A stretch of DNA of 63,552 nucleotides, filler included, from Octopus bimaculoides (taxonomy: Eukaryota), in the NCBI RefSeq assembly GCF_001194135.2. It is 7 parts of 7 records of this genome, joined end to end, with 100 filler letters (N's around TTAATTAATTAA, not from the genome) between each part and the next. Parts side by side here need not be neighbours in the genome. Positions count along the whole stretch, not along the records: positions 54,862 to 58,394 come from NC_068983.1; 6 more parts are not named here. One strand, 5' to 3'. Both the position numbers and the translations under genes were made by a program. Below are positions 1-63,552 of the stretch, one piece after another. The notes under the pieces are model-generated. The model saw only the letters and a list, made by a program, of their open reading frames with translations, did not search any database and had not been told where the DNA came from. Positions within the stretch are counted from its first letter, which is position 1. Every line of letters starts with the position of its first letter.

Positions 1-13001: not shown

Positions 13002-13172
13002 AATAGAGATAACTCGAATGTGGAATCTAAAAACAGAAACAATTCCTATCATAGTAGGTGCCTTAGGTATAATAAAAAAATATTCAGACAAATACATAAC
13101 AAAAACACCAGGACTTACAAATATATATAACATACAGAAAATTGCACTACTGGGTACTGCACACATTCTACG
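12847..13172 (+). mobile_element. Two tandem truncated R4/Dong-like fragments separated by (AAT)n
   Basis: 12847-12933 is the 3'UTR of the 7844-8163 family; 13000-13172 reads MWNLKTETIPIIVGALGIIKKYSDKYITKTPGLTNIYNIQKIALLGTAHIL up to a gap. Confidence 0.8.
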
Positions 13173-13272
13173 NNNNNNNNNNNNNNNNNNNNNNNNNNNN
13201 NNNNNNNNNNNNNNNNTTAATTAATTAANNNNNNNNNNNNNNNNNNNNNNNNNNNNNNNNNNNNNNNNNNNN

Positions 13273-13309
<37 letters not shown>

Positions 13310-13395
13310 ACATACATATACACACACACACATGTGTGTGTATTAAGGCTAGCATTGGTTTCATTGGACAAATATATACATATATATACATATGA

Positions 13396-13434
<39 letters not shown>

Positions 13435-13436
<2 letters not shown>

Positions 13437-14651
13437 GTGGCCTACAATAAGCCTTTAGCCACGCTGATTTTTTGAGATTCCATAATTTGTAACACCTTTC
13501 TTGCATTTAAAAAAAAAATTTTCTATCATCTCGAGCAGAGTAATAGAGTTTTCAAATGATATTTCACAATGAAAGGGAGAGGAAGTGCAGCAATTAACGA
13601 GTTCAAATGAGGGCAAATGAGGGCATCAGTGCGGAAAGTCGAACAGAGAAATAGTAAAGTTTTTTTTAAGGTAAATTACCAGACTGTTAATAATATTGTC
13701 AAAAGTTTTCAAGACGAAAGACATTGTCGTGTGAAATCTCTTTCTGGAGAGCCAAATATTGCTTCGGATAGACAAAAGAGAGCACTGAAGAGGGAAATCA
13801 TCAGAAACCGCCATTTTGACATTGAAGAGATTGCAAACAACATAGAAATGTCGCTGTACTCTGTAAGAAAAGTTCTAAAAGAACTAGGATATGAAAGCAG
13901 CATTGCAAGAAAGAAACCGTTGATTTCAGACATCAACAATGGGGAAAGTATGACTAAGCTTGGAAACGCGAGGACAAGGAAGATACATTTTGGCAGTCAG
14001 TTGTGTGGTCGGATGAAAGTAAGTCTTACCAATATTCGAATTTATGGCAAGTCTATGTATGGAGGGGCAAAACTGAAACTTGGAAGGCTGAATGTTTGCA
14101 TGCTACCGTGAGACATGATGGGATGGGGTGGGGGTGGCTGTCTGGGCAGGAGGAATTCTGAGCTAATTTCCGTGGAAAACCGGTTGGAAGGTCGAAAATA
14201 TTGTGATATGTTAGAAAAAGAACGGTTTCCGATTTACGACACCGGTAAAATGAATAAGTAGCCTTCTCTATTTCAAGAGAAGTGTACATACGAGCAAAGT
14301 TTGAAATGCCTGGAAAGAAACGCATGACATCAAAGCCCCGACTTGAACCCCACCGAGCATGCCTGGGACTACTTTGACTGACAAATTCAAGCTAATTCTG
14401 GCAAAGTTAAGTTCGTGGCAGCCCTCAAATGCACTCTCTTGAAAACATGGAATGATATGGATCAAACTATTGTCGCTTACTTAGTCAAAACGATGGAAGA
14501 CCATGTCAAAGCTGCGAAACTTGCAAAAGGAAACTCTACCAAATATTAGTGCAAATTTTCAGATATTTCTTTTGGGTATTTTTTGAGTTATCAAACTTTG
14601 AATATGATTATTGTTTTACTCCCTTGGCTAAAAACTTATCGTAGGCCACTG
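13435..14651 (+). mobile_element. Full-length decayed Tc1-like DNA transposon
   Basis: TIRs cagtggcctacaataag / cttatcgtaggccactg with TA on the left; frameshifted transposase with ARKKPLIS, VVWSDES and final KGNSTKY*. Confidence 0.9.
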
Positions 14652-15046
14652 CACATATAGTTTATGATAAAAATCTCACCTGCTAGTTGAACCGTACAAT
14701 GGACTGATACATCACCTTGCAACTAGACCAGAATTTATAACTCTGTTACTAACATTAGAAGATATCTAAAACCTAATTTTCCAAACACTTTAATCTGTTT
14801 AATCTGATTATCATTTTAAACTGATTATCACAATTAATGAAACAGTAATACAAGAAAATGGAGATAAAATCGTTAGCCTGTCGAGCAAAATGCTTTGCAC
14901 TATTTCGTCTGTCATTAAGTTCTGTGTTCAGACTCATCCGAAGTCGACTTTGCCTCTGATCCTGAGCACTGAGGTCAATGTAATCGACTTACCTCTTCCT
15001 CCGAAATTGCTGGCGTTGTCCGAAAATTAAAAAAGAAAAAATTAAA

Positions 15047-15087
<41 letters not shown>

Positions 15088-15284
15088 AATGAAAAAAAGA
15101 AAATTTATAGAATGTGTGATTTCCATTGGCTTTGCTTGTAGACATACAGAGTGGGCCAAAAGGCACGCACAAAATAAGTTCAATACGCATCGGAATTATC
15201 AAAGGCATGCTTCAATTTTTCTAAAATTATTATTATTATTGTACCACGGGTACAATAATAATAATAAAAATAATAATGGTTTCA

Positions 15285-15500
15285 AATTTTGGCACAAGGC
15301 CAGCAATTGCGGAGTAGGGTTAAGTCGATTACATCGATCCCAGTGTTCAACTGGTATTTATTTTATCGACTGCGAAAGGATGAAAGGTAAAGTCGACCAC
15401 GGTGGCATTTGAACTTAGAACGTGCAGACGGACAAAATGCTGCTAAGCATTTTGTCCGGAGTGCTACAGATTCTCCCAACATCTCACTGCCTTAATAACT
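15285..15500 (-). mobile_element. SINE family B
   Basis: ggatgaaaggtaaagtcgaccacggtggcatttgaac core; a more degraded plus-strand copy lies at about 14875-15025. Confidence 0.7.
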
Positions 15501-15510
15501 TAATATAATA

Positions 15511-15557
<47 letters not shown>

Positions 15558-15599
15558 AATAACAACAACAACAACAATAATAATAATAATAATGATTAT

Positions 15600-16157
15600 G
15601 ATAGCCCTGATGCAGTACCAGGCACTGACTCGCATGGCTTCTCACCTTAATTAATTGAAAGTGTTATCCTGTACATGTTTTGTCTTCGTATAAAAGATGA
15701 GCTACAGCAAACATTTTGCTCAATACCACAGATTTGTCTGACAGTTGCTTGACCTTAACCAGTTGGACATGTCTTCAGTGGCTGACAATATGTGCGTCTC
15801 TGATCACGAGCAGAAGTAGTAGGGGAGCATCGTAGCCATGTGTTGAAAGGAATTCTTTGAGGTTTGAATAATTCGCATCTAGAAACATGGCTGTTTCATT
15901 CATCATCCTTAAACAAATCTTATTCAGGGGCCTTTTGAGTGGGATGGACGACTCGACCTGAAGAAAATTCTAACTGGGCCCCACCGGCAAGGTTATGCGC
16001 TGTTTATCTTGATATGAGATCACCATGTCACGTACATATGGTTCTGATGCATGTGGCTGGTGTACCCTTATCAGACGGGTAGTCATGATGGGTATATTGG
16101 GCTTCGTATACTTGTTCTCCAGTGTCTCTTAGATGGTATGCGTTGCTCTCTTACTCA
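15600..16157 (+). mobile_element. Family D (AAT)n-tailed retroposon
   Basis: Longer copy of 6929-7343, between triplet microsatellites. Confidence 0.7.
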
Positions 16158-16220
<63 letters not shown>

Positions 16221-17051
16221 GTAATGATAATAATAATAATAATAATAATAATGATAATAATAANNNNNNNNNNNNNNNNNNNNNNNNNNNNNNNNNNNNN
16301 NNNNNNNNNNNNNNNNNNNNNNNNNNNNNNNNNNNNNNNNNNNNNNNNNNNNNNNNNNNNNNNNNNNNNNNNNNNNNNNNNNNNNNNNNNNNNNNNNNNN
16401 NNNNNNNNNNNNNNNNNNNNNNNNNNNNNNNNNNNNNNNNNNNNNNNNNNNNNNNNNNNNNNNNNNNNNNNNNNNNNNNNNNNNNNNNNNNNNNNNNNNN
16501 NNNNNNNNNNNNNNNNNNNNNNNNNNNNNNNNNNNNNNNNNNNNNNNNNNNNNNNNNNNNNNNNNNNNNNNNNNNNNNNNNNNNNNNNNNNNNNNNNNNN
16601 NNNNNNNNNNNNNNNNNNNNNNNNNNNNNNNNNNNNNNNNNNNNNNNNNNNNNNNNNNNNNNNNNNNNNNNNNNNNNNNNNNNNNNNNNNNNNNNNNNNN
16701 NNNNNNNNNNNNNNNNNNNNNNNNNNNNNNNNNNNNNNNNNNNNNNNNNNNNNNNNNNNNNNNNNNNNNNNNNNNNNNNNNNNNNNNNNNNNNNNNNNNN
16801 NNNNNNNNNNNNNNNNNNNNNNNNNNNNNNNNNNNNNNNNNNNNNNNNNNNNNNNNNNNNNNNNNNNNNNNNNNNNNNNNNNNNNNNNNNNNNNNNNNNN
16901 NNNNNNNNNNNNNNNNNNNNNNNNNNNNNNNNNNNNNNNNNNNNNNNNNNNNNNNNNNNNNNNNNNNNNNNNNNNNNNNNNNNNNNNNNNNNNNNNNNNN
17001 NNNNNNNNNNNNNNNNNNNNNNNNNNNNNNNNNNNNNNNNNNNNNNNNNNN

Positions 17052-17109
<58 letters not shown>

Positions 17110-17802
17110 GGAAAGAGAGAGATACTCATACATATAAGTGCATACACATATGTTTCTGTTTGCGTGTGTGTGCATGCTCGTGTGTAAAATAATGTACACG
17201 CTTGAGAGATATTCAATGGGTTGACAGTGATATCTTTGAAAGTGAAAAAGAAAGTTAGAGTGATATGGGTGGGTGAATGACGGTTTGTGAAGTATGTGGG
17301 TATAGGGCATTGTTATGCTTTATAGTACAACATTAAAAGGAATGAAGGGATGGTTAGATAATTGAGTGGTGGTCGGTGGGTGATGGATGATGGATGGTAG
17401 AGATTATATTATGTTACGTAGTTACAGGTAAGAAAAAAGGGAAGGAGTGTTTGCACAAGAGAGTGATAGTTTGTAGAGAATATATCTCAATTATACAAGT
17501 TTTTGTATATATGTATGCATTCATGTATATATGTATACATGCATGCATGCATGTGTTTATATGTGAATGTATGTATGTATATATATATATATGTATGTAT
17601 GTATGTATGAATGCATGAATATATGCATATATATACGCACATATGCATGCCTATATGTATGTATGTATGTATGTATGTATGCATGAATGCATATGTTTGT
17701 GTGTATGTATGTATTTGTGTGTATGTGTGTATGTACGTACGTATGCATGCATGCATGTATGTATGAATGTATGCATATATGTATGTATGTATGTATGTTC
17801 CA

Positions 17803-18188
17803 GTGGAGGTGCAATGGCTCATTGGTTAGGGCAGCGGACTCGCGGTCATAGGATCGCGGTTTCAATTCTCAGACCGGGCGTTGTGAGTGTTCATTGAGCG
17901 AAAACACCTAAAGCTCCACCAGGCTCCGGCAGGGGATGGTGGTGAACCCTGCTGTACTCTTTCACCATAACTTTCTCTCACTCTTACTTCCTGTTTCTGT
18001 TGTGCCTGTAATTCAAAGGGTCAGCCTTGTCACACTGTGTCACGCTGAATATCCCCGAGAACTACGTTAAGGGTACACGTGTCTGTGGAGTGCTCAGCCA
18101 CTTGCACGTTAATTTAACGAGCAGGCTGTTCCGTTGATCGGATCAACTGGAACCCTCGTCGTCGGAAGCGACGGAGTGCCAACAACAA
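17803..18188 (+). mobile_element. Full-length SINE family A with 12-bp TSD
   Basis: tRNA-like head with A and B boxes, (AAC)n tail; TSD atgtatgttcca at 17791-17802 and 18189-18200. Confidence 0.9.
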
Positions 18189-18527
18189 ATGTATGTTCCA
18201 AGTTCTAGGCCTTAGTATTACACCTGAAACGTTGCACAATTTTTCAAGGCGAAGGCCATAAGCAATATAACCTTTTCGGAAATTTTCTGGAGAAAAAAAA
18301 ATCCGTCTTTATACAAGGAAATCTTATTTATAAAATTGCTGTAAAGCATATTTGTAGATGTGTTTGCAATCGAATAATCTGAAATTTAAAGCATATCTTC
18401 ATTAATATTAAAGAAAAGAAAAGAGAGAAATCAGAAGGAAAGGAAAATGAAGTGGGGGTAAGAAATGAAGAGATTAAGAAGGAAGACAAAGCTGTAGAAG
18501 AGGAAGAGAAAGAAGAAGGAAGAGAAA

Positions 18528-18757
18528 GCGGCGAGCTGGCAGAAACGTTAGCACGGCGGGCGAAATGCTTAGCGGTATTTCGTTTGCCGCTACGTTCTGA
18601 GTTCAAATTCCGCCGAGGTCGACTTTGCCTTTCATCCTTTCGGGGTCGATTAAATAAGTACCAGTTACGCACTGGAGTCGATGTAATCGACTTAATCCCT
18701 TTGTCTGTCCTTGTTTGTCCCCTCTGTGTGTAGCTCCTTGTGGGCAGTAAAGAAATA
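18528..18757 (+). mobile_element. Full-length SINE family B
   Basis: ggcgagctggcagaaacgttagcac head, gagttcaaattcc B box, gaggtcgactttgcctttcatcctttcggggtcgat core. Confidence 0.85.
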
Positions 18758-19145
18758 AGAAAGAAGAAGGAGTAAAGGAGAGAAAACTGGTGAAAAGCAA
18801 GAATGTAAAAAAAGTAAACAAAATGAAGGCAAAAAATCAGAGAGAAAGAGAGAGAGAGAGAGAAAGAGAGAGGGGGAAGAGAGAGAGAAAGAGTGAAAAG
18901 TGGGAGAGTGAGAAGTTGGATGTATAAATAGAAAAAAGAAAGGTGGGGTTCACAGAACTTCCTTTCAGAAAGTATAAAGGTGTATACAATGGATGGCGAT
19001 ATTAAAAAGTTTAAACTAAATAATTGTCTTTGTCATTTTAAATGTGGGATTTTGAAAAGCCGCATAATAGAAAGATTGTCAAAATTATTTTTATGTATGT
19101 GCACTCGCTTACAAATGCACACATGCATTCAAATATGTATGTATG

Positions 19146-19179
<34 letters not shown>

Positions 19180-19627
19180 TGTGTGTGTGTGTGCATGTAT
19201 GCATGTATGTATGTATGTATGTCATCATTCAGTCTTATTTAAAGATTTCTTACTCATAAAAGAAGCCGGTTTCTAACCTAGATCCAAGGTTCCTTCACTG
19301 GAATTTCAACAACATCAACAGAGTACTTTGGCAGTTATGTATGTATATGTGCAGTATATACGTATGTATGTATGTATGTATGTATGTATGTATGTATGTA
19401 TGTATGTTGTGTATGTATACCGTATATATGTATTTATGTATTTGTGTATGTATATATGTATTTATTTATTTATTTATTTATGTGTTTCAGCCAAGTGGCT
19501 GCGGTCATGCTGGTGCACCACCGTGTTGTGTATGTATACCGTATATATGTATATACACATATATACACACGTGCACATGCACACATACGAATACATACAT
19601 GCACACATACGTATATATTGTTTTATT

Positions 19628-20020
19628 TCTTATTTCTTTTACTTGTTTCAGTCAGTTGACTGCGGCCATACTGGAGTACTGCCTTTAGTCGAACAAATTG
19701 GCCCCAGGACTTATTCTTTGTAAGCCTAGTATTTATTCTATCGATGCCTTTTGCCGAACCGGTAAATTACGTGGACGTTAACACGCCAACATCGGTTGTC
19801 AAGCGATGGTGGTGGTGGTGGTGGTTTGGCAAATGCAGACACACAAATACATATACATATACGACGTGATTCTTTCAGTTTCTGTCTACCAAATCCACTC
19901 ACAAAGCTTTGATCGCCACGAGGCTATAGCAGAAAACACTTGCTCAAGGTACCACGTAGTGGGACTGAACCCAGAACCATGTGAAAGCAAGCTTCTCACC
20001 ACACATCTACTCCTGCGCCT
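19628..20020 (-). mobile_element. SINE family C
   Basis: Head ggcgcaggag...gggttcagtcccac on the minus strand; tail as at 143-350. Confidence 0.8.
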
Positions 20021-20039
20021 ATATATATATATATATATA

Positions 20040-20244
20040 TATTATAAAATCTGATAATTATTCATATATTAATTAATATCGATTAATTATCACTTAGTGG
20101 TCGACGTTATTTTTTTTAAATGTACCTTAATCCCCTGAGATTGCAGATAATATTTCTGAATCTCTTTGATTCTTTAGATGTGCTGGCCTCCTAATAATTA
20201 ATCGATATTAATTAATATATGAATAATTATCAGATTTTATAATA
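20040..20244. repeat. Perfect 51-bp AT-rich inverted repeat
   Basis: 20040-20090 is the exact reverse complement of 20194-20244. Confidence 0.9.
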
Positions 20245-20989
20245 ATATTTTACCCATTGCCCATGTTCTCATACTGAATATATACGACGCAGTAAATATT
20301 TTCTGCAGATANNNNNNNNNNNNNNNNNNNNNNNNNNNNNNNNNNNNNNNNNNNNNNNNNNNNNNNNNNNNNNNNNNNNNNNNNNNNNNNNNNNNNNNNN
20401 NNNNNNNNNNNNNNNNNNNNNNNNNNNNNNNNNNNNNNNNNNNNNNNNNNNNNNNNNNNNNNNNNNNNNNNNNNNNNNNNNNNNNNNNNNNNNNNNNNNN
20501 NNNNNNNNNNNNNNNNNNNNNNNNNNNNNNNNNNNNNNNNNNNNNNNNNNNNNNNNNNNNNNNNNNNNNNNNNNNNNNNNNNNNNNNNNNNNNNNNNNNN
20601 NNNNNNNNNNNNNNNNNNNNNNNNNNNNNNNNNNNNNNNNNNNNNNNNNNNNNNNNNNNNNNNNNNNNNNNNNNNNNNNNNNNNNNNNNNNNNNNNNNNN
20701 NNNNNNNNNNNNNNNNNNNNNNNNNNNNNNNNNNNNNNNNNNNNNNNNNNNNNNNNNNNNNNNNNNNNNNNNNNNNNNNNNNNNNNNNNNNNNNNNNNNN
20801 NNNNNNNNNNNNNNNNNNNNNNNNNNNNNNNNNNNNNNNNNNNNNNNNNNNNNNNNNNNNNNNNNNNNNNNNNNNNNNNNNNNNNNNNNNNNNNNNNNNN
20901 NNNNNNNNNNNNNNNNNNNNNNNNNNNNNNNTATATATATATATATATATATATATATGCATATATACATACATGTACATAATAAGATT

Positions 20990-21330
20990 TATACACATGC
21001 ATATATGGGTACAGGACGTCAAAAAACGTAAACAACAGAAGAAACGAGAACATGAAATACAAAATTATGGAAAATGAACTTTTTTTGTGAACAGTGAAAG
21101 ACAGAAAAGAAAAACGAGACTAGCAACATAAAGAACAATCCCTTCCTTTGTCCACTGTTTTATCTTCTCTGTATTTCGAACGTTAGGACAAGATGCGTCT
21201 TCGTCAAACCAGTCGCTCCCGCATAGTAAATTAAATATAATTTGGGATTTGCAGAGAGTCATATTTGGTAACAAAAACAGGACAGTTAAAACTAATGGTA
21301 AGGGCTGTTAAGCCATAACGAGGTGAAGTG
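20990..21330. repeat. Dispersed repeat related to the arms at 44544-44865
   Basis: Shares gcatatatgggtacagga(c/t)gtca...acataaagaac. Confidence 0.55.
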
Positions 21331-21612
21331 GTGAACGCTGGAGAAACAAGCTTTGATACGAGACAGACAAAAATGTGTGCTATCTCTTGTAGCTTAACGA
21401 GAAGAGAGAAAGAAATTCGAGCTAGGAGAGGAAAGATGGCCGCTGGTCACGTGTGAGCAACGAGAGAGTCAAGGAGGAGGAGGAGTGAGGGAGAAAGAGG
21501 AACAGAGAACGGTGGAGGAGAAGGATTAGAGAGAAAGGATGGGAGAGAAAGAAAGAAAGAAAGAAGAAAAGAGAGAAATAGAGATAGTGATAATGTCGCA
21601 TCGTCTCCGCAT

Positions 21613-21649
21613 TCTTTCTGTTGAAGAGCGTAGCTCGAAACGTCAAAGA
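21613..21649 (+). ncRNA. Minimal type-I hammerhead ribozyme-like motif (core variant)
   Basis: TCTTT-CTGTTGA-A-GAG-cgtag-CTC-GAAAC-GTC-AAAGA: perfect 5-bp stem I, 3-bp stem II, palindromic ACGT stem III; core has U at position 6. Confidence 0.6.
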
Positions 21650-21890
21650 CTTTCCGTATTCCCGAGCGTCATACTAATATATACTTTTGTTATTTACACC
21701 ACCTGTCCTCGTCTGTTGTTATTATTTGTATATTCTCCCATATATANNNNNNNNNNNNNNNNNNNNNNNNNNNNNNNNNNNNNNNNNNNNNNNNNNNNNN
21801 NNNNNNNNNNNNNNNNNNNNNNNNNNNNNNNNNNNNNNNNNNNNNNNNNNNNNNNNNNNNNNNNNNNNNNNNNNNNNNNNNNNNNNNNNN

Positions 21891-21929
<39 letters not shown>

Positions 21930-22442
21930 GCGTGTGTGTATATGTATGTGTGTATATGTATGTGTGTATATGCATGTGTGTGCGTGTGTGTATATGTATG
22001 TGTGTGTGTGTGTATTAAGCCGAAACTTCGAAGCCACTGTCAATCTTTCCTTTTAAAAAATTACACACGCACGCTACACACACGTGCACACATACGCAAA
22101 CTAACTTACACAAATATGTAAACACCCACACACAAATAAGTTTGAGTATATCCAGGTATAATACCAAATATTCTTTTAAAAGCAATTATCACCAACCAAC
22201 AGTCAAATACTGAAGCACGCAAACGCGAACATACATAGACGCACATAATTACATACATGCATTCATACATACATACGAAATTGTTTTTAACATTTATCAT
22301 CGAAAAATGTCCTTCAAATCTCCATTTTAAAATCACAACCACAATTCTTTAGTGTAAACTTCAAATGACCTAAGATCAAATATTACTTTCTAAAAATCTA
22401 TATTTCTTCTCCACCCGTCTGTACTTCCTTTTTATACACCCA

Positions 22443-22582
22443 TTCTTCTTCTTCTTCTTCTTCTTCTTCTTCTTCTTCTTCTTCTTCTTCTTCTTCTTCT
22501 TCTTCTTCTTCTTCTTCTTCTTCTTCTTCTTCTTCTTCTTCTTCTTCTTCTTCTTCTTCTTCTTCTTCTTCTTCTTCTTCTT
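22443..22582. repeat. (TTC)n microsatellite
   Basis: Direct reading. Confidence 0.97.
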
Positions 22583-22883
22583 TATTAATATGATAGAAGT
22601 AAAAAACACTAATCACCTCCAGAGTAGGATACTCTCACTTCAATGTATCTGCAGCGCTGCAGTCACTTTGTGAAGGCCCCATGGTAGTCATTCACAGTAA
22701 GCAGCAGTGTTTAGTAGGGTGTGTTCAAAGTACTGTTACAGCGGCCTCTTTCAATGTGGAATAAGAAAAAGTTTGCAGGTCACTTTATTGGATGTGTAGT
22801 AATGATATACTAAAGTTACAATAACCTAAGGCATTTATAACTGCTCCACACCTAAAAATCTAAAACTTTCTGGAATACATCTC

Positions 22884-22915
<32 letters not shown>

Positions 22916-22924
22916 CACTTCCGA

Positions 22925-23035
22925 AAATGGCAGCTGTTCTGCATAAAAGGACAATGAAAAGGCTTGGATATGTGTAGAGGATGGATGACAACAGAATTCC
23001 CAAACAGCTGTTATAAGGTGAGTTGGCTCAGGGTA
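22925..23035 (+). mobile_element. RTE-like LINE C-terminal fragment
   Basis: Reads KRTMKRLGYV*RMDDNRIPKQLL*GEL. Confidence 0.55.
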
Positions 23036-23060
23036 TACTTTCGGCTTTTTGGAGACTGAT

Positions 23061-23107
<47 letters not shown>

Positions 23108-23329
23108 GTCTGTCTGTCTATCTATCTATCTGTCTGTCTGTCTGTCTATCTGTCTGTCTGTCTGTCTGTCTGTATATAAACATACATATATGTGCATGTA
23201 TATATGTGTGTAGATACATAACACACAAAGACAGACATATACCTCGTTTCACATATCAAAATGGTGGCAGTGCGGAGGCAAATGGCCGGCTGTATTCTGA
23301 GAACCTTCAGAACTAGGAACTAGGAAACT

Positions 23330-23870
23330 ATGCTGGTCCTATGGAGGACATTTGTCCTTAGCCGTCTGGATTATTGCTCTCAACTGTGGTCACACTACAG
23401 TGCGGATTAATAGCAGAACTTGAGGCAATTCAGCGAAGCCATACGAGGAAGATTGCATCAATGGAACAGCTGAGTTACTGGGAGAGACTGAAAGAGCTAC
23501 GGCTCTACTCCCTGGAGCTAAGACGGGGAAGATATGCGGCGATATATGTGTGGAAGATACTGGAGGGGCTGGCACCAAATTTTGGAATTCAGAGTTATAC
23601 CAGACCTCAAACTGGACGTCACTGCACTGTTCCAAAAGTCCCATCTGTCTTATCTAAGGTGAGGACGAGGACCATGTACTGCAATAGCTTGGGATTCAAG
23701 CTCCCGCAGCTATTTAACGCCTTGCCAAAGCATCTGAGCGATCTCTATGGGGTCGGGGTAGATGTTTTCTTGCTATCCAAGACCCCAGATGAACCAATAT
23801 CAAAGCAGGAAGCTCAAAAGTGGGCAGCGGTATCGAACTCTCTCCTTCACCAAAAGCCAATCATATAGAA
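23330..23870 (+). mobile_element. CR1/L2-group LINE 3' coding fragment
   Basis: ELEAIQRSHTRKI...LSYWERLKELRLYSLELRRGRYAAIYVWKILEGLAPN, typical post-RT C-terminal region. Confidence 0.75.
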
Positions 23871-24148
23871 TTGGCCAATTAAAAGGTGATTGCACTGGCG
23901 GTGCCCCATTATGGCCGCAGCCTGGTGGCTTAAACTTATAAAAGACTAAAAGAATGACTATATACTGTGCTTGAATATTGTGACTTAACATTTACGTTAT
24001 ATACTTTTAGCTGTTTATATATTAATGTGCTATTTTAGTGATAAGGAAATTTTCTATCTCTTTTGAGTTCATTGTTAAAGTTAGCACACTACATTCACGT
24101 TCTTATATCCACGAAATATCTATTTTCATATATTATCTCTCTCTATCA

Positions 24149-24201
<53 letters not shown>

Positions 24202-24679
24202 TTATGTATGTGTACATGTATGTATATATATATATTTCCTCTTCCTGTACATACATACATAAATGCATACATGCACACATACACACACTCATACATACAT
24301 ACATATACATACACACACACTTGTATATATATATATATATATATATATACAAACCTATATATACACACACATATGTGCAAAAATACGGATTCATAAGCTT
24401 TTTTCTTCAACAAATATATATATTATATTTTATAATCTGATATATAATAGATTACTATGTATCTATATATCATATATAATTCTGAATAACAATACGTCTA
24501 TTGTTAAAAATTCTGACTAGAATACCGCAAAACAGAACTCTTGAATCAAACTCTTAAATTCTTTTGGCAATAATTTTGGGAATTAATCATAATTTTCCAA
24601 AATGGGAACTACTGTCTTTTATATCTTCTATCGGAAGCTGCTATTTTGCAGTTGTTATTCCGTAGGAACTGTACGTGAT

Positions 24680-24811
<132 letters not shown>

Positions 24812-25220
24812 GATTAAATTGAATGTCATTTTGGGTTGCCATGATTGACGTCTCGAAGTCACAAGAAATCTAAGATGTTATTTTATCGAGGGTATTTAAT
24901 TATCAAGACATTATTTTCAAAAGTGTGCTACGAACGGAACAATGAAGCTGCAAATTTTGGCGACGCAATAACATCACCGCCGTTGCACCCACGACCTTTA
25001 CTGCCAAGGTCACTATCACCGCCATCATCACAAGCAACAGTTATACTGATGAAGGGATCTCTTCGTGGTCTTTCGATCTACTTGATAGGGCAGTTAATTA
25101 TCCCTCACCGTTTTAAAATTTCATGGAACCATTGGGTAATAAAGTTCTATATTTAAGAGATGAGGAATTTTGTACATTATTTACATTTGACGGATATTCG
25201 TCCTCATCTTGTTTGTTGTT

Positions 25221-25266
25221 AACACAATGTTTCGGCTGATGTACCCTCCAGGCTTCATCAGGTGCC
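25221..25266 (-). ncRNA. Minimal type-I hammerhead ribozyme-like motif, decayed
   Basis: Minus strand GGCAC-CTGATGA-A-GCCTG-gagggtacat-CAGCC-GAAAC-ATT-GTGTT; intact CUGAUGA and GAAA, one stem II mismatch, stem III G changed to A. Confidence 0.65.
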
Positions 25267-25333
25267 TTGGGGAAATTTCGAACCTGGGTTCTCATTCCTA
25301 AGGTATTTTTTGATGTCGTTATTATTATTATTA

Positions 25334-26365
25334 TTTTATGTTTGACTTTTGTTTTGCATTTGTACAAGTTGGATCCAAGTCTCACCCAGAGACCTCAAGA
25401 GACAACAAGTTAGAAGTTCATGTAGGTGTTATGCCTAGGGTACCATATATTTGGATTTGTACAGTTTTGTTCAAGTGNNNNNNNNNNNNNNNNNNNNNNN
25501 NNNNNNNNNNNNNNNNNNNNNNNNNNNNNNNNNNNNNNNNNNNNNNNNNNNNNNNNNNNNNNNNNNNNNNNNNNNNNNNNNNNNNNNNNNNNNNNNNNNN
25601 NNNNNNNNNNNNNNNNNNNNNNNNNNNNNNNNNNNNNNNNNNNNNNNNNNNNNNNNNNNNNNNNNNNNNNNNNNNNNNNNNNNNNNNNNNNNNNNNNNNN
25701 NNNNNNNNNNNNNNNNNNNNNNNNNNNNNNNNNNNNNNNNNNNNNNNNNNNNNNNNNNNNNNNNNNNNNNNNNNNNNNNNNNNNNNNNNNNNNNNNNNNN
25801 NNNNNNNNNNNNNNNNNNNNNNNNNNNNNNNNNNNNNNNNNNNNNNNNNNNNNNNNNNNNNNNNNNNNNNNNNNNNNNNNNNNNNNNNNNNNNNNNNNNN
25901 NNNNNNNNNNNNNNNNNNNNNNNNNNNNNNNNNNNNNNNNNNNNNNNNNNNNNNNNNNNNNNNNNNNNNNNNNNNNNNNNNNNNNNNNNNNNNNNNNNNN
26001 NNNNNNNNNNNNNNNNNNNNNNNNNNNNNNNNNNNNNNNNNNNNNNNNNNNNNNNNNNNNNNNNNNNNNNNNNNNNNNNNNNNNNNNNNNNNNNNNNNNN
26101 NNNNNNNNNNNNNNNNNNNNNNNNNNNNNNNNNNNNNNNNNNNNNNNNNNNNNNNNNNNNNNNNNNNNNNNNNNNNNNNNNNNNNNNNNNNNNNNNNNNN
26201 NNNNNNNNNNNNNNNNNNNNNNNNNNNNNNNNNNNTTTCAAGCGCTTAGCTTTTTCTGCAGGTGTTTCTAGTTCGTCTAATTCTTGAATTTGTTGCAATT
26301 GGAATTCACTTAGATATTCCTTTGCCTGTTTTGTTACTGAGTAAGATGCTTTCTTGCTTTCTTGC

Positions 26366-26366
<1 letters not shown>
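25334..26366 (-). mobile_element. Second R4/Dong-like family, 5'-truncated, mostly in an N gap
   Basis: 5' part reads KASYSVTKQAKEYLSEFQLQQIQELDELETPAEKAKRLK; 3' end aagtcaaacataa(AAT)n; both ends in (AAT)n; clade call is from recalled similarity. Confidence 0.55.
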
Positions 26367-26441
<75 letters not shown>

Positions 26442-26513
26442 TTACTGCTTGGAGTCGAACTCGGAATCTTGGAGTCAGTAGCCCGCGCTCTTAGCCACTA
26501 CACCATATGATCA

Positions 26514-26613
26514 CGGGCATATGGCGTAGTGACCTGAATAATAATAATAATAATATTAATAATAATAATAATAATAATAATAACATCGAAAAATATCTTA
26601 GGAATGAGAACCC
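26514..26613 (+). mobile_element. Internally deleted copy of the tRNA/HHR SINE, head-to-head with the minus copy
   Basis: cgggcatatggcgtagtg|acctg(AAT)n aacatcgaaaaatatcttaggaatgagaaccc. Confidence 0.7.
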
Positions 26614-26864
26614 ATTGATTGTTTCTATAAGAGATAATATTTCTAGTTTTGCTCTTATAACCACTTGAGAGAACATTTGGGTCGAAAAACTGAAAGAAAC
26701 ATTTAAATGTCATATATTCAGTCTAGCTCAGCGATGTTATGGTTCTGTGATTAAGAAGATCGCTTCAAATTACGTAGCTGCTGTCGTCGTTTAATCCTAG
26801 GTCAGCACTAATTGAACATTCTGGCTGTTATCGTCTCCTCTTTTTTTTTTTACCCCTGTTGACT

Positions 26865-27233
26865 GTTGTTGTTGGCACTCCGTCGCTTACGACGTCGAGG
26901 GTTCCAGTTGATCCGATCAACGGAACAGCCTGCTCGTGAAATTAACGTGCAAGTGGCTGAGCACTCCACAGACACGTGTACCCTTAACGTAGTTCTCGGG
27001 GATATTGAGCGTGACACAGTGTGACAAGGCTGACCCTTTGAATTACAAGCACAACAGAAACAGAAAGTAAGAGTGAGAGAAAGTTGTGGTGGTAGAGTAC
27101 AGCAGGGTTCTCCACCATCCCCTGCCGGAGCCTGGTGGAGCTTTAGGTATTTTCGCTCAATAAACACTTACAACGCCCGGTCTGGGAATCGAAACCGCGA
27201 TCCTATGCCCGCGAGTCCGCTGCCCTAACCACT
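26865..27233 (-). mobile_element. SINE family A, slightly 5'-truncated, 9-bp TSD
   Basis: TSD ctgttgact at 26856-26864 and 27234-27242. Confidence 0.9.
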
Positions 27234-28176
27234 CTGTTGACTAGGACCGCATTATCCAATATGCTCTTTTCTAAGACGATTGTGTATGGTTTGAGGTATA
27301 TTTGGTTGTTATTACTAACAGTGTGCCATAACCTTCTCATTGATTCGTTTGTTTCTACGTCTTTCGGTTCAATGCCACAACATAAAAATCTTTGTGAAAC
27401 TTGATTCAATGAAAAGTTTGAAGTGACAATCTCTAGAAGGAAACTGTAAAGTCAGTTCGGAGAAAATGGCTACATGTTTATGAGTAAATGACTACATGTT
27501 GCAGAGTTAATTTGTCGTCCGGTTTATAACACCACTCCTTGGTCCAAGGTGGCATTTAGCGGAGTAAATATATTGTAGCCCATCGGGCCAAGTATCCGTT
27601 ACACAATAATATCTTCTCATTAGTCACATAGGATCTTATATAGTGCTTCCCTTCCTCCTCTCTTTAATCCCCCTTCTCTCTCTCTCGCGCATTACCTCTC
27701 TGTCTTTTTCTGTATTTCTGCCTTCCACTACTTTTTCTCCCCCCCCCTCTACCATGTGACCCATGACCATTCCCATTTCTCTTTCCAGCTTCCTTTTATC
27801 GCTTGATCGCTGACTTTGTTCAGTCATTCTTCTTCCAGCCTTTTGCGTGCTTCTTTACTTTCAACACCGGGTTTCTATATCTACGATTATACCTGTATCG
27901 TATTCGTTTGCGTCACTGTCATCAACGTTCGCTCATTATTCCCAGCAGCTCTACGCTGTTGACGCCACCGAAAATTGAACAATATTATCGTTAAAGGCAT
28001 GAAATTGTTGTGATTTTTTGGGACGATAACTGACGAGGAAGGAGCATGTCTATGTCTTGTGTGTGAATTTTCCGTTCGTTTCTTTGTCGTTCTTCTGTTT
28101 AATTTTTGAAACAAACCCCCACACACTCACATAGACCGATAGATACTCTCACACACAAATTGAAATGTAAAGAAAA

Positions 28177-28380
28177 CGAGTCTGGGACATTTACCCCTCA
28201 TGGACAATAATCCTCAAGGACACTTACCCCTGAGGACAACAAATAATGATCTAAAACTTCTTAATATATTAGAGAGGGGGTAAATAACCAAGAGCGGTGA
28301 TTGTCCTAGGGGGTAGTTGTCGTCGGGGTGAATTGTCCTATGCGTGGATAACTGCCCTAGGGGGTAATTGTCCTGATACG
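28177..28380. mobile_element. Small foldback-type MITE with tandem subunits
   Basis: Left ggaca(a/c/t)ttacccc-like units, right ggggtaattgtcc-like units in inverted orientation. Confidence 0.6.
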
Positions 28381-28778
28381 AAGATTACCATTTAAACTTT
28401 TTAAGAAACTTACAAATTAACATGTCGGTACAAAGGAAAGTATGTAGCTGTATGACGTGGTTATTAATAACGTTTCTAGGTTTTAATATTCCACTTTGTC
28501 AACGTAGAACGTTATGCCAAGTCCTGGTTTGTATACATTAATAAATGGCTTGTAAACCTTCTGTGGACAGAACGTTAATGATATTTCTCTGATGAAGCTC
28601 AAACGGGACCAGAAACCAGTTAGATCAATCCTTTTTTCAGTTTGTTGAGGGATTAAAAAAGAAACAAAAGCAAATGACCTGGATCATTATTTGTTTTTTT
28701 TACAGTAATGGTCAATTAATATGTTTCGTAGAAAGCTACAACTTTCATTTCAAGTGATCAAAGACTCGCTCACTATTG

Positions 28779-28816
<38 letters not shown>

Positions 28817-29011
28817 GTGTATGTATGTGTGTGTTTGTGTGTGTGCGTTTGTGTACATCAGGAGGATTTTTATTAACGTTATTGTATCATACTATTCAAT
28901 TATTCATGTTTTTTTTATGGCTTTGTACTACTACTACTACTACTGCTACTAGTACTACTACCACTACCACTACCACCACTACAACCACTACCACCACCAC
29001 TACTGCTGCTG

Positions 29012-29075
<64 letters not shown>

Positions 29076-29491
29076 ATCTGCTGTTGCTGCTGCTGCCGCT
29101 GCTGTTGCTGCTGTCTCTTTGGTCGAGGTGGGTTCAACTTTCCCTTTCATCTTTTTCAGGTCGATAAAATAAAGCATCGGTCAAGCACTGAAGTCGAATT
29201 TATCGACTATTCACTACCTCAACCCCAAATTTAAGACTTCTCGGTCTATGTAAAATATCCATTATTAATATTATTATTATTATTATTATTATCATTATTA
29301 TTATTATTATTATTAGCAGCAGCAGTAGCAGCAGCAGTCATAGTAGTAATGGTAATACACTAATAGTAGTAGTACAATCGGAGCATTAATAATCAGTTGA
29401 AGATGTTGGCTCATTTTTAGTGATCGCCGATGCGTAACAGCAGGCGCCTTACACACATCACAAACAGTAGTAGTAGTAGTAGTAGTAATAT

Positions 29492-29533
<42 letters not shown>

Positions 29534-29814
29534 GTGGTTGTGGTGGTGGTGGGAATAAAAAAAAGCTGGTAATGTCATAAGTCAATAAATTGTTCGTAGG
29601 TTTACATGTCTACTGAAGGTACGTGATATTTGTATCTTTTCATCGGCTTATAGTACACGCGGTGTGTAGTTATATATTTTCTGTAAGGTGTTCTGTGTAG
29701 TATATGCTGCAGTATGCTAGTGTTATTTACGGTGCATGTAATAATGTGATAACTGTTGTGTGTTGTATATGTTGCAGTGCGGCTGTGATGCGAGCTGTAT
29801 TTTTTTTTTCTGTT

Positions 29815-30248
29815 ATCTTTTGCTTGTTTCAGTCCTTAGACTGCGGTCATGCTGGGGCACGGCTTTGAAACATTTTTAGTCGAGTGAATCGACCTCGGTA
29901 CTTATTATTATTTCTAAAGCGTGGTACTTATTCTATCGGCCTGTTTTGCCGAATCACTAAGTTACGGGGACGTAAGCACACCAACAACTGTTGTCAAGCG
30001 CTGATGCGGGTCACACACACACACATACACACGTAAAGGCATACGTTCGCGCGCACACACACGCACACACAAACAAACACACACACGCACGACGGGTTTC
30101 TTTCAGTTTCAGTCAATCAAATCCACTCACGAAGTTTTGCTGGGCCCGAGTCTACAGTAGAAAACACTCGCTCAAAGTATCACTAACGGGGACTGAACCC
30201 GCAACAATGTGCTTGTAAAGCAAGCTTCTTACCACACAGCCACGCCTG
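29815..30248 (-). mobile_element. SINE family C
   Basis: Same modules as 19628-20020. Confidence 0.8.
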
Positions 30249-30380
30249 TGTGTAATAGTGTGCTGGTGATGGTGTGTGATATATGTTGCAGTGTGGTAGT
30301 GGTGTGTGCAGTATATGTTATAGTATGATAATGTTGCGTGAAGTATATGTTGCAGAGTTGTAATATTTTGTGCGGTATAT

Positions 30381-30610
30381 AAGGTGGCGAGCTGGCAGAA
30401 TCGTTAGCACGCCGGGCGAAATGCAGTGGCGAAATGCAGCTATGCATTTCACCCGGCTTTACGTTGTGAGTTCAAATTCAGCCAAGGTCGACTTTGCTTT
30501 TCATCATTTAGGGTTTTGATAAAATAAGTACCAGTTGAGTACTGAGGTGGATGTAATCAGTTAAGCCTCTCCCCCGAAATTTCAGGCCTAGTGCTAAACT
30601 TTGAAATCAA
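30381..30610 (+). mobile_element. SINE family B
   Basis: aaggtggcgagctggcagaatcgttagcacgccggg...aaggtcgactttgcttttcatc. Confidence 0.8.
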
Positions 30611-31059
30611 TATTTCGTGTGGTATATGTTGTAGTGTGTTAATAATGTTGTGTTTGGTGTATGCTGCAGAGTGGTGGCTTTTGTCTAGTGTACGTAGTAA
30701 TATGGTAGTATTGAGTGTGGTATATGTTGTAGTATGGTGGGTTTGCCTATGATATGCATGGCAACGTGATATCATTTGTAATGTGGTATGTATTACAATG
30801 TTGTAGTGGTGTGTATTGTAGCATTGTGTGTTGTATGTGTTGCAGTATGTTATATGTAGCAGTATGATACGTTAGTGTGGTCGAGCTGTATTATATATAT
30901 GTAACTGTGTGGTAGTATAATGTATCAGTATTGTCTTGTATATGTCATAATGTTGTAGTATAGTAAACTAGAACAGTAGTGTTCTGTACTCTTGTGAGAT
31001 ACAGTATGAGTAACAGTGTAACGATGTTCTTCTTAGTAGTATATTATAAAACAAGGTAA

Positions 31060-31490
31060 TACTGTAGTGGTGGTCTATGCTGTAGTGTGGTATACAGTGC
31101 AGCAGTAGTTTATGTTATAGTGTAGTGTATAGTAGGATGGTGGTCTGTGCTGTAGTGTAATATTGAATAATAGTACAGTCGTGGTATGCGCTGTAGTGTA
31201 GTATATAGTAGAATGGCGGTCTGTGCTGTAGTGTAAGATAGAGTAAGTAATAGTGCAGTAATAGCATGTGCTGTGGTTTAGTATATAGTAAAGTAGTGGT
31301 CTGTGCTGTGGTGTAAGATAGAATAAGTAATAGTGCAGTAGTGGTATGTGCTGTAGTTTAGTATATAGTAAAGTAGTGGTAGTGGTCTGTGCTGTAGTGT
31401 AATATAAAGCCATAGTGTAGTTGTGGTATGTGCTGTAGTGTAGTATATAGTAGTGTGGTGGTCTGTGTTGTAGTGTTATGTATAGTATTT
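31060..31490. repeat. Degenerate GT-rich minisatellite, period about 70-80 bp
   Basis: Recurrent ggtctgtgctgtagtgtaa alternating with ggtatgtgctgtagt. Confidence 0.75.
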
Positions 31491-31929
31491 TCAGTGCCGC
31501 CATTTTGCTGATCCTGAGGATTTTATTCAGTGGGCAATTGTAGCTATTTATCCAGTCTCTTCTACACATAGATGAATTGTAGTCAGCATTGTACCTCACT
31601 CCTTAACTTCCTCCCTCCCTCCTTCCTTCCCTGCCTACTCCCATACCTACCTTTCTACCTCCATCCCTCCCTCTCACATATTTACTCTACCCACATATTT
31701 ACTCTGCTTAACAACCCATGTACCTTGAAGCTTACCTAATTTACCTGTCTTCTTTCCTACTTATGCAACTGTCTACCTACCCCTACTTAAACCTGCCTAT
31801 CTACCTACCTACCTACCTACCTACCTACCTACCTACCTACCTACCACTTCCTTTGAGCTTACTGAAAGTCAGAGACTGTTGGAAGCTGATATATTTTCTG
31901 TCTCCCAAGAGGAAAGTTGGTCTTTGGGG

Positions 31930-32545
31930 TACAGTTTTTACTATGTCATGAATAAATATGAGATTAGCAGAAGAGAGCAGTGATTGCGTGGCTTAACACT
32001 TTTAGCAACTTTGTGGATTATAATTGAGTGTTGTCCATGACTACAGAGGAAGGAGATTGTTTTCTTGACATGTGCGATGATTGTGTAATTGTTGAGTTGA
32101 ATAAGACAAAATTGTAATGTCTCTATTGGATGTTTTCCAGGTCTCTGTTTATAGGGGCAGAGCAAGTTTAAGATGAGGTGACATGACTACAATGTCGGTC
32201 ACTCTTATGCGCGGAAAGTTAGTGAAAAGTGAAGAATGTATCCATGTATCCATCTGCGTAGTAGTGAGTGTTAGAGGTGACAGCATACAGGTTGTTATTG
32301 TATAGGAGGAAAAATTGGTGGTATGATTGAACTTTAGGGTATACTGGAGTACGTAAAGTTCGGGCTAGAGAGGCCTCCATTTTCAGTGCCTGCTGTGATA
32401 ATACGATCTGAGAGGGAACTTCTAGTCAAAGGAGAGAGACGCATGAATCTTAACCAGGAGAGTCTCAAATAGGACCCAGTGAAAGGCTTTCTAGATGTCA
32501 AATGAAAATAGCATTGTTTTTGCCGAATTTTCCAATAGTGAAACT
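31930..32545 (-). pseudogene. Decayed jockey/CR1-group reverse transcriptase fragment
   Basis: Minus strand FSFDI*KAFHWVL...LLVKI and IFLLYNNNLYAVTSNTHYYAD resemble RT motifs LDISKAFD and YADD. Confidence 0.6.
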
Positions 32546-32944
32546 ATAGGCGGGTAACGTGATACTCGGTCCCCGGCAGAGATCAGACTACCTAAACCGC
32601 ATACAACTATACATAAACACACACACACATGCCTTCATACATATACACACACATGTATGTATGTGTATATACGTTGTTGAGTAACAATCCGTAGAAGCGT
32701 TACCTCATATCAATGGTGAAGGCAGTGCAGAGAAGAAAAAGATGTGTATTGACAATGACAGTAACAATTGTGAAAACAAGTAACAAAACGATAAAAAGAA
32801 TGGTAACAATGATAATGATGATGGTAATAGAAATTACATTGTGTCCCATGAATTTTGTCCTTGAATAGCAACTGATATTTCCTATTTGCTTATCCCTAGA
32901 AACTATGAAAAATCGCTAATATCTCCTTCAAGCTTTTGTTACTT

Positions 32945-33130
32945 TTAATTCAAACCCCAAAGAATCCTTCTCGACATATGGCTATGATGCTCTCCAACTA
33001 CTCCTGCTTGTGATCAGCGATACACATAGTGTCAGCCATTAAGGGACACGCTCAAGTGGTTATGGTCAAACAACTGACGATCGAATCAGTATTGAACATA
33101 ATATTTGCTATAATGATATTTCTGCTTCAG
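32945..33130 (-). mobile_element. Family D fragment
   Basis: Reverse complement of the 15700-15890 region. Confidence 0.6.
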
Positions 33131-33420
33131 CAATTCAGTACGGAATCTATCTAAAATGTAATGGAAAATAAGTCAATTTCAAAGCATTGATGTCTAGGTC
33201 ACAAAAGCAAAGTCTGAAGGGAATAATCGTCATTTCCTTTGATTTCTAGATAGAAGCGAATAAGAAATAACACTTACTGGCCAAAGAAGAAAATTGTTAG
33301 TGTAATAACAATAATAATAACAATAATAGTGATAACAGTACCAATATTAACAATGATAATAAGATAACATTAATAATAGTAGCAATACTAACAAACATAG
33401 CAATGATAGTAACGATCATA

Positions 33421-33806
33421 TTGTTGTTGGCACTCCGTCGCTTACGACGTCCAGGGTTCCAGTTGATCCGATCAACGGAACAGCCTGCACGTGAAATTAA
33501 CGTGCAAGTGGCTGAGCGCTCCACAGACACGTGTACCCTTAACGTAGTTCTCGGGGATATTCAGCGTGACACAGTGTGACAAGGCCGGCCCTTTGAATTA
33601 CAGGCACAGCAGAAACAGGAAGTAAGAGTGAGAGAAAGTTGTGGTGGAAGAGTACAGCAGGGTTCTCCACCATCCCCTGCCGGAGCCTGGTGGAGCTTTA
33701 GGTATTTTCGCTCAATAAACACTTACAACGCCCGGTCTGGGAATCGAAACCGCGATCCTATGCCCGCGAGTCCGCTGCCCTAACCACTAGGCTAATGCGC
33801 CTCCAC
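33421..33806 (-). mobile_element. Full-length SINE family A with 14-bp TSD (one mismatch)
   Basis: tagtaacgatcata 33407-33420 / tagtaacgataata 33807-33820. Confidence 0.9.
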
Positions 33807-33839
33807 TAGTAACGATAATAATAACAATATTAATAATAA

Positions 33840-34290
33840 TCCTTTCTGCTATAGGCTCAAAGTCTGAGATTTTAGGTGGGAGGAATAGTCGATTACATCG
33901 ACCCCAGTACTCGATTGGTACTTGTATTATTGACCCCGAAAGTATGAAAGACAAAGTCGACTTCGGCGGAATTTGAACTCAGTACGTAAAGCCGGAAGAA
34001 ATGTCGCTAACCATTGTATCCGGCGTGCTAACGATTCTGTCAGATCGCTGCCTTAATAACAATAATAATAATTCTTTCTAATTTTGACACAAGGACAGGA
34101 ATTTTAAGGGAAGAGGAAGTCGAATACGTCGACTGAAGTATTTGACTGACACTCATTTTATCGCCCCGAAAGGACGAAAAGCAAAAGTCGGTCTCGGCGG
34201 AATTTTAAACTCAGCATGTGAAGAGACAGAAAAAATGCCACTAAGCATTTTGTCCGGCGCACTAACAATTCTGACAGTTCGTTGCCTTGA
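33840..34290 (-). mobile_element. Two tandem SINE family B copies
   Basis: Cores at about 33935-33985 and 34165-34210. Confidence 0.7.
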
Positions 34291-34623
34291 TAACAATAGT
34301 AATAAAGGCACTCATGAATTTCTGGACAAATAACCGCAGTTAGCATATAACACCGATTTAGGCGCGCACGCATACAGCCATCTAAACATGCATACATACA
34401 AAGCTCACACATAGACAAGATTATGTTCAATTTTTTTTTCTTTATCGACTATTTTCACTGTTGTAACTATCATTATCAATATGCACTGTTTTTTTTCCCG
34501 CACTACTTCCACCGTTGATTTAGTGTAGCATGTCTTTTTACCCATTCAGATTTGTCGAAGGAAGCGGCTACACGTCGTAGAAATTACATTCTAACAGGCA
34601 ACTGGACTAGTTTAAATAAGCTG

Positions 34624-34679
<56 letters not shown>

Positions 34680-35310
34680 TACATACATACATACATACAT
34701 ACATGTATGCACACATACATACATACATGCATGCACACATACATACATACATACATTAATACATGCGTGCATGCATACATACACACTCGCACACACACAC
34801 ACACGCTTTATTAAAGCTGTAAAGACATCACAAAAACTGTTACTCAGAGTTTCACGTTCCCTTTATTAATATGGAATATTTCTTTACCTCCAGTATCCGA
34901 GTATTACTTTTCCCACCTTATTTCATATTTATGCGCTCACTCTGCTATANNNNNNNNNNNNNNNNNNNNNNNNNNNNNNNNNNNNNNNNNNNNNNNNNNN
35001 NNNNNNNNNNNNNNNNNNNNNNNNNNNNNNNNNNNNNNNNNNNNNNNNNNNNNNNNNNNNNNNNNNNNNNNNNNNNNNNNNNNNNNNNNNNNNNNNNNNN
35101 NNNNNNNNNNNNNNNNNNNNNNNNNNNNNNNNNNNNNNNNNNNNNNNNNNNNNNNNNNNNNNNNNNNNNNNNNNNNNNNNNNNNNNNNNNNNNNNNNNNN
35201 NNNNNNNNNNNNNNNNNNNNNNNNNNNNNNNNNNNNNNNNNNNNNNNNNNNNNNNNNNNNNNNNNNNNNNNNNNNNNNNNNNNNNTATATATATATATAT
35301 ATATATATAC

Positions 35311-35369
<59 letters not shown>

Positions 35370-37989
35370 CATGCTGTGGATGGATCTACGCACATACACA
35401 TAAACACACATATTCATAATTTGATAAATTCTGTGTTTAGAAACTAGATAAAACGTATCCAACTCTAGAAACATAGTTTTGATTTTCCATTGCAGATAAA
35501 TATTTATACCAATATTGTGAAAAAGTAAGAAAAATTGAATGATAGATCAAGTAAACTTAAAATAGACAGCGGGGAAAATGACAGAATAGAATGAAATGCA
35601 ATAAAATAAAATAAAATAAAATAAAATAGAATAAAGCTGAAAACTTAAAGATGAAAAATAGATATTAAAAAAATAAGAATGAAGATGTAAATAAAATAAT
35701 AAGCTATGAAGTAAAAGAGGAGAAGGGGAATATTTATGTTAGTGTTTTCGTTAGTTTTTTTCATGGAAAAGAAATCATATATTTTCCCCGAGAAAACGTT
35801 ACATCTATGGTTTCTCTTAAATGAATAAAAACTTTATTTTAGTACAACAATTTGCTAATAAAACAACAGAGGATAACAAATTTCTAATTATATGGGACCA
35901 AATGTTGTAAAATTACAACTCAATTGCTATGCGAGCGTTAAAAAATGCATATTATTGCTGGTTAGATACACACATACACATCCACGCGCACACGCACACA
36001 CACAAACACAAACATACGCACACACAAAAACATACACACGTACACACACATACACCCATATATACATATATGTTTGTGTGAGTGCAGAAGAGGGAAAGAA
36101 AGCAAGAGAGGGAGAGAGAGAGAGAGTGTGTGTGTGAGAGAGAGAGAAAGCAAGTGAGAGAGCGGGAGCAAGAGAAAGAGAGGGCGCAAGAAAGAGAGAA
36201 CAAGAGAGAGAGAGAGCGTGAGAGAGAGAGTGAGAAAGAAAGAGAAAAAACAAAATTTAAAATAGATCAAATTTAAATACAAGCCATCTTAGAATCATTT
36301 CAGGACATTTCATATACATATTTGGTAAGGATGCAGCATGCCTTCTGTTTGAATTCCTGATAGTGTATTTGTGTCGAATTAACCGTTTCTTCAATGACTG
36401 CATTGTAAACCTTATGTAAGATTTCACCTCAATGGTGTTCGCCATATGGAAATCATGCTGTCTACTAAAACCTTATCACAGCAAATACAATTAAGAATAC
36501 TAAGAGTCGAAACGATACATTTGCAACGTAGAAGATTATTTAGAAGGTTGACTTGGATGCTTACATTGAAAAAGTGTCATACTAAGCATTTTAGAAATGG
36601 TGGCAGCAAAATAATGTCACAGTTCTAGGTAACTTTTAAGACTTTTGTGATTTACATGTTTATGGACTTAAAAAAGTTCTCGCACTGTTAGAAAAAATTT
36701 TATGTATAAAGAGAAGAGATTTTCCCCGATGGTCTTTCTGTTTACTTGTACAGAGAGATTTGAATTATTTGGTATATTATATAACATTAAACCTGTTGAC
36801 ATTTCAGGTATCGTTGTAATAAAGTGCATCGCAGTTTTACGAATCTTTATCGGAAAATTATACTGGAAATTTGCCAATGAATTTTTCTGAAATGATGGAT
36901 TTACGATATTAATGTTTGTCAATATGTTGTATTCTTTCATTTATCTTTTTATAAGGGGAGTGTTTGTATTTCCGATTTTAAAAAAAGCTTTGAAAATTTA
37001 TATTTGAACTGATTTAGTTTTAATGTTCAACTTTTAACATACTAATTTTGTCGTTTTATCTAATTGAAAGGTGATTATGTTACTGGAAATAAGACTATCA
37101 TCTCTGACTAACCAAAGTCCATAGACGGGAAGATGTTACAGTATAAGCCTAAAATATATGACCCTGTTAATTTACATATTTTAACTCATCAAACGATCCC
37201 TTTGAAATATAGATAAAATACTTATCTATCTACTTTCATTTGTATATAAGATTTTACTTTAAAAGAAACGATGCATGTGGTGTATATATTTCCTATTCAT
37301 AAAAAATATACACGCGAAGAAAACGACATCATAAATAATACTCTTTCTCTTCTCACGTTTATTTGATTATTTATTTCTATTAAAGGCAGTAAGCTGGTAG
37401 AATCGTTAGTGCGTCGGACAAAATATTTCGCGGCATTTATTCCGGCTCTTAACATCATGAGCTCAAACATGACCGAAATTAACTTTATTTTCACAGTCAC
37501 ATAGCGTATTTGTGTGTCTGTGTATATGTGCATGTTTGAGTGTGTATGTTTGCATGTGTGTGTGCGTATATGTGCACGTGCGTGTGTGTGTGCGTGTGTG
37601 TATGTGTGTGCGTGTGCGTGTATGTGAGCGCGCGCTGACACATATGTACATGTAGATAAATGCATTCATATGCGAATGGAAAGTGTTAATTTGTTCGTGA
37701 TGAGATGTATGCATGCATGCTAAGACTACGAGCTGCCAGCTGAATATAGTAATAATCGAAGAAAGGTGATTGATTTAATTTCTCATTATGCACGCAGTAC
37801 TTCTTGAAGGGACAAGAAAATGCAAACTATATTACAGGAAACTATATAAAGGAAATATGGAGGAAATTTATATTCAACATTGATTTTTAGTTTCCGCTAT
37901 TATCCCCCCCCCCCCCAGCATCTGCCTTCTCCGATCACTATTCCTGTAGGGTGGTGGGTGTAGAAACCTCAGGTACCTCCTACACAGGG

Positions 37990-38340
37990 TCTTATTAGAA
38001 ACAACTGTCATTAGATTTTTCCGGCTGAATTCCCAACTGAGACTATTAATATTATTCTGCCATTTCCTTCTTGGTCTACTCCTAAGTCTCTTGCCAGTTG
38101 GCTCGGCTCGAAGAGATTATCTTGCAATTCCTTACAGTGAGATCCTTATCACATGTCCGTAGTACCGGAGCAGTGACTTTTCAATGCAAGGAAGTAGCGG
38201 CTCGAGATCAAGAGACCTTCCGACCTTCGAGCTACACATCCTTTCGTGTAATGTTACTTCAGAGACCTTTCGGAGGAACCCCCATTTCGGCCGCTTGATT
38301 TGGGATTGTATTCTTTCGGTCATTGCCTAACATTCATGAC
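37990..38340 (-). mobile_element. RTE-clade LINE 3' coding fragment
   Basis: MTERIQSQIKRPKWGFLRKVSEVTLHERMCSSKVGRSLDLEPLLPCIEKSLLRYYGHVIRI. Confidence 0.7.
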
Positions 38341-38356
38341 CGCAGGTGAGATAGAT

Positions 38357-38742
38357 GTTGGCACTCCATCGGTTACGACGACGAGGGTTCCAGTTGATTC
38401 GATCAACGGAACAGCCTGCTCGTGAAATGAACGTGCAAGTGGCTGAGCACTCTACAGACACGTGTACCCTTAACGTAGTTCTCGGGGAGATTCAGCGTGA
38501 CGCAGAGTATGAAAAGGCTGGCCCCCTTTGAAATACAGGTACAACAGAAACAGGAAGAAAGAGTGAGAGAAAGTTGTGGTGAAAGAGTACAGCAGAGTTC
38601 GCCACATTCCCCTGCCGGAGGCTCGTGGAACTTTAGGTGTTTTCGCTCAATAAACACTCACAACGCCCGGTCTGGGAATCGAAACCACAATCCTACGACT
38701 GCGAGTCCGCTGCCCTAACCACTGGGCCATTGCGCCTCCACC
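38357..38742 (-). mobile_element. Full-length SINE family A with 12-bp TSD
   Basis: TSD ggtgagatagat at 38345-38356 and 38743-38754. Confidence 0.9.
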
Positions 38743-39169
38743 GGTGAGATAGATACGAAAACCAATTAAAGATGACGAGTTTGGCTTTTTTTATCAAGTT
38801 CACTTCCTTTCAGGATCGAATATTGAAGCTGGTAAGCACCAGAAATTCTAGCATCCATTCCAGCCTCATGCTTTCCATCACTTGTGATTATGGCTTAAGA
38901 TACTTAAACTTATCCACTTGTCTCAGTGAAGCTGTAGATATGTATTAATTTGTGCTCAAACAGAAGCCCCAGTAACTGTATTATTTAAATGAATTAGACG
39001 AGCAATACTGCTTAGAAAAGCTATTAGAAAATAATAAATGAAAACGAAATGAAAATATGAAAAGGAAAATGAAAGGAAAAGAAATACATTTAGTTTAGTG
39101 ATCTCATGTTATTTCAATTAATATATCGTTAAAGATTATAGAATTTCAAGAGATAAATTTTGTACGCTT

Positions 39170-39500
39170 GTTTAATCGTCGACCCCAGGACTTATTCTTT
39201 GTAAGTCTAGTACTTATTCTATTGGTCACTTTTGCCGAACTGCTAAGTTACGGGGACGTAAACACACCAGTATCCATTGTCAAGCGATGTTGGGGGGACA
39301 ACCACAGACACACAAACATATACACACGCATACATATATATACATATATACGACGGGCTTCTTTCAGTTTCCGCCTACCAAATCCACTCACAAGGCTTTG
39401 GTCGGCCCGAGGCTATAGTAGAAGACGCTTGCCCAAAGTGCCACGCAGTGGGACTGAACCCGGAACCATGTGGTTGGTAAGCAAGCTACTTACCACACAT
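39170..39500 (-). mobile_element. SINE family C, little diverged
   Basis: Same modules as 19628-20020. Confidence 0.85.
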
Positions 39501-40296
39501 ACATACATGCATACATGCATACATACATACATACATACATAAAAAAAGAAAAAGGCTGATTAGAAGACTACAGATTCAAGCCATCAATGGAACTGTAAAG
39601 ATATGTAAAACTTTCCAAAAATTTAGCACATAAATACATATGCATGCATCTAGACATAAAAACGCATCCATAAAACAAACATACAAATCTGCGCATACAC
39701 TAACACCAAATACTGCACACACAGACATATGCACAAATACCTAGATGATGTTGATAAAAGTTCCAATGAAGGAGCCTTGAATCTATGTTAGAGTCCGGCT
39801 CTTTCTCTATGGACAAGAAATACAGAAATGAAACTGATTGATAACATACATACATACGTACATACATATATATTTCTATATACACACACACACAAAAATA
39901 ATAATAATAATAATAATAATAANNNNNNNNNNNNNNNNNNNNNNNNNNNNNNNNNNNNNNNNNNNNTTAATTAATTAANNNNNNNNNNNNNNNNNNNNNN
40001 NNNNNNNNNNNNNNNNNNNNNNCAACTGGTACTTATTTTTTAGACCCCGAAAGGATGAAAGGCAAAGTCAACTTCGGCGGAATTTGAACTCACACACTCA
40101 TACATACAAATATCTGTCATTCTCTTCCAAATACGATCGACAGTCAAACATTTATTCCTTACAAACTGAATTTTTTTAATATCTTTCTTGAAACGCATTT
40201 ACTTACTACCATATATAGACACAGAATACACATTAATACACACATACATACAAATACCTGTCATTTTTTTTATTTAGTGTGTGTGCGTGTTGCCCA

Positions 40297-40723
40297 TCTT
40301 AATATATAATGCTGAAGTTCTGTACTTACTAACATATTGTTATTTAGTGTGTATGTGTGTAGCCCATATATATATGCACTTAAGACTTAGTTGTGGGTTG
40401 GGAGTTTGATCTGCAGAGGTCATTATTATCATTATTCAGATTAACACCCACACGATTTTCACTAGGGTGTTAGGGTTACGATTTTAGGGTTACGATGAGG
40501 GTTAGTCTTACGGTTACGGTTTTAGGGTTAGAGTTACGTAATCGTGCGGGTGAACAGCCTTCAGACTTTCCCTATTAATTTCGTCTTTTGAATTATGAAC
40601 ATATTTACATCATAAGGGTTTTTTCATTGTAAGGCTTTCTTTTTTAGTTGATTTTCACCTAGCAAGACTTATCGTAGATGGCGTAATAAGTCACACCCGG
40701 ACAACGTCGGGTTATACTGCTAG
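40297..40723 (+). mobile_element. Non-autonomous Helitron
   Basis: 5' a|TCTTAATATATAAT; 3' hairpin acccg-gacaacgt-cgggt (40695-40712) then CTAG|t; inserted between A and T; no TSD. Confidence 0.75.
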
Positions 40724-41469
40724 TAATGCATAAATTTACATATATTACTGACATGAGAAAAACACCCAGTACTCTAAAGTACTAGGTGTTTAGAAAGGGC
40801 ATCCAGCCATAAAATCCATGCCAAAACAAACATTGGACCTTTATGCAGTCCTTTGATCTGTCAGACTGTTAAATCATCCAACCCATGCCAGCATGGAATA
40901 CAAATGCTAAATGATGAAAAATATTGTGTGTGTGTGTGTGTGTGTGTGTATAATGAATATTTATCATGTACATTTTATAGTATGTACGTATATCACACTC
41001 ACTATGTGTATTATATTTTATTAGACATATCTTTTATCTTTAACTGATTTCAATCATTGGACTACAGTCGTGCTAAGGCACCAACTTGATGGCCTGGGTC
41101 AGGTAAATCGACCATAGTACTTAGTTTTTTTTAGTTTGGTACTTATATTTTCATTTCTGAAGTATGTTATAGATTGTGGAGTATCAATGACTGTTTTTAA
41201 TTCATGTGTTTAAAGTTTTAGGGTAGTTATTCCTTAGGTTATCATTATTTTCTGTTTCATATATTGGTAACATGTATTCCCAACTAGGTTCAATAATCTT
41301 TGTTTATGTTTAGTTCGCCAGTGCATTTAAATTCTATATTTCTTGAAATAATGTCCATTTTGGAGATATTTCTACTTTATTTGTAATTTCTGTACTTCAT
41401 AGTTATGGGTATGAAACAGTTTATGTCCAAGATTTGATGTTTGCATTTGTAATAATAAACAGGTGTAGA

Positions 41470-41880
41470 TATAATGAACATATTCCACCAATACCTCTGT
41501 TTCTAATTTTTCTATCAAATGCAATCATATGGGAACTGATTATGTCTTGGGAAAAACACATGGAAGAGCTTCATGAGAGAAAAGGCACCAAATATCAGGA
41601 GATAGTAGAGAAGCTCATGGTATTTGAACTGATGGACACATTGTGAGAAAATTGAAATATGCTACCAGGATTGTGAGAGGTTTTCAACCGGTGACGATCT
41701 GACTAGGCTTGAAGCTAATGGTGCAGCAAAGAAGCATAGGACACAAAGGGAAGAACAACAGGTTGCTTCTACTGGGATGCAAGATCAACTCCAGCTGGTT
41801 CAAATGGGTGAGGGAGCCTGATGTTGTTAGACCCAAAAGCCCCTAAGACACCAGAAACATCACTGAAGAAACACCCCAGA
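41470..41880 (+). mobile_element. HERO/NeSL-like RLE non-LTR retrotransposon 3' remnant
   Basis: IIWELIMSWEKHMEELHERKGTKYQEIV resembles the RLE motif ELTVPWEE..EEAHERK..KY; 3'UTR-like ctgatgttgttagacccaaa...acatcactgaag. Confidence 0.55.
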
Positions 41881-42319
41881 GAATCCATGAGATGTTTCTT
41901 GGAACTATTCATAAATGAAGTAGGAGTAGGTCAGAGATGAGTAGTACTTAAGGGACAATTATATAGGTATAAAATCAATTTTTTTTCTCCATTGCATGTA
42001 TTATGCCTATTACTTTGTTTATATGAGTTATTCAATTTCTAATTTATTTCTTTACTATTTTCAATGTTAAAATTTTTTTTTGTCAACAGTCATTTCTATC
42101 CAACAAATTCCAATAATTTTGAAAAGTAACAACTTCTGTCAAATCAGCTTTAAATGTTAATTGGATGAGTAATTAAAAAATTATCATGGCCCCATTTATA
42201 AGTATTTATAAACCATTGCATTCTTTGAGAAATTCACTTCTGCCTGATGATCAATAATGTAAAACTGAGTAACAGCTTACATAATCTTTTTTCTACTCTG
42301 TGAGTACAGCTTATATAAT

Positions 42320-43230
42320 GCCCCTTCTATCATGCTGGCATGGATCGTATCATACAAAAGGAACCAATGAGCCAGAGACTGCCAATGTTTACTTTGGCAT
42401 GGTTTCTACAGCCGGATGTCCTTCCCAATGCCAACCAATTTACAGAGTGTACTAGGTGCTTCTTTTTTTCATGGCACCAGCACCAGTGAGGTCATCAGAT
42501 ACTTGCAAAACAAGACCCAACAACGGAGTGACGAATAGTATTGAAGGTGGTGAAAGTATTATAGAGAGACAAGAACAGATTATACTGAAAAGGAGAATAC
42601 ATGGCTTCCCCAGCTGGAAAGAGAGATGGTGAGGGCATAAGAATAGGATTAGAGGAACAGAAAGGGTGGGTAGGTAAGTTCAAGAGTATGAAAAATGTAT
42701 GACAAATGATTAGAAGGGGAGTTGGATGCAATGAGTATTAGTTTTTTGGGTGGGGTGATGGTGAAGGAAACAAGAATGGGTCAAGGACGAGTTAAGGAAC
42801 AGTAATCATCATCATTTAACGTCTGTTTTCCATGCTGGCATGGGTTGGACAGTCTGGCAGAACTGGTAAGCCAGGGAGCTGCACCAGGTTCCAGTCTGAT
42901 TTGGCATGGTTTCTACAAGTGGATGCCCTTCCTAATGCCAACCACTACACTCCAGGAGTGTAGTGGGTGCTTTTTACATGCCACCAGCATGGGTACCAGT
43001 TACACAGCACCAGCCACGACTACAATCTCACTTGGCTTAACAGGTCTTCTCAAGCAAGGTGTATCACCAAAGGTCTCGGTCACCTGTCACTGCCTCCATG
43101 TAGTCCAACATTTGAACGATGCTTTTTACATACCACTAGCACAGGTGCCAGTCACACAGCACTGGCATTGGCCAAGACTAATTTCACTTGGCTTGACAGG
43201 TCTTCGCAAGCACACCATATCATCCAGTGT
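42320..43230 (-). mobile_element. Two RTE 3'UTR-derived fragments
   Basis: catgctggcatgg...ggatgcccttcctaatgccaacc...gggtgcttttac, reverse of 61448-61685. Confidence 0.7.
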
Positions 43231-43394
43231 GTGTGTGTGTATGTATATATATATATATGTATATATATAATCATCTGAAGAAAATGTCATTTCACATTAT
43301 TTCAACCATGCATATTTTGCACAAGTGTTATGTAATTCATCACATATAACTGTGTGGTGTGGTTCAAAATGGAATGCTACTGAAACAATTGTAA

Positions 43395-43940
43395 CTGGAG
43401 TGCGTGAGAAGACCCGGCAAGCCAAGTAAGATCGTTGCCAGTGCCCCTGGACTGGTTCTTGTGCGGGTGGCACATGAGATGCACCATTTTGAGCGTGGCC
43501 GTTGCCAGTACCGCCTGACTGGCTCCCGTAGGATTTTCGAGCGAGATCATTGCCAGTGCCCCTGGACTGGCTTGTGCGGGTGGCACATAAAAAACACCAT
43601 TTCGAGCGTGGCCGTTTTCGTGCGGGTGACACGTAAAAGCACCCACTACACTCTCTGAGTGGNNNNNNNNNNNNNNNNNNNNNNNNNNNNNNNNNNNNNN
43701 NNNNNNNNNNNNNNNNNNNNNNNNNNNNNNNNNNNNNNNNNNNNNNNNNNNNNNNNNNNNNNNNNNNNNNNNNNNNNNNNNNNNNNNNNNNNNNNNNNNN
43801 NNNNNNNNNNNNNNNNNNNNNNNNNNNNNNNNNNNNNNNNNNNNNNNNNNNNNNNNNNNNNNNNNNNNNNNNNNNNNNNNNNNNNNNNNNNNNNNNNNNN
43901 NNNNNNNNNNNNAAAGCGGACGTTAAACGATGATGATGAT
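43395..43940 (+). mobile_element. RTE LINE 3'UTR with tandem subrepeats, spanning a gap
   Basis: Repeated gtgcgggtggcac.t.a.a..caccatt.gagcg units; ends aaagcggacgttaaac(GAT)n. Confidence 0.8.
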
Positions 43941-44543
43941 GATACCTTCATCATCTATGTCTCTTTCATATGAAGAGAGAGAGAGACATCCATGCACACA
44001 CACATATACATACATACATACAGAATTTAACACTTTTCCATTCTTGTACTGAAATAATTCTTTTTTTTATATACAAAAGTACAATTTCTAAAGCACTTCA
44101 AACAAATGCAGAAAAAGACTGAGAAAATGATACCTAAAGACACTGATTTTTTTTTTTTTGCTTCTCCCCTCCCTCTATGTGCTTAAATCTCCTTTTTCTC
44201 TTTCTTTCATCATTTCCCATTTCAAACATCACCACCAATGCCTCCTCTACTACCACTACCTTAAGTGTTTATTCCATTTAATTCATTTCATTTAGCATTA
44301 CACAAAGAGTAGGTAGGTTAGAATATACTGTTGTATTGATATTATAACTACCACTATTTTCCTTACTGTTACTAATAACTTAAAAACTTTCATTTAGATC
44401 CAATTAGACTCTAAAAAGCCTTATCATAGAATGAACTAATAGAAACAATAAAACTAGACACAGCCCCATACTTGAAAGTAGGAAAATCCTAAAGCCACTA
44501 GTGCAGCAAATGCAGGCTATATATATACACATATATACACACA

Positions 44544-44865
44544 CATGCATATATGGGTACAGGATGTCACCAGCAGTAAACAACATGAAATACAGAAACA
44601 AAGCAGTTCTATGCAAACAACGAGAGAAACAAATGAAAAACAGGACAAATAACATAAAGAACGACCTTGGTACTTATAGGAGCATCTGTTTTTAAAGACT
44701 CATATTGTCGAAATAAGGAGTAGATAGACAGCCGATAACTGATGAAGGGTTGTTCTTTATGTTACTTGTGCTGTTTTCCATTTGTTTCTCTCGTTGTTTG
44801 TGTATTGAACTCATTTGTTTTCGTATTTCATATTGTTTACCGTCGGTAACGTCCTGAGTGCATGT
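44544..44865. repeat. Imperfect inverted repeat, arms about 120 bp
   Basis: 44544-44668 versus reverse complement of 44745-44865 (caaacaacgagagaaacaaatg / catttgtttctctcgttgtttg). Confidence 0.75.
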
Positions 44866-44870
44866 GTGTG

Positions 44871-44936
<66 letters not shown>

Positions 44937-45541
44937 CAGACTCCTGTCGAAAATGATGTGTGAACACTCAGCTTTTGCTGAACAACCTGCACAAATGATT
45001 TGTTTATAGTGACCAAATGTTTGTGCCACACATTAGCTCGCTCACTACATCAAATCAATGTTGTCTGAACAGATGCACGGTGTACCACATGTTGGGTGTC
45101 GAACGTTGTGTTCTTGAACAAAAGTATTTTGCTCAAGACCACAACACACCACCCAGTCTAGGAATTGAAATCACAATCTAGAGGTTGTAAATGCAACACC
45201 CAAACTACTAAGTTATGCGCCCTCATGCACACGCACACACACACATATATATCAGTTGCTGGATTTGTTAAGATAACAACTTGAAAATAAGTAGTTTGAA
45301 TTAGTTTCCCTCTATATTTTTGATTCACTTCCTCTATAAATTCTATTGTGTTTTCTGAAAATTTCACTTTTTCCATCATGATTGTTGGTGAACTAGCCAC
45401 CTATTTCTGCCTTACCTGTTTATATCTTTCAAATTTACTTGAAGATGGTGGATTTTTGCCACGATGTGATCTAAGAATGCATAGATAAAATAATGCTGAA
45501 ACAGCTGCTGTGAATTTTGAACCCCACTTTTTTTTTTTATA

Positions 45542-45573
<32 letters not shown>

Positions 45574-45574
<1 letters not shown>

Positions 45575-46406
45575 GGTGCGATGGGTAAAATGTCACTATT
45601 TTATATTTTTAATTTCGTGCATGTGCATAGTTTGGTTTTGATTTTGTCAACTGGGCACTGTCTGAGAAAAAAAAGCACTATGACGCAATTCACTTAGCCA
45701 GAAATTTGCATACGACAAGCTGTACTGCTTGGCATTCACACTGGAAGCTCCAATAAGAACATTTCTGAGTATTTGGGTGTCAATCTGAGGACAGTGCAAT
45801 ACGAAGACATGTACTGAGAGTGATGAAAATCAAACATCCAGTTAACATCATGATGTTTGGAGTGATCACAAGTGATGGCGACATTGTGCCTTTATCTTCC
45901 CACATGGCCTCAGACTCAACAGGGTGGCCTACACCAAGTGCCTTGAGGAGGTAGTGCCACCCTGTGTTAAGAGAGTGGCTGCTGGAAGACCCTACGTCTG
46001 GCAACAGGACTCTGCACCGTGCCACACAAGCAGGAGAATCCAGTCGTGGCTGTCAGACAATTTTTGCGACCACATCACCCTTAACATCTGGCCACCTAAC
46101 TCCCCAGGCTGCAACCTGCTTGATTATTATGTGTGGGGCACAGTTGAGTGAAAGACCAACAAAACTCCATGTAACACCAAAGATGAACTGAAGGCAAGGA
46201 TTATGGGTAAACAAGGAGATCATCCAGAAGAGTTGCAGGAGATTCCAAAATTGTCTGAAGGCCATGGCAATTTTATTAAATAAATTTACTCTTTAGTATT
46301 TCAAGATATTTTTATGTAATTTTGGAAAATATACCTGTTAAAATGAGATGTCAGTGTTATTTTCATTTTTGCATAATCTAGACAACAGGTTATTCACCAC
46401 ACCCTG
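45574..46406 (+). mobile_element. Internally deleted maT (DD37D) Tc1/mariner element
   Basis: PYVWQQDSAPCHTSRR...WPPNSPGCNLLDYYVWG with 37 residues between the last two Asp; right end caccctg. Confidence 0.85.
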
Positions 46407-46494
46407 TGCATATAAATAAATATATATAATATATACTAGGTATTGAACAAGTATTTCCTTGGATGAAACCATCCCTTCATGAGGTTAACACAAC

Positions 46495-47560
46495 CTACTG
46501 AAAATGTGCAGAAAACAGCTTCCATCACATTCCAGGAGGAAAAACAAGTAGTTGATAGCTTCCATTACCTGGGTGACTAAGTCAGTAGCAGGGGTTGATG
46601 CTCTGAGAGTGTAGCTGCTGGTGACAAAGGCCTCTTGCTCAGAGGAAAAGGTAGACTGTATGACACGTGTGTGAACAGCCATGCTCTGCTGAGGATATGC
46701 ATAAGCTTGCAAGGAATGAAGCTAGTATGCTCCACTGGATGTGTAATGTCAGCGTGCATACACAACAGAGTGTAAGGGCCCTGAGAGAAAAGTTGGACTT
46801 AAGAATCATCAGTTGTGGTGTGCAAGAGAGATGAGTGTGCTGGTATGGTCATGTGTTGCGTATGGATGAGGACAGCTGTGTGAAAAAGTGTCACATCCTA
46901 GCAGTAGATGGAACCTGTGGAAGAGGTAGACCCAACCTTCGGACGTTGGGCCTCAAGGAGGTGATGACAAGTGATTGAGACCTTTAGCTATATGCTGTGT
47001 TTGAGAAGACCCAGCTAACCAAGTGAGACTGTAACCGTGGCGTATGCCAGTGCAGCAAAACTGGCCCATTTGAGAGTACCCTTCAATCATTGGGCAATAA
47101 ACTGCGCTTGCAAAGACCTGTTGAGTCAAGTGAAGTCATTGTCATGGCCGATGCCAGTACTTCCTGATTGGCACCCGTGCTGATGGCACATAAAAAGCAC
47201 CATTCAACAAGGTCGACGCCAGTGCCACCTGACTGACTCCCATGCCGGTGACATGTAAAATGTACCATTTAAGCGGGGTCGTTGCCAGTGCTGCCTGACT
47301 GGCTCCCATGCTGGTGGCACGTAAAAAGGACCATTCAAGTGTGGTCAATGCCAGTACTGCCTGACTGGACCTCATGCAAGTGGTACGTAAAAAGAACACC
47401 CACTACACTCTCAGAGTGGTTGGCGTTAGGAAGGGCATCCAGCTGTAGAAACTTTGCCAGATCAGATTGAAGCTTGGTGGTAGTCTTCTGACTTGCCAAC
47501 TTTCAGTCAAACCATGCAACCCATGCCAGCATGAAAAGTGGACATTAAACGATGACGATA
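46495..47560 (+). mobile_element. Decayed RTE LINE 3' portion with tandem-repeat 3'UTR
   Basis: VVDSFHYLGD, WYGHVLRMDEDSCVKKC, GTCGRGRP; same family as 62345-63552. Confidence 0.8.
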
Positions 47561-47570
47561 TACATATTTT

Positions 47571-47608
<38 letters not shown>

Positions 47609-48261
47609 CACACTCATACAAATATATCAAAATAATATTGAAAAAGACATATATTAATGGAAAGGATAATGAACAGAGATGGATGAACCCATTTCATCAG
47701 CCATGTTTTTAACCAGAATCACTACAATTTTGGCAATGGAAAACATGAGATCATTCATCTGAAAAGCACCAGATGAGAAAACAACAAACCAAACACAAGT
47801 TTCCAAATGAAACATAGTGGACAAATGGGAGCAAAAATATACAGACCATTAACAATAATGGTGTCTTTAAACTCTAGAAAGAGACGAAGAGGATGCTAGT
47901 GTAGAGAAAAAGTAAGAGGAAGGTGTGGTGGGAATCAGTAGGAGTAGGCTGCATGAGAGAATTGTGAGAGAGAGGCAAAAGAACACAAGAAAGACGGTGT
48001 AAGTCATACTGAGAAATATATGTTACATATATAAACATATCATCATCATTTAACACCCCTTTCCTCATGCTAGCATGGGTTGGATAGTTCAAATGAACAG
48101 ATGAACCAGAGAGCTAAGCCAAGTTCAAATATCTGCTTCCTAATGCCAACCACTTCATGGAGTATGCATACATTTGTTATATAATATATAGCTGATATAA
48201 TATATTCGCTATATAATACATCATTATTATAAATATATGCATGATATAACTTGTTATATAT

Positions 48262-48620
48262 TCTTTCATTCTTTTACTTGTTTCAGTCATTGAACTGCGG
48301 CTCTGCTGGAGTACCACCTTTAATCGAACAAACTGACCTTAGGACTTATTCTATATAAGCCTAGTACTTATTCTATCGGTGTCTTTTGCTGAATTGCTAA
48401 GTTACAGGGACATAAGTACACAAGCGATGTTGCAGGGACAAACACACACACATATACGACGGGCTTCTTTCAGTTTCCATCTACTAAATCCACTCACAAA
48501 GCTTTGGTCAGACCAAGGCTATAGTAGAAGACACTTGCTCAAGGTGCCACAGAGTGTGACTGAACCCGGAACCATGCGGTTGGTAAGCAAGCTACTTACC
48601 ACACAGCCACTCCTGCGCCT
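48262..48620 (-). mobile_element. SINE family C
   Basis: Same modules as 19628-20020. Confidence 0.8.
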
Positions 48621-50805
48621 ATATATATTTATTATATAAATATACAATAAATATATATCATATTTAACGTATATAACTATTTTTATGTAATTATTTATAA
48701 AATAGTAAAAATATGTAATAAACACCTATTAAGTAAATATACAATAAACAAATATGTGTGTATCTGCATACATAAAATACATTCAATAAAATCGTTATAT
48801 ATAAAAGTGTATTGTCAAAACGCTATATTTATGATAGCGTGTTAGTACTAGGATTATATAATTATATACATATATTACATAAGCAAAATTCATAATATAT
48901 TTCACAAGGATATTTATACAATGTAAAACAGATATATATTATCTAAATTAAATTTATAGGAGTCAAATTGATATTATATAGGTTAAAATTGTAATATATC
49001 AGTGAAATCTATATTATATCAATGAAATCTATATTATATCAATGAAATCTATAGAATATATAAACACCTACACGGCCAACATTGTCAGCGATGGGATACG
49101 CGACACTGATTTGTCAGTGCTAACATCACTTGGTAATATCATAACCAGCTGATCTCTCAGAGTGTTACATTTAAGTAGTGAATATGTAATGACGTTCGGA
49201 AGAATGGAACGTAATCGGATGACATATGCAAATTCATGGTTAGTGGCGGTTAATGTACTTCAAACAAACATCGAAGCGAGTCCGAGGAGGAGGAGATGGG
49301 TCAATGTCCTTACAAACATCCTTAGAAGTGGTGTGAGAGACTGCGTGAAATTAATGCAATTAAATGTTGAGTCTGAAGCGTTGCAGGAGATTGGAATTAC
49401 AATTATAACTAATAAATGCTTAAATACCCAAATGAAATGAATTTAAAACAGGAGATATATTTTCCAGTCCTGTGAGAATAGTGCATGACAACTGATAAGA
49501 TGTATTTATAAACTTCTTTTAGAAAATCAAGACATGACAGTTATCAATGCCATCAACAAAATGAAAATTCTATCAATCGTTCAAGTTGTACAGATATAGC
49601 CAAAACAAGTTTAAAAGCTGTACGAGTTGATGGATGGATGGAAACATCTAAATAGAGAAAATAGCAACAGCCTATTTAATGATATAAAAACAAGATAAGT
49701 TCAACAGTTGAGAAAACCAAAAACCATCAATAGGCATCGAAAACATTATTTGCAAACTATTTTGATATCTAAAAATAGTTGTAATAGTAATAAATCGCAT
49801 TCTTCTATTGTAAATAAAGCGAGAAATGATGAAGAAAGCTAATAGACTGATGTCATTTTATAGAAAATCTAACCATGAGGTAATTGGAATAATGGTGATA
49901 ATTTCTTATGCAGACTAAAAATATACCTTTATACTTTCGTGGGACATATCGAGTGAAATACTAGCTGAAGAACACTCAGCAAGCCTGGAAATGAGCCATA
50001 TGTAAAACAAATTTTCGGGAAAGGTATATAAAAATTTAATTTATAAAAATAACTGACATAATAAATTATAAATACGTAACAATAATAAATTATTAATGTG
50101 TTAAAAACAATGTCATTAAAACAAAAACAGTGAAAACTACAAGGTATTCTAGAATATATAGCATCTCAAAACTATCGAATGCAGTAGAAAGTTCTTGGCA
50201 TAAATACTTAGGATTTTCACCTGAAACCACGTATTATAGCAATGCCTTAAGGAAGGCATAAGCATCACAACACCTCATCTGTTTTAATTTGTGATGTCAT
50301 GTTCTAGTTATTGCTGTAAGCGGACTTCAAGTTAAAAACTATACAGCTAATAGTACTCGTGTAAATATTTATGAACAGCCATTGAGTTGTTTGAAACGTT
50401 GGAAGTTTTTACAAAATTTACAATATATATTCACTTCGGAAACAATACATACAATTAAATAAGCAGTATGGCTAAGAAATAAAACTGCGATACATCAATG
50501 ACATACGCATAAACATAATATACTAATCCTGTTTGTATGGGAAAGTGCTAAATAATCACCGCGACAGATTTTTTTTTATATTAAAGAACTAAATTTGGTC
50601 ATGTTAAAGAGAAATTATCGAAGTATTGTAGACGAATTCCAAATAACAATTCAAATAACCTTAACGTCAGGGACAACGATTAAAACGGACGATAACGTTG
50701 TTAGAGATTTCAACCTCAGTGAGTTTAAAAAAATCAGAATTAAAAAAAATACAAACGATGAAACAGAATAATTAAGTGAAAAGCAAAAAGCAAGCATTAT
50801 CTCAC

Positions 50806-51015
50806 CTTGCACTCTGGAACGACCGATTCTTTGCCGTCTGGATGCCATGCTACACGAACAGTACCCCGCCGTACACAGTCGCAAAATTGATCTGGATCGT
50901 TCTGTTCTTCATCACTGCTGACATACTCCGAATTTTCCAGTACCAGCCCATATACACAGCCTTTATCGGTTACCATACACACTTCATCTTCGTCGAATAT
51001 ATTGCAGGCAGCCAT
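50806..51015 (-). CDS. UBE2O: First coding exon of (E3-independent) E2 ubiquitin-conjugating enzyme UBE2O-like
   Basis: 70 codons MAACNIFDEDEVCMVTDKGCVYGLVLENSEYVSSDEEQNDPDQFCDCVRRGTVRVAWHPDGKESVVPECK; matches the recalled UBE2O N-terminus (GLV, acidic SSDEE, RRG.VRV.W.P.G); phase-0 donor AAG|gtgag. Confidence 0.85.
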
Positions 51016-51039
51016 ACCTGTGACAGGGAATTGTGGGAG

Positions 51040-51185
51040 CGACCTGCGCCGGAAGTAATAATAGCAATAGTCGTCGTAGCATTAGAGAAGAATGCACATG
51101 GCATGGTGTCTGTGGTAATTTAGCGAAAATAACAATGCAGAGCTAGCTCAATAATAACAACGGCCGTTTTCCAGCGATTGGTTAA
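51040..51185 (-). promoter_or_regulatory. Putative UBE2O proximal promoter/5'UTR
   Basis: CpG-containing; ETS-type ccggaagt at about 51049-51056; CCAAT box (gattgg) near 51176-51181. Confidence 0.4.
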
Positions 51186-51536
51186 CTTACAAACGTATTT
51201 AAAAGAAACTAATTATTGCAATCTATCAACTTTTTACAATTGGACCTCCCATTATATATATATGGATTTACTCGAGAACCTTTTTTTTTTTCTGCTAGAT
51301 TCTTTAATTGATATGGTTGAAAACATTTTACGTCATTAAACAAATTTTAGATTAAATAGTGCAAGCTTGTAGCCTTCCAGTTTTACGCAATTCAGCTGAT
51401 GCATCACTAAATTTTATATATATATGTGTGTGTGTGTGTGTATGTATATATATTATATATGTATATGTATGTATAAATGTATATATATGTGTGTATGTAT
51501 AAATATATATATGTACATATATAAATATATGTACAT

Positions 51537-51611
<75 letters not shown>

Positions 51612-51612
<1 letters not shown>

Positions 51613-52030
51613 AATTTTTTTTCAGAATGAGATAAAAACCAAGACTGTGAAGATTTTAGAACATTTATAAATAGGTCTTACAGCTGTTTCCAGCATATTT
51701 TTTATATCCCTTCATTAGAGATGGTGTGAGAAAATGGTTCAACAATAGTAAATTTAGATAAGATATGAAATAGAGAGTGAAGTGGAGGAATGGGAAACAG
51801 CTGTAAGACCTATTTATAAATGTTCTAAAATCTTCACAGCCTTCGTTTTTTATCTCATTCTGAAAAAATTTTAATTTTTTTATATATACACATGCTGATA
51901 TATAACCTATGTTGGACTCCTTATTCACATAATCACCGAACCGGGAGCTTAACTATGGTCTGTCCATAGCATTTACTCAGCATTACCTGAAAACTCTGGG
52001 TCTTATTGACACCATTACCTCTCATAACCA
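51612..52030. mobile_element. Penelope-like pseudo-LTR remnant with inverted arms
   Basis: Perfect 47-bp inverted repeat 51645-51691 / 51793-51839 within longer arms; contains a hammerhead motif; right boundary uncertain. Confidence 0.55.
51675..51722 (-). ncRNA. Minimal type-I hammerhead-like motif with G5A change
   Basis: Minus strand TCT-CTAATGA-A-gggatat-aaaaa-atatgctg-GAAAC-AGCT-GTA-AGA; palindromic CAGCTG stem III, imperfect stem II. Confidence 0.55.
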
Positions 52031-52064
52031 CATATATAAATATATATACACACACATGTATATA

Positions 52065-52240
52065 TCATCATCATCATCGTTTAACGTCCGCTTTCCATGC
52101 TAGCATGGGTTGGACGATTTGACTGAGGACTGGTGAAGCCGGATGGCAACACCAGGCTCCAATCTAACTTTAGCAGAGTTTCTACAGCTGGATGCCCTTC
52201 CTAACGCCAACCACTCAGAGAGTGTAGTGGGTGCTTTTAC
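52065..52240 (-). mobile_element. RTE 3'UTR-derived fragment
   Basis: Close reverse complement of 61510-61680. Confidence 0.8.
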
Positions 52241-53119
52241 GTGTGTGTGTGTATATTATGTATGTATGAATGTATATGTATGGATGAATCCATATGTATG
52301 TATATATGTGTATGTGTGTGTGTATGTATATGAGAAGATATATGGTTATCCCGGTTACAGAGATGGGGGTGATGTATCAGGTTGTACCACCAAAGTACAA
52401 GGACATGAATATAAATGGAATGCATCAAAGGAGAGGACAGGGTGAATGAGCAGGGAGTTCAGAAGTGTGTAAAAGGGGAGAGAGGACGAGAAGGGGAGTG
52501 CAGTGTGTCATAAACACAGTGAACAGCAGGATAGCAAAGATACAGTCAACAATGAGAGGACAGGAGAGAAAGATGGCAAAGTATTGGGAAACAAGAGCAG
52601 AGGGGAAGAGGCAAGCATAGTGAATGAAGAGATGTAGTTGGGTTCATAGGTGTGGGGGTTAATTAATGTTACATGGGAGTGGAATACACAGCACTTCTAG
52701 ATCTCAGTTTTGTTGAGGTGGGCAGGTCTTCTCAAGGACCTCATATCACCAGACATTTTGGCCCATTGTCATTGCCTCCATGAGGTTCAACTCTTTGAGA
52801 GCAGCCCTTACTACTTCATCCCATGTCTTCCTGGGTTTCCATCTCCCACAGTACAACAGTACATGATTGGCACATTATTTTATCAACTCTCAAAAGTTGA
52901 CATTGGCAGGATTTGAACCCAAACATAAAAGGCCATAACTATATACCACTGGACATTTCTGTTCAACAGTTAATGATTCTGCCAATCCACCACTATCTAA
53001 CTGGTTGGAACCAGTAACTAGAGTAATTTCAATATATCACTTATTTCATTTGCTCAATCTAATATATGACTGGTTCCTATTTTGGTAGACTTTATAAGAT
53101 TTAAACTCAGAACCTAGAA

Positions 53120-53377
53120 CAGCAGTTCTCAACTACTTGTTGCCTATGGAACCATTTGATTCCGATTTTTTACTTTACTGGACCCTAATAAATATTTGAT
53201 ACTTAAAAAGGTCCTATTATATTTTTATAATTAGATATTATTAAGGATTGTATAATAAAAAGTGTTGAAATATTTTGTGTATTGTAGAAATATAACCAAT
53301 TTATTGCACATAAATTTTAACAGCAAAATTTTATGTGGACCCCCAAGGGCCACATGAACCCCAATTGAGAACTACTG
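53120..53377. mobile_element. hAT (Charlie-like) MITE with 8-bp TSD
   Basis: TIRs cagcagttctcaa / ttgagaactactg; exact TSD acctagaa at 53112-53119 and 53378-53385. Confidence 0.9.
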
Positions 53378-54413
53378 ACCTAGAAGAACAAAAGTAGATA
53401 ACATATTTAGTTTCAAAACTGGAACCATTGTTTTGCTCTTTCTCCAAGTATTTTCTTTTAACCCATTAGTGTTATTTTTTAACCCTTTAGAATTATATTT
53501 CTGAATTCTCCCAGTCTTGGATTTTTTTTTTCTCCTGTACATACATGCATATGTACAAACATACACATTTACTGTTCACTTTTCCATGACTGCATGGATC
53601 AGATGGAATTCATTGGGACAGATTTTCTATGACCAGATGTCCTTCCTGCTGCCAACACTCTCATGTTTCCAATCAAAATATTTCTTCATGACCAGACACA
53701 TTTTCATGGAAGACTGGAAATGAGACACTACTCATATAACAGTGACACTCATTTACAACTATTGTGAGACGTTAAACAAGGAGCAGTAACATACACACAC
53801 ACACACACATAAATATTCATATATATGTACACAACAGACATTTTCAGTTTCCACCAACCAAGTCTACTCACAAGGCTTTGATCAGCCAAGGGCTATAGAA
53901 GACAGTTGTCAGGCTTCTGTCTCACCAGGAGATTATTTTATGCTCTACAACATTTGTCAATATCTAATAATACTAACTTCTAACTACAACACAAGGCTAA
54001 CATTAAAGTACTAGTCATGTATCCACTACTTAGCTGGTATTTTATCAACCCCAAAAAGGATAAACAGTAAAGTTGACCACAGTGGGATTTGAACTCAAGG
54101 TCTGAACGGTTGTAAATAAATACCTGCAGGACATATTTTGAAGATTAGCAGAATCATAAGAACATCAGACGAATTGTCTGATTCTAGGTTCTGAGTTCAA
54201 ATTCTGCTAAGGTTGACTTTCATCATTCCAGAATTGTTAAAATTAATACTACACAGAAACTGGAGTCAATTTAATCAATAATATTCAAACTGTGCTAATA
54301 TTACAAACCAATATCTTATAATATGGATTTCTATTTTATAATATATAAGATCATATAACTATAAGTTTAAATTTATTATACAGAAATTTTAATTTATTTT
54401 GTATATTTTATTA

Positions 54414-54761
54414 ATACGGAGACGTGTCGATATCTGCTGCCTCCAAGAAGTAAGGTGGAGAGGTTGTTCTGCTAGGCTCCTCACAGGCAAAGAACACAGG
54501 TACAAGATTTTCTGGGCAGGAAACACAGACGGGGTCGGGGGCGTGGGTATACTTCTTGCAGAGAAACGGGTGGATAAGGTAATCAAGGTGGTTAGAGTAT
54601 GCGATAGAATACTTAAGATTAGATTAGTCCTACACCATGGTTTAGCAACCATTATCTCGGCCTATGCCCCTCAGCCCGGGCTACCCGACGGACAGAAAGA
54701 CCAATTTTATGACACCCTTCTGCAGACTACCTCATCGACGAATGACAGGGACCTTCTCTTT
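54414..54761 (+). mobile_element. RTE LINE apurinic-type endonuclease domain, open to the gap
   Basis: VDICCLQEVRWRG...GVGILLAEK...IISAYAPQPG...KDQFYDTL. Confidence 0.9.
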
Positions 54762-54861
54762 NNNNNNNNNNNNNNNNNNNNNNNNNNNNNNNNNNNNNNN
54801 NNNNNTTAATTAATTAANNNNNNNNNNNNNNNNNNNNNNNNNNNNNNNNNNNNNNNNNNNN

Positions 54862-55267
54862 AAATACCACTGTCCTGAACAACTAGAACACGGTTTCAAA
54901 CCCAGCTCGTGGAAGAGGGACATAACTTTTTTTTTTTTTCCGGCGGTCGTATCAATACATTTTTGTATACACATATATACGTAATCCAATTTTGTGTGCA
55001 TTTGTTATATATGCTCCGCTACCTTCTTTCTTTCCTTCTTCCCTTCTCTCTTTCTTTCTTTCTTTCTCTATTTCTTTCTTTCCTCACGAAAACCATGCTT
55101 TCTCCCTTTCTACATTAGTAACGTCCTGTATCTATACGTTACTCTTCTCCCCTCCATAAGCTTAAGATACTGATACGGACGCCGATAAACAAACAAAATA
55201 ACGTTATGCCCCTATCTCCCGAGCTGGGTTTGAAACCGTATTCTGGTTGTCGAGGATAATGGTATTT
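54862..55267. repeat. Imperfect 65-bp inverted repeat
   Basis: 54862-54926 versus reverse complement of 55203-55267 (core ggtttcaaacccagctcg / cgagctgggtttgaaacc). Confidence 0.8.
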
Positions 55268-55274
55268 CTTTTGT

Positions 55275-55510
55275 CAGTTGGCGTACAGGAATTGATGTGA
55301 GCGGTCAGCCAGTTATTTTTAGCGTAGGAGGTGATCGGTGACCCTTTCCGGTCACCGAAAGTTTAGAAAAACAAGTTAGGAACTGTACTAAACTGACCCA
55401 GCTTTGGAGGGGGTAAGGTAGCACTGTTGAGCTACGGTATTTGTCTTAAATACGGTAGGCAGTTGGTATCGAACAGTTGGCGTACAGGAATTGATGTGAG
55501 CGGTCAGCCA
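55275..55510. repeat. Exact 37-bp direct repeat pair enclosing a 9-bp hairpin
   Basis: cagttggcgtacaggaattgatgtgagcggtcagcca at 55275-55311 and 55474-55510; tcggtgacc-ctttcc-ggtcaccga at 55335-55358. Confidence 0.9.
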
Positions 55511-55849
55511 ATGAAGATGGACAAGCAGTTGTTGTAAACAAAGTCAGTGAATGAAGAACGTGAGCCGGTGTGAAGGCCATAACGCAATCCATAGTAAAAA
55601 CTTGTTTAATAACCTATGCACATTTCAATGCAATATCCCGACTCACTCTTGTAAGAGATAAGAATATGGGGTCTTGCATCTCTTCAGGGTCAAGTTACAT
55701 TAATTCACAGCAGACAGCAAAAAAACAGACAACATTAATAGTTGTCCTTAAATTACATGTGTATAAACAGGTTGTAACGACATGAACATATTGAAACTGC
55801 TTACAATATCGGTTAAGAAAACCGTTATATAGTAAAGTAAGTAGTGTTG

Positions 55850-56684
55850 TTAACTTAGGATATTAACTTAGGATGTTAAGTAGCGACAAGCAATCGACGC
55901 TGTAAATTCAATAAAAAAAACGGTGGACTTTTGAAAGTAAATAAAACGAAGAAAGAAAATTGTCTGTTATATATCTTAATAAAAGTATAAATTAATGGTC
56001 AAAGAGAGGTAAATCTAGTAAATAATATTTTTGATTTATATAATTCACTCAATTGTGAATAATCATATCAAATAATTATATTTCATTTTAAGTTTAGAAT
56101 AGTTATGAGACTTCTTTTAAGGTTATGTAAACAAGATAATTTAGAAAATATAAATTAAAAATAATAAAATAAAATAAATTAGGTTACATTCAGATTGCAG
56201 CCATCAAAGTTTTTTTTTTTAAATATATATATTACATTAGCTTAGTAGTTGGATTCAAATACAATATTAAAAGAAGGAAGGGATTTAATCGATAAGGTAA
56301 AAAGTAAACAATTATTACGATGCATCTGTAAATGGATCTGTAAATGGTGAATAGTTGTCATAGAGACTTTAGTCTCTCTCTATCACCTTTCAACATAATT
56401 ATGTTTTAAGGAACAGTAGAACAATTTAACAACATAATAAAAATGAGTTTTATTTTTGATGATGCTTGGTTTCATAATTCCTGTCATTCAGCTTAGCAGC
56501 CGCTGATTAGGTTGTAATTTGGTATTGGAAGGTTAAGGGCTTCCTTGATTCCTGCCAGAGAAGCAAGTAGCTATCACCATCGAAGGCATCGTTGTGGAAC
56601 GAGGAGTTGTCACGTAGAAGGTCTGTCGCGCAACTGTCTGAGAAAGTGAAACTCACTCTTTAAGTACCAGTTTTACTACGCATG
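55850..56684. repeat. Local tandem duplication, copy 1
   Basis: Aligns co-linearly with 57307-58394; identical blocks of 37, 34 and 19 nt. Confidence 0.85.
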
Positions 56685-56760
56685 CGCACTCGAGGGGCTT
56701 CCGGTGGTGAAGTCCTCTGTGCATGCGCAGAATAGTACTTCCTCAATGGCGGCTATAATT
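56675..56760. promoter_or_regulatory. Housekeeping-type promoter motif cluster
   Basis: NRF1-like acgcatgcgcac (56678-56689) and tgtgcatgcgca (56718-56729), ETS cttccggt (56698-56705), YY1/Kozak-like aATGGCGGC (56745-56753); CpG-rich island in AT-rich DNA. Confidence 0.55.
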
Positions 56761-56773
56761 TCGCGCCACTACA

Positions 56774-57139
56774 GATATTTCTGATTGGACGGGCAACACT
56801 TTTCATTAATGTTTTATGTAGTGTTTTTGGTACCGAAACACTTTCAAACTTCGTATACTTGTATATTTTGTGTTATAGAACAGATAAAAAATTTTGTATT
56901 CGAAGTTATTTCATGTAAGAAATTGTCGTATTTCGGTAATTTCAACCAATCACTGACGTCAGTGATTGGTTGAAATTACAGAAATACGACAACTTTAACA
57001 TGAAATAACTTGCAATATATAATTTTTTGTTAAGAAAGCTAAGAGAAAAAGATGTTTTATATGACACATTCTACCAGTATCTCAAGTTTGAAAGTGTTTC
57101 GTTAAGAAAACAAGTGTTACTCGTCAAATCAGAAAGATC
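56774..57139. mobile_element. Whole-length palindromic (hairpin) MITE-like element
   Basis: Symmetric about 56957/56958; perfect 44-bp core 56936-56979; outer ends gatatttctgattggacgggcaacac / gtgttactcgtcaaatcagaaagatc. Confidence 0.75.
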
Positions 57140-57306
57140 CCGGTACTATCTTACATAGAATTATAAATGATAAATCAAGTAACTAATATCAAAACTCATG
57201 ATTGTACCTATAGAAACAGATTCTATGAGAATAAGCGTAAACCATGTTAAATTAATATCATTATATGGATTTAACTAATCCCTTCAGGCAGGTTATTAAG
57301 TAAAGC

Positions 57307-58394
57307 AACCTAGGATATTAAGCTAGGATGTTAAGTAGCTACATGCATATGACCCTATTATATCAAATAATGCATCAGATGTTTGAGAAAAAGGCAACTG
57401 ACCTAAAACGAAGGAAGAAAACTTATCTATAATAGATCATAACAGAAATAAAATTAACATAAAAAATTCATGGTCAAAGAGAGGTAAATCTAGCAAAATA
57501 ATATATATTTTAACAATTTAAATAATTTACTCAAATGTGATTAACCCTATGAAATTATTATATTGATTTTTGAATTAAAATATTTTGAGACAATTTAAGG
57601 ATATGTAATCAAGATAATTAAGAAATTATAAATTATAAAATAAATTAGGTTACATTCAAATTGCAACCATCAAAAATTTAAATATACATTACATTAACTT
57701 AGTAGTGAAATTAAATTATTGGGTCTACCGCTTCCACAGGTTCCCTCAACCGCTAGGCTGTGGCACTTTCTCACACAGCTATCCTCATCCATTCTCGCCA
57801 CATGACCATACCAGCACAATCATCTCTCTTGCACACCACAACTGATGCTTCATAGGTCCAACTTTTCTCTCAATGTACTTATACTCTGTCGAGTATGCAC
57901 ACTGACATTACACATCCATCAGAGCATACTGGCTTGATTCCTTGCGAGCTTACGCATCAGCCACATTCGGATGGTGCTTTTTACATGCCACCAGTACAGG
58001 AGCCAGTCAGACAGACCTGGCATTGACCACATTCGGATGGTGCTTTTTATGTGTCTGTAAAATAAGTATTGATAAGTGTTGTCATAGAGACTTTAGTCTC
58101 TCTCTATCACCTTTTAACAGCATTTTTAATGAAGAGACATCAGAACAATTTACACTATAATAAAAAGGTTTTATTTATGATGATACTTGGTTATACAATT
58201 CCTGTCATTCAGCTTAGCAGCCGCTGATTACATTGTTGTTTGGTAATGGAAGGTTAAGGGCTTTCTTGATGCCTGCCAGAGAACAGTGTAAAAGTGCTTC
58301 GTGGAGGAGCGAGGTGTTGTCACGTAGAAGGTCTCAAGCTCAACTCCCTGAGATAATGAAAGTAACTGCTTAAGTACGAGTTTTACTACGCATG
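57307..58394. repeat. Local tandem duplication, copy 2, interrupted by RTE-derived sequence (about 57720-58050) and ending at a gap
   Basis: See copy 1; terminates ttttactacgcatg|NNN. Confidence 0.85.
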
Positions 58395-58609
58395 NNNNNN
58401 NNNNNNNNNNNNNNNNNNNNNNNNNNNNNNNNNNNNNNTTAATTAATTAANNNNNNNNNNNNNNNNNNNNNNNNNNNNNNNNNNNNNNNNNNNNGGGAGA
58501 AAAGATCATCATCATCATCATCATATATATATATATGTGTATATATATATATATATGTGTATATATATATATATATATATGTATAGATATATATATGTAT
58601 GTGTGTATA

Positions 58610-58818
58610 TATGTTTGTGTGTGTGTCACCCAACATCGCTTGACAACTGATGCTGGTGGGTTTACGTCACTGTAGCTTAACGGTTCGCCAAAAGAGACCG
58701 ATAGAATAAGTACTAGGCTTACAAAGAATAAGTCCTGGGGTCGCTTTGGTCGACTAAAGGTGGTGCTCCAGCATGGCCTCAGTCAAAATGACTGAAACAA
58801 GTAAAAGAGTAAAAGAGT
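58610..58818 (+). mobile_element. SINE family C, 3' half
   Basis: Same as 143-350. Confidence 0.8.
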
Positions 58819-58924
58819 ACATGTATATATGTGTGTGTACATATGTATGTATATATGTGTGTGTGTGTGTATGTATATGTACATATATAAATTCTAATAT
58901 TTGTTGTTTTATATTTTGATACAG

Positions 58925-59044
58925 TGGTGACAAACCCCCTGGTTTCTTCACAAAGGCAGCTATCGGAATGACAGCTGGGGCAATTGGTGCCTTTGTCGGT
59001 ACACCTGCTGAGATCTCTCTCATTCGAATGACTGCTGATGGCAG
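58925..59044 (+). CDS. SLC25A11: Internal exon of mitochondrial 2-oxoglutarate/malate carrier
   Basis: tacag|T GGT GAC...GGC AG|gtacgt; GDKPPGFFTKAAIGMTAGAIGAFVGTPAEISLIRMTADG(R) with carrier signature PxE..xxRM; 120 nt. Confidence 0.95.
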
Positions 59045-59195
59045 GTACGTATATATACAGCAATGGGTGTGTGTATATGTGTGATGGATTTACACAAGTT
59101 GAAGCTGATCAGTGTAAGACATTACTTATGACAGCAGTGGTGATGGTGGTGTTTGTTGCAAACTGGTGACGTTGCTGCTAATTTGTGTTGTTAAC

Positions 59196-60135
59196 CAGTG
59201 TTGGCAGCACCAAAGGTGGACACCGTTAACTGAAAAGTTAACTTTGTTAACCGTTAATCTGTTTACCAAAAAGTTAACTCTGTTAGCTGTTAATCTGTTT
59301 ACCAAGTAGTTAACTTTGATAACTGTTAATCAGTTAATTCTTTAAAAATGTAATGGAAGTTGTCAATAAATCGCTAATGTTAAATTTTATTATGGAAAAA
59401 AACAAAAAATCAGTTTTTGTTTTAAAACCACCTGGAAACATCTTTATAAAGTGCCAAAACTATGAAATCAGTCTTTTTGAGGCTTTTTTAAGGACTTTAC
59501 AACCGTAAAACTTTTTTTTTTTGCTTTAGAGTTAAAAAGTGCTAATTTTATAGTTTTAACTTTTAAAAGACCTAAAAATATCTGATTTCATAGTTTTGGC
59601 CCTTTTTAGGTTTTTAAAGGTTTTTAGAGCCAGAAAAGAGTAAAAAAAAAGAACTCAGATGAAACAAATATTAGTATTAAACTAAGAAAGTTTATTGATA
59701 AAGTGACCATAAAAAAATTAAAATTTTTAAAAAAATGTAAAACACAATGTATACAGAATTTAATTTTTCCTCTTCTTGTTCTCCATTTTGTTCATGAGGT
59801 GCACGTTACCCTTCATGAAAATTAGCATGTCAAAGTTTTCATCAGATAGGGATGATCTGTTGGCCCTCAAGATGTCCTTGCCCATAGAGAACAAATGCTC
59901 CCCTGCAGCACTGGAGGGGGATGGCTGTGTTGAACTTGATGAACAAGTCCACCAACACTTGCCCACCCAAGAAGGCAACATCTGTCAGCAGGTCATTGGT
60001 GTTGGTCTCCAACCAGGTCTTGACTAAATACTGGGCCTTGTCCTTGAGTGACCTGTGGCTCCTGCTGCTCTCTTTTGGCTGGGTGACACCACTGAAAAAC
60101 TCATCCTCGTCTTTGTTGTCTCTGTTCATTTGTAA
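59196..60135 (-). mobile_element. hAT (Ac-like) transposon 3' remnant
   Basis: Frameshifted LFIKFNTAIP/SSAAGEHLFSMGKDILRANRSSLSDENFDMLIFMKGN dimerisation domain; terminal cagtgttgg and gttaac-rich subterminal repeats. Confidence 0.8.
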
Positions 60136-60446
60136 TATAAAACAATAAATATAAATGTTTTATTTATCACAATACAATTACTAGGAAACAAAGAAACGGA
60201 AAAAGAGGGTGTGGAATTAAGCAGTAGAAAATGGAATGGGAGGGAGCAATGGGTCACACACTCCAGAATAAATGGTGTGTTCAGCCGTGTCCTGTGGTCA
60301 TGACCATGATAGCATGTAATTATAATTAAAATATCCCACTTCAGAAAGTTGTAATCAGCTGAAAGAAGAACCAAGTGTGTAAGATGTGTTTTCTTCTATC
60401 AATTGGATGTTTTGTCAAGTTAACATTTCATCTCACTGTTTTCTAG

Positions 60447-60537
60447 GTTACCTGTAGATCAACAAAGAGGTTACACCAACGTATTCAATGCCCTCTTTCG
60501 TATCACTAAAGAAGAAGGAGTACTAACACTATGGAGG
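60447..60537 (+). CDS. SLC25A11: Next exon of SLC25A11
   Basis: ttttctag|G TTA CCT...TGG AGG|gtaaat; (R)LPVDQQRGYTNVFNALFRITKEEGVLTLWR, in phase with the previous exon; 91 nt. Confidence 0.95.
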
Positions 60538-60546
60538 GTAAATATC

Positions 60547-60850
60547 GTTGTTGTTGTTGTTAATTCAGCTGTTGTCAGAACACCTGGAGTCTTGCATGGA
60601 TAGTGGGCTTGCTACCTGCAGCCTCTGGTACCATGCCATTTGTTCTTTTCAACTATCTAATACTTTCTTGATTATTCTAGCTGTTCCAACGAGGCAAACG
60701 TTTTGTGACAGTTCTACTGGGCAGCCCTATTCTGATTTCCTTTATATTTCCTCTTGATGCCTTCTGATAATGTCCCCAAGGACCCAATAATAATTGGCTC
60801 CATCTTCACCACCTTCATTTTCCATTGCAAGAAACAGCTTGGTTTCTTTC
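60547..60850 (-). mobile_element. Third R4/Dong-like 3' fragment with (AAC)n tail
   Basis: Minus strand WKMKVVKMEPIIIGSLGT...CLVGTARIIKKVLDS* with a frameshift. Confidence 0.6.
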
Positions 60851-61029
60851 TCTAACATTTTAGATAGTTCAACCTTCACGAGTTAATGTATGAAAAACAA
60901 AATAGGAGTTTTGAAAGAAGTATCTATAAAGATAGTTTTTAAACATTGACTGGCTGTGGCAGTCCACTTGAATAAAATAGTAATGAAATGGGTCTATAGA
61001 TAGGCACAGTTATGGCTGTTTGGTAAGAA

Positions 61030-61347
61030 GGCTACAAGCTGGCAGAAATGTTAGCATACCGGACGAAATGCTTATCCGTATTTCACCTGTTGCTATGTTC
61101 TGAGTTCAAATTCCACCAAGGTCAACTTTGCCTTTTATCCTTTTGGGGGTTGATGAATTAAATACCTGTGAATCACTGGGGTTGATGTAATCGACTATCC
61201 CCCAGAATTGTTATCATGCCTGGCGAAATGCTTAGCGGTATTTTGTCCATCCTCACATTCTGTGTTCAGACTCCACCAAGGTCGACTTTGCCTTTTATCC
61301 TTTTGGGGGTTGATGAATTAAATACCTGTGAATCACTGGGGTTGATG
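61030..61347 (+). mobile_element. SINE family B with partial tandem duplication next to a gap
   Basis: Core ccaccaaggtc.actttgccttttatcc...ggggttgatg occurs twice. Confidence 0.7.
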
Positions 61348-61447
61348 NNNNNNNNNNNNNNNNNNNNNNNNNNNNNNNNNNNNNNNNNNNNTTAATTAAT
61401 TAANNNNNNNNNNNNNNNNNNNNNNNNNNNNNNNNNNNNNNNNNNNN

Positions 61448-61685
61448 GCGGGTGGCACATAAAAGACACCATTTCGAGCGTGGCCGTTTTCGTGCGGGTG
61501 ACACGTAAAAGCACCCACTACACTCTCTGAGTGGTTGGCGTTAGGAAGGGCATCCAGCTGTAGAAACTCTGCCAAATCAGACTGGAGCCTGGTGTTGCCA
61601 TCCGGTTTCACCAGTCCTCAGTCAAATCGTCCAACCCATGCTAGCATGGAAAGCGGACGTTAAACGATGATGATGATGATGATGA
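61448..61685 (+). mobile_element. RTE LINE 3' terminus
   Basis: gtggttggcgttaggaagggcatccagctgtagaaac...aaagcggacgttaaac(GAT)n. Confidence 0.85.
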
Positions 61686-62344
61686 AGCTCAGGCTAGTCT
61701 TTCAGAATAGTATAGCTACAATTATCTCTGCCTACGCCTCATAAGCAGGCCTTCCAAATGATCAGAAGGACCACTTTTATGATATCTTTTTACAGGTTAC
61801 CTCAAAGACGAGTAGCAATGACCTTGTAGTAGAAATATATATTCAGTACCAGGTGTTGATATGGCTGTGTGTATATTATTACAAGAGTTCATATAGAGAT
61901 GAAGAATAAATTCAAGAACTATATATTTACTACACAAAAATATATTTTACTTACTGGTCGATGATGATACATAATCAAAATGTAGAATCTAGTTGAATGA
62001 AGTAATCTATACAAGAAAGTTCAGAGATAGGAAATACAGAAATAACAGCTAAGTGGTGGCTGTCAGTCATGTGACATAGAGAAATAGATGGACATAGCAA
62101 TGATGTGAATGGCTCTAAGTCTAATCAACTAAGAAGTGAAGAGCAGGGTTAGCAAGCTGTTTCTATTAATGGAATCCTAGACATTCAAGAAACTTCCAAG
62201 AGAAACGCTAAGCTTCTTGAATAATTAAGAATCACGTCTCATGACACACATGCTTTGAGAAACTTAGTAAAGGGAGGTTACTCTATAATCCTTCTTGCAA
62301 GGGAGATCATTCAACTATTTAGCTACATAGACCACTACAATAAT

Positions 62345-63552
62345 GAAAATAACAAAAATGTATACATCTGGTGATGTGGGTTATGGTCTAGTCACTTGAA
62401 TTGTAAATCAAGTAGTTCACAAAAGAGTCATACCTGATGACTGGTGTAAAAGAACCATAGTCAACTGCTACAAAGGTAAAGATGATGCTTTAGATAGAAA
62501 TAACTACAGAGGTATCAAACTGCTGGATCAGGTGATGAAGGTCATGGAGAGGGTCATAGCCCAACTAATTAGAGAGAGAGTCAGTTTAGATGAGATGCAG
62601 TTCAGCTTTGTGCTGGGTAAAAGCACCACTGATGCTATATTTCTGGTAAGGCAACTGCAGGAGAAATACCTAGCCAAAGATAAATCCCTGTACTTGGCTT
62701 TTGTTGACATGAAGAAAGCCTTTGACAGGGTTCCCCAATCCATTATCTGGTGGGCAATGTGGAAACTAGAGATAGACAAGTGGTTAGTAAGAAATGTACA
62801 AGCCGTGTACAGGCATGCTGTCAGTAAAGTAATGGTCAGCAATGAGTATAGTGAAGAATTCCAAGTAGAAGTAGGGGTTTACCAAAGATCAGCCCTCAGC
62901 CCCCTCTTATTCATCATAGTCCTCATGGCAATAATAGAGGAATTCAAGACAGGCTGCCCCTGGGAGCACCTCTATGTTGATGACCTTGCTCTCATAGCTG
63001 AATCACTACCAGAACTAGAGAAAAAATTTCAGGTGTGCAAGCAAGGTTTAGAATCAAAAGGCCTTAGAGTTAATGTTGCAAAAACCAAAGTCCTAGTAAG
63101 TAGGAAGGCAATCACATCACAAACCCCTTCGGGTAGATGGCCCTGCTCGAGCTGTAGAAAAGGTGTAGGTAGAAACTCCATAAGATAAACCCAGTGAAAG
63201 CTATGGATGCATAAGCGGTGCAGCAACATCAAAGGAAGGTTAACCGGGATGATAGTTTTTGTGTGTTGCATATGCACAAGGGCAATAAACACCAAAGATG
63301 TTCAATAAACAGTTTCCATCACATGCCAGGGGGAATAACTAGAAGTAGTTGATAGCTTCCATTACTTAGGTGACCAAATCTATAGTGGGGGTAGATGCTC
63401 TGAGAGCGTTGCCACTAGAATAAGAATAGCCTGGGCAAAGTTCAGATAGTTACTACCCTCTGCTGGTGACAAAGGGCCTTACGCTCAGAATGAAAGGTAG
63501 ACTGTATGATGCATGTATATGAAACATGGGCCATGACTGTTGAGGACATATG
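62345..63552 (+). mobile_element. RTE LINE reverse transcriptase region, decayed
   Basis: NYRGIKLL, LAFVDMKKAFDRVP, QRSALSPLLF, LYVDDL motifs; later stops and frameshifts. Confidence 0.92.

What the first reader, a model, noticed from the sequence alone, without database searches (positions are those of the whole stretch)
55850..58394. Tandemly duplicated non-coding module with perfectly conserved blocks between UBE2O and SLC25A11
Seen: two diverged co-linear copies, with many indels, share identical blocks of 37 nt (56354-56390 / 58078-58114, containing the hairpin agagac-ttta-gtctct), 34 nt (56476-56509 / 58197-58230) and 19 nt (56606-56624 / 58316-58334), plus ttttactacgcatg. No shared reading frame survives. 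All three blocks contain TGTCA, and block 2 reads TGAATGACAG on the minus strand, matching the Pbx/Prep decamer TGANTGACAG. Inference: a duplicated promoter/enhancer under purifying selection, or a duplicated small-RNA gene. An RNA reading is supported by a conserved minus-strand AATAAA and a plus-strand TGATGA...CTGA.
Basis: partly seen in the sequence, partly recalled or inferred. Interest (0 to 1): 0.75.

Follow-up and report, generated by a model that had tools for sequence, protein, structure and literature searches.

The report
Tandem duplicate of a promoter flank
About 1.45 kb of non-coding octopus DNA that ends in a housekeeping-type promoter motif cluster has been duplicated head to tail; the short identical blocks may be retained regulator-binding sites, but nothing marks an RNA gene, so it is a fairly ordinary local duplication.

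Summary
Copy A (55851-56684) and copy B (57306-58394, cut by the piece edge) are co-linear, head to tail and 83-84% identical with 18 indel events. They share exact blocks of 37, 34, 19 and 16 nt at the stated coordinates. Differences are over-dispersed in the right-hand 330 nt (P 0.002-0.007), so the blocks exceed a uniform-rate expectation, but only modestly.

The unit is non-coding. It has no Rfam match, no consistent RNA fold and no covariation, and the TGATGA...CTGA pair lacks a terminal stem.

Copy A runs straight into a dense NRF1-like x2 / ETS / YY1-like motif cluster (56680-56753; 0 of 20,000 simulations reproduce it). Copy B is cut inside the first of these sites. The module is therefore the flank of a duplicated TATA-less promoter. 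The direction of transcription and the gene are not visible.

The differences between the copies are repeats. A 371-bp palindromic MITE follows copy A, and a 334-nt composite dispersed repeat sits inside copy B. Both have relatives elsewhere in Octopus chromosomes.

The module had no match in 128 kb of sampled Octopus DNA. True copy number and cross-species conservation could not be tested. The 'UBE2O/SLC25A11' context belongs to other pieces. Interest is low to moderate.

The parts
55851..56248 (+). Copy A, left AT-rich part (GC 16-30%); begins with the 13-nt tandem TTAACTTAGGATA x2.3
   Evidence: 82.7% identical to 57306-57705 with 14 gap events. Tandem 13-mer. Composition. No significant homology further upstream.
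56249..56353 (+). Copy-A-specific 105 nt, replaced in copy B by the repeat-bearing segment
   Evidence: No significant alignment to 57706-58077.
56354..56684 (+). Copy A, right part (GC rising to 43-50%). Holds the exact blocks 56354-56390, 56476-56509, 56606-56624 and 56669-56684.
   Evidence: 84.2% identical to 58078-58394 and 77.9% outside the three long blocks. Differences over-dispersed. TGTCA at 56356, 56482 and 56608.
56679..56753 (.). Promoter-like motif cluster: CGCATGCG/GCATGCGC (56679-56687), CTTCCGG (56698-56704), GCATGCGC (56721-56728), ATGGCGGC (56746-56753). The last reads AGCCGCCATTGAG on the minus strand.
   Evidence: Positions. The cluster appeared in 0 of 20,000 Markov simulations, even with the local GC-rich composition. 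GC 49%, CpG o/e 1.0. The minus strand matches the sINR consensus GSCGCCATYTTG at 10/12 (PMC2715227). Factor assignments rest on my own knowledge of vertebrate promoter motifs.
56772..57142 (.). Palindromic MITE-like insertion in the tail of unit 1, centred at 56957/56958 (TGACGTCA flanked by CCAAT boxes)
   Evidence: Arms found. DNA fold -92.6 kcal/mol, z = -16.9. A related copy with 32-nt, 97% complementary terminal inverted repeats lies at an unrelated O. vulgaris locus, L001 466-890. Only sub-threshold Rfam miRNA hits.
57143..57305 (+). Remaining tail of unit 1, up to the junction with unit 2
   Evidence: No repeat partner inside the piece. Its counterpart in unit 2 would lie beyond 58394.
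57306..57705 (+). Copy B, left AT-rich part
57720..58053 (-). Copy-B-specific composite dispersed repeat. 57720-57957 carries a frameshifted retroelement-ORF-tail-like reading on the minus strand. 57954-58053 is a 30-nt motif repeated 66 nt apart.
   Evidence: Translations. The only protein relative is P0001, 'Hypothetical predicted protein [Octopus vulgaris]', E 1.6e-12, 83% identity. 89-90% nucleotide matches at L001 and at two places in L002; up to 9 hits across 57954-58053. GC 42-50% against 15-29% in the flanks.
58078..58394 (+). Copy B, right part with the same exact blocks; cut by the piece edge inside the first NRF1-like site (…ACGCATG)

Best explanation
This is a local head-to-tail duplication of non-coding DNA. 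The unit was about 1.45 kb when it arose, and its GC-richer end carries a TATA-less, housekeeping-type promoter motif cluster (NRF1-like x2, ETS, YY1/sINR-like).

Shown:
- There are two co-linear copies with a fairly sharp left boundary.
- They differ by about 16-17% in substitutions and by many indels.
- Each copy or its tail has been invaded by a dispersed repeat.
- The module does not code for protein.
- Copy A runs directly into the promoter-like cluster, and copy B is cut inside the first site of that cluster.

Inferred:
- Unit 2 continues beyond the piece with its own copy of the cluster. The locus would then carry two tandem promoters for one unseen gene, and the direction of transcription is undetermined.
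- The perfect 37/34/19-nt blocks lie within about 330 bp of the cluster. They are most simply protein-binding sites of the proximal promoter, or of the transcribed leader, retained in both copies. They contain three TGTCA cores of the TALE/Meis type, a near-decamer TGAATGACAG and an ACGT core. The spacers between the blocks drifted faster (78% identity).
For: - Co-linear copies and exact blocks.
- No homology upstream of about 55824-55851 / 57292-57306, as expected for a two-unit tandem duplication.
- Over-dispersed differences in the right part.
- GC rises from 16-20% to 43-50% towards the cluster.
- The motif cluster appears in 0 of 20,000 simulations.
- TGTCA occurs in all three blocks in one orientation.
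- No ORF is shared, Pfam finds nothing, and no protein relative exists among 5.8 billion clusters.
- No match to the module in 128 kb of Octopus DNA, while the two insertions do match there.
Against: - No transcription start, chromatin or expression data exist, and no gene is visible.
- The factor names are vertebrate motif knowledge carried over to a cephalopod.
- With only two paralogues, constraint cannot be separated from patchy gene conversion or chance.
- Overall divergence of the block-bearing part (JC 0.18) is hardly lower than that of the AT-rich part (0.20).
- The AT-rich part also shows some over-dispersion (P 0.01-0.11).
- The CCAAT box near the decamer in copy A is lost in copy B.
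- The TGTCA spacing is 126/126 nt in A but 123/115 nt in B.
- Whether copy B really continues into a promoter lies beyond the piece.
Confidence: 0.55

Rival explanations
1. The duplication is the same, but it is functionally inert. The identical blocks are leftovers of chance, local mutation-rate differences or short gene-conversion tracts between the tandem copies. One promoter copy, probably copy A, which is now followed by a MITE, is a decaying relic.
For: - The excess of long runs is modest (P 0.036 for the 37-mer alone).
- The AT-rich part, which has no obvious function, also has 24-nt exact runs and some over-dispersion.
- Overall divergence is nearly equal in both parts.
- Indels cluster mismatches and inflate dispersion.
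- The spacing and a neighbouring CCAAT box are not conserved between the copies.
Against: - The 37- and 34-nt runs together have P 0.0007-0.002.
- The blocks lie in the promoter-adjacent part and share an oriented TGTCA (P 0.02-0.05).
- The cluster after copy A is still intact at all four motifs despite about 16% divergence elsewhere.
Confidence: 0.3
2. The two copies are members of a dispersed repeat: two nearby insertions of a non-autonomous element, or the two long terminal repeats of a degenerate LTR-type element whose short internal part is 56685-57305. In that case they are not a locus-specific duplication.
For: - Direct repeats of more than 830 nt flank a short internal segment.
- A purine-rich AAGTAAAG sits just before copy B.
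- The region is rich in other repeats.
Against: - No match to the module in 128 kb of O. vulgaris and O. sinensis DNA, in which both neighbouring insertions are found repeatedly.
- The left ends do not start with a shared TG.
- The same purine-rich motif also precedes copy A.
- I read no tRNA-complementary primer site after copy A. This was not formally scanned.
- The motif cluster is of the housekeeping, TATA-less type rather than LTR-like.
Confidence: 0.1
3. Each copy carries a small non-coding RNA gene: a C/D-box-like RNA spanning TGATGA...CTGA (56457-56506 / 58178-58227), or a roughly 260-nt minus-strand transcript ending at the conserved AATAAA.
For: - TGATGA and CTGA lie 40 nt apart in both copies, and block 2 sits directly upstream of CTGA, where a guide would lie.
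- The minus-strand AATAAA is conserved.
- Copy A folds somewhat better than shuffles (z -1.8 on the plus strand, -2.4 on the minus strand).
Against: - No Rfam match on the blocks at E <= 10.
- Copy B shows no fold signal (z -0.4 and +0.4), and its minimum-energy structure differs from that of copy A.
- Only 2 of 71 and 2 of 60 predicted pairs change on both sides.
- The helix that should close a C/D kink-turn is 5 bp in A and 3 bp in B, counting G-U pairs.
- Copy A has UUGAUGA rather than RUGAUGA.
- The candidate would be only about 60 nt long.
- AATAAA occurs 12 times in the piece.
Confidence: 0.05

Closest known systems
Tandem (segmental) duplication of a promoter region giving tandem or alternative promoters
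   Same: The copies are head to tail and co-linear, have a sharp outer boundary, include a promoter-type motif cluster, and later diverged and took up transposable elements independently.
   Different: Neither the gene nor any transcription start is visible. The second copy is truncated by the piece edge, so a duplicated promoter is inferred from only 7 shared nucleotides of the first site.
TATA-less housekeeping promoters built from NRF1, ETS/GABP and YY1 (sINR) sites
   Same: Two GCATGCGC cores, CTTCCGG and ATGGCGGC lie within 75 nt. Local GC is 49% and CpG o/e is 1.0 in an otherwise AT-rich stretch. The match to GSCGCCATYTTG (PMC2715227) is 10/12.
   Different: The motif definitions come from vertebrates, and binding in cephalopods is untested. 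The island is only about 100-230 bp long. The YY1/sINR-like element is compatible with either direction of transcription.
Pbx:Prep 'DECA' sites (TGATTGACAG), often with a nearby NF-Y site (PMC6023610)
   Same: Block 2 reads TGAATGACAG on the minus strand in both copies. The Prep/Meis half, TGACAG, is intact. Copy A has a CCAAT about 35 nt away.
   Different: Position 4 deviates, in the Pbx half TGAT. The CCAAT is lost in copy B (CCATT). There are no binding data.
C/D-box small nucleolar RNAs
   Same: UGAUGA and CUGA elements are conserved in both copies, with a conserved stretch upstream of CUGA.
   Different: There is no closing stem and no Rfam hit. The candidate is about 60 nt long. Copy A lacks the purine before UGAUGA. 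No fold conservation is seen.

Membership tests
Local tandem duplication | Two co-linear copies in the same orientation, with the end of unit 1 abutting the start of unit 2 | tested here: met
   Offsets run from 1455 to 1724 nt. The order of all blocks is preserved.
Local tandem duplication | Homology stops at the outer boundary, with no further copy upstream | tested here: met
   Alignment of 54862-55850 with 56685-57305 scores no better than shuffles. The right boundary lies beyond the piece.
Local tandem duplication | The unit is not a dispersed repeat (low genomic copy number) | tested here: inconclusive
   No hit in 128,203 nt of O. vulgaris and O. sinensis DNA. This excludes only very high copy numbers. 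Whole assemblies could not be searched.
TATA-less NRF1/ETS/YY1 promoter | A cluster of the consensus motifs within about 100 bp | tested here: met
   Motifs at 56680, 56698, 56721 and 56746; 0 of 20,000 simulations reproduce the cluster.
TATA-less NRF1/ETS/YY1 promoter | Transcription start sites and a downstream gene | not testable with these tools
   There are no expression data, and the piece holds no exon.
Pbx:Prep DECA site | The decamer TGATTGACAG | tested here: inconclusive
   TGAATGACAG is a 9/10 match and is conserved in both copies. Consensus taken from PMC6023610.
Pbx:Prep DECA site | Occupancy by TALE proteins | not testable with these tools
   This needs ChIP or an in-vitro binding assay.
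C/D-box snoRNA | C box RUGAUGA and D box CUGA | tested here: inconclusive
   Copy B has AUGAUGA and copy A has UUGAUGA. CUGA is present in both, 40 nt downstream.
C/D-box snoRNA | A terminal stem of 4-6 bp bringing the C and D boxes together | tested here: not met
   The longest helix between the 10-nt flanks is 5 bp in A (including G-U) and 3 bp in B, and it is not conserved.
C/D-box snoRNA | A match to a curated covariance model | tested here: not met
   No Rfam hit on 56350-56690 or 58078-58394 at E <= 10.
C/D-box snoRNA | A guide of 10-21 nt complementary to rRNA or snRNA upstream of the D box | not tested
   No cephalopod rRNA sequence was at hand.
Structured RNA in general | Fold stability and compensatory changes shared by both copies | tested here: not met
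   z = -1.8 and -2.4 for copy A but -0.4 and +0.4 for copy B. Only 2 of 71 and 2 of 60 pairs changed on both sides.
LTR pair of a retroelement | TG...CA termini, a primer-binding site after the 5' LTR and a polypurine tract before the 3' LTR | tested here: inconclusive
   The left ends share no TG. AAGTAAAG precedes both copies. The right ends are not visible. No formal scan for a primer site was made.
MITE (for the palindrome 56772-57142 only) | Terminal inverted repeats and dispersed related copies | tested here: met
   The ends read GATATTTCTGATTGGACG / CGTCAAATCAGAAAGATC. A related copy with a 32-nt, 97% complementary TIR lies at L001 466-890.
MITE (for the palindrome 56772-57142 only) | Target-site duplication | tested here: inconclusive
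   No clear duplication could be read at either copy, and no empty site was available.

The most novel reading that the evidence does not exclude
Both tandem copies are kept as working alternative promoters because the three TGTCA-bearing blocks form a cephalopod-specific cis-regulatory module, a TALE-site triplet at roughly 120-nt spacing, that must accompany each promoter. Alternatively, block 2 with its TGATGA...CTGA frame is a lineage-specific, non-canonical small RNA absent from Rfam.
Probability: 0.1. Interest if true: 0.45.

Novelty: new member of a known kind. Interest (0 to 1): 0.2.

Why it matters
If both copies are active, the locus would be a small natural experiment in promoter duplication in a cephalopod. 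It would show which short elements survive about 16% divergence next to a housekeeping-type promoter. That would give concrete candidates (three TGTCA-bearing blocks and an ACGT block) for reporter or footprinting tests in a group whose cis-regulation is poorly known.

If the copies are not both active, this is one more neutral local duplication riddled with transposable elements, and it can be dropped from a list of candidate RNA genes.

Tried and rejected
- **Rfam:** a scan at E <= 10 hit only the palindrome, with plant miRNA families far below their gathering scores (39.8 vs 80 bits). These hits reflect a long hairpin, not membership.
- **tRNA scan:** none found.
- **Coding potential:** no shared frame. 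The minus-strand tail LWQ(E/A)SRKPLTF(Q/H)YQ... is shared, but its changes are mostly replacements and a frameshift lies upstream. Pfam finds nothing.
- **Six-frame protein search:** a 1,295-residue concatenation of all open stretches of 34 or more codons from the non-repeat parts found nothing at E <= 1e-3 among 5.8 billion clusters. This also failed as a route to contigs of the same locus.
- **Exact look-up of two window ORFs in public assemblies:** not on record.
- **Exact block searches:** the 34-nt block (metagenome and prokaryote genome contigs) and the 24-nt core of block 1 (metagenome contigs only) gave 0 hits. These collections probably hold no cephalopod DNA, so the result says little.
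- **Internal triplication of the right part** (suggested by the 126/126-nt TGTCA spacing): no similarity between the three 126-nt thirds.
- **Extension of the duplication upstream of 55851:** only a doubtful 14-nt stretch, 12/14 identical.
- **Reaching the locus through 'SLC25A11' or 'UBE2O':**
- **The bacterial promoter/terminator scanner:** not used, because the sequence is eukaryotic.
Full report
**Scope.** Only window positions 54862-58394 are genome sequence.

**1. The observation.**

Reading the piece and the repeat finder show two co-linear direct copies. Pairwise alignment defines their parts:
- Copy A, 55851-56248, pairs with copy B, 57306-57705. This part is AT-rich, 82.7% identical, with 14 gap events.
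- Copy A, 56354-56684, pairs with copy B, 58078-58394. This part is 84.2% identical, with 4 gap events. It ends at the piece edge.
- Between these parts, 105 nt of A (56249-56353) stand opposite 372 nt of B (57706-58077) with no detectable similarity.

The following are also all present in both copies:
- the hairpin AGAGAC-TTTA-GTCTCT;
- TGTCA in every block;
- TGAATGACAG on the minus strand;
- the minus-strand AATAAA;
- the plus-strand TGATGA...CTGA.

**2. Is it more than chance?**

The duplication is beyond doubt. The perfect blocks were tested against uniformly scattered differences:
- A run of 37 or more has P = 0.036. A 37-run together with a 34-run has P = 0.0007-0.002.
- A test that does not depend on picking the blocks, the dispersion of differences per 15-30-column window, gives P = 0.002-0.007 in the right part and 0.01-0.11 in the AT-rich left part.
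- Outside the three long blocks the right part is only 77.9% identical, lower than the AT-rich part.
- Jukes-Cantor distances are 0.18 for the right part and 0.20 for the left.

The right part is therefore a mosaic of identical islands and fast spacers. As a whole it is not much better conserved than obviously non-functional DNA. Indel-associated misalignment and gene conversion could produce part of this pattern. A 5-mer shared by all three blocks on one strand arises by chance with P = 0.02-0.05.

**3. What the module is not.**

It does not code for protein:
- No frame is shared.
- Pfam finds nothing.
- A six-frame concatenate of all open stretches finds no relative among 5.8 billion protein clusters.

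It is not a recognisable RNA gene:
- Rfam at E <= 10 gives nothing on the blocks, and there is no tRNA.
- Copy A folds slightly better than shuffles (z -1.8 and -2.4), but copy B does not (z -0.4 and +0.4), and the structures differ.
- The consensus folds show 2 of 71 and 2 of 60 pairs with changes on both sides.
- The C/D-box idea fails on the terminal stem, which is 5 bp in A and 3 bp in B including G-U pairs. The candidate would be only about 60 nt long, and copy A has U instead of a purine before UGAUGA.
- AATAAA occurs 12 times in the piece, so its presence carries little weight.

**4. What lies around it.**

GC content climbs from 16-20% in the left part of each copy to 43-50% at the right end. 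Immediately after copy A come four motifs within 75 nt:
- CGCATGCG/GCATGCGC at 56679-56687;
- CTTCCGG at 56698;
- GCATGCGC at 56721;
- ATGGCGGC at 56746.

From my own knowledge of promoter motif surveys in vertebrates, these are the cores of NRF1, ETS/GABP and YY1 sites. None of 20,000 first-order Markov sequences of the same length contained such a cluster, even when generated with the composition of the local GC-rich 230 bp. Copy B is cut by the piece edge at ...ACGCATG, inside the first of these sites.

On the minus strand the last motif reads AGCCGCCATTGAG. That is a 10/12 match to the strict initiator GSCGCCATYTTG, which sits at -10 to +5 in human TATA-less promoters (PMC2715227). I recall that the same element on the plus strand is also known as a downstream YY1 site. 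The direction of transcription therefore cannot be read from the sequence. The blocks lie either upstream of a plus-strand start, at about -50 to -380, or inside the leader of a minus-strand transcript.

**5. The differences between the copies are transposable elements.**

The B-specific segment reads on its minus strand, across a frameshift...STEYKYIERKVGPMKHQLWCAR / LCWYGHVARMDEDSCVRKCHSLAVEGTCGSGRP. Its only protein relative is a 100-residue 'Hypothetical predicted protein [Octopus vulgaris]' (P0001, E 1.6e-12). The RLRWYGHVARM...GRPRKTW tail of P0001 is, from my recollection, typical of the end of non-LTR retrotransposon ORF2. That family assignment was not tested.

Fetching the P0001 locus and four further Octopus loci gave 128,203 nt of O. 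vulgaris and O. sinensis chromosomes. This sample is biased towards retroelement neighbourhoods. BLASTN of the piece against it shows:
- 57720-57957 matches at 89-90% in three places.
- The 30-nt motif repeated at 57954-58053 matches in many places, up to depth 9.
- The right arm of the palindrome matches L001 694-843 at 76%.
- The duplicated module matches nowhere.

The L001 relative of the palindrome is a 425-bp element with 32-nt, 97% complementary terminal inverted repeats. The window's 371-bp palindrome (56772-57142; DNA fold z = -16.9) is therefore a palindromised member of a MITE family. Its central TGACGTCA and CCAAT boxes belong to the element, not to the host promoter. The sub-threshold Rfam hits to plant miRNA families only reflect the long hairpin.

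These matches also show that the piece comes from an Octopus-like genome.

**6. Most likely explanation.**

A segment of about 1.45 kb was duplicated head to tail. It contained a housekeeping-type promoter and about 830 nt on one side of it. The copies then diverged by about 16-17%. A MITE landed, or was already present, in the tail of unit 1, and a composite repeat landed in unit 2.

If unit 2 continues as unit 1 does, the locus carries two tandem promoters. The identical blocks are best read as factor-binding sites next to those promoters. They carry a TGTCA core three times and the near-decamer TGAATGACAG. The published Pbx:Prep decamer is TGATTGACAG (PMC6023610), so the match is 9/10, with the mismatch in the Pbx half.

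The steps shown are the duplication, the lack of coding capacity, the motif cluster and the repeat insertions. The steps inferred are promoter activity, the second promoter copy, factor identities and constraint on the blocks.

**7. Rivals.**

- *The blocks mean nothing* (chance, conversion tracts, mutational cold spots). This fits the small overall difference in divergence and the non-conserved spacing (126/126 nt in A, 123/115 nt in B) and non-conserved CCAAT.
- *The unit is a dispersed repeat or an LTR pair.* This is disfavoured by the lack of hits in a sample where the neighbouring repeats are found repeatedly. That sample excludes only very high copy numbers.
- *A small RNA gene.* No positive evidence remains beyond two short motifs.

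**8. Novelty and verdict.**

Tandem duplication of regulatory DNA and tandem promoters are well known. This is an undescribed instance in a cephalopod and is of modest interest.

The decisive tests could not be run, because no cephalopod assembly can be searched by nucleotide sequence with the tools at hand. Those tests are copy number in whole Octopus assemblies, the sequence beyond 58394, orthologous alignments, and CAGE, ATAC and small-RNA data.

Noticed in passing
window 56772-57142 (centre 56957/56958); relative at L001 466-890: A 371-bp almost fully palindromic element sits directly after the promoter-like cluster. Arm identity is highest at the centre (93%), and the single-strand fold has z = -16.9. 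It belongs to a MITE family with about 30-nt terminal inverted repeats that is also present at an unrelated O. vulgaris locus. Its centre carries TGACGTCA flanked by two CCAAT boxes. If transcribed from the adjacent cluster, it would form a hairpin of about 180 bp.
   Followed up: partly
window 57720-58053; L001 10015-10181 and 4174-4330; L002 11967-12204 and 14025-14165: The copy-B-specific insert is a composite of dispersed Octopus repeats. The first component is a frameshifted retroelement-ORF-tail fragment whose relative, P0001, is annotated only as a hypothetical protein. The second is a 30-nt motif, GCATCAGCCACATTCGGATGGTGCTTTTTA, repeated 66 nt apart, which recurs many times in the sampled loci.
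   Followed up: partly
window 54862-54938 and 55191-55267, with 55022-55084 between them: Two 77-nt arms, 82% complementary, flank a (TTCT)n / 20-nt microsatellite. The left arm touches the piece edge. This may be an inverted pair of a short repeat or another MITE. Apart from weak low-complexity matches to the microsatellite, there was no hit in the 128-kb Octopus sample.
   Followed up: no
window 55275-55311 and 55474-55510: A perfect 37-nt direct repeat, 199 nt apart, encloses a short hairpin (GGTGACCCTTTCCGGTCACC). It may be a partial local duplication or a long target duplication around an insertion.
   Followed up: no
window 56356, 56482, 56608 (copy A) and 58080, 58203, 58318 (copy B): The three plus-strand TGTCA cores are spaced exactly 126 and 126 nt apart in copy A, but 123 and 115 nt apart in copy B. 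The three 126-nt thirds show no other similarity, so this is not an internal triplication.
   Followed up: partly
window 55850-55879 and 57310-57335: Both copies begin with a 13-nt unit, TTAACTTAGGATA, repeated about twice. A short purine-rich AGTAAAG lies just upstream of both left ends and could be microhomology at the duplication junction.
   Followed up: no
window 56746-56758, minus strand: AGCCGCCATTGAG matches the strict initiator consensus GSCGCCATYTTG at 10/12. The promoter-like cluster could therefore fire leftwards through the conserved blocks rather than rightwards.
   Followed up: partly
L001 572-590: The O. vulgaris copy of the MITE carries a short run of telomere-like TTAGGG repeats in its left half, at the place where the window copy instead has the inverted duplicate of its right half.
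   Followed up: no
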